DNA of 58,189 bases, filler included, from Candidatus Woesearchaeota archaeon (GTDB lineage: Archaea > Nanobdellota > Nanobdellia > Woesearchaeales > ARS49): NCBI GenBank assembly GCA_016188265.1. It is 3 parts of 3 records of this genome, joined end to end, with 100 filler letters (N's around TTAATTAATTAA, not from the genome) between each part and the next. Parts side by side here need not be neighbours in the genome. Positions count along the whole stretch, not along the records: positions 25,214 to 50,851 come from JACPID010000017.1; 2 more parts are not named here. The stretch is one strand, 5' to 3'. Both the position numbers and the translations under genes were made by a program. Positions 1-58,189 of this stretch are shown here, one piece after another; position 1 is the first letter of the stretch, and every line of letters begins with the position of its first letter. Below the pieces are notes generated by a model. The model had not been told where the DNA came from and searched no databases. It was given only the letters and a program-made list of their open reading frames with translations.

Positions 1-46
1 CAAAAAAAACTTATATTTATATAATGTTGTATACAAATTTAGTGTT

Positions 47-916
47 ATGAAGCATTCAATTCCAATAACTTTTATTCTGTTGTTAATGTTTGCATCAATT
101 CAAGTAATAGGTATTTTTGTAATAAAAGAGTATATTGATGAAGAAGAAACGCAAAAACAAGGAGAAATTATCTGGAATGATTTGCCAAGTATTGCTGGAG
201 TTGAATTAGAAAGACCAGAACTAACTCCAATGCAAGCAATCATATTTGTTGTTTTTGCGCTTGTAGCTGGAACAGCGCTATTTTTTTTAATATTACGATG
301 GAAAATATTTTTCCTAATAAAATTATGGTTTTTTATTGCAATTTTATTATGCACTTACATAACTTTAGGAGCATTCATGCCTAGTATTTACTCAATTATA
401 ATTTCTTTTTTATTAACAAGTATTAAATTATGGAAGCCTAACATTTTAATCCATAACGTATCCGAACTATTATTATATCCTGGACTTGCTGTAATATTTG
501 TGCCATTATTATCACTACTTTCAGTTTTTATTCTTCTAATTATTTTATCTTGTTATGATATGTATGCTGTATGGAAAAGCAAACACATGATTGCTCTTGC
601 AAAAGCTCAATCAGAACAAAATGTTTTTGCAGGACTTTCAATTCCCTATAAATTTCCTAAAAAAATAACAAAAACAATAAAAAAAAGTGAAACAAGAACT
701 GCAATTCTGGGCGGAGGAGATATTGGATTTCCTTTACTATTCACAGGAGTTGTTTTAGTTTATCAAGGATTACTAAAAGCATTTCTTATAATTCCTTTCA
801 CAACTATTGCACTTGCTGTTTTATTTTTTCTTGCAGAAAAAAACAAGTTTTACCCGGCACTGCCTTTTCTTTCTATAGGATGCTTTACTGGCTATTTGTT
901 GATTCTGCTTGTTTAG
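47..916 (+). CDS. Presenilin/signal-peptide-peptidase family intramembrane aspartyl protease (A22)
   Basis: Multi-TM protein with YD (SCYDMYAV), GxGD (LGGGD) and PAL (YPALP) motifs. Confidence 0.92.
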   Translation: MKHSIPITFILLLMFASIQVIGIFVIKEYIDEEETQKQGEIIWNDLPSIAGVELERPELTPMQAIIFVVFALVAGTALFFLILRWKIFFLIKLWFFIAILLCTYITLGAFMPSIYSIIISFLLTSIKLWKPNILIHNVSELLLYPGLAVIFVPLLSLLSVFILLIILSCYDMYAVWKSKHMIALAKAQSEQNVFAGLSIPYKFPKKITKTIKKSETRTAILGGGDIGFPLLFTGVVLVYQGLLKAFLIIPFTTIALAVLFFLAEKNKFYPALPFLSIGCFTGYLLILLV

Positions 917-1715
917 ACAAGAACTGCAATGTTTTTTGTTTATTTTCTTTCAAATAATTCAAAGGATTTACTTCTAAACCATCTTCTGCAGCTATAACTG
1001 TAACTTTTGTTTGTTTTTGAATTTCTCTTGCTTCATAAAGTGGCGGTGCTTGAAGAAGACTTTTTCCAAAATGAGTAATTATTGCAAGATCAGGACTTAC
1101 TAACTTTAAAATATTAACAACATCACTGCTTGATAATCCCTTTTCATTACTTCCAAAAGCATTAGGCGTATTTAAAATCAAAACATCAGCCCTCAAATAT
1201 TGATCAGCAATATCTTGAGAATAATTAGTATCACCTGAATAAACTAAAGAAAAATCAGGAGTTACAATCTTAAAACCAACAGCTTGTTTATCATGATGAT
1301 CAGCATATAATGGCGTAATTTCAACATGCTCAACACCTATTGTTTTGCCAACATCTGCAGGAATAACTTTTTCAACACACAATTTATGATAATCAGTAAG
1401 AACACTCTCAGGATCATCTAATAAAGTTTTATTTGCAATAAGCACACCCCTTATATCAAGCCGGTTATGGCTCATTGCAGAAAGCACTGCATTAACATCA
1501 TTACAATGATTCAAATGCGAATGAGAAACCAGAACTGCAGTATTTTCCCTGATATTAACATTAAACTTTTGAGCATTTGTTAATGCTCCAGGACCAGGAT
1601 CTATGTGTAATTGAACATCTCCTGAACAAATAATAATACCGCCGCTTTTTCTCAAATCCTTTGCAACAACACCAACATTTCCAGCAGTTCCTAAAAATTT
1701 TATTGAAGATTCCAT
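885..1715 (-). CDS. MBL-fold metallo-hydrolase
   Basis: FLGT N-terminus, DPGPG, SHSHLNH (HxHxDH variant), YSGDT, THFG. Confidence 0.88.
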   Translation of the reverse strand: MESSIKFLGTAGNVGVVAKDLRKSGGIIICSGDVQLHIDPGPGALTNAQKFNVNIRENTAVLVSHSHLNHCNDVNAVLSAMSHNRLDIRGVLIANKTLLDDPESVLTDYHKLCVEKVIPADVGKTIGVEHVEITPLYADHHDKQAVGFKIVTPDFSLVYSGDTNYSQDIADQYLRADVLILNTPNAFGSNEKGLSSSDVVNILKLVSPDLAIITHFGKSLLQAPPLYEAREIQKQTKVTVIAAEDGLEVNPLNYLKENKQKTLQFLSKQAESTNSQ

Positions 1716-1727
1716 TTAAACAGAATT

Positions 1728-3692
1728 TTATTTTTGTTGTATAAAAATATTGCGGTGCATAATGAATAATATCATTATAATAGTTAAGAAACTTATAAAA
1801 AATCCAAAGTAGGCTTTTTTCGGAGCATAAGTAAAAATCAGAATACCTGGCTCATCAATAACAACAGCAGAAAATACTTGATTTGCAGAATAAATCTTTT
1901 TCACTTTATTATTTAATTTAGCGCTCCAATCTTTTGTAAACTTAGAAAATCTCTCGCTAAAATAAAGAGTTCCTATTGATGAAATATTTAAGATAATTTT
2001 ATTATTTTTATATAAAATAACTGCAACAGAATTATTTTTATTTTTCAATTCTAAATAAGGAATATCTTTTTCTGATACATTTTCTAAAATAATTAAATCT
2101 TCCGGCAATGGTTTTTGAATTTGAAATTCTTGCTTAGATTTGTCCAATAACAGCCCATTTCCAAGAAAAAATCTAGGTTTTGAATTATTAAGTTGATACA
2201 AATATTTTCTATAATAACGTTCTTCATAAGGTTTTGAAAATTGCTTAACTAAAACATGAAGATTAGAATGAGAATAATCTTTATCTGACAAAACATATTT
2301 GACATTCATCAACTCGCCTAGCTGATCATGTTTTTTTATTTGACTTAAAAAAATTTTGTAAGTATCTAACTCGTAAAATCTTCTTCCAACAAAACCAAAC
2401 AAAGAATGCAGATTAAACAATGCAGACTGGTGCGAGATAGTTGTATCTATTCCACGCTCCTCAGAATCATAAACTCTGAACAATCCATGTTGTTCCTGCA
2501 AAAAATAATATGCTTCATTTTTATCAAGCATATCTTGATAATTCAAAGCATTAAATACTGGTTTATACAAAGCAATCATAACTAGCGCAATTAAAAAACA
2601 AACATAATATTTTTTTATAAAACGAGAAACACCAAAACCAGCAAGAATACACATACTAACCATGTATATAATTAAAGCCCTGGAGACATCAAACTGTTGA
2701 TTTATTATCGGAACAAACTTCCAAACAAGAAATAATAAAAAGCTTCCTGAAGCATATAATAGTGTGATAAGAATACAAATAAAAAAAATCCAAGAACGTT
2801 TATCAAAAAAACCAAGTAGTGAAAAAATTAAAATAATGAAACCAACAGAAGCATTCCAGTTTCCACTTTGAGAAGAATGAATTAGCATAGAAAAACTGTT
2901 TTTTAAAGAAAGAACATCAGATCCTATAAAATCAGAAAACTTAACACCCTCTGAGCGTGGAGTAAGTTTATTGTATTCAAGTGAAGGTAAAATCTTAAAT
3001 GCGCTTAAACCAAAACCAGTAATTAAAAATAAACTCAACAAAACAAATTTGTATTTTAACTTAATTTTATTATTAAAAAAAATCAGCAAAACACATAAAA
3101 ATAAAGCATAAGGAACAAAAAATACACCTCCTGAATGAATTTGCAAAGCTAAAAATACACCTGCCACAATCATGTGCAAATAAGATTTTTTTCTAACAGC
3201 CATAACAACAAATAAAATAATCAATGGCAGGATTGCATAAGAAAATAAAAAAACAATCCAACCCGCACTTATTAAGAAAAATATTAAACCATTGGTTACA
3301 TAACCAAAAGCTGCAATTAATGAAGCTCCGCTATTTTTTGTAAAATAAAAAACACAGAAATACATTCCTAAAAAAGCAATTATGATATGTGATAAAATTA
3401 AAAGATTAACTAAAAGAATATCAGTATTGATAAATAAAAGAAGCATCAGCAAAGGATAATATGTTGGTGTGTGCAAAATTGCATGATGCGGATGGCCTAA
3501 AAAAGTATAAGGATTCCACCAAGGCAGTTGAAAGCTTTGATAAGATTCATGAATAAAATGAATATCAGGAATATAATGATCTAATTCAGAAGGCATAATT
3601 GTATAAGAAGAGCTTATTATTGAATTGAAAAATAATACTAGCCATGCAAAAAAAAGAGTGAAACTAACAATATGCTTCTTCATTAAAAACAA
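1728..3692 (-). CDS. YfhO-like polytopic membrane protein (probable GT-C glycosyltransferase)
   Basis: LPWWNPYTFLGHP motif, many TM helices, NVKY motif, C-terminal W..ANQVF..V and final TM. Confidence 0.75.
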   Translation of the reverse strand: MFLMKKHIVSFTLFFAWLVLFFNSIISSSYTIMPSELDHYIPDIHFIHESYQSFQLPWWNPYTFLGHPHHAILHTPTYYPLLMLLLFINTDILLVNLLILSHIIIAFLGMYFCVFYFTKNSGASLIAAFGYVTNGLIFFLISAGWIVFLFSYAILPLIILFVVMAVRKKSYLHMIVAGVFLALQIHSGGVFFVPYALFLCVLLIFFNNKIKLKYKFVLLSLFLITGFGLSAFKILPSLEYNKLTPRSEGVKFSDFIGSDVLSLKNSFSMLIHSSQSGNWNASVGFIILIFSLLGFFDKRSWIFFICILITLLYASGSFLLFLVWKFVPIINQQFDVSRALIIYMVSMCILAGFGVSRFIKKYYVCFLIALVMIALYKPVFNALNYQDMLDKNEAYYFLQEQHGLFRVYDSEERGIDTTISHQSALFNLHSLFGFVGRRFYELDTYKIFLSQIKKHDQLGELMNVKYVLSDKDYSHSNLHVLVKQFSKPYEERYYRKYLYQLNNSKPRFFLGNGLLLDKSKQEFQIQKPLPEDLIILENVSEKDIPYLELKNKNNSVAVILYKNNKIILNISSIGTLYFSERFSKFTKDWSAKLNNKVKKIYSANQVFSAVVIDEPGILIFTYAPKKAYFGFFISFLTIIMILFIMHRNIFIQQK

Positions 3693-3759
3693 GAATAAAT
3701 CATGTGTTAATAAAATTTTATACGAAACGTTTAAAAACGAGTTTAAAGATCACTTTATT

Positions 3760-4030
3760 GGCGAACTAAGCTGGGAGGGTTAGCACGCTCCTGTAACCGT
3801 AAACGTGCTTTAGACGGAGTTGAAGTGAGAAAGGCGGTATAATTTTTTCGTCTCAGTCTCATGCTGGACAATGATGTGTTGTCCTCTTTGGTGGTTGTTG
3901 CAAGAAATGTGTCAGGTCCGGAAGGAAGCAGCACTAATTGTACCAGTCCATGCTTTGAGGGTTGCAGTACAGAGAAATGCTTGAGGTAGCTGGACAAAAA
4001 CTTTATATCCACTTTTTTGCACGTTCGCCA
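3760..4030 (+). ncRNA. ffs: Archaeal SRP (7S) RNA
   Basis: Helix-8 signature GTGTCAGGTCCGGAAGGAAGCAGCAC at 3909-3934; 5' GGCGAAC pairs with 3' GTTCGCC; Alu-like TGTAACC; TTTAAA box upstream. Confidence 0.93.
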
Positions 4031-4036
4031 CTTTAT

Positions 4037-4184
4037 GCCGCCGTGGCACAATTGAAATCAGAAATCTATCAAAAACTCTGGTTTCAGATGCAACCTGGTA
4101 CTGCGCCGGTCTTGAAACACAAAACTTTGTGTCTTGAGAACCGGTTCCCGAAAGGGTCTCCCAGTTCAAATCTGGGCGGCGGCG
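4037..4184 (+). tRNA. tRNA-Ser(TGA) with two introns (D-arm ~4052-4093; anticodon loop ~4117-4138)
   Basis: Acceptor GCCGCCG/CGGCGGC-G, anticodon stem CCGGT-CT TGA A..A-ACCGG, long variable arm, CCCAG-TTCAAAT-CTGGG; both inserts are hairpins. Confidence 0.9.
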
Positions 4185-4209
4185 CTTTTTCCTTATTTTG
4201 TATATGCTC

Positions 4210-4302
4210 TTAGAAAATAATACACCTGAGCTCTTCTATTTTTCTGAAATCATTATCTTTTGTTACTAAAGTTAATCCATTCTCGTATGCTTGTACTGCA
4301 AA
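4210..4302 (-). pseudogene. C-terminal remnant of a VapC/PIN toxin
   Basis: Minus frame reads FAVQAYENGLTLVTKDNDFRKIEELRCIIF*, matching the PIN C-terminal LVTxDxDF motif; nearest ATG is out of frame. Confidence 0.65.
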
Positions 4303-4370
4303 ACATATACAAAACGAAAGATTAAATAGTTCTAAATAATCTTATTTAATACTAAATAACAAGTGAGAAA

Positions 4371-4592
4371 ATGGTATTAAAAACATTTAACGTTGAAGAA
4401 GTAGTATATAAAAAGTTTTCAGATTTTTGTAAGGGGCATGGTGTTAGTATGAGCAAACAAGTAGAGCTATTTATGGAGTCTATGGTAGAAGAAGAACCAG
4501 AAGCAAAGCAAGAATATCTCCAAAAATTGGAAAGAATCAGAAAAGGGAAGTTTATGAGAGTAGATAATTTCGCTAGCAGGTACGGAATATAA
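4371..4592 (+). CDS. Small RHH-like protein, putative antitoxin
   Basis: KTFNV..VYKKF..FCK..G.SMSKQVE.FM pattern; directly upstream of toxin remnant. Confidence 0.65.
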   Translation: MVLKTFNVEEVVYKKFSDFCKGHGVSMSKQVELFMESMVEEEPEAKQEYLQKLERIRKGKFMRVDNFASRYGI

Positions 4593-4594
4593 TT

Positions 4595-4710
4595 ATGGCT
4601 TATTATTTAGAGTTCATATCAGTAAATCTTTTGTTTTAACTTTTGAGATAAATGAAAAAAATAAAGTTGTAAGACTTCTAGACTATGATCATCATGATAA
4701 CATATATTAA
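4595..4710 (+). pseudogene. Internally deleted RelE/YafQ-type toxin
   Basis: ATG frame gives MAYYLE; another frame from 4609 gives RVHISKSFVLTFEINEKNKVVRLLDYDHHDNIY*, typical of the archaeal RelE-family C-terminus. Confidence 0.7.
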
Positions 4711-4762
4711 GAACCATGCCTAGTACGGGCCCATTTCCAATGGATTTGACATTAAAGTTTAA

Positions 4763-4860
4763 TGCCCCGTACGGGATTTGAACCCGTGTCTGAGCCTTGC
4801 ACTAACTTGTTGAACAGTTTCGAGAGGGCTCCATCCTTGACCGGACTAGACTAACGGGGC
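4763..4860 (-). tRNA. tRNA-Glu(CTC) with anticodon-loop intron
   Basis: GCCCCGT...ACGGGGC-A acceptor; GAGCC-CT CTC G-[~23 nt]-A-GGCTC; ACGGG-TTCAAAT-CCCGT. Confidence 0.92.
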
Positions 4861-4870
4861 TTTTGTTAAC

Positions 4871-6160
4871 TTAACTTAATAAAGCAAATACTGCAACAGG
4901 AACTATCTTAACTCGCTCATTTAAGTTGATCTCTTTTTTTGATAAAATTAATTTATGCGCTAAATCTATTTTAGGAAAATCTTTTATTGAAACGCTTTCC
5001 TGCCATTTAACTTCTATTCCTGTTGTTCCATAAATAAAATCAATTTCTTTAGATTTCCTTAAAAATTTGACATTTAATTTATTTCTTCTTAAACACTCTC
5101 CGACAATACCCTCTACAATTTTAGGAATATCATTTATATTCTCTTCAGCAATGCCGAGAGTTTTAAAAGAGGCGATATGAAAAATAAATGGATCTATGAA
5201 ATAAACTTTTCTTTCTTTTTTGAAAAAAGGAGTTTTATCATATTCTTTCCAATAACTTCTTATAACGTATAAGCTTTCAAGAACCTCCAAGTAATCCCTC
5301 ACAGTTATGTGTGATGGAATTTCAACTTCTTTAGCGATGGAGCTTAAAGAAAATGACGAGGAGTATCTTTTAACAATTCCTTTCAAAACCGCGCTTAAAG
5401 TACGCTCACTTAAGCCAATGCTGGAAATATCTCCGGCAATCCAATTCCAGTAAATCTGAAACGTTTCTTCTTTGATTTTTCCTTCTTCTATTAATTCATA
5501 AGCCGCGCGTAAAAAACCTCCGCAATGAATATAAAAATTAAACAACTTATTAATTTCATTGATGTATGGGGCTAACTTTAGGGTATTTTTAATGATGCTT
5601 TTAAAATCAATTCTTTGAGGAATTTCTTTTTTCAAAGAACTGCTGCCAAAAACTTTGCAAAATTCTCTGAAACTAAGCGGTAAAAACTCTTTGATTTTTA
5701 TCGGCCTTCCAGGAAATCTTTCTTTTTGAAGCTCTAATGTTGTAGATCCTGTGAAATAAAAGTTCATTCCCTCGTTAAGATCCTTAATTTCAAGAATTTG
5801 CTTAACAGCACGCTCCCAATTCTTGACAAAACTTATTTCATCGATAAAAACATACTTTCCGCCAGTCTTTTTAAAAAACGAAACTATATCAATAATATCT
5901 TGGGGGTTCATAACTAAATTACAGACAAAATAGAGGCATTGCTTTATCTGAATACCTTTATCGAAGAGTTCTTTTATGCAAAGTTTTAAATAAGTAGTTT
6001 TCCCTGTTTGCCTGGGGCCTAGGATTAGGAAGTTTCCTTCAATAAATTTAGGAATAAACAAGTGTTTCTTATTAATCGCGTAACTAACATGAACATCTTT
6101 TTCTATTTCTTCAGCATAGCTCCACCAAGGATTTTGACTTATAACTGCGTTCCAATCCAT
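4871..6160 (-). CDS. AAA_14 + DUF4143 ATP-binding protein
   Basis: QNPWW, Walker A GPRQTGKT, Walker B FIDEI, TGS, KVYFID, C-terminal EIDF..IEVKW nuclease-like motif. Confidence 0.9.
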   Translation of the reverse strand: MDWNAVISQNPWWSYAEEIEKDVHVSYAINKKHLFIPKFIEGNFLILGPRQTGKTTYLKLCIKELFDKGIQIKQCLYFVCNLVMNPQDIIDIVSFFKKTGGKYVFIDEISFVKNWERAVKQILEIKDLNEGMNFYFTGSTTLELQKERFPGRPIKIKEFLPLSFREFCKVFGSSSLKKEIPQRIDFKSIIKNTLKLAPYINEINKLFNFYIHCGGFLRAAYELIEEGKIKEETFQIYWNWIAGDISSIGLSERTLSAVLKGIVKRYSSSFSLSSIAKEVEIPSHITVRDYLEVLESLYVIRSYWKEYDKTPFFKKERKVYFIDPFIFHIASFKTLGIAEENINDIPKIVEGIVGECLRRNKLNVKFLRKSKEIDFIYGTTGIEVKWQESVSIKDFPKIDLAHKLILSKKEINLNERVKIVPVAVFALLS

Positions 6161-6161
6161 A

Positions 6162-6250
6162 AGTTGATATTATGATATCAGAACTATATAAACGTTTCGA
6201 TATTATGATGTCAAAATTCTATAGACTTCTGATATCGTGATATCAGAACT
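6162..6250. promoter_or_regulatory. Three palindromic operator-like boxes around the TATA box of the AAA_14 gene
   Basis: GATATTATGATATCAGAACT, GATATTATGATGTCAAAATT, TTCTGATATCGTGATATCAGAA; minus-strand TTTATATA at ~6185-6192. Confidence 0.65.
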
Positions 6251-6279
6251 GAAGCTGATCAGAAAATAATTTTCAGCTA

Positions 6280-6684
6280 TTAGATTTCTTTTCTAATTGC
6301 TTCTGCAATTTGTTTTGATTCAGCTTCAGCATAGGATTTTTTGTGCCAGTGCTTTAATCCATCATTGCTGAATCTTGGAATAATGTGAAAGTGTGTGTGC
6401 TTGACAATTTGTCCTGCTGCAGGCCCGTTATTAACTCCTAAATTCCAACCGTCTGCTTTTACTGTTTTTATAATAGCAGGGGTTATTTTTTTAATAACAT
6501 TTAATGATTCGTGAATATCTTTTTCTTCTGATGCAATTAAGTTTTCACTGTGTTTTTTTGGAACAATCAAAGTATGTCCTTTATTTACTGGTGAAATATC
6601 AAGAAATGCAATTGTATTATCATCTTCATAAACAATATCGCTTGGGATTTTTTTTGAAATAATTTTACAAAAAATACAGTCCAT
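6280..6684 (-). CDS. hit: HIT family hydrolase
   Basis: DCIFCKII, GHTLIVPK, HTHFHIIPR; start moved to ATG 6684. Confidence 0.95.
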   Translation of the reverse strand: MDCIFCKIISKKIPSDIVYEDDNTIAFLDISPVNKGHTLIVPKKHSENLIASEEKDIHESLNVIKKITPAIIKTVKADGWNLGVNNGPAAGQIVKHTHFHIIPRFSNDGLKHWHKKSYAEAESKQIAEAIRKEI

Positions 6685-6686
6685 TT

Positions 6687-7868
<1,182 letters not shown>

Positions 7869-8504
7869 TTATTTGAAATTTTCTAACTCTGATAATGTTA
7901 CTATTTTATCAGGAAATTCTCGTTTGTTTTTTCTATCAATTAAAACTGCGCGAATTCCTGCTTTTTGCGCTCCTGCAATGTCTGTTTCTAAACTATCACC
8001 CACCATAATAACTTCTTCTTTTGAAACATTTAAAGTCTGAATAGCAGTACTAAACATTCCGACATTTGTTTTAAGAACCCCTAATTTATATGATAAAAAA
8101 AAGCCATCAAAATATTGTTTCATATCATACTTATCCAAAACTTGCTCAATAGAAAATGATGGTGTATTTGAAACAATTGCTAATTTAAACTCTTTTTCTT
8201 TTAGTTTTTGAAGTACTTCAATAGTTTCTTCATAAGGCTTTGCAAGGATTATATTTTTATTCCAAACAGCAATTAATTTGTCAATGATTAATTGTTTAAT
8301 AGGAACTTTAAAAACTTTTAAAACTTCAGTAAAAGCAGCAGTTTGATCTGGATAAGATTTGGTCATTAAAACATCTTCAAAAATAGCGACAAAATCACCA
8401 AAACGCATTCTTGCACGAAGAATTTCATAACTTTGCCTAAGAGGAGAGTAAGTACCATTTTCTACAAGAGTTCCCCAAAAATCAAACAAAATCGCTTTAA
8501 TCAT
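7869..8504 (-). CDS. HAD-family hydrolase
   Basis: FDFWGTL motif I, SN motif II, VGDS..TDI.GA motif IV. Confidence 0.9.
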   Translation of the reverse strand: MIKAILFDFWGTLVENGTYSPLRQSYEILRARMRFGDFVAIFEDVLMTKSYPDQTAAFTEVLKVFKVPIKQLIIDKLIAVWNKNIILAKPYEETIEVLQKLKEKEFKLAIVSNTPSFSIEQVLDKYDMKQYFDGFFLSYKLGVLKTNVGMFSTAIQTLNVSKEEVIMVGDSLETDIAGAQKAGIRAVLIDRKNKREFPDKIVTLSELENFK

Positions 8505-8550
8505 TAAACACTTGTTTTGTGCATGTTTTTATAAAACTTGTGCAAAAAAA

Positions 8551-8645
8551 TGGACCGGCCGGGACTTTCAATGGTTTATAACCATTTTGAACCCGGAGCC
8601 TCACCCAAGCCAAGGGCGCATTCTACCAGATTGAACTACCGGCCC
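8551..8645 (-). tRNA. tRNA-Ala(GGC) with T-loop intron
   Basis: GGGCCGG/CCGGTCC-A acceptor with G3:U70; CGCCC-TT GGC TT-GGGTG; ~21-nt hairpin (AATGGTT-ATA-AACCATT) interrupts the T loop. Confidence 0.88.
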
Positions 8646-8699
8646 AAGAATAACAAAAAATACAAACTATTTTATAATGATTCTCTTTATATTAGAATT

Positions 8700-9026
8700 A
8701 TGGGTTATAAACTTTATTCAAAAAAACAACTTGATTTAGGCCTTAAACGTTTCAAGTACTATATTAACAGTATAAATTCAGATATGGATTATAAAGGGGT
8801 AATGTGCAATAGTGTGCTTTTTGTTCTTAATGAAAATGGAAAAATTGATTTTAATGTTTTACAAAATACAGGAATTATTGCTTCAGTTAAAAAAAAATAT
8901 GCACTTGATGATTGGATTGATAATTTAGAGGATCTTACTCAGAATGCTATTAAAGAAGGATTAAATATTTCTGATTTAGAGAAAATTTACAATGATGCAT
9001 ATGGTTTTTTATTCTTAGGAGAATAA
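8700..9026 (+). CDS. Hypothetical protein
   Basis: ORF trimmed to ATG 8700 because the upstream part overlaps tRNA-Ala. Confidence 0.55.
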   Translation: MGYKLYSKKQLDLGLKRFKYYINSINSDMDYKGVMCNSVLFVLNENGKIDFNVLQNTGIIASVKKKYALDDWIDNLEDLTQNAIKEGLNISDLEKIYNDAYGFLFLGE

Positions 9027-9049
9027 TACCAGATAAAGTCTTGCTTGTT

Positions 9050-9583
9050 TTATTCTTCCTCAAAACTGCAATTAAATCCGTTTAGTTTTACTGATCCAGA
9101 AGAAACATACAAAGCATCTTCATCAATTTCTCCTGATATTTTTAATTCAATTTCAATTGAGTGGTATAAATCGCTGTATCTTCCAAATATAACTTCTTTT
9201 GATTTAAGCTGTAATTCTGCCGGCATTTCTTTGCTTGATTTAATAAATGTTTTTCCTTTAACAAGTGAAAGTGTTCCTGTTAAATAATTATTTGAATATG
9301 CATATACTCCTAATCCTTCCTCTTCTTTAAAATGCACATAGCTTGTTTTGTGTGGTGAAACTGAAATTGAATCATTAAGTATAGATTTTACTGCTTTTTG
9401 GCAATAATCATTTTTTTCTTGAAAATAGATTTCCTCAATTGAAAAAAATCTGTATGTTTTGTCTTTTAGTGTTAATGGTTTTGCATTTTCAACAGCATAC
9501 ATTCCAGTAAGTGAAGGATTTATTGAAATTAATGTTAGTGCAAATAATGCAAAAAGCCCTAATAATATTGTTTCGTATTTCAT
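9050..9583 (-). CDS. Hypothetical N-terminally anchored/exported protein
   Basis: N-terminal hydrophobic helix followed by SLTGMYAV; GAGG SD-like site. Confidence 0.7.
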   Translation of the reverse strand: MKYETILLGLFALFALTLISINPSLTGMYAVENAKPLTLKDKTYRFFSIEEIYFQEKNDYCQKAVKSILNDSISVSPHKTSYVHFKEEEGLGVYAYSNNYLTGTLSLVKGKTFIKSSKEMPAELQLKSKEVIFGRYSDLYHSIEIELKISGEIDEDALYVSSGSVKLNGFNCSFEEE

Positions 9584-9695
9584 CCTCTTTTTAATATGCT
9601 ATTCTTGACATGTATATTGTTATTTTATTATATAAGCTTTTAGGTTGCAAAACTTTAAATAAAAGTGAAATAAAGGTTTAGTAAAAGGGATTATT

Positions 9696-10793
9696 ATGAA
9701 TGAAAAAATAGATCCTTGGAAATCAATTGAAATAAAGGATTATGATAAAGTTATGCACCAGTTTGGAATAGAAAAAATAGATGCTGTTCTTCAAAAATTG
9801 CCTGAAAAACACAGGTATTTTGAAAGAAAAATTGTGTTCGGGCATAAATCTTTGCAGACTGTTATTGATGCTGTTGTTAAAAAAAAACCTTTTGTTATGG
9901 TTACAGGTTTAATGCCTTCAGGAAGATTTCATCTTGGCCATAAATTAGTTGCAGATTTAATGATTTATTTTCAAAATTTAGGCGCTGAGTGTTATATAAC
10001 CACAGCAGATATTGAGGCATATTTAACACGGGGAATTTCTTTAGAAGAAGCTAAAAAAATAGCTATTGATGAGTATTTGATAAATTATATTGCACTGGGA
10101 TTGAAGCCGAAAAAAACAAGATTTTACTTTCAAAGCAATGGTTCAAAAAGGTATATGAATCTTAGTAAGCTTGTTTCAAAGAAAACAACATTTAACGAAC
10201 TAAAATCAATATATGGTGATTTAAATCCTGAAAAAATTATTTCAGCTTTGACTCAAGTTGCAGATATATTACACCCTCAGCTTTCTGAGCATGGCGGCCC
10301 AAAACCTAGTGTTGTTCCTGTGGGAATTGATCAATTGCCTCATATAAACTTAACCAGAGATATTGCTGCTAGAATGAAGGCTGAATGTGATTTTGTTTTA
10401 CCTTCAGCTGTTTTTCTTAAACTAATGCCTGGATTAAAAGGGGGAAAAATGGCATCTTCAGACCCTGCCAGCGCTGTATTTTTAACTGATTCTCCTGAAG
10501 AAGTTGAGCTTAAAATAAAAAAATATGCTTTTTCAGGCGGAAGAGCTACTATTGAAGAGCATAGAAAGTATGGTGGAAATCCTGATGTTGATGTGAGTTA
10601 TCAATGGCTTACTTTTTTTGAAGAAGATAATAGAAAACTAAAAAAAATATATGATGATTATAAAAGTGGAAAATTATTGTCCGGAGAATTAAAACAAATA
10701 CTGATTAATGTGTTGACTGCTTTCTTAATTGAACATCAGAAAAAGCGAGAAAAAGCAAAAAAATTAGTTGACAAATTTATTTGTGAAGATTAA
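9696..10793 (+). CDS. trpS: Tryptophan--tRNA ligase
   Basis: TGLMPSG.FHLGH, PVGIDQ.PH, GKMASS, AFSGGR. Confidence 0.96.
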   Translation: MNEKIDPWKSIEIKDYDKVMHQFGIEKIDAVLQKLPEKHRYFERKIVFGHKSLQTVIDAVVKKKPFVMVTGLMPSGRFHLGHKLVADLMIYFQNLGAECYITTADIEAYLTRGISLEEAKKIAIDEYLINYIALGLKPKKTRFYFQSNGSKRYMNLSKLVSKKTTFNELKSIYGDLNPEKIISALTQVADILHPQLSEHGGPKPSVVPVGIDQLPHINLTRDIAARMKAECDFVLPSAVFLKLMPGLKGGKMASSDPASAVFLTDSPEEVELKIKKYAFSGGRATIEEHRKYGGNPDVDVSYQWLTFFEEDNRKLKKIYDDYKSGKLLSGELKQILINVLTAFLIEHQKKREKAKKLVDKFICED

Positions 10794-10795
10794 TA

Positions 10796-11482
10796 TTAAT
10801 GAATTATTGATTTCAAGAATGCAATTATTTGTTTTTTTCCAATCTTTGATTCTCCGCATTTTCTCAGCCCAAAAATATAGGGTATTTCTTTAAGCTTCCA
10901 TTTTTTTAGTTTTAATATGTCAAAAAATACTTTGTATCCTTCTTGAATAAATGATTTTTCATTTTTTTTTATAACTTCTTGAACTAGAAGGGTGTTTCCG
11001 CCAAAAAAACCAGAAACAGGATCTGAACAATATATTCCTGTTATGTGCAAGCGCATTTTTGCTAGTGCTGTTGCTGTTTTTGACATTAAACGCCTTGAAA
11101 AACCCCATTTGTTCGCTACTTTTTCTCTTACTCCAACAACAAGTTCTGCTCCTTTTTCAAGCTCTTGCAAAAAATCTTTTATTTTTTCAGGCGGGTGTTG
11201 GCCGTCTCCGTCAATAACCGCAAAATATTGTGTTTTTGCTTGCAGTATTGCATCAATAACACTTGCAGTTAATCCATGTTTTTTTTGAGAGCGGTCAAGG
11301 AGTTTTATGTTTACATTTTCTTTATCATAATTTAGAACAATTTCTTGTGTTCCATCACTACTTCCATCATCAGCAACAATAATAAAAGCATCAGGAAGGC
11401 TATTAAGTATTGTATTAATAACCCAGGAAATGTTTTCTGCTTCATTAAGAGTTGGGATTATAATTGTTAATTTTTTGTACAT
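10796..11482 (-). CDS. GT2 glycosyltransferase (polyprenol-phosphate mannosyltransferase-like)
   Basis: IPTLNE, DDGSSDGT, DGDGQHPP, SDPVSGFF, R..GESK. Confidence 0.9.
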   Translation of the reverse strand: MYKKLTIIIPTLNEAENISWVINTILNSLPDAFIIVADDGSSDGTQEIVLNYDKENVNIKLLDRSQKKHGLTASVIDAILQAKTQYFAVIDGDGQHPPEKIKDFLQELEKGAELVVGVREKVANKWGFSRRLMSKTATALAKMRLHITGIYCSDPVSGFFGGNTLLVQEVIKKNEKSFIQEGYKVFFDILKLKKWKLKEIPYIFGLRKCGESKIGKKQIIAFLKSIIH

Positions 11483-11524
11483 GTATTAAAAAGAAAAAAG
11501 AAAGAGTTTAAAAAATCTCACTCA

Positions 11525-11698
11525 TTATAGTTTTAATACTTGCCTTCGCATTTGCTGCTTGAATATTCTTATTTGATTAAGCACTTCTTGTCTTTTCTTT
11601 TTTGCAAATTCATAATCAAATCTGTACTTGCAGCTTGGACATGCTTTAGGATCTTTAACTCTTGGATTCCATTCATAATTGCACATTCTGCACTTCAT
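11525..11698 (-). CDS. Small zinc-ribbon protein
   Basis: CRMCNYEW.PR...PKACPSCK; AGGAGG SD before ATG 11698. Confidence 0.8.
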   Translation of the reverse strand: MKCRMCNYEWNPRVKDPKACPSCKYRFDYEFAKKKRQEVLNQIRIFKQQMRRQVLKL

Positions 11699-11810
11699 TT
11701 TTAATAACCTCCTAAATATAGTAATATTGATAAGAAACAAATATCAGTATATAAATCTTTCGTTACTTGACAGTGAATACTTCTCAGTCTGCAGTCAACA
11801 GTTCTGCTAA

Positions 11811-13199
11811 TTACACTTTGCAAACATTGCTTTTAACAGACCTTGTAATTCCTTTTACTGAATATTTTGCAACTGCTACTGGAAGTAGAATTCCTTCTAG
11901 CATGGCAACTTTGTTTCTTATTTTATATTGTATTATTCTTTCTTCGCCAGGTTCTAAGCTTTCAATCACCCATTTTAAAAGCGTTCCTTTTTCTAATGTT
12001 TTAATGCTTGCTGGAGATATTGTGCCTATTTGTTTTTCTTCTTGGAATACTGCAAGATTTGGAACAAGATCAAGTATTTTTACTGAATTTACACTTTGTT
12101 GGCTTCTGTTTTTTACATTAAGCAATACTTTCATTTCTAAAATTCCGCCTTCTTTTGTACTAACAATGCGAGCTTGTTTTTTTACAACAAGTTGACTGCG
12201 TAATACTGAGTATGTTGCAATGCTTCCTGCAATTATTAATAAGAAAATAATAAGAGGCCAATAATTTTTGTAAATATTGATTGTTTTAGATTCTCCTGCA
12301 GTTAAGTCAACAGACCAGGCATATTTTCCTGATAAACGCTGTACTTCTGGATCTGTACTTGTAAATAAACTTCCTAAACTACTTGCACTTTCAGAAAATT
12401 TTCCAGTACGCTGTATATTTCCTGTATTAGTAAGTTTTACTATTTTTGTTTTTGTTAACAATCCTTTTTCTTCGCCCACTGTTGTTTCAACATCACCGTA
12501 TTCTTCAATTGAAAACTTGACTCCCTGCAGGTCAAATCTTGATGTTTTTTCACCTTCAATTACAAAAATAGTTGTTCTTAAATTATCTTCTTGAGGTTTT
12601 GTATCTTTTAAGAGTGTAAATGTGTAAACTAATTTTTTTTGCTCATTAGGAGATAACGACGTACTATAATCTTTGTTTATTAATGAACTTCTTAATTTTA
12701 TTTCAACTTGATCGAGAGGTTTTCTATTTTTATTAGTTAACTCTAAGGTTATTACAAAAGGCTGTCTTGGATCTATTTTTGCAGGTAAGCTGACTTCTCC
12801 ATGAACTGAAGGTGAATATTCAGCATTTATACTTTTTGGAGATATTACTAAGACAAGATTTTTTTGCAGTATCTGATTTGTTAATGAGGATGTTATGTGT
12901 ACTGGGACTCCAAATACTCCTTCATTTTCGTTTAATGATCGTACATAAACTTCAGTTGTTAAACCCTCTGGAGGAACATTCAAGTAATCTTTTGTTCTAA
13001 CATCCCAGGATAAATCTGGAGAATAAACATCAAATTTTTCTTCATATTTGCTGTTGTGTTTTAATGTAAGCTTGTATGTTGCTTTTTCGCCAGTTTTGAT
13101 GGCCTTTTCTGCAGGTTCAAATGTAGCAGTAAATTGAAGTTGTGCATTTACTATTGCTGCACATAATACAATAATCAAAAAAATAGCAAATCTTCTCAT
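11811..13199 (-). CDS. Exported Ig-like repeat membrane protein (S-layer/COG1361-like)
   Basis: Signal peptide, repeated beta-sandwich motifs (L.N.., L.PGE), internal TM. Confidence 0.7.
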   Translation of the reverse strand: MRRFAIFLIIVLCAAIVNAQLQFTATFEPAEKAIKTGEKATYKLTLKHNSKYEEKFDVYSPDLSWDVRTKDYLNVPPEGLTTEVYVRSLNENEGVFGVPVHITSSLTNQILQKNLVLVISPKSINAEYSPSVHGEVSLPAKIDPRQPFVITLELTNKNRKPLDQVEIKLRSSLINKDYSTSLSPNEQKKLVYTFTLLKDTKPQEDNLRTTIFVIEGEKTSRFDLQGVKFSIEEYGDVETTVGEEKGLLTKTKIVKLTNTGNIQRTGKFSESASSLGSLFTSTDPEVQRLSGKYAWSVDLTAGESKTINIYKNYWPLIIFLLIIAGSIATYSVLRSQLVVKKQARIVSTKEGGILEMKVLLNVKNRSQQSVNSVKILDLVPNLAVFQEEKQIGTISPASIKTLEKGTLLKWVIESLEPGEERIIQYKIRNKVAMLEGILLPVAVAKYSVKGITRSVKSNVCKV

Positions 13200-13236
13200 C
13201 CCGCAATAACACCTTTTCTGTGATATATAAAGATTT

Positions 13237-14427
13237 CTAGACTTCAGTATTTTTTAATCTTTCTTCAGCAATTTTTATTGCTGCTTGTGAAGTTGGTATG
13301 TTTTCTTTTTCAGAATAATCAAAAATTAAATTTAAATTTTCACTTATTTCATCAATTTTTTTATAAACTTCAATTTCATTATACAATTTTCCTTTGGTTT
13401 TTGCAGCATACTCCATTGCTGCATTTATCACTCCGCCTGCATTTATTATAAAATCAGGAGCATACAGTATGTCTTTTTTATGTAAAGCTAGTCCGTCTTT
13501 TTTTTCATCCCATAATTGATTATTAGCGCTTCCTGCTATAATTGGGCATTTAAGCAAGGGTACTGTTTTTGAATTTAAAATACCGCCTAATGCGCATGGG
13601 GAAAAAATATCTGATTTTTCTGAATAAATCTGGTGGTCTGCAAAAACTGCTTTGCAAGAAACTTTTCCTTTTGCTAATCTTTGGACTTTTGCAACCTTAT
13701 TTTTATCAATATCTGTAATTATTAAGTTTGCTCTTGTTTTAACTAAATGTTTTGCCAAAACCCAGCCGACATTTCCTAATCCTTGCAATGCAATTGTTTT
13801 TCCTTTTAAGTCTGTTGTTCCAAAAACACGTTTTGCACACACTTTCATTCCATCATATATGCCATAAGCAGTAAATGGTGATGGATTACCGCTTCCGCCT
13901 GTTTTTTTTGAACAGCAAACAACACAAACCTTTTTTGTATATTTTTTAACTTCTTCTTGCATAATATCCATATCCTGTTCGCTTGTTCCAACATCTTCTC
14001 CAGTAACAAAATTACCTTCTAGTTTTATTAGTGATCTTGCAAAAGCTCTTAAAAGAGGTCTTGATTTTTTTTGATTTTTATCAAGCCAAATAATAGCTTT
14101 ACCACCGCCATGATTTAAGCCTACTGCAGCATTTTTATACGTCATTGCTTTGCTTAATCTTAAAACATCAATAATAGCATCTTCTTCTGTTTTAAACTGC
14201 CAAACACGCAATCCTCCAATAGAAGGCCCTCTAAATGTATTATGTACTGCTATAGTAAATCTTCCGTTTGTTTTTTTATCATAAAAAAAATGTAATTCTT
14301 CATGTTCAAAATGCTTCTGAATATTTTTCCAAACAACATTTTTTTTTATAAATTCATGAGATAGTTTTCCTTTAACCCAAGAAATATGCTTAATATTGCT
14401 TTTTTGCATTAATGAAAATATTGCCAT
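13237..14427 (-). CDS. Glu/Leu/Phe/Val dehydrogenase (leucine dehydrogenase-like)
   Basis: GPSIGGLR, MTYK, GGGKA, TGEDVGT, QGLGNVG, PCALGG, GSANNQ, APDFIINAGG. Confidence 0.93.
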   Translation of the reverse strand: MAIFSLMQKSNIKHISWVKGKLSHEFIKKNVVWKNIQKHFEHEELHFFYDKKTNGRFTIAVHNTFRGPSIGGLRVWQFKTEEDAIIDVLRLSKAMTYKNAAVGLNHGGGKAIIWLDKNQKKSRPLLRAFARSLIKLEGNFVTGEDVGTSEQDMDIMQEEVKKYTKKVCVVCCSKKTGGSGNPSPFTAYGIYDGMKVCAKRVFGTTDLKGKTIALQGLGNVGWVLAKHLVKTRANLIITDIDKNKVAKVQRLAKGKVSCKAVFADHQIYSEKSDIFSPCALGGILNSKTVPLLKCPIIAGSANNQLWDEKKDGLALHKKDILYAPDFIINAGGVINAAMEYAAKTKGKLYNEIEVYKKIDEISENLNLIFDYSEKENIPTSQAAIKIAEERLKNTEV

Positions 14428-14491
14428 TTTACTTCTTTTTATTGTTTTTTAGAGAGTCAGGTTTAAATATTTAATTGTTAATGCTATTATA

Positions 14492-14938
14492 ATGAAAAAT
14501 TTGCTTAAGACTTGGATTGCTAGTTCATTTACTTTCTTATTTGCTTTTTTATTTAATTTTGTTTGGGAAACACTTCATGCAGTTTACTTGTATAAAGATC
14601 ATAACTTTTTAGCTTTGCCCTATGTAAGAATGGTTATGTATGCATCAACAGTTGATGCTAGCTTGATACTTTTAATATTTTTTAGTGGATATTTTTTATT
14701 TGGAAAAAAACATTGGCTTCAAAATTATAAACTAAAACAAAGTATTTTTACAATAATTTTTGCATTGCTTATCGCAATAATAATTGAAGTTAAAGCTGTT
14801 TACGTGTTTAAACAATGGTCTTATAATGCTTTAATGCCTGTAATTATGGGCATTGGTTTAAGCCCTTTAGTGCAGTTGGCTGTAACTGGCTGGTTAAGTA
14901 TGCTTCTTACTTCAGTTTTGCTTTACAAAAAATATTAA
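14492..14938 (+). CDS. Small polytopic membrane protein
   Basis: Four TM helices; NFVWE, WSY...MP...GIGLSPLVQ motifs. Confidence 0.75.
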   Translation: MKNLLKTWIASSFTFLFAFLFNFVWETLHAVYLYKDHNFLALPYVRMVMYASTVDASLILLIFFSGYFLFGKKHWLQNYKLKQSIFTIIFALLIAIIIEVKAVYVFKQWSYNALMPVIMGIGLSPLVQLAVTGWLSMLLTSVLLYKKY

Positions 14939-14939
14939 T

Positions 14940-15422
14940 CTATTCTATCAGGATTCTGATTGTTTCTCTTTGTACTTTTATTATGAGGTCTTTTATTTTC
15001 TTTAATTGTTGTAAATCAATGGTGGTTCCAACTCCATATGTTGAAAGTTCTCTGCTTTCTCTTACAGTCGGATTGATAATGTTCTTCTCAACATCAAGAG
15101 TATCAAATTGAGTAATCAAATCTTTATCCAAGCTCAGTTTCTCATTATTTATTAAAGTGAGCAAGATTGTTATTGTGCATGCCTGGTTTCTCGACTCGTA
15201 GCCGTGTTTGACTAACAGTGCCAAAAAGCAGTGGTAAATGGAGTAAAATCCAACATTAAGTGCCCAGTCATACTTTTTCAATTTTTCAAGAATCTGTACA
15301 ACTTCATAATTATACTCTGATTTTTTAATGTGTTTTTGAGCCAATTCCAAATCAGGTTTGGTTTTTATCAGCCTTCTTGGATCTTTCAGGCACCATTTTA
15401 AATGTTCTTCTATTCGCGGCAT
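14940..15422 (-). CDS. HEPN domain protein (toxin of MNT-HEPN pair)
   Basis: A..H..K...N, W.....FYSIYH...ALL...G, R..STY; overlaps upstream MNT. Confidence 0.85.
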   Translation of the reverse strand: MPRIEEHLKWCLKDPRRLIKTKPDLELAQKHIKKSEYNYEVVQILEKLKKYDWALNVGFYSIYHCFLALLVKHGYESRNQACTITILLTLINNEKLSLDKDLITQFDTLDVEKNIINPTVRESRELSTYGVGTTIDLQQLKKIKDLIIKVQRETIRILIE

Positions 15423-16018
15423 TTTTGTATTATCTCAACATATTTTTCAGGGTTATGAAACACAAGAGTGTTTGAAAGTATATTGTAAAAAATCTTATTT
15501 TCCTTATTGGTTAAAATATCCTTTTCTGTGATATCCACATACCTTATCGGTTTTTCAATTAATCCAGACTTTCTTAATTCATCCTTTAATCTCTTAACAT
15601 CTTTTGACTTATCCTTGTCGTACATAAGCAATACGTCTATGTCATTGAAATCTCTGGTTTTTATTGAGGATCCAAAAACTAATCCGAGTTGGATACAAGG
15701 CTTAAATTTGTTTAATCCATGAAGAGGCACAATCAGCCATTTAGGAAACTCTTTTTCTTCCAAGCTTAGCATGTATTCTATGAATTTTATGGCTAATTTA
15801 TTGCCGTAATTATAAGAAAAATAAACTGCATTTCCTATCTTTTCTTTAACCAAAAGCATTTTGTTTGCTAAAAGATTGCATAATTTATTGGCGTGAGCGT
15901 GATTAATGTTTAATATTTTTGCCAATTGCCGTGCATTATGCTTATCTTTGTAGTGCTTGAAAAGGTATTTGGCTATCTTGATTTCAATCTTTGTAAATTG
16001 TATGTTTTTAGCATCCAT
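15410..16018 (-). CDS. HTH-fused minimal nucleotidyltransferase (MNT antitoxin)
   Basis: N-terminal wHTH (NARQLAKILNI); FGS..K....NDID catalytic motif. Confidence 0.88.
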   Translation of the reverse strand: MDAKNIQFTKIEIKIAKYLFKHYKDKHNARQLAKILNINHAHANKLCNLLANKMLLVKEKIGNAVYFSYNYGNKLAIKFIEYMLSLEEKEFPKWLIVPLHGLNKFKPCIQLGLVFGSSIKTRDFNDIDVLLMYDKDKSKDVKRLKDELRKSGLIEKPIRYVDITEKDILTNKENKIFYNILSNTLVFHNPEKYVEIIQKCRE

Positions 16019-16020
16019 TT

Positions 16021-16037
16021 GTATGTTTATAACATAC
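16021..16037. promoter_or_regulatory. Palindromic operator upstream of the MNT gene
   Basis: GTATGTT-TAT-AACATAC between TATA-like box and start codon. Confidence 0.55.
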
Positions 16038-16145
16038 GTTTATATTTAAACCTTTTGGTTATAAATTTATACGCTTCGCAGAATCAACTGAATCATCAAC
16101 ATTCTTAAGAAAAAAATCTAGGTAAATTAAGCTACCAATTTCAGC

Positions 16146-16550
16146 TTAGCGTTCATAATATTCTCCGAATCTTTCTGTTCTATTATCATTAAATATTTCA
16201 TCGTAAATTACGTGATATTCGTATTCTGAATATCCTGCTTTTTTTAATTGTTCTTCAACATCTGGAATAGATTCTTTAATTGCATCATGCCAGTCTAGAC
16301 CTTCTGCTTTATATTCCAAGCCTTTATTTTTTACAAATTCTGCACTTAATTTTGGCAGTATCAGCATTTTGTCAATGCTTTTGTTTTTCGTAAAATATTC
16401 TGAGATTGAAATTGTTATTAGCGGCATAAATGTTGCTGAAACAGCTGCAAAAATGCAAAAATAAATATTTTCTTTTATTTTTCTTCTCATACCACTAAAA
16501 AGAAAGAGTTTATTTAAAATGGTTTTGATTGGATGAATAAAAGGGTTCAT
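16146..16550 (-). CDS. Hypothetical membrane-anchored protein
   Basis: 134-aa ORF with one hydrophobic segment. Confidence 0.5.
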   Translation of the reverse strand: MNPFIHPIKTILNKLFLFSGMRRKIKENIYFCIFAAVSATFMPLITISISEYFTKNKSIDKMLILPKLSAEFVKNKGLEYKAEGLDWHDAIKESIPDVEEQLKKAGYSEYEYHVIYDEIFNDNRTERFGEYYER

Positions 16551-16607
16551 TTCAGATCACTTAATGAAGTTACTGCAGCTAAATTATTACTTGCTATGAT
16601 AAAATAA

Positions 16608-16747
16608 TGCCCGACATAAATAACTCATAAAATTGTTATGTCTGGCAAACGCAAGAAAGTCAAAAACTTTCTGCGCACAGAAATGCATTGCATTTCTCGT
16701 GTATTAGTAAGCGATTTATTCTATGACTTACTTTTGTCGCTTACTAA
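16608..16747. repeat. Stack of palindromic REP/MITE-like units
   Basis: TGCCCGACATAA..TTATGTCTGGCA; double hairpin 16650-16701 similar to 46230-46283; TTAGTAAGCGA..TCGCTTACTAA. Confidence 0.75.
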
Positions 16748-16764
16748 AACATGGAAAAATTTAT

Positions 16765-16795
16765 ATAGTACAATTTTATAGTAAAATTGTACTAT
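16765..16795. promoter_or_regulatory. 14-bp perfect inverted repeat over TSS/start codon of the AAA_14 gene
   Basis: ATAGTACAATTTTA-TAG-TAAAATTGTACTAT. Confidence 0.65.
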
Positions 16796-18098
16796 GAAGG
16801 ATATATTGAGTACGGTTTTGGCGGAGTGGATCGAGAAAAAACTCCCTGATTTAATTGATAGAGATATAGACCTGAGTAATTATCTTTCATATCCTAAAAA
16901 AATTATCGTAATCAGTGGTTTCAGAAGAGTTGGAAAAACATATTTAACTTATCAGTTAATTAAAAAGCTTTTAAAAAATAAAAACAAAGAAGAAGTCATT
17001 TACTTAAATTTTGAAGATGAAAGAATTCCCACTAAAACAGAAGTATTATCAGAATTAATTCCTACTTTAAAAGAAAATTTTTCACATAAACCATACGTTT
17101 TTTTTTTAGATGAAATTCATGTAATACCTAATTGGAGTAAATGGTTAAGAAGAGTGCATGATAATCATGATTTCTTTTTATTTGTTACAGGATCTTCTTC
17201 TAAAATGTCGATAAAAGAGATTCCGACAGAATTAAGGGGCAGGTATATTTGTATTGAAGTTTTTCCTTTAACATTTGAAGAATTTTTAAATTTTAAAAAG
17301 ATTGTTTTAAATAAAAAAAAATCAAAGAAGACTGAAGAGGAAAAAGCTATTATTTTAAAAGCGCTTAATGAATATGTAATATTCGGTGGTTTGCCAGCAG
17401 TTGTTCTTGAAAGTGAAAGTAGGAAAAAAGAATTGTTGCAAAACTATTATTGGTCGGTCGTTCACAGAGATATAATTGAAAGATTTAAAGTTAAGAATGA
17501 AGAAGGATTAAGATCTTTATTACGTCTTTTACTTAATTCTACTTCATATTCTGTTAGTAAATTATACAATACTCTTAAAAGCGCTCAAATAGAAATAGGT
17601 AAAACAACTATTTTGAATTATATTTTGTATATAGAAAATTCTTATTTTATGTTTTCAGTGCCAGTTTTATCAAAAAAAATAAAGAATCAATTACAATACC
17701 CCAGAAAAATTTATTTTACAGATACGGGTTTTATAACAGCATTATCTTTAAAATTTTCAGACAATATCGGACGACTTTATGAAAACTTAGTTTTTATAGA
17801 GTTAAAAAGAAGAAACAACCTACATCAAGAAATATATTATTGGAGATCTGAACAAAAAGAAGAAGTGGACTTTGTTATTAGAGAAGGATTGAAAACTAAA
17901 CAGTTAATACAAGTATGTTATGATATTGATGATTATGCAGTGAAAAAAAGAGAGCTAAAAGCTTTGTTAAAAGCTTGCAGTGAATTGAAATGTAATAAAT
18001 TACTTGTTATTACAAAATATAAAGAAGGTGAAGAAAAACTAAAGGGAAAAAAAATAAAATATGCTCCTTTATGGAAGTGGCTTCTTAAACTAGACTAG
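16794..18098 (+). CDS. AAA_14 + DUF4143 ATP-binding protein
   Basis: GFRRVGKT, NFEDER, FLDEI, TGSSS, KIYFTDTG, EVDFV..LIQV. Confidence 0.92.
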   Translation: MKDILSTVLAEWIEKKLPDLIDRDIDLSNYLSYPKKIIVISGFRRVGKTYLTYQLIKKLLKNKNKEEVIYLNFEDERIPTKTEVLSELIPTLKENFSHKPYVFFLDEIHVIPNWSKWLRRVHDNHDFFLFVTGSSSKMSIKEIPTELRGRYICIEVFPLTFEEFLNFKKIVLNKKKSKKTEEEKAIILKALNEYVIFGGLPAVVLESESRKKELLQNYYWSVVHRDIIERFKVKNEEGLRSLLRLLLNSTSYSVSKLYNTLKSAQIEIGKTTILNYILYIENSYFMFSVPVLSKKIKNQLQYPRKIYFTDTGFITALSLKFSDNIGRLYENLVFIELKRRNNLHQEIYYWRSEQKEEVDFVIREGLKTKQLIQVCYDIDDYAVKKRELKALLKACSELKCNKLLVITKYKEGEEKLKGKKIKYAPLWKWLLKLD

Positions 18099-18188
18099 AA
18101 AACTCCCTAAATATTTATAAGTAAGATATTCTTTAAACTTGTATTCAAAGGGATGATGTTTGTCTAGAGAGTAAAGGATGATATTTGC

Positions 18189-21100
18189 ATGAAAAAGGGG
18201 TTTATGAGTACAAAAAATGTATTAATCTTTATACTTGTTGCTGTTTTTTTTTCTAGTTTTGTTTTTGCTGCAAATTGTGCTGATGTTGCAGGTAATTCTT
18301 CTGGGCAGACAGGCTTTGTTAATAATGACCTTACTCTAACAGCAAATATTCTAAATATCAACGGAACTTGTTTTACTATTAATGCTTCTAATCTTTTGAT
18401 TAATGGCGGGGGATTTAACATTTCTAGTAATGGTTCAGGCACTGGTTTATCTGATGTTGGTGGTTTTGATAATGTAACAATAAGAAATTTTGCTGGAATT
18501 CTTAACTTTACACATGGTATTAATTTATCTAGTGTAGAGAATGCTACAATATTTAATAATACTATTAGTAATGCTAATGCTGCTAATGGTTATGGGATTT
18601 ATTTAAAATCAAATGCTAATTATAATAATATTTCTTCAAATACAATTAATACTTCAGGTAGTAATGGTTACGGGATTTATATTGATACAATAACTCAAAG
18701 AAATATCATCTTATCTAACAACATCAACACTTCTGGCGCTACTGCTTATGGTATTCTTTTGGATAATTCAAAGGAGCAGATTGTTTCAGGCAATACCATC
18801 AACACGTTCAATACTGATGGCTATGGCATTTATTTGTCAGGGAGTCCTTCAGGCAATAATGTTACAGGTAATGTTATTACTACTAGAGGTACTACTGCTT
18901 ATCCTGTTGTATTAAGCACTCCTAGAGTATATAATAATATTAGCGACAATAATTTGACTAGCCACGCTAACACTGTTCATGGTGTTTTTTTTAATAATGC
19001 TCATAATCAGACTTTTTCTGGCAATAGAATAGAGACTAACGGTAGCAGCGCTGTGGGTGTTCGTTTACTAACCAGTAATCCAGAAAATAATACAATTCAA
19101 TTAAACACAATTATTACCAATGGTACTAGTGCTTTTGGTATCGAACTCGTCAATCCTATCACTGTAACTAATAGATTCTTATCTAACAGAATTAACACTT
19201 CTGGCACTACTGCGTATGGTATTTATTTGCCTAACTCAAAGGAGCAGGTTGTTTCAGGTAACACAATTAACACGTTCAACACTGATGGTTATGGCATTTA
19301 TTTGGAAGGGAGTGGTCCTTCAGGTAATAATGTTACTGGCAATGTTATAACTACCAGGGGCACTACTGCTTATCCTGTTGTATTAAGCACTCCTAGAGTA
19401 TACAATAATATTAGCGACAATAATTTAACCAGCCACGCTAACACTGTTCATGGTGTTTTTTTTAACAATGCTCATAATCAAACTTTTTCTGGCAATAGAA
19501 TAGAAACTAATGGCAGCAGCGCTGAGGGGGTTCATTTAATAACCAGCAACCCTGAGAACAACACAATAAGTCGTAATACAATTATTACCAATGGTACTGA
19601 TGCTTACGGTATTTTAAGTAGTACTATTACTGTAACTAATAGGTTTTTATCCAACAAAATTAACACTTCTGGTGCTGCTGCTTATGGTATTTTTTTATCT
19701 AGTTCTGATTTTCATGTTGTTAATGGAAACATTATTAATGTTTTTGGGAGTGGCGCTGATAATCGTGGTATTGACATACGGACCGCGGATAGTAATAATG
19801 TTACTGGTAATATTGTGACCATGTTTGGTTCTGGTACGGGTGATATCACTAATTTCGGAATTGTACCAAATGGTGGCGCTCAATACAATAATGTCAGTGA
19901 TAATAACGTGACTACTCACGGTAATAATGATCATGGTATTCTATTGCATAATTCACCTAATAATACTGTCAGCGGTAATCATATTGAGACTAATGGCAGT
20001 ACTAGTTATGGTATTTATTTAGCTTCTAGTTCTGTTGAGAATATCACAATTAGTAGTAATACAATTATTACCAATGGTACTGATTCTTATGGAATTTATA
20101 GTCCATCTATCACTGCAACTAACAGATTCTTATCCAACAACATCAACACTTCAGGATCAACTGCTTATGGTATTTACTTATCTGGTTCTAATAATCATGT
20201 TCTTGAATCTAATAGTATTACAACTACTAGTGCTACCAATGCCTACGCTATATTTTTAGACAATGCTGACAATAATAATCTTACTGGTGACAAGCTTAAT
20301 GCTACTAACAGTGCTGAGTTTAGATCAATATCAACTTCAACAGATAATAGAATACTTAATATGATTTTGTTGGGTGATGTTAATATAACTTCTTTTGAAT
20401 TTAATGCAGTACAGTTTGATATTAATACTACGCCTCCAACACATTCAGTATTATTGGGAAACCTTACAGACTTTATTGATATCAGCCAGACCAGCGCTGG
20501 TGGGTATATTGATTTTAATCTGTCGTATACTGCTAATGATGTTAATCAGGTTATTGAAAACACAATTAAAATGTTCAGGTTTAATTCTACTTCAAATGCT
20601 TATGAAAATATAACAACTTTCAGTCTTGATACAACAAACAATATAGTAAGATCAGGCAATGTAACTAGCTTTTCTATTTTCACTGCTCTTGGTGATCTTA
20701 TTTGTGCTTCTAGAAATGGAAATATTACTTTAGATAAAAATCTTAATAATATTAATGGCACTTGTATGACAATCAATGCTTCAAATATAATCCTGGAAGG
20801 TGCTGGTTTTAATTTAACAGGAAACACCACAGGCATGGGTTTTTTCAGCAACAGCAGCTTTACTAATATAACTATTAGAAATTTTGGTGGAATCAATAAT
20901 TTTACAATGGGTATAAACTTTACTGGAGTTACTGGCTCAACTATTTTTAATAATACTATAATTGGCGCTGATGTTGCTAATGCTTATGGAATCTTGCTTG
21001 ATGCAAAATCTAACAATAATAATATATCTAATAATTTTATTAATACTTCTGGCACTGAATCAAGCGGCATCAGGCTTTTTAATTCTTTTAATAACACTAT

Positions 21101-23957
21101 AGTGTCTAATAAGTTGAATCTTTCTGGAACTAATGGCGCAATAACTATGTCAGCTACTTCTGCAAATAATAATGTTTCATATAATGTTATGTTGACTGTT
21201 GGCGCTGGAGGCACTTATGGGATTCATTTAGCTACTGCAAATAATAATACTCTTGCATTTAATAATGTAACAACTACTGGAGGAACTGCGCATGGCATTT
21301 TCTTTTCATCAAACTCGCATAATAATAGCATACAATCAAATATTGTTAATACTACTGGCAGTAGTTCTGATGGAATGCAGTTTTCAACTTCTAATAACAA
21401 CACAATCCTGTTAAATAACATAACCACCACCAGCACTAGCGCTGATGGTATAGATCTTTTATCAAATGCTGATTTTAACAATATAACAGCCAATACAATA
21501 ACTACTTCTGGAGATAGTTCTAATGGAATTATTCTTAGCAGTGGTGATAATGACAACACTGTTAGGTTGAATAATATAACTACTCAGGGAGCTCTTGCCA
21601 GAGGAATTAGTATTGCAAGTTCTGTAAGAAATAATTTTTCAGCAAATATTATCAAGACTAATCATTCAACCAGTGATGGTATTTTTATAAGCAGCACTTC
21701 AGATAATAATAAATTTGTTAATGATCAGGTTAATGCTACTAATAGCTCTGAAATATTTGTTCTTTCATCTAGCAGTACTGTTTTGAGTAATGTTTTATTG
21801 TTGAGTTTATCTAATTTTTCCTCAGAGCTTATTGAAAATGTTAGTGTTAATGTAAACTTAACGCCTTCTGCGCATGAAAATAGAAAGAACTTGTCAGATT
21901 TCTTTATTATCAACACTACTGGAGGTAATAGTATAATTAATTTTAATGTAAGTTATGATTCAAGTGAAACTATTGGCATTATAGAAAGCACTATTCGAAT
22001 TTTCAGGTTTAATGAAACATCCAACCAGTACGAATCATTATCTGCTTCTAGTGTTGATACAACTAATAATTTTATTTCTTCAGGCAATATTACCAGCTTT
22101 TCTTTATTTGCTTCTCTTGGACAGTTTATTTGCAGCGCTTGGAGTGAAGGCTTTACTATGGATCAAAACTTTACAAATGTTAATGGTACATGTATTTCAG
22201 TTAATGCTTCTAATATTGTGATTAATGGTGGTGGATTTATGATTTCAGGCAATGGCAGTGGTATTGGCATGGGTGTTAACAATACTGCTGGTTTTGATAA
22301 TGTAACAATAAGAAACTTCGTGAATATTTTAAATTTCAGCGCTGGATTTAATTTTTCAAATTCAGAAAACTCAACAATCTTCAATAACACAATAATTAGC
22401 GCAAATGCAGCCAATAGTCGTGGAATTCAATTACAGAATTCTAACTTAACAAACATAACCTCAAACAATATTAATACTTCTAACACTAATAGCCAGGGAA
22501 TTTTGTTGTTAACATCTTATTCTAACACAATATTTTCAAATATTATTAATACTAGCGGCATAGGATCTTATGGATTGATTTTTAATTCTTCTTCAAACTC
22601 AAACAATATTAGTTCTAACTTGATTAATACAACTGGTGAAAACAGCAGTGGAATATTTGTTCAGTCTTCTAATTCAAGTAATTTCTCTAATAATATTATT
22701 ATAACAAGCCATAGCATTGGCGCTTATGGAATATTTTTAGACACAGCAGATAATAATTCTTTTACTGCTGAACAAGTTAATGCTAGTGGCAGTGAAGAAA
22801 TATTTGTGAGAACAGCATTTACTGTCAAGAACAGCTTTAAAAATATTATATTATTAGGTGATCCTAATTTTACAACAAGCGATATTGCAGGTGTTTCAAT
22901 AAATGTTAATACAACACCTCCGCTTAGCACTAGAAAAAATTTATCAGATTTCTTAACTATAAATAGTACAGCAACAGGCGGATTTATTAATTTCAATCTT
23001 AGCTATACTAGTGCAGATATTATTGGTATTGTTGAAGCTAACCTTAGGATGTTCAAGTATAATGAAACCACCTTAGTTTATGATCTTTTATCTTCATCAA
23101 GTGTAGATATTGTAAATAATGTTGTTTCTTCAGGAAATATTACCAGCTTTTCTTTATTTGCTCCGCTGGAAAATATAATTGCAGCTGCTGGGGGTGGCGA
23201 AGAAAAAGTAGCTCCTAAAATTGCTCAAGGAGATCTTATTGCAAATCTTATTGGTGAGGTTGCAGCTGTTACAGTTCAAACAGGAAAACAAATAAGAACT
23301 GTTCTTATTTCAAAAGAAGTATTTGATAAAGCAAAATTTCCCTTTTACCTGAATGATAAATCACTGCACTCAATTGTTGTTGAAAAAGTTGATGTCCTAA
23401 ATCAAAAAGCAGTTTTAACACTTTCAAGCAATCCTATAACTGTAAACATGAAGGCAGGAGATGCTAAAAAGTTTGACTTAAATGAAAATGGTTATTATGA
23501 TACTGGATTATTGCTGGAAAATGTTTTAGAAAGTGGCAAAGGAGTAACTGTGCTTATTACTCCTTTGGAAGAAAGTGAACGTGTAAAAAAAGAATCTAGA
23601 GAAAAAATAGTTAAAGAAGCAGTGAAAGAGCCAGAATTTAAAGCAGAACAGTTTAATAATTTGATAACTGGAAATATTGTTAAAGAACTTGGCGCTGTTA
23701 GCGCTGGATGGCTTGCCAAGCTGAAAAGCATGTTAAAAATAGCTGAATTTTACATGAAAGAATTATCTGAATTTATTGATAAATATGTTCTTGTTTATTT
23801 CAATAAATATACAAATTATTTAGATAATAATTTAGCAAAATCAATAATTTTTGTTGCACTAAGCTTCATTTTAGTAATAACTTCAGTAATAATTATTCAC
23901 AATAAAAAAAAGCCTCCAAAGCCTAAATCTGGATTAAGATACCTGCTTAACAAATAA
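18189..23957 (+). CDS. Giant parallel beta-helix (NosD/CASH-like) cell-surface protein
   Basis: Signal peptide, Asn/Ser/Thr-rich ~25-aa repeats (YGIYL...NN.I..N.I.T.G), three large modules, C-terminal TM + basic tail. Confidence 0.9.
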   Translation: MKKGFMSTKNVLIFILVAVFFSSFVFAANCADVAGNSSGQTGFVNNDLTLTANILNINGTCFTINASNLLINGGGFNISSNGSGTGLSDVGGFDNVTIRNFAGILNFTHGINLSSVENATIFNNTISNANAANGYGIYLKSNANYNNISSNTINTSGSNGYGIYIDTITQRNIILSNNINTSGATAYGILLDNSKEQIVSGNTINTFNTDGYGIYLSGSPSGNNVTGNVITTRGTTAYPVVLSTPRVYNNISDNNLTSHANTVHGVFFNNAHNQTFSGNRIETNGSSAVGVRLLTSNPENNTIQLNTIITNGTSAFGIELVNPITVTNRFLSNRINTSGTTAYGIYLPNSKEQVVSGNTINTFNTDGYGIYLEGSGPSGNNVTGNVITTRGTTAYPVVLSTPRVYNNISDNNLTSHANTVHGVFFNNAHNQTFSGNRIETNGSSAEGVHLITSNPENNTISRNTIITNGTDAYGILSSTITVTNRFLSNKINTSGAAAYGIFLSSSDFHVVNGNIINVFGSGADNRGIDIRTADSNNVTGNIVTMFGSGTGDITNFGIVPNGGAQYNNVSDNNVTTHGNNDHGILLHNSPNNTVSGNHIETNGSTSYGIYLASSSVENITISSNTIITNGTDSYGIYSPSITATNRFLSNNINTSGSTAYGIYLSGSNNHVLESNSITTTSATNAYAIFLDNADNNNLTGDKLNATNSAEFRSISTSTDNRILNMILLGDVNITSFEFNAVQFDINTTPPTHSVLLGNLTDFIDISQTSAGGYIDFNLSYTANDVNQVIENTIKMFRFNSTSNAYENITTFSLDTTNNIVRSGNVTSFSIFTALGDLICASRNGNITLDKNLNNINGTCMTINASNIILEGAGFNLTGNTTGMGFFSNSSFTNITIRNFGGINNFTMGINFTGVTGSTIFNNTIIGADVANAYGILLDAKSNNNNISNNFINTSGTESSGIRLFNSFNNTIVSNKLNLSGTNGAITMSATSANNNVSYNVMLTVGAGGTYGIHLATANNNTLAFNNVTTTGGTAHGIFFSSNSHNNSIQSNIVNTTGSSSDGMQFSTSNNNTILLNNITTTSTSADGIDLLSNADFNNITANTITTSGDSSNGIILSSGDNDNTVRLNNITTQGALARGISIASSVRNNFSANIIKTNHSTSDGIFISSTSDNNKFVNDQVNATNSSEIFVLSSSSTVLSNVLLLSLSNFSSELIENVSVNVNLTPSAHENRKNLSDFFIINTTGGNSIINFNVSYDSSETIGIIESTIRIFRFNETSNQYESLSASSVDTTNNFISSGNITSFSLFASLGQFICSAWSEGFTMDQNFTNVNGTCISVNASNIVINGGGFMISGNGSGIGMGVNNTAGFDNVTIRNFVNILNFSAGFNFSNSENSTIFNNTIISANAANSRGIQLQNSNLTNITSNNINTSNTNSQGILLLTSYSNTIFSNIINTSGIGSYGLIFNSSSNSNNISSNLINTTGENSSGIFVQSSNSSNFSNNIIITSHSIGAYGIFLDTADNNSFTAEQVNASGSEEIFVRTAFTVKNSFKNIILLGDPNFTTSDIAGVSINVNTTPPLSTRKNLSDFLTINSTATGGFINFNLSYTSADIIGIVEANLRMFKYNETTLVYDLLSSSSVDIVNNVVSSGNITSFSLFAPLENIIAAAGGGEEKVAPKIAQGDLIANLIGEVAAVTVQTGKQIRTVLISKEVFDKAKFPFYLNDKSLHSIVVEKVDVLNQKAVLTLSSNPITVNMKAGDAKKFDLNENGYYDTGLLLENVLESGKGVTVLITPLEESERVKKESREKIVKEAVKEPEFKAEQFNNLITGNIVKELGAVSAGWLAKLKSMLKIAEFYMKELSEFIDKYVLVYFNKYTNYLDNNLAKSIIFVALSFILVITSVIIIHNKKKPPKPKSGLRYLLNK

Positions 23958-24063
23958 AACATTCAAATAGACAAAACAATAGTATCAAAAGATAATTTTC
24001 TCAGTTTGACTGAAAGGAAAAAACTAAGCCAAAAAAAAAGAAAGATGCTGAGAATTAACTGTT

Positions 24064-24723
24064 ATGGTTAATGTACTTGAATTAATTAACGAGCTTGAAC
24101 AATTTGACAATAAACATGGCTATAGAATGAGTTACGAACAGGTTTCTCATCAATTATTTCCAATAGTAGAATTAATTGTTAAAAAAGGTGAAGAATTATT
24201 ACCTTACCTGCATGAATTAATTAAATACGAAGAGACTTGGAGCTGTTTATTTGCGCTCATGGCTTTAAAAGATATTAAGAACCCGCAATCAGTTCCATAT
24301 TTGATAGACTTCCTAAAAAGAACTAATGACAGTGATTACTATAAATCTGGTGAAGAGGCAATGTTTGCTCTTACTGAAATTAAAGATGAACGTGTTTATT
24401 CGTATATGGTCTTTATTCTTGAAGATTATACGAATAATCCTGAAAAATATAATGAATGGTTTTCTATTGACGCATGGTGTTTTGATTTTACAGAGCAAGG
24501 AAATAAAGAAGTTTTGCCTCTTCTTAAAAGAGTTCTTGATATGCCAAACTTAACAGATGATGAACAAATTGAAATAAAAGACACTATAGAAGCTTTAGAA
24601 GATCCTGAAAAATGGCAACGAAAGATTGAAACTGATATTCAAATACTTAAGAAAAAAATCGGAAGAAATGAACCTTGTCCATTCGGTTCAGGAAAGAAGT
24701 ACAAAAAGTGCTGTTTAAACTAA
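24064..24723 (+). CDS. HEAT-like repeat protein with C-terminal SEC-C motif
   Basis: AL.ALK.I..PQSVPYLI helical repeats; GRNEPCPFGSGKKYKKCC. Confidence 0.8.
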   Translation: MVNVLELINELEQFDNKHGYRMSYEQVSHQLFPIVELIVKKGEELLPYLHELIKYEETWSCLFALMALKDIKNPQSVPYLIDFLKRTNDSDYYKSGEEAMFALTEIKDERVYSYMVFILEDYTNNPEKYNEWFSIDAWCFDFTEQGNKEVLPLLKRVLDMPNLTDDEQIEIKDTIEALEDPEKWQRKIETDIQILKKKIGRNEPCPFGSGKKYKKCCLN

Positions 24724-24975
24724 AAATCCTCCCTTGAGGATGCATTACCGTTTATTTGATTTTTAGAGTCCAGCCATCATAATAGCTTAGGCTTTTCTCA
24801 CTTCTTATGGTAAAAGTTTTCTTTTTCTTCTTCTTTTTAGCTTCTTCATCTTTTTTATAAAAAGAAATTAATAAAAAATATCTGGCAAGATTTTGAAAAA
24901 ATAATATTGCTCAACAATTGGCAAAGAAACAAAGTACAAATATCAAATTACACACTGCTAAAAGAATCAGGATTA

Positions 24976-25113
24976 GAAAAAGACAAAAATAAGTTATAGA
25001 AATAGTTTGTCTTTGTCAAGAACTACTTACTAAAGTAGGTAGCGTGTTTACACACAGCTACTAAATGATTAAGTAGTTCTTGATCACACCAAGATTCCAG
25101 TACTAAACCACTA
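24976..25113 (+). mobile_element. Palindromic repeat followed by IS200/IS605 (IscB/HEARO-like) end, truncated at contig end
   Basis: GAAAAAGACAAA..TTTGTCTTT unit (also at 41689); GTCAAGAACTACTTACTAAAGTAGGTAGC..GTAGTTCTTGA-TCACACCAAG. Confidence 0.6.
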
Positions 25114-25213
25114 NNNNNNNNNNNNNNNNNNNNNNNNNNNNNNNNNNNNNNNNNNNNTTAATTAATTAANNNNNNNNNNNNNNNNNNNNNNNNNNNNNNN
25201 NNNNNNNNNNNNN
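25114..25213. other. Artificial contig spacer/gap
   Basis: N run containing TTAATTAATTAA (stops in all frames). Confidence 0.97.
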
Positions 25214-25302
25214 TGGGCCCGGCCAGATTTGAACTGGCGACCTTCTCGAATTTGAGTTATGCACTCGTCAACGAGATGTCATAACCACTAGACCACGGAC
25301 CC
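25214..25302 (-). tRNA. tRNA-Val(GAC) with anticodon-loop intron
   Basis: GGGTCCG/CGGGCCC-A; TCTCG-TT GAC-[~16 nt]-CGAGA; GCCAG-TTCAAAT-CTGGC. Confidence 0.9.
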
Positions 25303-25461
25303 AAAAATTTTATTAGGTTCATAGGCTTTAAATTGTTCTGGCATATGCCAAATAGTTTGAATTCTTTTTAAATATATTGCGCTTAAGTATGTGGAAAGCT
25401 CTATCTTTTTGTTCTATAGTAAATGACATAATTATTTGTACAAAATTGTCATATGTAATTC

Positions 25462-25563
25462 GCTGTTACAAATGGCATGGCTTTTTTCTCCGGCCCTTGC
25501 ATGGCCAGGGACCGGAGAAAAAAGATAATTCTTATCATGACAACTAAAAAACTCTGTAACAGC
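25462..25563. repeat. Nested inverted-repeat element (MITE-like)
   Basis: Outer GCTGTTACA/TGTAACAGC; inner CTTTTTTCTCCGG/CCGGAGAAAAAAG. Confidence 0.6.
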
Positions 25564-25622
25564 CGCAAAAAGATAAGTTTATATATAAGTTTTAATAATT
25601 ATGTATAATTATAGGGATATGT

Positions 25623-25823
25623 ATGAGATTGTTAATAACTAAACACGCTAAAGAAAGGATGGCGGATAAAGCAACAAGTAAAGAAATGATAATTGAAGCT
25701 ATTAAAAAAGGAGCTAAAATTAAGCAAACAAACGGATATTTAGCTTCTTATGGATATATTAAAGTTGCCTATAAAATTATAGATAAAGATTATTATAAAA
25801 TTAAAACAGTTTTTATTGAGTAA
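25623..25823 (+). CDS. DUF4258/RelE-like toxin
   Basis: ITKHAKERM...I.EAIKKG, IKTV C-terminus; upstream of Zn-finger antitoxin. Confidence 0.78.
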   Translation: MRLLITKHAKERMADKATSKEMIIEAIKKGAKIKQTNGYLASYGYIKVAYKIIDKDYYKIKTVFIE

Positions 25824-25832
25824 GGTGATAAA

Positions 25833-26165
25833 ATGAATAGAACAAAATGTGATGAGTGTGGTGGAAAGATTATTAAGAATACAGTTGATTTTAGTTTGTA
25901 TGGCATAAGTTTAGGTAAATTCAATGCTGAAGTATGCACAAAATGTGGTGAAGAATGTTTTGATGAGGAAACAAGTGATATGATAGATGAAGCTGCTAAA
26001 GCAAAGGGATTATGGGGTTTAGGCGCTAAAAGCAAAGTTGGCATTGCAGGGGATAGCTTTATAATTAGAGTAAATAAAAAACTTGCAAAATTTCTTGACT
26101 TAAAAAAAGGTGAAGAAGTTTCTTTGCGTCCAGAAACTAAAAATAAGCTAATTATTGAAGTATGA
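25833..26165 (+). CDS. YgiT-type Zn finger + AbrB/MazE-like antitoxin
   Basis: CDECGG..VCTKCGE; GDSFIIRV...LA..L.LKKGEEV; AAGGTGA SD. Confidence 0.82.
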   Translation: MNRTKCDECGGKIIKNTVDFSLYGISLGKFNAEVCTKCGEECFDEETSDMIDEAAKAKGLWGLGAKSKVGIAGDSFIIRVNKKLAKFLDLKKGEEVSLRPETKNKLIIEV

Positions 26166-26185
26166 TAAAGAAATGAAAAAACGCT

Positions 26186-26740
26186 TTATTCTTTAATGGA
26201 GTTTTTTTTTATTGTTACTATTTTTTTGTATAATAATGAATTAGGAATAAATATAGCATCATTATTCTTTGTTATTATTTTTGTTTCAAGAACACCAACT
26301 AGTTCTACTTTTCCTTCAACATCTCCGATTACTATTAAATTACCTGCTTTAATTTTTTCTTTTTTAAATGCAAGAATTCCTGAAATAACATTAGGAATAA
26401 AATCTTTAATTCCTAAAAATAATGCAATTACAAAAAATAAAAGTATTGCTCCTGAAACAATATACAAGATAATAACTGTTAATCCTAATTGGTCTATTGC
26501 AACAACAATTGCAATAAAATAAACAAACCACTCAACAATTTTTGACAATGCTTCTTCTAAACAGTATTTAAAACCAGCTTTTTTAACAAATTTATTTAAT
26601 TCAGCTTCATGAAGAAAATTATGCAATAATCTTCCAAATAATTTTCCAAAAATAAAACCTATAAATATAATAACAATAGCAACTATAATACGAGTTAAAA
26701 ACTCACCTAATCTTGTAATTAACCAGTCAAATCCGACCAT
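26186..26740 (-). CDS. mscS: Small-conductance mechanosensitive channel
   Basis: TM helices, KDFIPN.ISG, G.VE.V....T, IFIPNS. Confidence 0.88.
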   Translation of the reverse strand: MVGFDWLITRLGEFLTRIIVAIVIIFIGFIFGKLFGRLLHNFLHEAELNKFVKKAGFKYCLEEALSKIVEWFVYFIAIVVAIDQLGLTVIILYIVSGAILLFFVIALFLGIKDFIPNVISGILAFKKEKIKAGNLIVIGDVEGKVELVGVLETKIITKNNDAIFIPNSLLYKKIVTIKKNSIKE

Positions 26741-26783
26741 AATATAAAAGTTTTTATAGAGTTTTTAAAACTTCTTAATAATA

Positions 26784-27878
26784 ATGGTAGATTATCACAA
26801 ACAAATAGAAGAACTTGAAGCTGAAATGCGTAAAACTCAGTACAATAAAGCTACTGAGCATCATTTTGGAGTTATTAAAGCCAGAATTGCAAAGTTGCGT
26901 GAAGCTATAGAAAAAAAACAAGCAAGCAAAAAAGCAGGAGAAGGTTTTTCTGTTAAAAAAAGTGGAAACGCAACAGTAGTATTATTGGGATTTCCATCTG
27001 TAGGAAAAAGCACTCTATTAAACAAAATAACTGGAGCTAATTCAGAAGTAGGGGCTTATGAATTTACAACACTCACAGTTATTCCGGGAGTACTAGAGTA
27101 TAATCATGCAAAAATACAAATTTTAGATGTTCCAGGAATACTAGAAGGAGCTTCAAAAGGCAGAGGCAGAGGTAAAGAAGTATTATCAATGATCAGAGCT
27201 GCAGACCTTGTATTAATTCTTATCGATGCATTACACCCCGAACATTACTCAGTTGTACTTAAAGAAATTGCAGCAACAGGAATCAGAATAAATCAGCAGC
27301 CTCCTGATATTAAGATAATCAAAAAAGCCAGAGGTGGAATAAATATTGGCAGCACTGTGAAGCTTTCTTTAAATAAAGAAACAATTGAAGGAATACTAAA
27401 AGAATTCAAACTTAACAATGCAGATATCATAATAAGGCAAAATGCAACCATAGACCAACTTATTGATGCAGTTGAAAAAAACAAATCATACCTTCCCGCA
27501 GTATCAATTATAACTAAAGCAGATCTGGTTAATGAAGACCAATTAAATAAATTAATTGAAAAAATAAAACCTGACCTGGTAATTAGTGCTCAAAAAGAAA
27601 AAAATATTGAAGAATTAAAAAAAATAATCTATCAAAAATTAAGGTTTATTAGAATTTACTTAAAAGAAATTGGAAAAAAAGCAGATTTAGAAGAACCGCT
27701 AATTGTACGCAAAGGCGCAACAATTGAAGCAATCTGCAAAAATATACATAGAGATTTGATTAAAAGGTTCAAGTATGCACGCATATGGGGATTTTCAGTA
27801 AAGTTTCCAGGACAAATTGTTAAAAACCTTAACAAAGAACTAGATGATAAAGATATTATAGAAATTCACACAACATGA
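26784..27878 (+). CDS. DRG/OBG-family GTPase with TGS domain
   Basis: NKATEHH, GFPSVGKS, YEFTTL, DVPG, TKAD, FKYARIWG. Confidence 0.95.
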   Translation: MVDYHKQIEELEAEMRKTQYNKATEHHFGVIKARIAKLREAIEKKQASKKAGEGFSVKKSGNATVVLLGFPSVGKSTLLNKITGANSEVGAYEFTTLTVIPGVLEYNHAKIQILDVPGILEGASKGRGRGKEVLSMIRAADLVLILIDALHPEHYSVVLKEIAATGIRINQQPPDIKIIKKARGGINIGSTVKLSLNKETIEGILKEFKLNNADIIIRQNATIDQLIDAVEKNKSYLPAVSIITKADLVNEDQLNKLIEKIKPDLVISAQKEKNIEELKKIIYQKLRFIRIYLKEIGKKADLEEPLIVRKGATIEAICKNIHRDLIKRFKYARIWGFSVKFPGQIVKNLNKELDDKDIIEIHTT

Positions 27879-28004
27879 TTAAACTTCCATATGCTCAAGA
27901 GAGCTTTTTGGCTCAGTGCCTTCCTCATATTTATTAAGAAGCTCAATAAGTTCTTCAAAAGGATCTTTTTCTTTCTTTTTTGAAACCTTTTTTTTTACAG
28001 GCAT
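27879..28004 (-). CDS. Possible 41-aa hypothetical protein
   Basis: MPVKKKVSKKKEKDPFEELIELLNKYEEGTEPKSSLEHMEV*; below ORF-track cutoff. Confidence 0.45.
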   Translation of the reverse strand: MPVKKKVSKKKEKDPFEELIELLNKYEEGTEPKSSLEHMEV

Positions 28005-28039
28005 AATTTAACTAGCATACATGTTATATTTATTCTTTT

Positions 28040-28194
28040 CTTAGTTGAGGACATAAGTAAAGCATTATTATTTAGCCTCAACTAAGTTGAAAAAGACATT
28101 TGCATTTTCGATTGAATCTTGGTATGCTCAAGAACCACTGGATGCTGAAACCGAAGTTTCATGCCACTGGTCTATTGACCAGTGGTTCTTGACA
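28040..28194. mobile_element. Composite MITE-like repeat stack (TTAGTTGAGG unit + HEARO-like end)
   Basis: 28041-28098 near-identical to reverse complement of 41720-41778; 28099-28194 near-identical to 46196-46345 minus a nested insert. Confidence 0.8.
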
Positions 28195-28218
28195 ATAGAA
28201 AAAATTTGTTTCTTTTAT

Positions 28219-28317
28219 GCCCCTGTAGTATAGCTTGGATAGTACACAGGCCTGCGATAATGCAAATAAGTTTTTTGCAAACAGCCTGTAGCCGGAGTTC
28301 AAATCTCCGCAGGGGCG
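28219..28317 (+). tRNA. tRNA-Arg(GCG) with anticodon-loop intron
   Basis: GCCCCTG/CAGGGGC-G; CAGGC-CT GCG-[~25 nt]-GCCTG; CGGAG-TTCAAAT-CTCCG. Confidence 0.9.
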
Positions 28318-28428
28318 TATTGAATTAAAGCTTCAAAAACTACACAAAGATCTTTAGCTCTTAAGAAAATTAAAGTTTCACGAGTTTAAGTTTGAGTGAA
28401 TTTTAGCTATTTGCTATAATGTTCTTAT

Positions 28429-28692
28429 TTAAAGTGAATTCTTCAAACCTTGCAGTGTGTAATATCCTAAATTATCGGTAAATGCATAGCAGGGTTTGTA
28501 ATATCCTTCTTCCATTGTTACATCAATTTTTACCAGTGCAATATCATATTTTTTACAAAATTTGTTAATGTACGACATTGCTGTGATTAATTGTTTTTTA
28601 AATTCTGGACTTGTCTTGTCGCCGCTTATTCTGAATAAGTTTTCTTCCAGTTCTTCAAACTTTTTAGTGATATTTTCTGTCATTTTATTCAC
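28429..28692 (-). CDS. Hypothetical protein
   Basis: Short ORF downstream of rpo6 with AAGGA SD-like site. Confidence 0.55.
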   Translation of the reverse strand: MNKMTENITKKFEELEENLFRISGDKTSPEFKKQLITAMSYINKFCKKYDIALVKIDVTMEEGYYKPCYAFTDNLGYYTLQGLKNSL

Positions 28693-28723
28693 ACAATCCT
28701 TTAAACTTTCTTCTTCATTTAAA

Positions 28724-28966
28724 CTAAACTGCTTCGACTTGTTCTTGAAGTGCTTCTTCTTTTGGAAGTGGTCTTTTGATTGTTATTGGAAGCAAGTCTT
28801 TTTCAAGTTCAAGTTTTGCTATTTCTATTGAGTTAAATCTTATTTTTTCAAGATTTTCTTCGCTTAATTTTATCAAGATTGGAGCTCCTGATGAGATTTG
28901 TAATGCTCTGCTTCCTATTAATCTTGCAAGTTCAAATTTAGTATAACTTGGTTTTTCATTTGTCAT
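28724..28966 (-). CDS. rpoK: RNA polymerase subunit K (Rpo6)
   Basis: YTKFELARLIGSRALQIS.GAP, IA..EL....LPITI.R. Confidence 0.96.
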   Translation of the reverse strand: MTNEKPSYTKFELARLIGSRALQISSGAPILIKLSEENLEKIRFNSIEIAKLELEKDLLPITIKRPLPKEEALQEQVEAV

Positions 28967-28979
28967 TTTTTTTTCTCAT

Positions 28980-29747
28980 TTATATTATTTTTCTTAGTTC
29001 TGTTGCTTTTTTCATAGCAATTTTTACCATTTTATCAATGTCATCTATGCTTAAAGGTTCTTTGCCGCCTTTTTGTAAAGCACATAATACATTATCTTTG
29101 GTTATTGCAACAGTTAATCTTGAATCTGCTAATTTTTCTTCTTCAGATAATGGATCAACTAGAAAGTATTTTCCTATTTTGTAAACAGTTACAGGTAATG
29201 GTTCGCGGATTATTGGTAGGTGTGTTTTTGTTTTTTCTTCGTAATACAAAATGCCTTCTTCATATTTTGGAAAAACTGTTTGTTTAAGAGCAATTAATGC
29301 TCCAAGGCCGCTTGCATCTAATAAATTACCCTCGTCATTTATTGAGCATATATCAATGATTACGCTCCAAACTTTTTCACCTTTAGTAACACACAATTTT
29401 TTAACATCAATTGCTTTAGCTTCACGAATTCCTCTGTCAATTACGCGTGCTAATTCTATTGCCTTTTCACCAGGAGGGCCTGGTTCGAATTCTGGATTTG
29501 ATAAAGGGCGTAATTCTGTGTTAACCATTAAATTGCCAGAATCAGGAGTGTCAGGGTATGGTGTTTCAACACCCATTTTTACACCAACAATAACTTCAGT
29601 GTTTCCTATTTTTACACTGCAGCTTCCTTCAGCAGATTTAGAAACATCTTTTTCTAAAATTATAGGTCTAAAATTAGTAAGGCCTCTGCCATCATAACGA
29701 ATGCCTTTTTCTAGCGCTTTAAGCAAATGTGATTTTTGATCTTTCAT
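28980..29747 (-). CDS. rrp42: Exosome complex protein Rrp42
   Basis: R.DGR....FR, AEGS, PYPDTP, FEPGPP, ELARVIDRGIRE. Confidence 0.96.
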   Translation of the reverse strand: MKDQKSHLLKALEKGIRYDGRGLTNFRPIILEKDVSKSAEGSCSVKIGNTEVIVGVKMGVETPYPDTPDSGNLMVNTELRPLSNPEFEPGPPGEKAIELARVIDRGIREAKAIDVKKLCVTKGEKVWSVIIDICSINDEGNLLDASGLGALIALKQTVFPKYEEGILYYEEKTKTHLPIIREPLPVTVYKIGKYFLVDPLSEEEKLADSRLTVAITKDNVLCALQKGGKEPLSIDDIDKMVKIAMKKATELRKII

Positions 29748-30442
29748 TGTTTATATTGCTCCTTTAATGCTTTTTTTTGAAGTTCATAAATTTGTTTACA
29801 AACTTTTTTTGCAAGCTGCAAGGCATTATTCAAGTCTTCAGGTGAAACTTCACCATCCATTTGAAGTAATGTTATTTGTCCTGAATTTGGAAGTATTGCC
29901 ACAGGTATATCTGTGCATCCTTCTTCGTAAGATTCTTCATCATAAGTGAGATCTGCAACAATTTTATCACCAACTTTGCCAACAGCAACTGCACTTACAA
30001 GATCTTTCATATGAAGTCCTGCATCAGCAAGCGCCATGCTTGCTGCAGTTATTGCAGCACATCTTGTTCCTGCATCTGTTTGAGGAAGATCAACAAATAC
30101 ATCAATAACTGTATTTGGATAATCTTTCAAGTCAAGAACAGGAAGTAATGAATTTTCCATGACCATGCTTATTTCTTTAGACCTTCGCGATCCTCCGGGC
30201 CTTACTCTTTCACCATGTCCTGAAAAAGGCAGCATGTTGTAATCACAGCGCAAAATTCCACTGCTTGGATTTTGTAAAAATTTAGGATGTAAATCTCTAG
30301 GACCATACACTGCAGCTATTGCAACTGTTTTTCCAATTTTAAACAATGCACTTCCATCTGCACGGGGAACCACTCCTACTTTTGCTTCCATTGGACGTAA
30401 TTCTTCCCAATCACGGTTGTCGAATCTTTTCTTGTAAACCAT
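29744..30442 (-). CDS. rrp41: Exosome complex exonuclease Rrp41
   Basis: ELRP, ADGSA, VYGPR, RRSKEIS, DAGTRCA, LLQMDG. Confidence 0.97.
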   Translation of the reverse strand: MVYKKRFDNRDWEELRPMEAKVGVVPRADGSALFKIGKTVAIAAVYGPRDLHPKFLQNPSSGILRCDYNMLPFSGHGERVRPGGSRRSKEISMVMENSLLPVLDLKDYPNTVIDVFVDLPQTDAGTRCAAITAASMALADAGLHMKDLVSAVAVGKVGDKIVADLTYDEESYEEGCTDIPVAILPNSGQITLLQMDGEVSPEDLNNALQLAKKVCKQIYELQKKALKEQYKQ

Positions 30443-31143
30443 TATTTAGCCTCCAAAAAAACTTTAATTATTTCTGTTAATCCTTGCAAGTGAGCTTGTT
30501 TTTCAACCATGCGAATTGCTTGCACTGCTTTAACTTCACATTCAGGCTCTCCATTTATCCAAACCCAGCCATTTTGTCCTACAACAATATTGCATCCTGT
30601 TTTTTGTTTTATTAGTGTTACCATGCTTCCTTCTTTGCCAATTATTCTAGGCACTTTAAATGGATTAACTGTAATAATACGTCCTCCTCTGAGAGTCATA
30701 AGACCAGGGCCTATCATTGTTATGTCAACAAGTTTTTGGCTTGTTACTTTAGTTATTTTTGTAACTACAAAGTCTTCTAAATCATAATATTTTGTTAAAT
30801 TTTCACCTTTTGCTATAAACTCACTTGAAGCATCTTTTAATGTTAATACTGCATTGTATGCTGAATTAATATCTAATTTCCATCCAGATAACAATACATC
30901 AATTACTTTTCCAATCACACGATCATTGACTTTTGGAATATAACGTCCAGATAATGGAATAAGTTTTATTACATTTTTATCAACACTTATCATACCAAGC
31001 CTTTCTGCTCGTATTAATTCACCATCGCGATATATTCCTTTGCTTGGAATAAATCCCATACCTTCTGCTAATAATTCTCCAGGAACAACAATTGATCTGT
31101 CTTGCACGTATAATTTTTCTTTTGCAGTGTTTTTTTCTATCAT
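30442..31143 (-). CDS. rrp4: Exosome complex RNA-binding protein Rrp4
   Basis: VVPGE, YIPK.ND.VIG (S1), KVPRIIGK.GSM (KH), GQNG.VW, AH..GLT. Confidence 0.96.
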   Translation of the reverse strand: MIEKNTAKEKLYVQDRSIVVPGELLAEGMGFIPSKGIYRDGELIRAERLGMISVDKNVIKLIPLSGRYIPKVNDRVIGKVIDVLLSGWKLDINSAYNAVLTLKDASSEFIAKGENLTKYYDLEDFVVTKITKVTSQKLVDITMIGPGLMTLRGGRIITVNPFKVPRIIGKEGSMVTLIKQKTGCNIVVGQNGWVWINGEPECEVKAVQAIRMVEKQAHLQGLTEIIKVFLEAK

Positions 31144-31166
31144 TTATGAGCTCCTAAAAGATTTTT

Positions 31167-31904
31167 TTATTTTAATGTTTTTTTTATTTCCTTTAATACT
31201 ACTTCAATTTTATCTTTTGAAAGAGGTTGGTATTTTCTTTCTTTGGTTGTAATTTGTGCTGCTTCTATTCTTTCAGCAGACAGTTCTTTTCCTACAACAC
31301 TTAGAATAGCTTTAATTCCTAAACGAAGACCATCTTGAAGATTCATGTTTTCATTATACTCTTTTGATAAAAGTTCTTCAACTTCAGGTTCCCCTTCGCC
31401 AATTACTGTTGCTTTAAATTGAAAGTATATTCCAGTAGGATCTGTTTCAAATAATTTTGGACCGTCAGTATCAACACCTGCAACTAAAAGAGAAACTCCA
31501 AATGGCCTTAAGCCTCCTGATTGTGTGCATACTTGTTTTAAGGCACAAATATCTTTAACAACTGCAATAGTATCAATTGGAGAATTGTATGTTACTCTAT
31601 GTTGTTGTGCTTTAACTTGTGCACGCTCTACAAGAACTCTTGCATCAGACAATATTCCTGAAGCTGCACTGCTTATGTGATCATCTATTTGAAATAATTT
31701 TTCAACACTTTCAGGAATTATTAATTTATCAACAATTCGTTTGTCTGCAATAAGAAGAACTCCGTCTTTGCATACAATGCCAATTGTCGTACTGCCTTGT
31801 CTTACTGTTTTTTTAGCATACTCAACTTGCAATAATCTTCCGTCAGGAGAAAACATTGTTATTGCACGATCATAACCCATTAATTGATGTTGCATTTGTT
31901 GCAT
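31167..31904 (-). CDS. psmA: Proteasome subunit alpha
   Basis: YDRAITMFSPDGRLLQVEYA, RPFGVSLL, ETDPTG. Confidence 0.98.
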   Translation of the reverse strand: MQQMQHQLMGYDRAITMFSPDGRLLQVEYAKKTVRQGSTTIGIVCKDGVLLIADKRIVDKLIIPESVEKLFQIDDHISSAASGILSDARVLVERAQVKAQQHRVTYNSPIDTIAVVKDICALKQVCTQSGGLRPFGVSLLVAGVDTDGPKLFETDPTGIYFQFKATVIGEGEPEVEELLSKEYNENMNLQDGLRLGIKAILSVVGKELSAERIEAAQITTKERKYQPLSKDKIEVVLKEIKKTLK

Positions 31905-31916
31905 TTTAGCACCTCA

Positions 31917-32261
31917 TTAACCAGCAATTTTGTTTTTTACTTTATTTAAAACTCCACTTACACTTAAGCTTCTCATTATTACTTGTTCTTGATCAATTGA
32001 ACTTACAAGTGTTAGTGCTGCACGAAGATCGTCAACATGTAAATTATTTATTCTGATTATTCCTTTATTTTTAGAAAATGTATCAAATAATGGAAGTAAT
32101 CCTGCATGTGCAAGATTAAGTTCTCCGTGAAATTGTGTATAATTATGAGTTAATGAGTTTATTATGCTTTTTGCATCATGTTGTTTATTTGATAAAATTT
32201 CAAATAATACATATCGCTTTTTCTCTCTCAAACTAGGTAATAATTGTTTAAGTTTTTTCAT
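31917..32261 (-). CDS. rnp2: RNase P protein component 2 (Pop5/Rpp14)
   Basis: LPSLREKKRY, GIIR, VSG.L.K; AGGTG SD before ATG 32261. Confidence 0.9.
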   Translation of the reverse strand: MKKLKQLLPSLREKKRYVLFEILSNKQHDAKSIINSLTHNYTQFHGELNLAHAGLLPLFDTFSKNKGIIRINNLHVDDLRAALTLVSSIDQEQVIMRSLSVSGVLNKVKNKIAG

Positions 32262-32407
32262 ATCTTTAAAAACACCTTTCATGATCTTTCATGTGGTGAG
32301 AAAAAAATATTTTTTTCAGCTCGCTACTTTTCTCACTTCTATAAACCAGAGAATTGCATTTATTTAAATAGTTTGTGGTTTATAACAATTATTTTAAATA
32401 TGGAAAA

Positions 32408-32593
32408 TTATGCTACTTTTATTGCGTATTCTCCCTTAGCAGAAATACCTATGTTTTTAGCAACAAGTGATAAACTTGCATCTAATATTAACAAGCGCCC
32501 TTTCCAATTATTTGAAAATTGAGCAGTACGGCATACTGGGCATTCATTGCCTTCAACAAATAACTTACAGCTTTTGCATACTTTCTTCTTCAT
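32408..32593 (-). CDS. spt4: Transcription elongation factor Spt4 (RpoE'')
   Basis: CKSCK..CPVC, W.G, S.VA..IG....G.YAIKV. Confidence 0.95.
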   Translation of the reverse strand: MKKKVCKSCKLFVEGNECPVCRTAQFSNNWKGRLLILDASLSLVAKNIGISAKGEYAIKVA

Positions 32594-33177
32594 TTTTTAT
32601 CACTTTTTTCTTTCTTAGGCTTTTCCTTTTCTTTAGCTGGTTCTTTAGATAATGCTTCTATCCATTCAAGTTTACCTAGGTTTGGTTGTCTCATTGTAAG
32701 ACCTATTTTTGGATTTGTTATTTCTTTAAATGAAACTGCAATAACTCTTGCTCTGCATAAATCATTTACTTTAAGCACTTGTTTTGTATCTCTGCCAGTA
32801 AGAACTTTTTCTTTGGAAAAGCTCACAAAATCATCCATTGTTTGAGAAACATGGATCATTCCATCAATCGGCCCCATTGTTATAAATGCTCCAAAATCAG
32901 TAATATCTTTTATTCTTCCCAATATTACTTCTTGCAATTCAGGCCTGTATACTAATAAATCAAAGGCAGTATCATAGTAAGATGCTCCATCTCCTGGAAT
33001 AACAACACCTTCGCCAATATCTTTAACTTCAACAACATCAACAGCAATGCCTATATTAGCATCGATAAAACCTGTGAATTTTTGCTGAATGCTTTTTCTA
33101 ACAGATTCTGTTATGTCATTACCAAAATTAATAGGTGGAACTCTTATATGATCTTTTATAGTAACAGTGTAAAACAT
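32590..33177 (-). CDS. rpoE: RNA polymerase subunit E' (Rpo7)
   Basis: IRVPP, IPGDGA, FGAF..GP.DG..HVSQ, GLTMRQP.LGK. Confidence 0.97.
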   Translation of the reverse strand: MFYTVTIKDHIRVPPINFGNDITESVRKSIQQKFTGFIDANIGIAVDVVEVKDIGEGVVIPGDGASYYDTAFDLLVYRPELQEVILGRIKDITDFGAFITMGPIDGMIHVSQTMDDFVSFSKEKVLTGRDTKQVLKVNDLCRARVIAVSFKEITNPKIGLTMRQPNLGKLEWIEALSKEPAKEKEKPKKEKSDKK

Positions 33178-33253
33178 AAATGTAGAAATATAAAAGGTTT
33201 TTTAAAACTTTCTCCCGCAAGCTTTAAAAATAACTGATAATTCCAGTTATAAA

Positions 33254-33586
33254 ATGGTTGAATTTAAAATAATAAGCCAACAAAACAATAAAGTTATTGG
33301 AAGAAAAGAAATAATTGCTGAACTTCCATTTCAAGGACCAACCCCTTCACTAAAAGATGTACAAAACTGGCTTGCTAAAGATCAAAAAGTAGATTCAAAA
33401 CAAGTTATTGTTCATCATGTTTATACTAAATTTGGAGTAACAAAAGCAGTTGTTCACGCACGAATTTATGATTCTTCAGATACTGCAAAATTTTTAGAAA
33501 AAATTGAAGAAGTAAAGCCTAAAGAAGTAAAAACCGAAGCTCCTAAAGAAGAAACTGCTGCCAAAGCAGAAACTAAAGCAAAATAA
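33254..33586 (+). CDS. rps24e: 30S ribosomal protein S24e
   Basis: N.VIGRKEI, TPS, T.FG......ARIY; upstream of S27ae. Confidence 0.9.
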   Translation: MVEFKIISQQNNKVIGRKEIIAELPFQGPTPSLKDVQNWLAKDQKVDSKQVIVHHVYTKFGVTKAVVHARIYDSSDTAKFLEKIEEVKPKEVKTEAPKEETAAKAETKAK

Positions 33587-33593
33587 AAAAAAA

Positions 33594-33779
33594 ATGCCTA
33601 AGAAACAAAGAAAGCCAAAAAAACCATTAACCTTGTACAAAAGATATAAAAAATTAGGCGATGGAATTGAAAGAACAAATAAATTTTGTCCTAAATGTGG
33701 TAAAGGATTTTTCTTGGCTCAGCACAATAATAGAGTATCATGTGGAAATTGTGCATATACTGAATTTCAGAAAAAGTAA
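33594..33779 (+). CDS. rps27ae: 30S ribosomal protein S27ae
   Basis: CPKCG.GFFLA.H..R.SCG.C.YT. Confidence 0.95.
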   Translation: MPKKQRKPKKPLTLYKRYKKLGDGIERTNKFCPKCGKGFFLAQHNNRVSCGNCAYTEFQKK

Positions 33780-33812
33780 ATTCTTTTATAGATTAATGTA
33801 TTAAATATTAAT

Positions 33813-34646
33813 ATGAATAAATTATTATTCGGAACAGCAGGCATTCCATGTTCTACTCCTAAACCTTCTGATACCATAAAAGGAATTGAACAAGTTAAAA
33901 AATTGGGGCTTGATACTATGGAGTTAGAATTTGTTAGAAGTATTAATATTAAAGAAGATAAAGCTGAACAAGTAAGATCTGTTGCTAAAAAAAATGAAGT
34001 TGTTCTAACATGCCATGGACAATATTTTGTAAACTTAAATGCTCATGAAAAATCAGTTCTTGAAGCAAGTAAAAAAAGAATTATTGACGCATGTAAAATA
34101 GCAGATAAAGCAGGTGTTTGGAGCATTTGCTACCACATGGCATATTATATGAAAGATGCGAAAAAAATTGCTTATGAACAAATTAAAAAAGCAGTTAAAG
34201 AAATTTTGCAAAAACTTGAAAATAATGGAATAAATATTTGGCTGCGTCCAGAAACAGGAGGAAAGCTATCTCAATTTGGTGAAATAGATGAATTAATTAA
34301 GTTAAGTCAAGATTTTCAGCAAGTGCTTCCTTGCATTGATTGGGCGCATCATTATTCAAGATCTCTTGGAAAAATAAATTCTTATGAAAGATTTCGTGAA
34401 ATAGCCATAGAGCTTGAGAAACATTTAGGAAGAAACGCGCTAGATAACATGCATTGCCATATGGAAGGAATTGAATACACTGATAAAGGAGAAAAAAATC
34501 ATGTAAATCTAAAAGACTGTCCAATAGATTACAAAGCAGTTGTTAAAGTGTGGAAAGAATTTAAGATGAAAGGAGTAATAACATGCGAAAGCCCAAATAT
34601 TGAAGAAGATGCATTATTATTGAAGAAAACTTATGAAAATAATTAA
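33813..34646 (+). CDS. nfo: Endonuclease IV-family TIM-barrel protein
   Basis: FGTAG.P, ELEFV, H..Y.VNL, PET.GK..QFG, PCIDWAH, GEK.H, ESP..E.DA. Confidence 0.9.
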   Translation: MNKLLFGTAGIPCSTPKPSDTIKGIEQVKKLGLDTMELEFVRSINIKEDKAEQVRSVAKKNEVVLTCHGQYFVNLNAHEKSVLEASKKRIIDACKIADKAGVWSICYHMAYYMKDAKKIAYEQIKKAVKEILQKLENNGINIWLRPETGGKLSQFGEIDELIKLSQDFQQVLPCIDWAHHYSRSLGKINSYERFREIAIELEKHLGRNALDNMHCHMEGIEYTDKGEKNHVNLKDCPIDYKAVVKVWKEFKMKGVITCESPNIEEDALLLKKTYENN

Positions 34647-34887
34647 AATGCCAAAATTGCCAATATGGGAATGCGCTGAATGCACTTGGTCTGTAGAATT
34701 AGAATATCCTCCTGTTAAATGTCCAAGATGCAAAAAACCTTGGCAAACATTTTCTGGAAAACTGAAAAAAACAGGAGAAAAAAAGTGGAAGTGCATGGTT
34801 TGTGGTTATATTCATACAGGAGAAGCGCCGCCAGCAACATGCCCTAAATGCAGGGCAAGTTATGAAGAATTTACAGAAATAAAATGA
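34633..34887 (+). CDS. Tandem rubredoxin-like domain protein
   Basis: Two W.C..C...PP..CP.C units. Confidence 0.85.
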   Translation: MKIIKMPKLPIWECAECTWSVELEYPPVKCPRCKKPWQTFSGKLKKTGEKKWKCMVCGYIHTGEAPPATCPKCRASYEEFTEIK

Positions 34888-35141
34888 TGAACAAAAAAAC
34901 AAGTCATGGAACATTTAAACAACTTGACAAAGAAAATTTAGGCGAAGAACAAACAAAAGTCATTCTTCTTTCAGGATTTTCTGATAAACAAGTAAATGAA
35001 GTTATTGATCATTACAGAACAAATACAAATTTACCTCAAACTATTTTTGCAGTTGTAACACTAAAATCCAAATTAATGCGATTGCATGAATTGCTTAAAG
35101 AGCTGAAAAGAGAACAGCAAGCAATGAAAGAAAAAAAATAA
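34884..35141 (+). CDS. DUF3783-like protein
   Basis: VIL.SGF, IFAV.T......L..LL.EL..E pattern. Confidence 0.6.
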   Translation: MMNKKTSHGTFKQLDKENLGEEQTKVILLSGFSDKQVNEVIDHYRTNTNLPQTIFAVVTLKSKLMRLHELLKELKREQQAMKEKK

Positions 35142-35147
35142 TTTTAA

Positions 35148-35486
35148 TTACATTTGCTTTAGTGTTTTTTTATTATTACTGAAACCAATAGTTGTATTTA
35201 TTTCTTCAGCATAAAATCCTTGTTTAAGTCCAAGTCTTAATTCTAAATCGTGTACAATTTGGTAAAGAGTTGTTTTCATTAGTGAGTCATCAACAATATA
35301 TCCGATGTCAGATAGTTCAGCGTTCATTTTTTTCAAGAATTCCGGTGAATAAACGGCATTAAAAAAATTCAGATATGATTTTTGTGAGTATAAATCATAA
35401 ACTTCTTTAAGAAATTGCCTTTGTTTTCCATTTAATTGATCTACATAAAGCTTTTTCCCTGATAGTGTTTGATAAAATAAAGCCAT
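35148..35486 (-). CDS. Hypothetical protein
   Basis: 112-aa ORF with upstream TTTTTAAA box. Confidence 0.6.
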   Translation of the reverse strand: MALFYQTLSGKKLYVDQLNGKQRQFLKEVYDLYSQKSYLNFFNAVYSPEFLKKMNAELSDIGYIVDDSLMKTTLYQIVHDLELRLGLKQGFYAEEINTTIGFSNNKKTLKQM

Positions 35487-35522
35487 ATTGATATTGTATA
35501 CTTAGTTTTTTTAAAAAGTTTA

Positions 35523-36365
35523 CTAATCATGAATTGATTTAACATCTTTTAATCTTTTTTTTGCAGGTATTGCAGTGTTAAAATATTGGAAAAAAATATT
35601 ATGCAACCATCTTATCCATTCTTCATCATAAACAGTGTAAAATACAAAAGTCTTTTTTGGAAAACCTCCAATGCTTTCTTCTACTTTTTTAATTTCCTTA
35701 AATCTTGCAAGTTTACTATCAATGACAAAAGCTCGCAAGGGTTGTTCGCAATGACGTATATCAACAAGTTCTTTGCCAAGCTGCTCATTAATTGCATCAA
35801 TTTCTTCTATGTTATCTGTTTTACCAAGCTCTATCAGCGTCAGAATTTTAACGCGAACACCCCTTTGAACAAGCTCTTTAAGCGCCTGTATAAGCGACGT
35901 ATTGCCATACCGGAGGTGCGCCCATGACAACTTGCCACCAAATATAAGCACTTGATCTTTAGCTTTAGAAAACAAAGAAACAACATCCTGCTGAATTATT
36001 TGGGCAGGATCTGTGAGTGTTTCTCTAAATGCATGCCTTTTATTCTCAGGAATGTACTGGTAGATATCAAAAGGAGAAAAATCATATTTATCTTTACCCT
36101 GTATTATTGAATTATACAACTTTTCTTGAATCCGAGAAGCATGTATTTGCTCAACATGACTCCAATAAGCTATTTTTAGCGCACCTCTAGTTCCGCCTCT
36201 AAATGTGCGCACTTTGATTGTGCCTTCTTCTTGTTCAATCTGTGCTATATAACGATTTGCAGTAACCCAACTAATTCCGAGATATTGAGATATCTCTTGT
36301 ACTGTACGCGGTTTTGTATATACAAACCCGTTTACTTTTTCTATCAGCTCTTTTTTCAACACCAT
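35523..36365 (-). CDS. HTH transcriptional regulator with TrmB-like C-terminal domain
   Basis: PRTVQEI...LGISW.TA.RY HTH; AK.QVLI, RGVRVKIL, IRH, LRAFVID. Confidence 0.75.
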   Translation of the reverse strand: MVLKKELIEKVNGFVYTKPRTVQEISQYLGISWVTANRYIAQIEQEEGTIKVRTFRGGTRGALKIAYWSHVEQIHASRIQEKLYNSIIQGKDKYDFSPFDIYQYIPENKRHAFRETLTDPAQIIQQDVVSLFSKAKDQVLIFGGKLSWAHLRYGNTSLIQALKELVQRGVRVKILTLIELGKTDNIEEIDAINEQLGKELVDIRHCEQPLRAFVIDSKLARFKEIKKVEESIGGFPKKTFVFYTVYDEEWIRWLHNIFFQYFNTAIPAKKRLKDVKSIHD

Positions 36366-36547
36366 ACTATCATAGTGGTGGTGTCGTTGCCCCTAAATAC
36401 TTTTATTTACTTATACAGTGTTTTATTCTATATAAATGTTTTGTAAAAACTAAAACACTCTGGTCTTTTTTTGTATAGTAATAATATTATAAAACAAAAC
36501 TCTGTTATAAGTTTAGATGATAAAAAGACAAACAGAGGTGGCATACC

Positions 36548-36739
36548 ATGAACCATGTGGTAGAACCAGTAAAGTTTGTCTTCTTAGGTCAACGAAGTGG
36601 GGAAAGTTTGGTAATAGAATTAACAGCCAATATGGAACACTTGCGAGAAGAGTTAATACGCATTGTTCAAAAATATGGGCTGCGTAAACGTATTACTAAA
36701 ACTGAACAGTATGGCGACATAGTCTTCGTAAAGGATTAA
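36548..36739 (+). CDS. Small hypothetical protein
   Basis: GAGGTG SD upstream; divergent from regulator. Confidence 0.7.
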   Translation: MNHVVEPVKFVFLGQRSGESLVIELTANMEHLREELIRIVQKYGLRKRITKTEQYGDIVFVKD

Positions 36740-36749
36740 AACCAGGGGT

Positions 36750-36790
36750 GCTCGCGGCAAGGAAAAAAAAGAGGGGGTGAGCTTTTTTTT
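36750..36790 (+). terminator. Hairpin + T-tract after the 63-aa ORF
   Basis: GCTCGC...GTGAGC followed by T8. Confidence 0.45.
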
Positions 36791-36880
36791 AAGCCAATAA
36801 TTAAAACAACAAAATTTTACTAATTACAAACTGCATAATCACGCATTATCATATTCCTCAAACTCACATCCAAACCTCTC

Positions 36881-36964
36881 GAGCGCGGTACGTACCTTCG
36901 TGTTGTTGCTCAATAACTTAATAATACCGGCAGTTAATGGTGGTTGACTGCCGGAACCGCGCTT
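36881..36964. other. GC-rich structured element of unknown function
   Basis: Outer AGCGCGGT/ACCGCGCT; inner 11-bp CCGGCAGTTAA/TTGACTGCCGG. Confidence 0.55.
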
Positions 36965-37042
36965 TACACTTTCAAACACAAAGATCCTATCAAATGTAAG
37001 TTTTTATTTAATTCAACATGTATCTTCTATTTTTATGCTAAT

Positions 37043-37165
37043 TTAACTTAAAAGTATTGTTCTTGAGGGTATTATTCCACTTAAGGATAGTTCTATGATT
37101 ACAAATAAGATATAAATTATTATTAGTGTTATTCCGTGGATTGTTGTTAGTTTTACTCTTGCATA
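37043..37165 (-). pseudogene. C-terminal membrane-protein fragment (Na+/Ca2+ exchanger-like)
   Basis: Startless frame YARVKLTTIHGITLIIIYILFVIIELSLSGIIPSRTILLS*. Confidence 0.35.
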
Positions 37166-37243
37166 AATTGAGTTTTTTCAGTTATTACTTTGCTTCTTTT
37201 ATAACTAAAATTTATAACTAAAAAGCGATTTCTTTTATTGATC

Positions 37244-37369
37244 TTATTTTTTCTTCTTTTTTTTAGATAATAGAACTAGTTTTTTTACTTTTGAAGTTTT
37301 GCTTTTTTTACTAGCAGAACGTCCTTTTTTCTTTGTTTTTTTAGGTGCTTTCTTTCTCTTTTTTGCCAT
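37244..37369 (-). CDS. 41-aa Lys-rich basic peptide
   Basis: MAKKRKKAPKKTKKKGRSASKKSKTSKVKKLVLLSKKKKKK*; GGAG SD upstream. Confidence 0.65.
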   Translation of the reverse strand: MAKKRKKAPKKTKKKGRSASKKSKTSKVKKLVLLSKKKKKK

Positions 37370-37412
37370 ACTACAAACTCCAAATTTAAAACTCTATATT
37401 TTAGTCTTTAGT

Positions 37413-37632
37413 GACTCTGGACTCGGTGAAAAAGTGCCTTAAGCAACTACCGATCAAACTTAACCTCTCGGCTTGTTTTAAAGGTTATCTTCTTCGCGCC
37501 GTAAACAAGCTTAACAAGCATAGGTTTCGTATGGTGAGTTATAGTCCAGCCACCATATTAATGGCTCATGCTTGCCATAGGCATTTACAGTCACGCTCTT
37601 TTCAGAGCAACCGAACAGTCCGTGTCAGAGTT
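37413..37632 (-). ncRNA. Unassigned multi-branched structured RNA
   Basis: About eight nested helices with G-U pairs favouring the minus strand, GAAA tetraloop, closing stem, TTTATTAA/BRE-like promoter at 37653-37666. Confidence 0.72.
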
Positions 37633-37712
37633 ATTAATTATAATACTGGTTGTTAATAAAGATTTCTAGAATGTTGAATATATATTATAATAGTGCATAT
37701 AATAGTGAAATA

Positions 37713-38288
37713 TTAGTGTTTAAAAAATGGTTTATAATTTTCTGACAGATCTCTTAGATCTTTTTTTGCTTGTGCTTTAATTGTTTCGTAACTAAAAAAA
37801 TTTTGTGGATGTGGATTAAAAAAAGCATAATAAGTCTTTGAGATTTCAATAAATTTATTCCATAAATCTTTAAGAGCCTGAAGTTTTTTTTGAGCATCTT
37901 CTGAATCAACTAGTTTAGGCAATCTTATTCCTTCATAATGCTGTTTTGATTTTTTTACTAGTCCAGAAATGTTTGATGACTCCATACACCTACTATAACC
38001 TAAAGATGTTATGCTAATATTGCCTGAAGGAAGATAAAAATCTCTTTTAACAGGAAAAAATAAATTAGTATGGTGAATAAAATGAAGATTATAATAGGTA
38101 CAAGTATAACAACAATTACAATTCTCTCTCTTATCTCTAACTTTAAAAAAATCAAAACTATTGCCAAAATCTAATAATAATTTCCAATTTTCAGTGATGC
38201 TTTTTTCAAGCTCTGAATCCACTAATTGCAATTTCATCAAATTAATAAAAAAGAGACTTGTTTTTATAAATATTTCTAAATAATACAA
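37713..38288 (-). CDS. Hypothetical protein (Cys cluster CNCCYTC)
   Basis: Long ORF; true start probably the internal ATG (MKLQLV). Confidence 0.55.
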   Translation of the reverse strand: MYYLEIFIKTSLFFINLMKLQLVDSELEKSITENWKLLLDFGNSFDFFKVRDKRENCNCCYTCTYYNLHFIHHTNLFFPVKRDFYLPSGNISITSLGYSRCMESSNISGLVKKSKQHYEGIRLPKLVDSEDAQKKLQALKDLWNKFIEISKTYYAFFNPHPQNFFSYETIKAQAKKDLRDLSENYKPFFKH

Positions 38289-39304
38289 ACAAGCGCTATA
38301 ACACTTGTTGTTCCTAAAGGAAGTGTGACATCTGCAATATATAATTTAGTTCCGTCAGAAAAAGTTGTAGAATGCCCTGCTCTTCCTTCTATAACTTCTC
38401 CAGCTTTTTCTAGTAAAACAGATTTTTTTTCAAGCTCTAATTTTTTTACAAGAATATTTTCTGATTTAATAGCTTCAAGTTCTTGAACAGCTCTAATAAG
38501 TTTTGAATCTTTACACAATTGATACTTTTCTTTACTCATGCAATCATAGGGGCAAGTAAGTATAGATTCTTCTAATTCACACACATTATTATAATTGCAA
38601 CTAAAACCTTGAGAATTTTTTAATTTTTTAGAAATAAGCATTTTCTTCCAGATATTATTATCTTCATTTAATTCTTTAATACGATTATTTTTAGCTGTAG
38701 TGAAAGAAGAACGGTCTAGATAAACTTTTAATTCATGATCGCCTTTTTTAAGCCATAATTGAGGTCCTCCTTGTATTTCTCTGCTCTCACCAGGCTCTAA
38801 TGGAGCTTTGAGATCGAGCCATCCTTGATTTTTTCCATTAAGCTCGTATTCAAGCATAAACTTTTCATTAGGGACTGTTGCAGTTCCTATATTAGTTAAA
38901 CTAAGAATTATGTCTGTTGGAACATTTTCAGCAATTGTATCTTCAGGAACAAGATTTCCACGTTGCTTGAAAACAGCACCAGTTATGACTAAATCAGGCA
39001 AGTAATCTATAATTCTTGGTTGAACAACAAGTTGTTGATCATTAGCATCAGATAATTCTGGCTGTGGTTCTAAAATATCATAAGAATCTTGGATGCTTTT
39101 TTTGTTTTCTAATTTATTTTTTTCTAAACCTACAATTCTTCCTTGAACAATTGGCTTAATTGGTTTATGAATTGTTGGCTCATACAAAGAAAATTCTGTA
39201 CTAACATGATAATATCCAGAAGGGCTTTGTACTGGCAAAAGAGATACACCTAATAAAATTATAAACAAAAGTGTTGCACCTATCACTACACCTTCTTTTT
39301 GCAT
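38276..39304 (-). CDS. CARDB domain surface protein
   Basis: N-terminal TM; LPDLVIT, NIGT, LEPGES, I.ELNEDNN; C.YNNVCE..ES...CP.DC module. Confidence 0.82.
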   Translation of the reverse strand: MQKEGVVIGATLLFIILLGVSLLPVQSPSGYYHVSTEFSLYEPTIHKPIKPIVQGRIVGLEKNKLENKKSIQDSYDILEPQPELSDANDQQLVVQPRIIDYLPDLVITGAVFKQRGNLVPEDTIAENVPTDIILSLTNIGTATVPNEKFMLEYELNGKNQGWLDLKAPLEPGESREIQGGPQLWLKKGDHELKVYLDRSSFTTAKNNRIKELNEDNNIWKKMLISKKLKNSQGFSCNYNNVCELEESILTCPYDCMSKEKYQLCKDSKLIRAVQELEAIKSENILVKKLELEKKSVLLEKAGEVIEGRAGHSTTFSDGTKLYIADVTLPLGTTSVIALVCII

Positions 39305-39335
39305 AAGATGAATAAAATACTTTAACTATATAAAG

Positions 39336-39527
39336 TTACTTGCACCAGCTTTGCAGTGTCAACCTAACTCCCCATAAAACAAAAAATAATGACCACCAGT
39401 TAACATTCACAGTTGGTAAAGCATCCATATCAACAAGCAACAACCAAATACCAACTAAAAGAACCAATAATCCAAACCATGTTGGACACCAATTACTTGC
39501 CGGACATCCATAGTTTTTTTTTGCCAT
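39336..39527 (-). CDS. Small two-TM membrane protein
   Basis: GAGGTGA SD; two hydrophobic helices. Confidence 0.75.
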   Translation of the reverse strand: MAKKNYGCPASNWCPTWFGLLVLLVGIWLLLVDMDALPTVNVNWWSLFFVLWGVRLTLQSWCK

Positions 39528-39621
39528 AATCTCACCTCTATAAAAACATTTAGAATAGAAAAGTATTTAAACTATAGCTCCTTGTTTTAGTAATACGCGT
39601 ATTAAATGAGGTGATAGGCCT

Positions 39622-39960
39622 ATGGATTTTGAAGAAAAAATGATGCTTGTTGTTCTTGGTGTAGTGCTATTGTTTGCGCTTGCCGGCCTTGCATTAGTTC
39701 TTAAAGGAGGCAGTGTAACAGGTCAAGCATTTGCATATTCTGTTGCTGAAGGCGAAGCATTTGCAGTTACAGAACGTTTAGCAGGTCGTGAACTGTTAAA
39801 CACATTGTTGTATAAGTGCAGTTCCCCTTTTGCAGGAAAAGAAGAAGGTGAATTACAAAAAGCAGCTTATGCATTTGATTCAAGAACAAAAAGCTGGCTT
39901 GAAGACGAGTATGGATTTACTTGTGAAGAACTAAGCTGGGATTTACCACAGTTTAAATAA
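39622..39960 (+). CDS. N-terminally anchored hypothetical protein
   Basis: GAGGTGA SD; TM followed by SVTGQAF. Confidence 0.78.
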   Translation: MDFEEKMMLVVLGVVLLFALAGLALVLKGGSVTGQAFAYSVAEGEAFAVTERLAGRELLNTLLYKCSSPFAGKEEGELQKAAYAFDSRTKSWLEDEYGFTCEELSWDLPQFK

Positions 39961-39976
39961 TTTTTTTTAATATTAC

Positions 39977-40011
39977 GTCGCTCAAGTTAATGGGCGGCAC
40001 ATTTTTTTTTT
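39977..40011 (+). terminator. Hairpin + T-tract
   Basis: GTCGCTCA-AGTTAA-TGGGCGGC then T10. Confidence 0.5.
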
Positions 40012-40072
40012 CTTTTATAATCATTTTATAATCAATAAGCTTTAAAGTGTTTGTGCATTTTTTGTTTAACAA

Positions 40073-40741
40073 ATGCAAATCAAAGATGCTGAAAAACTAC
40101 ATCCTGAACTTAAGAAAATATTTGTTCTAGAAAACATTCATGAATTTAGGCCTGTACAGGAAAAATCATTAAAATCAGGTTTGTTAGATAATAAAAACCT
40201 TTTAGTTTGCACTCCAACTGCAAGTGGGAAAACACTTATTGCAGAAATGGCAATTGCTCATCATGTTCTTGAAAAAAAATTAAAAGCAATTTATATTGTT
40301 CCACTTATTGCATTAGCTAATGAAAAATACAAATCTTTTAAAAAAAGATATGAAAAACTTTACAAAATTGCATTATCAATAGGAGATTTTGATTCTAGTG
40401 ATTCGCAATTATCACAATATGATGTTATTGTTTGTACTGCAGAAAAACTTGATTCACTTTTAAGACACAATGTTCCTTGGTTATCTTCTGTTGGCTTGAT
40501 AATTATTGATGAAATTCATTTATTAAATGATCCTGGAAGAGGGCCAACTGTTGAGATTTTAATAACAATGTTTAAACACATTCTTAAGAATTTACAAGTT
40601 ATTGGCTTATCTGCAACAATTGGCAATCCTAAAGATCTTGCTGAATGGTTGGAAGCTGAACTTATTCAGGATTCTTGGAGGCCAATTCAATTACATCAAG
40701 GCATTTATTTTAATGGAATGATAGAATTTGTTAAAGAATAA
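40073..40741 (+). CDS. Ski2/Hel308-like helicase, N-terminal RecA domain only
   Basis: Q motif, PTASGKT, PLIALA.EK, T.EK.DSL.R, DEIH, RGP, LSAT, WRP; stops at 222 aa. Confidence 0.85.
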   Translation: MQIKDAEKLHPELKKIFVLENIHEFRPVQEKSLKSGLLDNKNLLVCTPTASGKTLIAEMAIAHHVLEKKLKAIYIVPLIALANEKYKSFKKRYEKLYKIALSIGDFDSSDSQLSQYDVIVCTAEKLDSLLRHNVPWLSSVGLIIIDEIHLLNDPGRGPTVEILITMFKHILKNLQVIGLSATIGNPKDLAEWLEAELIQDSWRPIQLHQGIYFNGMIEFVKE

Positions 40742-40768
40742 TTATAAATATCTTTCTGAAACTTTTTG

Positions 40769-41197
40769 TTATTCATTTAATTTTTTTTTAGAACGCGTTT
40801 TCTTTTTTGTTACACTGAGAGATTGTTCAGATTTTAGCTCTTCAAGATTTGAGTCATCAGTGCTTGGTGGAACATATAAATCAAGCCCTAAAATTGATAC
40901 AAGCAATCCAAAACTGTTTACAAAAAAAGCAAAAGCATGAGTTAATGAACTTCCAAATAAGCTGTATAACCAAATCAAGTTTGCCAAACTAAGTGAAAAT
41001 AATATAATATTCCAGTTCCAACCCCAACGCTTATTTAATGCAAAACCCAGCAAAGCAATTAACCATAATAAAACTCCAATAACCAGAAAAACTAGCTCAA
41101 GCGTTACATTTGTTGTTAAACGATTTGCAAGCCTGATTGAAGTTAACAAATTAAATAACAACAAAACCAGTGTGAAAACAAATCCTGCTAATCCCAT
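40769..41197 (-). CDS. Hypothetical membrane protein
   Basis: Four TM helices plus basic tail. Confidence 0.7.
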   Translation of the reverse strand: MGLAGFVFTLVLLLFNLLTSIRLANRLTTNVTLELVFLVIGVLLWLIALLGFALNKRWGWNWNIILFSLSLANLIWLYSLFGSSLTHAFAFFVNSFGLLVSILGLDLYVPPSTDDSNLEELKSEQSLSVTKKKTRSKKKLNE

Positions 41198-41261
41198 TTA
41201 AAACCCTCACTCTTTATGTATTTACAAAAACTATATAAATATTTCTATTGAGAAGTAGTAC

Positions 41262-41609
41262 TTAGAACTCATTTTCTTCTAATTGTTTAAGTAAACCTTT
41301 TTCTTTTAAGTACCTAGCCTGCACAGGTTTGTATTTGTAAAGGACATCTCCTTTTGTTTCTCCGCTTAATTCCCAGGGTTCAATAAGAAGTATGTCACCT
41401 TCACGAACCCAGAGCTTTCTTCTTAGCCTTCCAGGAATTCTGCAAATACGAGTCTTAGCATCCATGCATCGCACTCGCATTCTGCTTCCGCCAACACGCT
41501 GTTCACAAATACCTAAAACTTGTCTTCCTCTAGGTACTGGAGTTTTACGTAAAAGTTCTTCTTGTTCTGATGCCTGTTGTTGCGCAAGCTGTTCTTCTTT
41601 TTTGCTCAT
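41262..41609 (-). CDS. eif1a: Translation initiation factor 1A
   Basis: GG.RM.V.C.D.KTR.CRIPG....KLWVREGD...EPW. Confidence 0.96.
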   Translation of the reverse strand: MSKKEEQLAQQQASEQEELLRKTPVPRGRQVLGICEQRVGGSRMRVRCMDAKTRICRIPGRLRRKLWVREGDILLIEPWELSGETKGDVLYKYKPVQARYLKEKGLLKQLEENEF

Positions 41610-41688
41610 GCCAAAAAACTACCTAGTTTAAAAACTAAAAGTTAGTGTAGTATATAAAGGCTTGCCCCTTGAACTTTACTCAACCATA

Positions 41689-41778
41689 GAAAAAGACAAA
41701 AGTAACACATAAAATAGTTTGTCTTTTTCAACTTAGTTGAGGTTGAATAATATATGCTTTACTTATGTCCTCAACTAA
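41689..41778. repeat. Palindromic repeat stack
   Basis: GAAAAAGACAAA..TTTGTCTTTTTC + TTAGTTGAGG..CCTCAACTAA; copies at 24976 and 28040. Confidence 0.8.
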
Positions 41779-41823
41779 CCATCCAGAAATGTTTATAAAC
41801 ATAACACACTATTTTATTTTTAG

Positions 41824-42285
41824 GTGGTAAAATTGCCTAAAAAAGATGTGGTAAATATTCTTCCTCATGATGAAATTTTAAGAATTCGCGAAGAGCTAAA
41901 ACACTTAAGAGAACATGAAATACCTCCTGCAAAACTACAAGTAACAATGCAGGATTTAAGTAAAAAAATTGACAATCTTATTGATATTTTTGAAGATGCA
42001 ATGAAATCTGTGAAAGAAGAAGAAGGCGGAATTACACTTAAAGAACAATTAGAACCTGTTATGGACAAATTACAAGAAGTTTTAGATCAAAACAGCAAAA
42101 TAGCTGATGGCATTGTTGCAATTGCAGAAATGCTGCAAGAAGGGAAAAAACCTTCTTTTCTTCCACCTAAACCATTTATTCCAAAACTTAGTGAGCTTCC
42201 TTTAGAAGGACCTAGAATTCCGCCACCTCCTGGTATAAGGCCTGAAATACTGCAAAAACCCAAAAAAAAAGGTTTATTCAAATAA
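41824..42285 (+). CDS. Coiled-coil protein with Pro-rich tail
   Basis: Heptad-rich core; PPKP..PPPP; KKKGLFK end. Confidence 0.75.
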   Translation: MVKLPKKDVVNILPHDEILRIREELKHLREHEIPPAKLQVTMQDLSKKIDNLIDIFEDAMKSVKEEEGGITLKEQLEPVMDKLQEVLDQNSKIADGIVAIAEMLQEGKKPSFLPPKPFIPKLSELPLEGPRIPPPPGIRPEILQKPKKKGLFK

Positions 42286-42810
42286 ATGAATAAAATTCCA
42301 GCTGAACAAAAAGCACGAATTTTATTAAAACATCTTGATCGTGCAAAAAAAAAGCTTAATGAGCGTGAACAAACAAGAATTGAATTAGATGAAGCACTCA
42401 AAAGATTAAGAATGCTAAGTACAGCTTCTCTTAAGAAATATGTGGACCAAGTTGAACAAAAAGTGCAAGAATTATTAAAAAAAGAAAAACAATTGTTGTA
42501 CAATCAAGAAAAAGAAGAAAGCATTCATGAGCGCTTAATAGAACAATTAGAAGCTTTAGAAAACAAGATTAATGATTTTTTGGAAAACAGTGAGGAAAGA
42601 CAGCAACTTTTTGAAAAAGCCAGTAAAGCGCTACTGCCTCCAGCTCCTTCTGTTGAAGAAGCAGATGTTGAACGCATCAAACTTCAAGGAATGCTTGAAG
42701 GTCTAGAATTATTATATGCGAGTTTAGAAGAATCAAAAGAGTTAAGTGCTGAGCGATTAAAAAAAATAAAACAGCAAATTAACATGTTAAAGGCAAAACA
42801 AAACTTATAA
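42286..42810 (+). CDS. Coiled-coil hypothetical protein
   Basis: Glu/Lys/Leu-rich helical ORF abutting the previous gene. Confidence 0.75.
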   Translation: MNKIPAEQKARILLKHLDRAKKKLNEREQTRIELDEALKRLRMLSTASLKKYVDQVEQKVQELLKKEKQLLYNQEKEESIHERLIEQLEALENKINDFLENSEERQQLFEKASKALLPPAPSVEEADVERIKLQGMLEGLELLYASLEESKELSAERLKKIKQQINMLKAKQNL

Positions 42811-42969
42811 ATCCTTTGCCATTAATGTTTTTCTATTATTAGCTTTTGCACGCTCAACAGCTACTTTAATAAGTTCTTCTGCTTTTTTATCTAAAACATC
42901 TGCAAAATCACCTGCTACATTCATATCAGTAACAAGTTCTTTTATTCTTGAACGAACAATCAATGACAT
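42805..42969 (-). CDS. Short histone-fold protein (DUF1931/alpha3-truncated type), 54 aa
   Basis: MSLIVRSRIKELVTDMNVAGDFADVLDKKAEELIKVAVERAKANNRKTLMAKDL*; RKT...KD L2 motif; GAGGTGA SD. Confidence 0.88.
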   Translation of the reverse strand: MSLIVRSRIKELVTDMNVAGDFADVLDKKAEELIKVAVERAKANNRKTLMAKDL

Positions 42970-43019
42970 GTTCTCACCTCAAAAATACAAAATAACTTTT
43001 TTATTTATAAGCTTTATTA

Positions 43020-43316
43020 TTACTTACTTTTGTCTTTATTAACAACTTCAAGCTTTCCAAATCTTCCAGTTGATACCTGCATTGTTTTGTTATAAATTTG
43101 AGACCATCCTTTTGTTATTTTTATAGTGTCTCCTTCTTTTACTTTATCTACATCAATATTCCATAAAGTAACTGTAACTTTACCAGTTTCATCTTCTCCA
43201 GTACAACTACATACTCTAAGGGAGCCGTCTCTAACTTCTCTTGGTTCGTCTTTTGAAGTTATTTTTAATGTTATTTCTTCAACAGAACTTTTGTCTTTTA
43301 GTTCATTTACTTTCAT
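43020..43316 (-). CDS. ssb: Single OB-fold ssDNA-binding protein
   Basis: MKVNELK, DETG.V.VTLW, GD.IKI..GW, G..G.L; GGAGG SD. Confidence 0.9.
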   Translation of the reverse strand: MKVNELKDKSSVEEITLKITSKDEPREVRDGSLRVCSCTGEDETGKVTVTLWNIDVDKVKEGDTIKITKGWSQIYNKTMQVSTGRFGKLEVVNKDKSK

Positions 43317-43330
43317 TATTCTCAACCTCC

Positions 43331-45019
43331 TCAATTGTGTAAATACCAAAACATTATTTTGTTCTTTGATTTCTGATCTAGCCTTACAAACCCAAATCTT
43401 TCAAATTGTATAATGTCTCCTTGCTTTAACTTTCTTAAACCAGTTTCTCCAAGGCCTTTTTTTTCAGTTCCATCTGGCATTAATACTTCTATATTAACTA
43501 ATTTTTCGTTTTTTGGAAGCCAGTGCATTATTTTTTCACCGTGTTCTTTATAATGATTATATTCTTTTGAGTCAAATTCTAAAACATCTTTACTTTTTTT
43601 GAAGTTCAAGCAGTCCATTAAACGATAAAGGTTATTAATTTTAAGTTCATCATAATCTTGTTTTGAAAGATAAAACTCATCCTTAGTTTCAAATATTCTA
43701 TTGCCTCTATTAGGATAATTAGGATGAAGTTCTAAACTGACTTTTTGTTTAGAAGCGCCAATAATTTTTACTTCAATAGGGTGTTCTATAAAAAAATACC
43801 TATTTGCTTTTTCTTCAATAATTTCCCTATTAAATGAATTAAGAGCTTTAAAAAACTCTTCAGCAGAAACTGTTTTATCTACTTGGCTTAGTCCAATGTT
43901 TACTGCATATTTGTGAAATGCTTCTGGCTGATATCCTCTTCTTCTAAGAGCAGGAAGAAATGGCAATCGTATATCTTCCCAACCATTATATTCTCCACGC
44001 TCTATTGCAAGGCGAATTTCAGATGCACTTAAGCTTAGCCCTTCAAAATTTATTCTTCCAAAGTACAAGTTATTTGTTGTTGGCCATTGAAAAAAGTCAA
44101 AGATATGTTTTTGCCTTTTTGCATTATCTATATGGTCTTTTCCGCGAATAGTATGAGATACTTTTAATTCATAATCATCTATTGCAACAGCAAAATTCAT
44201 TAAAGGCCAAACTCTATTTTTTGTTCCTGCTTTTGGGTGGACATGATCATTTATTCTCATAGCAGGCCAATCACGCATTGCAGGGTTTTTGTCATTAAGA
44301 TCAGTTTTAATGCGAACAACTGCTTCCCCAGGTTTATACTTTCCAAACATGTTTTGCCACCTAGATAAATGTTCTTGTTTTTGCAAATTCCTGCAAGGAC
44401 ATGCTTGTTTTTTATTTATTAATTCTCTAAATTGATCAAGATTGCAAACACAGACATAGGCTTTTCCTGATGATATCATGCGCTCCACATAATCATAATA
44501 TATTCCAAGCCTGTCTGACTGTATAATAACTTCAGTAAGATTATTTTGCGCCAACCATTTTGCATCATTTTCAATAAGCTCATAAGCCACTGAATAAATA
44601 TTTTCAGGATTAGTATCTTCAATTCTTAAGTAAAGCTTACCATTATACTTCTTTGAATACAAATAATTAAGTGAAAGAACAAAAGCATGCCCAATATGCA
44701 AAGCGCCAGAAGGAGAAGGTGCAAACCGCAAAACAACAGCCCCAACAACAGGATTTGGCAAAGGCTTAAGAGCTTCTTTTTCAATTTTAACCTGCTCAAT
44801 AATTAAATTACTTAATTTTTCAAATTCTTGTTCTTGTTCTTTCACAGATAGTTTATTTATTTGCTGAACAATTCTAGAAATATTATTACTAACTGATTTA
44901 ATATCATGTTTAAGTTCTGGTTTTAATGCCAAAATTTTTCCAATTACAGCTCCAAGATTAGCTTTGCCATTATACTGCAATGCATTTTGCAAAGCATAAG
45001 CTTCAATTAATTTGTCCAT
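43331..45019 (-). CDS. gltX: Glutamate--tRNA ligase
   Basis: RFAPSPSG.LHIGH, RIEDTNP, IRGKDH, QFERFGF. Confidence 0.97.
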   Translation of the reverse strand: MDKLIEAYALQNALQYNGKANLGAVIGKILALKPELKHDIKSVSNNISRIVQQINKLSVKEQEQEFEKLSNLIIEQVKIEKEALKPLPNPVVGAVVLRFAPSPSGALHIGHAFVLSLNYLYSKKYNGKLYLRIEDTNPENIYSVAYELIENDAKWLAQNNLTEVIIQSDRLGIYYDYVERMISSGKAYVCVCNLDQFRELINKKQACPCRNLQKQEHLSRWQNMFGKYKPGEAVVRIKTDLNDKNPAMRDWPAMRINDHVHPKAGTKNRVWPLMNFAVAIDDYELKVSHTIRGKDHIDNAKRQKHIFDFFQWPTTNNLYFGRINFEGLSLSASEIRLAIERGEYNGWEDIRLPFLPALRRRGYQPEAFHKYAVNIGLSQVDKTVSAEEFFKALNSFNREIIEEKANRYFFIEHPIEVKIIGASKQKVSLELHPNYPNRGNRIFETKDEFYLSKQDYDELKINNLYRLMDCLNFKKSKDVLEFDSKEYNHYKEHGEKIMHWLPKNEKLVNIEVLMPDGTEKKGLGETGLRKLKQGDIIQFERFGFVRLDQKSKNKIMFWYLHN

Positions 45020-45060
45020 TTTAAAGAAGAATAAATTATAAGTTTAAAAAGATTAATATG

Positions 45061-45687
45061 TTAAGAAACAACAATTCTAACATCCACTGCTTTTCCTTTT
45101 TTTTCGCTCATTATAAATGGGTTTATATCAAGCTCTTTAACTTCAGGGTATTTGAAGGGTAATTTAGATAAATTAATAAGATAATTAGCAAGTATTTTTT
45201 TATTAACAGGTTTTAATCCTCTAAATTCAGCAAGTAAAGCTTTTCCTTTAAGTTCTTCAATTAATTCAAAAGCATCTTTTTTATTGATTGGGCATACTCT
45301 CCAGTTAACATCTTTGTACAATTCAACAAGCACCCCTCCAATTCCAAAACCTAAAACATGGCTGAAAGTATTATCATTTTTAATGCCTAAAAAAAACTCA
45401 CGGCCTTCAACATATTCTTGAACAAGAACACCTGTTAGTTTATACTTACTTGATATGAATTGTTTGAAAATATTTCTAACTTCCTCATTTGTGTGTGCAG
45501 TTAAAATACCGCCAATTTCTGTTTTATGAACAATTTCTGGAGATATTAGTTTTAAAACAACAGGATATTTATTTTTTATAAAATCAATAGCTTCAGCATA
45601 ATCTGTTGTTAAAATGCTGTTTGCAACAGGAATAAAATTCTTAACTTTATTAATAGCCTCTAAACCTCCTAAAACCTCTTTTGCCAT
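45061..45687 (-). CDS. acdB: Acetate--CoA ligase (ADP-forming) beta subunit, ATP-grasp
   Basis: YPVVLK..SP.I.HKTE.GG, LVQE, G.GG..VE...DV, ELDINP, AVD.R. Confidence 0.9.
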   Translation of the reverse strand: MAKEVLGGLEAINKVKNFIPVANSILTTDYAEAIDFIKNKYPVVLKLISPEIVHKTEIGGILTAHTNEEVRNIFKQFISSKYKLTGVLVQEYVEGREFFLGIKNDNTFSHVLGFGIGGVLVELYKDVNWRVCPINKKDAFELIEELKGKALLAEFRGLKPVNKKILANYLINLSKLPFKYPEVKELDINPFIMSEKKGKAVDVRIVVS

Positions 45688-45726
45688 AATAATTTAATTT
45701 ATACTTTTATGTGTTAATAAATTTAA

Positions 45727-46056
45727 CTATAAGCCTAATAATTGCAACTGTCTTCTACAGTAATTTTCAAAATCAATCAAGTACTGAGGTTTAGGCGGAT
45801 CTTTGGCAAGATCTAAGAAATAATTAAATGAAAGCCTTGCAATAAATTTTCTGGCATCTTCAAGAGCATAAAAAGTTTTACTAACATATAAATGTTTATC
45901 AAGCAAAAATACAATATTTTTTTTCTGCTCAAGATCCTCTTCTAGTGCAGGTCTAATATCTGAAAGTGCATCATCCATATAGTATTCTTCCTGATTATAC
46001 GCATCCAATAAGTATGCTTTTCCTCTAACATCAACCACATCTATTTTTAGTATCAT
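45727..46056 (-). CDS. Hypothetical protein
   Basis: 109-aa ORF with upstream TTTATTTA box. Confidence 0.55.
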   Translation of the reverse strand: MILKIDVVDVRGKAYLLDAYNQEEYYMDDALSDIRPALEEDLEQKKNIVFLLDKHLYVSKTFYALEDARKFIARLSFNYFLDLAKDPPKPQYLIDFENYCRRQLQLLGL

Positions 46057-46119
46057 CTACACTAATTTATCATAGAACTAAATAAACTTTTTGTTTTTTA
46101 AGATAACTTTTTAAACACT

Positions 46120-46345
46120 AAGATTCCACTAGTGTTTCACTATTGGTTTAGTAGTGGTTCTCAAAAAGCCACGCTTTTTGGAACACCGAAAATGTTTTGC
46201 ATTTTCGATTGAATCTTGGTGTGCTCAAGCACTAGAAAATCAAAGATTTTCTGTGCACAGAAAATGCGTTGCATTTTCTTGTGAACCACCGGATGCTGAA
46301 ACCGAAGTTTCATGCCACTGGTCTATTGACCAGTGGTTCTTGACA
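46120..46345. mobile_element. Nested MITE-like repeat stack ending in HEARO-like terminus
   Basis: Serial hairpins; matches 28099-28194 with a 54-bp insert (46230-46283) similar to 16650-16701. Confidence 0.8.
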
Positions 46346-47661
46346 CAAAACATATAGCAGTTGTAGGAGCATCACGCCATAAAGGAAAAATAGGGCACAC
46401 TATACTTAAACAATTATTAAACAAAATAGTGTATCCTGTAAATCCAAGTGCAAAAAATATTCTTAAAAAAAAGTGCTATGCAAGTGTTAAAGATATTCCT
46501 GCTAAAATTGATCTTGCAGTTGTAGCAGTTCCAATACAATTTGTTATAAGTATAATTGAAGAGTGCTGCCAAAAAAATATAAAAAATATCATAATAATAA
46601 CTTCTGGATTTGGTGAAATTGGAAATATTGAAGAAGAAAAAAAAATCAAAGAATTAGTAAAAAAATATGAACTAACAGTCATAGGGCCAAATTGTTTAGG
46701 TATTTTAGACCTTCATGAAAAACTTGATACATTATTTCTTCCAGAGGACAATTTACATAGGCCAGATCCTGGAAATATTTCTCTAATATCACAATCAGGT
46801 GCTTTAGGAGGTGCACTTCTTGATCTTGCATCACAACAAAGACTAGGTTTTGCAAAATTTGTAAGTTATGGAAATGCTTTGGATGTTAATGAAACTGATA
46901 TTTTAGAATTTTTAAGCTCAGATAAAAAAACAGAAGTTATTGGATTATATATAGAAGGGTTAAAAAATGGAAAAGAGTTTCTAAAAACAGCTCAAGCAAT
47001 TAAAAAGCCAATAATTGTTCTAAAAGGCGGTACAACAGTTGCAGGAACAAAAGCTGCTTTAAGCCATACTGGAAGCTTGGCAGGAGATGCAAGTGTTTAT
47101 GAAGGAGTTTTTAAGCAAGCTGGTTTGATTCAAGCCAATTTATTATCTGATTTTTTTAAAATCTTAAAAATATTCAGTAAGCTGAAAATAAAGCCAGAAG
47201 GAAAAAGAATTCAAATAATAACTAATGGAGGCGGGTTTGGAATTCTTGCAAGCGATGCATTGGAAAAACAAGGATTAATACTTGCAGAAATGAATTCATC
47301 ATCAACAAAAGATTTGCAAAGATTATTACCTCAAACAGTTATTGTTAAAAACCCAGTTGATTTGCTTGGCGACGCAACAGTTGAAAGATATGAACAAGCA
47401 GTCATTACAGTGCTCGATGATAAAAACGTTGATGCAATACTTGTTTTAGTGCTTGCGCAAACACCTTCTCTAGATTTAAATGATTTTGTTAAAAAAATCT
47501 CTGCAATAAAAATGAAAAAACCTGTTTTATTTGTTATAACAGGAAACAAAAAAGCAAAACAAGTTTGCAGATCTTTAGAAAAAAAAAATATGATAACCTT
47601 TTCATTTCCTGAACAAGCAGTAAAAGCCTTAGGAGCTTATATTTCACACTATCTCAAATAA
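46333..47661 (+). CDS. acdA: Acetate--CoA ligase (ADP-forming) alpha subunit
   Basis: AVVGAS, GPNCLG, SQSGA, SHTGSLAG, TNGGG.G, NPVDL.GDA. Confidence 0.93.
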   Translation: MVLDTKHIAVVGASRHKGKIGHTILKQLLNKIVYPVNPSAKNILKKKCYASVKDIPAKIDLAVVAVPIQFVISIIEECCQKNIKNIIIITSGFGEIGNIEEEKKIKELVKKYELTVIGPNCLGILDLHEKLDTLFLPEDNLHRPDPGNISLISQSGALGGALLDLASQQRLGFAKFVSYGNALDVNETDILEFLSSDKKTEVIGLYIEGLKNGKEFLKTAQAIKKPIIVLKGGTTVAGTKAALSHTGSLAGDASVYEGVFKQAGLIQANLLSDFFKILKIFSKLKIKPEGKRIQIITNGGGFGILASDALEKQGLILAEMNSSSTKDLQRLLPQTVIVKNPVDLLGDATVERYEQAVITVLDDKNVDAILVLVLAQTPSLDLNDFVKKISAIKMKKPVLFVITGNKKAKQVCRSLEKKNMITFSFPEQAVKALGAYISHYLK

Positions 47662-47665
47662 AATA

Positions 47666-49348
47666 TTACATTTCTTCAGGAGTGTTAATGCCTAATAGTT
47701 TAAGCCCTGTATTAAGAACTTGTCTTGTGCAATCAACTAATAATAATCTTGCACTGCGCAAACTCTCTTCAGATTGCAAAACAGGGCTGGAATGATAAAA
47801 TTCATTAAACAATCTACACAACTTTATTAAGTATTGTGCAAGAATATGTGGTTTATAATTATTTAAACAATCTTTTAAAATTAAATGCAACCTTGATAAT
47901 TCAGTTATTAATGCATGCTCTTTTGCAGAAAATACACTATAATCAATTTTCTCTTGATCTATTTTTTGTTCTTTTGCTTTGCGAAGTATTGCACAAGCCC
48001 TTGCATGAGTGTACTGAACATAAGGGCCTGTATCGCCTTCAAAATCAAGAATTTTATCCCAATCAAAAAGAATATCTCTTATACGATCATTAACTAAATC
48101 GCCAAAAATAATAGCTCCAACACCAATTTGTTTTGCAACATATTCTTTATCTTTAAGTTCTGGATTTTTTTCTTCTATTATTTTTTTTGTCTTTTCAATA
48201 GCTTGATTTAAAACATCTTCCATAAAAATGATTTTTCCTTTTCTTGTGCTCATTTTGCCTTCTTGAAATCTATAAAGCCCAAATGAAACATGGACAAATT
48301 GTTTTTCTGGCCAGCCGAGCATATCAGCTAATCTAAATAATTGCTTAAAACGATAAGTTTGTTCATTGCCAACAACATAAATAATTTTATCAGGAGCGTA
48401 AGTTTCTCTTCTGAATTTCATAGCAGCCAAATCTCTTAACTCATATGTGCTTGCACCGTCACTTTTTACAAGAATAAGAGGAGTTTCAAAACTTTGAAGT
48501 TTAACAACTTGAGCGTGCTGATCCTCAACAAGCAAGCCTTTTTCTTTAACAACATCAAGTATTTGTTCAAGTTTATCATTATAAAAAGATTCTCCGTCAT
48601 AACTGTCAAATTCAACACTTACTAAATCATAAATTTTCCTAAACTCATCCAAACTAAGATGTTTAAACTTTGACCATAATTTTAATGCTTCTGAATTGCC
48701 TTTTTCAAGCTTCTTAAACCATTCTTTAGCTTCTTGATGAAGAAAAGGATTTTTTTCTTCTTCTTTATGAAATTTTGTGTATAACTCAAACAAGTAAATA
48801 ATTGGGTTTTCAGCTAATTTTTCACTGTTTCCCCACTTAAAATATGCAGCCAAAAGTGCGCCAAATTGAGTCCCCCAATCACCCAAATGATTAACTCTTA
48901 CTGTTTTATAACTAAAATGATTGTAAATTTTATTCAATGAATTGCCCATCATAGTACTTCTTAAGTGCCCTATGCCAAAAGGTTTTGCAATATTAGGATG
49001 AGAAAAATCAAGAACAATTGTTTTCCCGATTCCTTCAGAAGAACTTCCGTAATTTTCTTTTTTTTCTTGTATTTGCTTTAAAACAACTTCTGCAAAAAAT
49101 TTTTTATTTAAGAAAAAGTTCACATAACCTCCTTTTAGTTCAATACGTTCAAGAAATTTAGGAAGCTTTATGCTTTTTGCAAGTTCTTGAGCAATAATGT
49201 GAGATCCTTTTTTCAAAAGTTTAGCAAAAGGAAAACACGCAAGAGCATAATCCCCCATAGACTGATCTGGAGGAACTTCTAATTCAACATCTTGTTTCAA
49301 ATGCTTTTTAATAAGTTCTTTTAATTCTTGCTCAAACATATTTATCAC
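47666..49348 (-). CDS. argS: Arginine--tRNA ligase
   Basis: FSHPNIAK...IGHLRS, GDWGTQFG, KMSTRKG, GDTGPYVQY.HAR, PEEM. Confidence 0.97.
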   Translation of the reverse strand: MINMFEQELKELIKKHLKQDVELEVPPDQSMGDYALACFPFAKLLKKGSHIIAQELAKSIKLPKFLERIELKGGYVNFFLNKKFFAEVVLKQIQEKKENYGSSSEGIGKTIVLDFSHPNIAKPFGIGHLRSTMMGNSLNKIYNHFSYKTVRVNHLGDWGTQFGALLAAYFKWGNSEKLAENPIIYLFELYTKFHKEEEKNPFLHQEAKEWFKKLEKGNSEALKLWSKFKHLSLDEFRKIYDLVSVEFDSYDGESFYNDKLEQILDVVKEKGLLVEDQHAQVVKLQSFETPLILVKSDGASTYELRDLAAMKFRRETYAPDKIIYVVGNEQTYRFKQLFRLADMLGWPEKQFVHVSFGLYRFQEGKMSTRKGKIIFMEDVLNQAIEKTKKIIEEKNPELKDKEYVAKQIGVGAIIFGDLVNDRIRDILFDWDKILDFEGDTGPYVQYTHARACAILRKAKEQKIDQEKIDYSVFSAKEHALITELSRLHLILKDCLNNYKPHILAQYLIKLCRLFNEFYHSSPVLQSEESLRSARLLLVDCTRQVLNTGLKLLGINTPEEM

Positions 49349-49477
49349 TAAAGAAAGAATTTAGATATTTAAATACTTATTTATTCAGCATCTCCAGCGA
49401 AAGATAAAATAATTCTCATAGGAGCTGAATGGTGGAAGGAGATCATAAGGTGCGTAACCCCTTATTTCATAACATAT

Positions 49478-50719
49478 TTAGGTGTTAATTAAAAAGTCTA
49501 GTATTGGTGTGAGTATTATGTCACCTTTGGTTTCTTTAGTGTTTTTGGTGATTATTGTGAACTTTTTAATTTGTCTGAATTTTTTTTTAATTTCTTCTAG
49601 TCCTTGGAATTCTCTTTCAGGTATTTTTTCAGATGACACTACGTTAATTGCGTTATCGTTGACTATAAAGTCTACTTCATTTTTTTCTGACCAGTAAGAG
49701 ATGCCATTGTGTTTTTCTATTAGTTTTATGCACACTGCGTTTTCGTATTTTTTTCCATTTTCTTTGGAGAATTTTATATCGGCAAGATTTATTAGTCCAT
49801 TGTCTGCAGAGTATATTTTTGATAATTTTGTTACGTCATGCTTTATTCTTGCTGAATATGAAAAGTAGTTTACTTCGTAGAATAAGAAAGTATCTAAAAG
49901 GTATTTAACGTAAGTTATTGTTGTTTCATTCGATAGTCCAAAGCTTTTGGCTAGTTTGTGATAACTTATTTTTTGTCCAGTATTAGCACAAAGGTATTTT
50001 GCCAATAAATGTACTTGTTTTGGATTTCTGACGTTATAACGATCTATGACATCTTTATGTATTATATCATCGAAATACTGGTGTAATAGTTTAAGTTTTA
50101 CATTAGGCTCTTTTTCAAGTACTACTTCAGGAAAGCCGCCATACTCCAAATATTCGTTTAAAAGGTCCGCTTTGCTACCTTCTTTAAAATCGAGTAATTC
50201 AGTGAAAGATAGCGGTTTTATTTGGAATGAGATATTCCTTCCGGTTAGTTTAGTTGAGAATTCCTTAGAAATTAAAGATGCTGAGCTTCCACTTATTATA
50301 AATTTTATATTTTCTTGAAGGTCATATTTTGTTCTGATCCACTTTTCCCAATCTTCTACTAGTTGTATTTCGTCTATAAAAAAGAAAATTCTCTTTGAGG
50401 GGTTCATTCGCTTCAAATACACCTGTAATACTAATTCTAATAATTCTATGCTTAAGAATCGGGAAAGATTATAATCCTCCAGATTTAAATAAAGAATCTG
50501 CTTTTTTGAAAAACCTTTCTTATTCAATACAGTCATTAATTGCTTCATTATGGTAGATTTTCCAGAACGTCTGATGCCTTTTAAAACAATGATCTCTTTT
50601 CTATTCATAAACTTAAGAATCTCGTTAATGTACTGTCTTCTAGGTAAGCCGGTATTAATTTTTTCATTCCAATTGTTCCACTTATCAAGAATATTTATTA
50701 GAGTCTGCTCGTTGATCAT
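49478..50719 (-). CDS. AAA_14 + DUF4143 ATP-binding protein
   Basis: GIRRSGKS, NLED, FIDEIQ, SGSSA, YGGFP, KIY..DNG, EVDF. Confidence 0.92.
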   Translation of the reverse strand: MINEQTLINILDKWNNWNEKINTGLPRRQYINEILKFMNRKEIIVLKGIRRSGKSTIMKQLMTVLNKKGFSKKQILYLNLEDYNLSRFLSIELLELVLQVYLKRMNPSKRIFFFIDEIQLVEDWEKWIRTKYDLQENIKFIISGSSASLISKEFSTKLTGRNISFQIKPLSFTELLDFKEGSKADLLNEYLEYGGFPEVVLEKEPNVKLKLLHQYFDDIIHKDVIDRYNVRNPKQVHLLAKYLCANTGQKISYHKLAKSFGLSNETTITYVKYLLDTFLFYEVNYFSYSARIKHDVTKLSKIYSADNGLINLADIKFSKENGKKYENAVCIKLIEKHNGISYWSEKNEVDFIVNDNAINVVSSEKIPEREFQGLEEIKKKFRQIKKFTIITKNTKETKGDIILTPILDFLINT

Positions 50720-50851
50720 ACTCTAAAGAAAGCAGTACTAGTATTTAAAGGTTTTCATTGTATCGGTAACCTTTATAAATGCCACTAATTTAGTAAAATT
50801 CAGAATAGGCTGCATTTTCTTAAGCCCCCTATGCTGTTGTTAAAACCCACC

Positions 50852-50951
50852 NNNNNNNNNNNNNNNNNNNNNNNNNNNNNNNNNNNNNNNNNNNNTTAAT
50901 TAATTAANNNNNNNNNNNNNNNNNNNNNNNNNNNNNNNNNNNNNNNNNNNN
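50852..50951. other. Artificial contig spacer/gap
   Basis: N run containing TTAATTAATTAA. Confidence 0.97.
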
Positions 50952-51008
50952 CAAAAGTTTAGGAATTTATCCGAAACTACAATTAGAAAACAAATACTAA
51001 AAACTATC

Positions 51009-53783
51009 ATGGCAAAAAAACAATCAGAAGAAACAAAAACACCTGAAGAAGTTGAAGAAAAAAAAGTTTCTCCAGAGGAATTGGAAGATGATGAAAAAAT
51101 AGAAGGAACTGATGTAGCAAAATCAGAAGAAGAATCAATAACACCAGAAGGTGAAAAAGAAAAAATTGTTTCAAAAGAAGTAAGTAAAGAATCTTTATCA
51201 AGAGCAGTTGTTGAATCAACACAACAATATATTTACAAAAAAGTGAAAAGCATAGTATTCGGTGTTTTATCGCCAAAAATGATTAAAAAAATGGCGAGCG
51301 CTAAAATAGTTACACCAGAACTATATGATAAAGAAGGATATCCTGTTGATGGCGGATTAATGGATATCAGATTAGGAGTTATTGATCCAGGACTGCGTTG
51401 TAAAACCTGCAGTTCAAAATTAAAAGAATGTGTTGGCCATTTTGGATACATTGAACTTGCACGTCCAGTTATTCATGTTAACTTTATAACTGAAATATTA
51501 AATTCTCTTAAGTGCACTTGCCGTGAATGTGGCAGAATTCTTCTCAGCGATGATAAAGTTAAGAAAACAGTTAAAGATTTAGAAAAAGTTGAACAAACAG
51601 AAGGGCTTGATGCTCGCAGGGATGCAATAAAAGAATTTATCAAATCATTAAAATTAATTCAAAAATGCCCTCATTGTAAAGCAAAACAATACAAAATATC
51701 ACTTGAAAAACCATACACATTCAAAGAACAAGAAAAAACAATCGGCCCAATAGAAATTAGAACAAGACTCGAACGCATTTCTGATGATGATGCGTTACTG
51801 CTTGGATTTAATGCAAAGGTTGTTCGTCCTGAATGGATGGTATTAACAATATTAGCAATTCCGCCAGTTACTGTCAGGCCATCAATAACTCTTGAAAGCG
51901 GAGAAAGGAGCGAAGATGATCTTACACATAAATTAGGAGATATTGTTCGTATTAATCAAAGATTGTTTGAGAACATAAATGCGGGAGCGCCTGAAACAAT
52001 AATTGAAGATTTATGGGATTTATTACAATACCATGTAACAACATTTTTTGATAATGAAGTTGCTCAACTACCTCCTGCAAGACATAGAAGTGGACAGCCT
52101 CTTAAAACATTATCTGAACGTATAAAAAGCAAAGAAGGAAGAATACGCCATAATCTCGCAGGAAAAAGAACTAACTTCTGTGCACGAACAGTTATTAGCC
52201 CAGATCCAATGTTAGGAATTAATGAAGTTGGCGTGCCATTAATTGTTGCAATGAAAGTAACAGTTCCAGAGACAATTAACACTTGGAACATGAATTATTT
52301 GAAAAAGTATGTTGAAAAAGGGCCTGCCAAATATCCTGGAGCTAACTACATAATAAGGCCAGATGGAAAAAAGAAAAAAATAACAGAAGAAACAAAAGAA
52401 GCATTGCTTGAAGAATTACAACCAGGTTATGTAATTGAGAGACATTTGCTTGATGGAGATATTGCTCTTTTTAACAGACAGCCAAGCTTGCACAGAATGA
52501 GTATGATGTGCCATCGTGTAAAAGTGCTTCCTTATAAAACCTTAAGATTAAATCCTGCTGTTTGCGCTCCTTATAATGCAGACTTTGATGGAGATGAAAT
52601 GAACTTGCATATTCCACAAAATGAAGAATCTCGTGCTGAAGCTGAATTATTAATGCAAGTTCAAACTCAATTAATCAGCCCAAGATATGGATTAAGCGTT
52701 ATTGGTTGTTTACAGGACGCGATCTCTGGAAATTTTGTATTAACAAGAGATTTACAAATGAGTCGTGAAGATGCTATAGAATTATTATGCAATGTAGGTG
52801 TTTTTGATTTCAAAAGATTGCCAAACAAAAAATTAGTTAATGGTAAAGAAATATTTAGTTTAATTCTACCTGAAGATTTTTCATTTAAAGGAAAAACAAA
52901 AAGCGGAGAACTTGTAGTTATTGAAAATGGGCAATTAAAAGAAGGAGTTATGGATACTCACAGCATTGGCGGAGAAGGTGAAGGAGTTCTTTTAAGAAGT
53001 TTACATAAAAAATATGGCGCTGATAGAACCATTGAAATTTTACAAAAAATATTTCGTCTAGGAATTGAAGTATTAATGAAAAGAGGATTTACTACAACAC
53101 TTGCAGATACAGATTTAAGCAGCGAAGCAACAGAGCAGATCCAGTCTACACTTGATAAAGCAGAAGAAGAAGTTCAACAAATAATTCAGTTATTTTATAA
53201 CAAAACACTCGAAACATTTCCTGGAAGAACATTAAAAGAAACTTTAGAAATGAAAATAATGGAAATTCTTAACAGAGCACGTAATACTTGCGGTAGTTTA
53301 ATCAAAAAACACTTGGATAAAACAACACATACTGCAATCATGGCAGAAAGTGGCGCTCGTGGAAATATTTTGAACGTAGTTCAGATGAGTGCGTGTGTTG
53401 GCCAGCAAGCATTGCGAGGAAAAAGAATTGAAAAAGGATTTAAACAAAGAACATTGTCTTGCTTTAAAAGAAATGATTTATCTCCTGAAGCCAGAGGCTT
53501 TGTACGTTCAGGATACAAGGCAGGATTAAATCCAAAAGAATTTTTCTTTCATGCAATAACTGGAAGAGATAGCTTAATGGATACTGCTTTAAGAACACCA
53601 AAATCAGGATACCTTTATAGAAGGCTTGCAAATGCAATGCAAGATCTTAAAGTAGAATATGATAAAACAGTCAGGGATGCAAGTAAAAAGATAATTCAGT
53701 TTCATTATGGAGAAGATGATCTTGATGTTTCAAAAACAGAAAGCGGAGTTATTGATGTTAAAAAAATAATTGAGCAGGTGTAA
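51009..53783 (+). CDS. rpoA1: RNA polymerase subunit A' (Rpo1N)
   Basis: CVGHFG, NRQPSLH, catalytic [18 protein letters not shown]. Confidence 0.99.
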
Positions 53784-53784
53784 A

Positions 53785-54912
53785 ATGGTGCATGAACAAT
53801 TAAAGCAGTATGTTGAAAAGATTCCTAATAAATTATTAGAAGAACTTGAAGCACATTGTCCGGCATCAAAACTAAAAAAAGCTGCAGAAAAATTATGTGA
53901 AGAATACTTAAACGCAAATATTGCTCCAGGAGAGGCAGTTGGTTTGATAAGTGCAGAATCTATTGGTGAACCTGGAACTCAGATGACATTAAATACATTT
54001 CACTTTGCAGGAGTCGCAGAAATGAATGTTACGATGGGTTTACCTCGAATGGTAGAAATCCTTGATGCTCGTAAAAGCATATCTACACCAACAATGGAGA
54101 TATTTCTAAAAAGCCCATACAACAAAGGAAAAGATATTCGTGATGTTGCATTGCAAATAAAAGAAACAAGTACAAGTTATTTTGTAAAAGAATTTACAAT
54201 TAATGTTACTAACCTAAGCATAGAACTTAATCTTGACCAAGAAAAGATCAGAGAAGTTCATACAAGTGTTAAAACACTTGCGAAAGCTCTTGAAAAAGCT
54301 CTTGTGAAAGAAGCTAGCATAAAATTAGTAGAAGGAGATAACATAGAGCTTAAACTTAAAGGAAAAGATGAAAAAAGTTTAAATGTACTTTATAAATTAA
54401 AAGAAAAACTAAAAGACATATATGTAACAGGAATTAAAGGAATAAAACAAGTTCTTCCTGTTAAAAGAAAAGATGAATTCATCATCATAACTGCAGGTTC
54501 AAATTTGAAAAAAGTATTAGAACTTGAATTTGTTGACACAACAAGAACAGTAACAAATGATATTCATGAAATAAATAGCACTTTAGGCATAGAAGCTGCA
54601 AGACAGGCCATTATTGATGAATTATTAAAAGTTATAGAAGCTCAAGGCCTTAATGTTGATTTAAGGCATATAATGCTGGTTGCAGATACCATGTGTATGG
54701 GCGGTTCAATAAAAGGAATAACAAGATATGGAGTTGTAAGTGAAAAAGCAAGTGTTCTTGCGCGCGCAAGTTTTGAAACTCCTTTAAGACACCTTACAAA
54801 TGCTGCTTTAGTAGGAGAAATTGATTATCTTGATTCAGTAGTTGAAAACGTAATGCTTAATCAGCCTGTTCCTATTGGCACTGGTTTGCCTAGAGTTATT
54901 GCTAAAAAATAA
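53785..54912 (+). CDS. rpoA2: RNA polymerase subunit A'' (Rpo1C)
   Basis: [33 protein letters not shown]; start at ATG 53785. Confidence 0.98.
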
Positions 54913-54936
54913 AAATCCAATCTGCAGCAAATAAAA

Positions 54937-55218
54937 ATGGCTAAAAAAAATACATCAACCTTAGGAAGAGAATTACAGCTTCAAGCTGCACAAGAAAAAC
55001 TTGTTTTTGGTACAAAACAAACTTTAAAATTAAGCAAGCTAGGAAAACTTGCAAAAGTTATTGTTTCAAAAAACTGTCAAGATTTTGTTAAAGAAAGATT
55101 AACTTACTATTCTTCAATAAGTAAACTTGAAATAGTACAAACTCCCTATTCAAGCGAACAATTAGGAGCTCTTTGCAAAAAACCATTTACTGTTTCTGTT
55201 ATTGGTATTAAGTTATGA
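54937..55218 (+). CDS. rpl30e: 50S ribosomal protein L30e
   Basis: G.KQT.K, LG..C.KPF.VS; conserved position. Confidence 0.93.
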   Translation: MAKKNTSTLGRELQLQAAQEKLVFGTKQTLKLSKLGKLAKVIVSKNCQDFVKERLTYYSSISKLEIVQTPYSSEQLGALCKKPFTVSVIGIKL

Positions 55219-55646
55219 AATCACGAATTTACGACACTTCGCTTATTCAGTATATAACTTTATTTGAGTCAGTTACAAAAACAAATCTTAAAGATTGCCT
55301 GAGTGAAGGTGAAACACTTATTTTTATTGTTGAACCTGAACAGATGGGAAAAGCAATAGGCAAAAATGGAAAAACTGTTCAAAGATTGCAACACCTTACA
55401 AAGAAAAGAATCAAAATTGTAGAATTCTCAGAAGATGTCATAAACTTTATAAAGAACCTCATCACACCTCTTCAAATAGATGATGTATCATTGAAAGATG
55501 AAACAGCAATAGTAACAACAAGCAATGCACAAATTAAAAATGCATTGATTGGAAGAAATTCATCAAAAATAAAACAATATGAAAAAATTGTTCAAAGATT
55601 TTTTCAAGTTAAAAATATTCAGGTAAAATATACACATGGGAAATAA
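55215..55646 (+). CDS. nusA: Archaeal NusA
   Basis: FE..T....KDC, AIGKNG, IKIVE, IGRN KH motifs. Confidence 0.94.
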
Positions 55647-56073
55647 AGCTAATGGAATGCGAGCAAGCGCTTCTTTAAAGAATAGACGCCATCATGGACT
55701 TTGGAGAAAAAAGTCTTATGTACGCAAAGTCCTTGGCTTAAAAAAAAAAGCAGATCCTTTAGAAGGTGCATCTCAAGCTAAAGCTCTGGTATTAACTAAA
55801 GTAGAAATAGAAGCAAAACAACCTAATTCTGCAAAAAGAAAATGTTGTAGAGTTCAACTTATTAAAAACGGGCGTCAAATCACTGCATTTATTCCTGGTG
55901 ATGGAGCTCAAAAATTAATTGATGAACATGATGAAGTATTAATTGAAAGTATCGGAGGCCCAAGAGGAAGATCTATGGGAGACCTCTCAGGCATTCGCTG
56001 GCAAGTTATCAAAGTAAATGATCAAAGTTTAAGAGCATTATTAAGTGGTAAGCTGGAGAAAGCACGAAGATGA
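55636..56073 (+). CDS. rps12: 30S ribosomal protein S12
   Basis: [28 protein letters not shown]. Confidence 0.97.
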
Positions 56074-56669
56074 GTTCAATTCTTGTTTTTAATAAATGGA
56101 ATACAGAAAGTATTGAAGTTAAAGATCCAGGATTAAAACAGTATATAAATCTTACACCTCAATATGTTCCAAGAACTGGCGCAAGATATGCTACACATAG
56201 ATTTCATAAATCAAAAGTATTTATTCTTGAACGATTGATGAATAAATTAATGGTTCCAGGCCACAGGTCTAAAAAACATGTTAAAAGCTCAGGACACTGT
56301 ACTGGAACTGCAGTACAAGCTTATTCTATTATTAAAAAAACAATGGAGATTATTGAACAGAAAACAAAAAAAAATCCCATTGAAGTATTTGTTCAAGCGC
56401 TTGAAAATGCATCCCCTAGAGAAGAAGTAGTATCTATAGAATACGGAGGAGCAAGATACACTAAAGCAGTAGAGTGTGCACCACAAAGAAGAGTTGATAT
56501 TACATTAAGACATTTTATTCAAGGAGCTTATGATCATAGTTTTAATAAAAAAACAAGCATTGAAAATGCATTAGCAGAAGAAATACTTGCAGCATACAAA
56601 TCAGACCAGAAATCAACAGCAATTTCAAAAAAAAATGAAATTGAAAGACAAGCAGATGCCAGCAGATAA
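56070..56669 (+). CDS. rps7: 30S ribosomal protein S7
   Basis: DPGL..YI, NP......A.EN..PREE, P.RRVD, ERQA..SR. Confidence 0.97.
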
Positions 56670-56753
56670 ATATTCTTAAATCTATTTCTTCAACAAAAAG
56701 AGAAATCTTCAATTAACGTAAGTATTTTAAATTATTAAAAATTCTTGTTATAT

Positions 56754-57848
56754 ATGAGCAGAGAATTAACGCGATCAGTAAAAGATTCACATATTTTTTT
56801 TGAAGATGATATGTTTAACAGATCTGTCAAGAAAGTATTAAGACCTTACGTCAGAAATGGCCGTATTGTCCAGCTCGATACAACAATAGACAGGCTTTTT
56901 GTACATGTTGCAGAAGAATTTTCAAATCCTTATTGTTTAGGAAAACAAACATTACATGAATTTACTCATTCTGGAGTACAAATTGCAGTCCATGATTATT
57001 TTTCAAAAATTCCCAGTTATACTTGTGGATCTATCTCTGTAAATAATACACACATTTTTATTTTTGATAGTAAAGCTCCTGCTAATCTTTATGTTGGAAA
57101 TTCATTAAATAAGCTTGAAGAATTAGCAGTTGGTCAAAGAAGATTATATATTATTTCTCGAAATTCAGGTAAGCTTGAGGAAGTAGGTTTATTAGTTTAC
57201 CCAGTTTCAAATCTAACAGCTGACAACGATGGAAGACTTTATGGAATGTGTGGAAAAACATGGGATATTGTAAAATTAGTACGACAAAAAGTTTTAGAAG
57301 AATCATCAGTAGACAATTCAGTTGTACAGACAAGTTTTGATATGGTGCCAAATTTAAAGCTAAGTTTTTTTGGTGTTCAGAAAATCTTTGATAAACAAAA
57401 AAGCTGGGTATTAGAACCACTTATGAGAACACTTGATGATCATATAATTCTATATGATCGCCATGACAAAAGTGTTCGAGGGGTTAATTGTGAAGTGCCT
57501 GAAGAATTATATCTTGATGCTGATGAAAAAGAAAACATGTTAAGATCGGCAAGCGATTTCGTCTTTTTAAAAAATTTCATGGTTTGTAAAATTTATGAGT
57601 ATTTTGGTTCATCTCCGCCTTATAGAAAACAGCTGAGTTTCAAAGGAATTGCCTATGCCTCTGATGAAATTTTTACGTATAAAACTAAACTTATGAAACA
57701 TACATTTGCATTTGGAAGTATGCGCCCATTGTTAGGAGATAGTTTTGTCCAGCAATGGGACAATAGAACAATAAAAAAAATAGATATTAAAAAAAATCAC
57801 AAAAAAGGATTAACTCAACTAATGCATCATTTTCTACAAAAAATTTAA
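56754..57848 (+). CDS. Hypothetical protein
   Basis: Long ORF with no recognisable motif; ATG at 56754. Confidence 0.65.
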   Translation: MSRELTRSVKDSHIFFEDDMFNRSVKKVLRPYVRNGRIVQLDTTIDRLFVHVAEEFSNPYCLGKQTLHEFTHSGVQIAVHDYFSKIPSYTCGSISVNNTHIFIFDSKAPANLYVGNSLNKLEELAVGQRRLYIISRNSGKLEEVGLLVYPVSNLTADNDGRLYGMCGKTWDIVKLVRQKVLEESSVDNSVVQTSFDMVPNLKLSFFGVQKIFDKQKSWVLEPLMRTLDDHIILYDRHDKSVRGVNCEVPEELYLDADEKENMLRSASDFVFLKNFMVCKIYEYFGSSPPYRKQLSFKGIAYASDEIFTYKTKLMKHTFAFGSMRPLLGDSFVQQWDNRTIKKIDIKKNHKKGLTQLMHHFLQKI

Positions 57849-58189
57849 GTATTGTATCATAAAAAGTTCTCTTAAGAAAACCCTTCTTTCTTTATTTTGC
57901 TGCAAAAAACATTGAGTAATAACTCGTGTTGATTATCCGAAGGTTTGTATCTATATGTTCTTTTACTTGGATTTCTAAAAGTTTTTGTACTTTATCAAAA
58001 ACATCGTTTCTATGATAATAACCAATTCCGATAAAAAGTTTCATTTAATAAAGTATTTTCATTCAATTATAAAAGATTATGCTAACCTAAAGTTTTGCGT
58101 TTTTTTATTGATCTAGGCAAAACTTTAGAACCTATACTTTTGTCTATTTACTTATAAAATGCAAAAGTCTAGCTAACGAAACATTTAAA

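Follow-up and report, generated by a model that had tools for sequence, protein, structure and literature searches.

To our knowledge, archaea have few large structured RNAs beyond rRNA, tRNA, RNase P RNA and SRP RNA, and we know of none described for DPANN archaea. In bacteria, comparative genomics has yielded large orphan structured RNAs such as OLE, GOLLD, ROOL and raiA. The SRP RNA of Thermoproteus is reportedly encoded by a permuted gene and matured through a circle made at a bulge-helix-bulge (BHB) motif, and cbf5 is said to be the archaeal case of a BHB intron in a pre-mRNA. The BHB motif, two 3-nt bulges around a 4-bp helix, occurs in archaeal pre-mRNA, and a broader specificity is reported for EndA, the tRNA-splicing endonuclease, in DPANN archaea (PMC5829648). 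EndA and the RNA ligase RtcB together form the archaeal route to circular RNA (PMC12558985); the BHB circles treated there include excised tRNA introns, for example the tRNA-Trp intron, which is a C/D box RNA, and circular pre-16S and pre-23S rRNA intermediates, and the excised part of such a transcript can itself be a functional RNA.

The locus analysed here would resemble these archaeal circles, in which flanking inverted repeats form the BHB, the junction falls at the EndA cut and the ends are sealed (PMC12558985). Unlike in the tRNA and rRNA circles, the host transcript is a dedicated gene with exons carrying a micro-protein ORF, and the RNA is a large four-way-junction RNA, mostly with a relaxed BHB. 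As with pre-mRNA BHB introns, the EndA substrate would lie within a protein-coding transcript; in contrast to them, the intron would occupy the 5' UTR and not the coding frame, and would itself be the conserved, presumably functional part. Like the Thermoproteus SRP RNA, it would be a structured non-coding RNA that works as a circle made at a BHB, whereas that RNA is known and universal and has a permuted gene, and the present RNA has an unpermuted gene, no family match and a patchy distribution. Its intricate fold, strong covariation and many invariant unpaired bases recall OLE, GOLLD, ROOL and raiA, from which it differs in being archaeal, predicted to be circular, about 200 nt long and linked to a micro-protein; it matches none of their Rfam models.

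The locus lies in a window (the whole stretch of DNA analysed, 58,189 nt) from a Candidatus Woesearchaeota archaeon. A structured RNA of about 215 nt with a four-way-junction fold occupies ~37412-37627 on the minus strand, in an island of raised G+C content (0.42-0.43 versus 0.17-0.29 in the adjoining DNA). A preliminary description of this DNA had proposed an unassigned multi-branched RNA on that strand, and the proposal stands: a scan of the window with the Rfam 15 covariance models returned no family at gathering score for the RNA locus, and the sole match at E<=10, Histone3 on the opposite strand (17.7 bits against a cut-off of 34), is due to chance. A literature search found neither the RNA nor the associated peptide described. 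Judged by sequence comparison, the locus is a previously undescribed, highly conserved structured RNA of Nanobdellota (DPANN) archaea.

It is scarcely credible that the locus is a known RNA in disguise, that is, a permuted or highly divergent RNase P RNA, SRP RNA, 5S rRNA or rRNA fragment missed by linear covariance models. Circularisation can mask permuted genes, and 23S rRNA is absent from the assembly. Against this, the genome carries its RNase P RNA (121.1 bits), SRP RNA (119.5 bits) and 5S rRNA (75.2 bits) elsewhere, which rules out these identities, and an rRNA fragment is ruled out by the LSU model, which matches nothing in the whole genome, the RNA locus included, and by the SSU model, whose matches lie on C21 only. 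A natural tandem pair of the RNA in locus L029, in which the junction order is read through, gave three sub-threshold chance matches in the Rfam scan and nothing else, and the RNA was not found in most of the related genomes searched.

Homologs were identified with two covariance models. In the genome collection, model R1 confirmed at least 24 RNA copies in 23 of 80 retrieved loci, and a pooled R1 run gave at least 29 matches in 28 genome loci; in metagenome contigs, where the scan listed at least 120 candidate stretches, model R2 gave at least 82 matches in 80 of 80 retrieved loci. Genome bins and metagenomes together contain at least 107 distinct RNA sequences, and hundreds of distinct RNA contigs aligned per metatranscriptome run, which makes this a common family. 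Paired cells amounted to 95.3% in 79 distinct metagenome rows, compared with 29.7-41.0% when the partners were slid, and to 93.5% in the 8 copies from the source family (36-43% with partners slid). Compensatory change on both sides was found at 45 of 66 pairs in the metagenome set, a count reached by 0 of 500 shuffles. About 60 unpaired bases are invariant in the ~200-nt RNA. Folding energy alone (z = -3.31 on the minus strand and -4.08 on the plus strand) does not pick out the strand. G-U and U-G are frequent among the conserved pairs (for example GU in 74, 65, 63 and 63 of 79 rows), in agreement with the earlier claim of strand-specific pairs under selection at the RNA level; the minus strand is right because these pairs would read C-A on the other strand.

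The elements of the RNA gene, in order of transcription, are as follows.

37653..37667, minus strand: BRE/TATA-like promoter element AGAAATC-TTTATTAA, assigned by sequence, 25 nt upstream of P1
37624..37627, minus strand: P1 5' strand UGAC, which would remain in the 5' exon (4 bp here)
37618..37621, minus strand: P2 5' strand GGAC, central 4-bp BHB helix, from the covariation listing of 102 sequences
37615..37617, minus strand: bulge A, UGU; predicted cut after G37616, with U37615 as the first base of the circle
37417..37615, minus strand: predicted excised and circularised RNA, 199 nt, placed by RNA junctions of relatives and not of this genome
37610..37614, minus strand: P3 5' strand UCGGU, whose partner by covariation is ACCGA at 37423-37427
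37595..37608, minus strand: P4 hairpin with a GAAA (GNRA-type) tetraloop, from covarying pairs
37496..37594, minus strand: P5, a long arm of three segments, with near-invariant CUGGACUAUAACUC in its terminal loop (CUGGAC = 37549-37544)
37428..37495, minus strand: P6 arm, with GAAGAAG/CUUUUUC, CCUU/AAGG and distal helices, and invariant AGAUAACC and AGGUUAAG
37419..37422, minus strand: P2 3' strand GUCC, from the alignment and the RNA junctions of relatives; excision would free it for the P5 loop
37416..37418, minus strand: bulge B, AGA; predicted cut after G37417, so that the 3' exon would begin with A37416; in relatives, the RNA junctions stop at 37418/37417
37412..37415, minus strand: P1 3' strand GUCA, from the comparison of full-length copies

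The promoter element, proposed earlier and retained here, lines up with TATA-like elements in three homologs, and the best TTTATATA-like match begins 35-44 nt ahead of P2 in 51 of 99 loci. The closing stem had been drawn as one unit and in fact fuses P1 (UGAC/GUCA), P2 (GGAC/GUCC) and P3. P1 is present in 28 of 28 full-length copies, where it measures 3-13 bp and covaries in wholly differing sequences. All four pairs of P2 form in 97 of 102 sequences, with GGAC, GGAU or GGGC opposite invariant GUCC. P3 forms with five of five pairs in 98 of 102 sequences and shows compensatory versions (UCAGU/ACUGA in 12, UCGCU/AGCGA in 1 and CCGGU/ACCGG in 1); the previously drawn helix ACUGUUCGGU/AUCGGUAGU gives way to this pairing. 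P4, earlier recognised as UGCUCU-GAAA-AGAGCG, is borne out by covariation (UA in 56 and CG in 22 of 79; loop GAAA or GGAA). So are three of the helices first drawn, CUGUAAAU/GUUUACGG, GGCAAGCAUG/UAUGCUUGUU and UAUGGUG/CACCAUA, all of which belong to arm P5 (helices 4-8; compensatory change at 23 of 29 pairs). In P6 (helices 9-12), compensatory change occurs at 15 of 23 pairs. Here CCUU pairs with AAGG, with compensations CCUC/GAGG and CCUG/CAGG, which replaces the AACCUUU/AGAGGUU helix of the preliminary description; the alternative AACCU/AGGUU was dropped on finding two sequences that change without compensation, and UGCU-UAA-GGCA forms no hairpin. A K-turn at GCGAAGAAG was also discarded, as the opposite strand belongs to P4. 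The family is under strong constraint and has a clear, testable anatomy.

The basal geometry, overlooked in the preliminary description together with its probable consequence, excision and circularisation, is our main finding. The central helix between the predicted cut sites is exactly 4 bp long (37621-37618 with 37422-37419). All 102 aligned sequences have a bulge A of 3 nt. Bulge B measures 3 nt in 32 of 81 copies and is relaxed in the remainder (1-6 nt facing 0-3 nt), and a strict BHB, with P1 abutting P2, a 3-nt bulge B and no opposing bases, is found in 12 of 81, counts that lean toward the BHB model through a scoring that favoured 3-nt bulges and short 5' loops. The BHB of this genome is the weakest seen, with a 4-bp P1 and a 2x3 internal loop (AGA facing AC) in place of a clean bulge.

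Junctions at these positions were found in relatives' contigs from four RNA-labelled freshwater metatranscriptome runs (four study codes, which may be one campaign). In these contigs, 37614 or 37615 is joined back to 37418, in 5 joint rows with two or one extra letters between the ends. Loose ends at 37417, continuing into UUCGGUUGUCCUGGAAAGGA, occur in X6 and X15 (6 contigs each; in X6, 140 of 193 aligned contigs are less than 90% alike). All joints and the two loose-end consensus sequences have exactly 3 nt between GUCC and UCGG, as expected if each bulge is cut behind its second base. The junction pattern was found in 0 of 303 DNA loci, and the window's own genome is also without it; tandem DNA copies have a spacer of ~30 nt, GGAC included, between GUCC and UCGG. 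One observed junction type, AAA, is missing from the 81 triplets that the DNA predicts. These data are assembled contigs of relatives rather than raw reads and are blind to strand, ends and amounts; RNA libraries can contain DNA, and the comparison with DNA covered the 303 loci and this genome. Contigs 221-230 nt long would match a circle of 196-200 nt extended by an overlap of k-1, for what we take to be the assembler's k, and are no more than a hint. The RNA contigs have near-zero cover at 37285-37403 (ORF and spacer) and zero past 37625, from which neither ORF expression nor transcript ends can be read since relatives' flanks are unalignable; likewise, the contigs contain no joint skipping from ~37616 to ~37416 (ligated exons), an uninformative result since diverged relatives' flanks would not align. 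Both enzymes are encoded in the genome: EndA (PF01974, 94.5 bits, C8:15605-15865, in a 180-aa frame) and RtcB (PF01139, 564.3 bits, C21:6792-8108).

We propose the following pathway. Transcription would most likely start a few bases ahead of P1, driven by the BRE/TATA-like element. The flanks of the primary transcript would pair into P1, P2 (GGAC/GUCC) and P3, with a 3-nt bulge per strand 3' of P2. The resulting BHB would be canonical in a few members and relaxed in the majority, the present one included. EndA would cleave each bulge past its second base and RtcB would seal the ends, as suggested by the geometry and by the junctions of relatives. In this genome, the product would be a 199-nt circle from U37615 to G37417, forming a perfect four-way junction of P3, P4 (with its GNRA loop), P5 and P6, in which P3 would become a hairpin capped by the junction. 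Excision would free GUCC, and the P3 loop GUCCAG could then pair with the invariant P5 loop CUGGAC, a strand swap with one covarying pair: the second base of bulge B and the base 5' of UGGAC in the P5 loop are G-C in 93, U-A in 5, A-U in 2 and mismatched in 2 of 102 sequences, and the other five pairs of this helix never vary. Lengthening this kissing helix by a pair between the base ahead of CUGGAC and the third base of the junction proved inconsistent by eye. If the exons left behind were joined, as happens when rRNA and tRNA are processed, they would give a short-leader mRNA for a 41-aa basic protein. The circle would be the primary functional product, acting in trans.

On this evidence, the locus probably belongs to a new structured RNA family of Nanobdellota (DPANN) archaea whose mature form is a circle acting in trans. 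It would bring a dedicated non-coding RNA gene, and possibly also a 5'-UTR intron of a protein gene, into the substrate range of the tRNA-splicing endonuclease and ligase, and would be a natural RNA whose final fold needs circularisation. Our best guess is that the circle is a stable protein- or ligand-binding RNA, with the micro-protein as a frequent but dispensable partner. A bolder reading, which we offer as tentative, is that the circle represents a new functional RNA class (catalytic, ligand-binding or the core of a new RNP) and attains its active fold only after the programmed strand swap, the same processing event making the micro-protein mRNA. If true, the tRNA-splicing machinery would strip away one of the two P2 strands, whose place would be taken by a hairpin loop that mimics it, and RNA and protein would be coupled in a single gene that relies on tRNA-splicing enzymes and is scattered across DPANN archaea.

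Downstream of the RNA lie the following features.

37378..37381, minus strand: Shine-Dalgarno-like GGAG, read from the sequence, 8 nt ahead of the ATG
37244..37369, minus strand: 41-aa ORF with 23 K/R and no D/E, of a conserved micro-protein family with the core GRxPSxKSKxSKV(K/R)KLIKLAK
37220..37224, minus strand: run of five T, by sequence only a possible archaeal terminator, 20 nt past the ORF stop codon

The GGAG and the Lys-rich ORF were already part of the preliminary description, and GGTG/GAGGTGA-like motifs precede the ATG in several homologs. Products of the family range from 34 to 74 aa. Synonymous codons vary at 11 of 11 motif positions, and comparison of the homologs shows a Lys-rich ORF conserved at the protein level, which adds a basic protein family of 34-74 aa to the overlooked micro-proteins. 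The expected linkage is pronounced, the ORF lying downstream of 92 of 98 evaluable RNA copies (two judged by eye).

The RNA might accordingly be read as a cis-regulatory leader, a structured 5' UTR that would adjust translation of the ORF in response to a ligand or to the basic protein itself, with excision as a by-product or a regulatory step. It shares with riboswitch and ribosomal-protein leaders a position directly upstream of an ORF, the closing stem P1 and occasional tandem copies. The distance from the end of the covariance-model match to the start codon (median 23 nt) is too tight for a second promoter, the 3' strand of P1 lies near the Shine-Dalgarno sequence and ATG, and in L029 and L236, the only such loci, tandem copies precede one ORF, as in tandem riboswitches. 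Unlike such leaders, however, the RNA also occurs without the ORF, in 6 of 98 evaluable copies, one of which ends in a hairpin and T-run, and genomes G028 and G084 carry the RNA with no match to the peptide anywhere. The closed circle in relatives' RNA contigs omits the ORF, and the number of invariant unpaired bases exceeds that in known protein-autoregulatory leaders. No riboswitch expression platform, in the form of an alternative terminator or a sequestrator pairing, was identified. A purely cis-regulatory leader, as first suggested, is therefore rather improbable.

An RNP of the RNA and the basic peptide was the other role suggested at the outset. Its obligate form, a single particle in which the circle and the micro-protein each depend on the other, would account for the strict co-transcriptional linkage and for a conserved peptide family with a basic amphipathic core. 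Of 77 family genomes, 6 carry the peptide, always adjoining the RNA, and none of 69 genomes lacking the RNA has it. We nevertheless regard such a particle as unlikely, given the RNA-only loci and genomes above and a peptide with no Pfam match and no PDB sequence match at E<=10; its 107 database relatives are all unnamed or 'hypothetical', one with a Pfam domain, and an ESM Atlas search with the peptide returned its own unnamed archaeal cluster only. A circle acting in trans, with the peptide as a dispensable partner, remains our preferred reading.

The RNA is carried by 8 of 77 family genomes, 5 of 151 in an order sample and 14 of 151 in a phylum sample (the window's own genome included), a patchy spread at odds with a core housekeeping RNA. 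Within one genus, G098 has the module at a syntenic site where G008, G034, G095 and G096 lack it; the best covariance-model score in those four was 6 bits with filters off. With presence varying within genera, the RNA could serve as a marker for uncultured, genome-reduced symbionts.

Such sporadic gain and loss would also suit a selfish or addiction module, in which a cationic amphipathic peptide is the toxin and the abundant structured RNA neutralises the peptide or its message. RNA-only loci occur and no peptide-only locus was seen, and two copies occur in G286 and G296. We consider this reading highly unlikely. Known RNA antitoxins are far less elaborate than the present RNA. Type III toxin-antitoxin systems combine short tandem RNA repeats with a downstream endoribonuclease toxin that processes them, unlike the single ~225-nt unit (tandem in 2 loci) and the 34-74-aa product without a nuclease family match found here. 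A virus origin was rejected: 17 pattern matches in viral contigs were all chance, with 0 of 17 confirmed by the covariance model. Among 84 flanking ORFs of 27 loci there was no integrase, transposase, reverse transcriptase, nuclease, Cas or mobile-element domain and no conserved neighbour gene; the domains seen were NUDIX three times and HIT, ScpA and Trm5 twice each.

The locus coincides with a G+C island at 37400-37649 (G+C content 0.42-0.43 versus 0.17-0.29 in the DNA around it). The succession of elements read on its minus strand in the preliminary description, a promoter, a structured stretch, a ribosome-binding site and an open reading frame (ORF), is borne out on the sequence:

37667-37653, minus strand: BRE/TATA-like element, AGAAATC-TTTATTAA
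Downstream of the BRE/TATA-like element, minus strand: structured stretch
37381-37378, minus strand: GGAG
37369-37244, minus strand: ORF of 41 aa, with 23 Lys/Arg and no acidic residues

Since the folding energy beat that of shuffled sequences on both strands (z = -3.31 for minus, -4.08 for plus), the strand could not be picked by energy; the minus strand was picked as the coding strand of the RNA by many conserved G-U pairs in the metagenome alignment. The RNA promoter is closely preceded by the end of a 191-aa ORF (37713-38288, minus strand), which had no Pfam match and no counterpart beside the RNA in other genomes.

The RNA has true homologs. A blastn search of 61 related genomes recovered three (G012, G020 and G028; E values 2e-39 to 7e-17) and otherwise short chance matches. 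R1, a covariance model built from these three and our own copy, detected the RNA in 8 of the family's 77 genomes, representing 6 of 29 genera. The non-matching genomes in both searches, and in the peptide-profile search described below, include three flagged as unpublished (G008, G034 and G096) as well as G024. The species-representative genome collection was searched by degenerate pattern, and 80 loci were fetched and scored with R1, which confirmed at least 24 copies in 23 of them; among the matches listed, these came from records labelled Woesearchaeota, Nanoarchaeota, Pacearchaeota and Micrarchaeota. One record labelled Methanosarcinales (L091, whose copy scored 228.7 bits, the same as that of G020) and one labelled Patescibacteria (L041, a 1,069-bp contig) are probably labelling or binning errors, not true hosts. 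A further pattern scan covered metagenome contigs, and each of the 80 loci fetched from it was confirmed (at least 82 copies). The model confirmed none of 17 pattern matches in viral contigs.

Alignment of these copies resolved the following structure:

37627-37624 with 37415-37412, minus strand: helix P1, UGAC / GUCA
37623-37622, minus strand: unpaired AC, 5' strand
37621-37618 with 37422-37419, minus strand: helix P2, GGAC / GUCC
37617-37615, minus strand: bulge A, UGU, 5' strand
37614-37610 with 37427-37423, minus strand: helix P3, UCGGU / ACCGA
37608-37595, minus strand: P4, GAAA-capped hairpin
37594-37496, minus strand: P5, long three-segment arm
37495-37428, minus strand: P6
37418-37416, minus strand: bulge B, AGA, 3' strand

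A four-way junction, nearly free of linker bases, connects P3, P4, P5 and P6. Some 60 bases that are unpaired or at junctions hardly vary among all the copies, and the P5 terminal loop carries a near-invariant CUGGACUAUAACUC. Of the helices drawn earlier, P4 and the three segments of P5 were retained, UUCGGU/AUCGGUAGU, AACCUUU/AGAGGUU and UGCU-UAA-GGCA were not, and the single closing stem proved to be a merger of P1, P2 and P3. The selection at the RNA level suggested in the preliminary description is matched by covariation. In eight family copies, 93.5% of cells were paired (36-43% in slid controls), with compensatory change at 30 of 66 pairs; in 79 distinct metagenome rows the values were 95.3% (29.7-41.0%) and 45 of 66 pairs (584 cells), counts that lean to the model to which the alignment was fitted, a bias that the slid controls carry too. 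None of 500 shuffles of the metagenome set reached any of five measures.

The best TTTATATA-like match begins 35-44 nt upstream of P2 in 51 of the 99 loci that include 80 nt of upstream sequence, where a uniform spread would give about one in seven. This position suggests that transcription starts just upstream of P1, as in the window.

The RNA matched no Rfam family, in keeping with the lack of any recognised consensus reported earlier. At gathering score, the whole window yielded only one SRP RNA and two tRNAs; at E ≤ 10, the single match within 37100-37800 was the Histone3 stem-loop, on the plus strand, with 17.7 bits where the cut-off is 34. That the locus holds a known RNA in disguise is barely credible. 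RNase P RNA lies elsewhere in the genome (C22:74781-75115, 121.1 bits), as do archaeal SRP RNA (window 3759-4030, plus strand, 119.5 bits, full model length) and 5S rRNA (C4:3760-3872, 75.2 bits), and the archaeal LSU model had no match in the assembly, locus included. The data show a new, widespread and strongly covarying RNA family.

Some other features of the assembly were recorded. By the LSU model search it contains no 23S rRNA, and its 16S rRNA (C21:13724-14985) aligns in two pieces (model positions 4-828 and 940-1160) separated by an unaligned stretch of about 110 nt. The window comprises several contigs (25214-50851 is C17, 1-25638; the remainder is other contigs or N). Its Rfam tRNAs, at 4763-4860 (98 nt, 51.4 bits) and 25214-25302 (89 nt, 57.1 bits; beginning exactly at the contig end), both on the minus strand, have lengths that suggest intron-bearing or otherwise disrupted genes; ARAGORN found none in the window.

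The base of the RNA is bulge-helix-bulge (BHB)-like. P1 differs wholly in sequence among copies, yet is paired, over 3-13 bp, in all 28 full-length genome copies. P2 is 4 bp throughout, its four pairs complete in 97 of 102 copies; bulge A is 3 nt long in all 102; and P3 is fully paired in 98 of 102, with compensatory changes to UCAGU/ACUGA (12 copies), UCGCU/AGCGA (1) and CCGGU/ACCGG (1). On both strands the 4-bp helix is followed on its 3' side by the bulge, as in the archaeal splicing motif, for which a passage of PMC5829648 specifies a 4-bp helix between two 3-nt bulges. Bulge B is less regular: among 81 usable copies, it was strictly canonical in 12 and 3 nt long in 32, with 1-6 nt opposite 0-3 unpaired bases in the others, under a scoring biased towards 3-nt bulges and short 5' loops, and with 26 of 107 copies, many of them P3 covariants, left out by an over-strict regular expression. 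The same paper associates EndA (tRNA-splicing endonuclease) variants of DPANN lineages with disrupted tRNA genes and relaxed motifs (PMC5829648). The genome encodes both EndA (94.5 bits, 180-aa frame) and the ligase RtcB (564.3 bits).

In an index of public runs, four DNA runs contain the stretch whole and may be where it came from, and eight RNA-labelled freshwater metatranscriptomes share a few words with it. From four of the RNA runs (with four study codes, possibly one campaign), contigs were aligned on 37200-37700 at 80% likeness, giving 193 to 604 contigs per run, most less than 90% alike; they belong to relatives, not to our organism. Five rows joined 37614 or 37615 back to 37418 across two or one intervening letters. 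Their sequences on the RNA strand are GUCC-A-AA-UCGG (X15, X17 and X19), GUCC-A-A-U-UCGG (X19) and GUCC-A-UA-UCGG (X6). Loose ends at 37417 (six contigs each in X6 and X15, agreement 0.85 and 0.93) read GUCC-AG followed by UUCGGUUGUCCUGGAAAGGA, running from the 3' end straight into P3 and P4. In all joints and loose ends, precisely three bases separate the 3' strand of P2 from the 5' strand of P3.

Canonical EndA sites follow the second nucleotide of either 3-nt bulge, as deduced from the 37/38 position of tRNA introns. Cutting there and sealing gives exactly the three bases observed, two from bulge B and the last of bulge A. Of 81 copies, 67 predict from their DNA the triplet AGU, the commonest and that of the loose ends; the predictions include AUA and AAU, but not AAA. 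The circular junction pattern occurred in none of 303 DNA loci, nor in our own genome, and tandem DNA loci (L029 and L236) retain P1 and GGAC between copies. RNA contigs of relatives (assemblies, not individual reads, from libraries that may contain DNA) carry circular junctions at the BHB cut sites. The corresponding circle of our own RNA would run from U37615 to G37417 (199 nt), and we infer circularisation for this copy too, although its 4-bp P1 is weak and it has a 2x3 loop. An explanation centred on biogenesis, in which BHB excision would release a circle acting in trans while the exons would be ligated into the peptide mRNA, appears to us reasonably probable.

Excision would also change the pairing. 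It would remove GGAC, the 5' strand of P2, so that in the circle P3 would become a hairpin, its loop made up of GUCC and the three junction bases. GUCCAG is perfectly complementary to the P5 loop CUGGAC. No variation occurs at five of the six resulting pairs, which are uninformative on pairing; the sixth, which joins the base preceding UGGAC to the second base of bulge B, a base left unpaired in the precursor, covaries (G-C 93, U-A 5, A-U 2, mismatch 2; n = 102), its loop base having been left free by both scan patterns. We interpret this as a loop-loop helix that takes over from P2 once the RNA is excised, a strand swap. A circular fold by ViennaRNA, whose prediction does not extend to pseudoknots, kept the four-way junction and closed P3 over the junction. 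The biogenesis route is already known (PMC5829648, PMC12558985); the openly available full texts searched held no description of the RNA or peptide, and the RNA class, host gene layout and strand swap are new as far as the literature searched reaches.

A conserved micro-protein gene occupies the 3' flank of the RNA. Its linkage, proposed from the single locus, extends to relatives: among 98 copies with enough downstream DNA (of at least 107 distinct ones), a K/R-rich ORF follows as tabulated.

K/R-rich ORF downstream of the RNA (98 evaluable copies)
Present, with K(V/I/M)xK(L/I/M) motif: 89 (two being first copies of tandem pairs)
Truncated by contig end: 1
Missed by filter, found by eye (L186, L243): 2
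Absent: 6

The ORFs span 34-74 aa, start a median of 23 nt beyond the model end, in several cases after an SD-like GGTG/GAGGTGA, and share the core GRxPSxKSKxSKV(K/R)KLIKLAK. Among 13 with an identical 11-residue core, synonymous codons vary at 11 of 11 positions, indicating selection on the protein. The family had no Pfam or PDB match; its 107 relatives in databases bear DPANN labels and are either unnamed or 'hypothetical'. Such constant linkage would suit an RNA acting purely as a cis-leader of the ORF, which is unlikely, or an obligate RNA-peptide particle, which is doubtful. The peptide profile matched 6 of 77 family genomes, always directly beside the RNA, and none of the 69 without it; both genomes of genus g29 carry the RNA without the peptide, one with a hairpin and T-run directly after it. 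The peptide therefore depends on the RNA, and the RNA is independent of the peptide.

The spread is patchy. R2, a second covariance model, found the RNA in 5 of 151 order-sample and 14 of 151 phylum-sample genomes (own genome counted) and, within these, in 7 of 16 genomes of one family; as 14-29 candidates were scored per genome under strict filters, these counts mean 'found in', not 'absent from'. In genus g9, the genes flanking the module in G098 (826 nt apart) are also adjacent in G008, G034, G095 and G096 (468, 523, 7 and 322 nt apart), where RNA traces were absent from the gaps (best score 6 bits, filters off), a synteny that rests on the three genomes flagged as unpublished. Such patchiness might recall an addiction-type accessory module, which we regard as very unlikely: the 84 ORFs that flank 27 loci form a diverse and unremarkable set (ribosomal proteins, Trm5, NUDIX, HIT, ScpA, PCNA, proteases and regulators), and none bears a mobile-element or defence signature.

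Two genomes have two copies each, G286 on one contig 2.5 kb apart (C67:1694-1919 and 4469-4697) and G296 on C28 and C68. At L029:1128-1579 and L236:37-495, two diverged copies lie head to tail behind one promoter and ahead of a single peptide ORF; as each copy has its own P1/P2, each could be excised on its own. L062, an RNA-only locus, has a tRNA-like sequence, recognised by eye, about 40 nt past the RNA on the opposite strand (~1400-1480).
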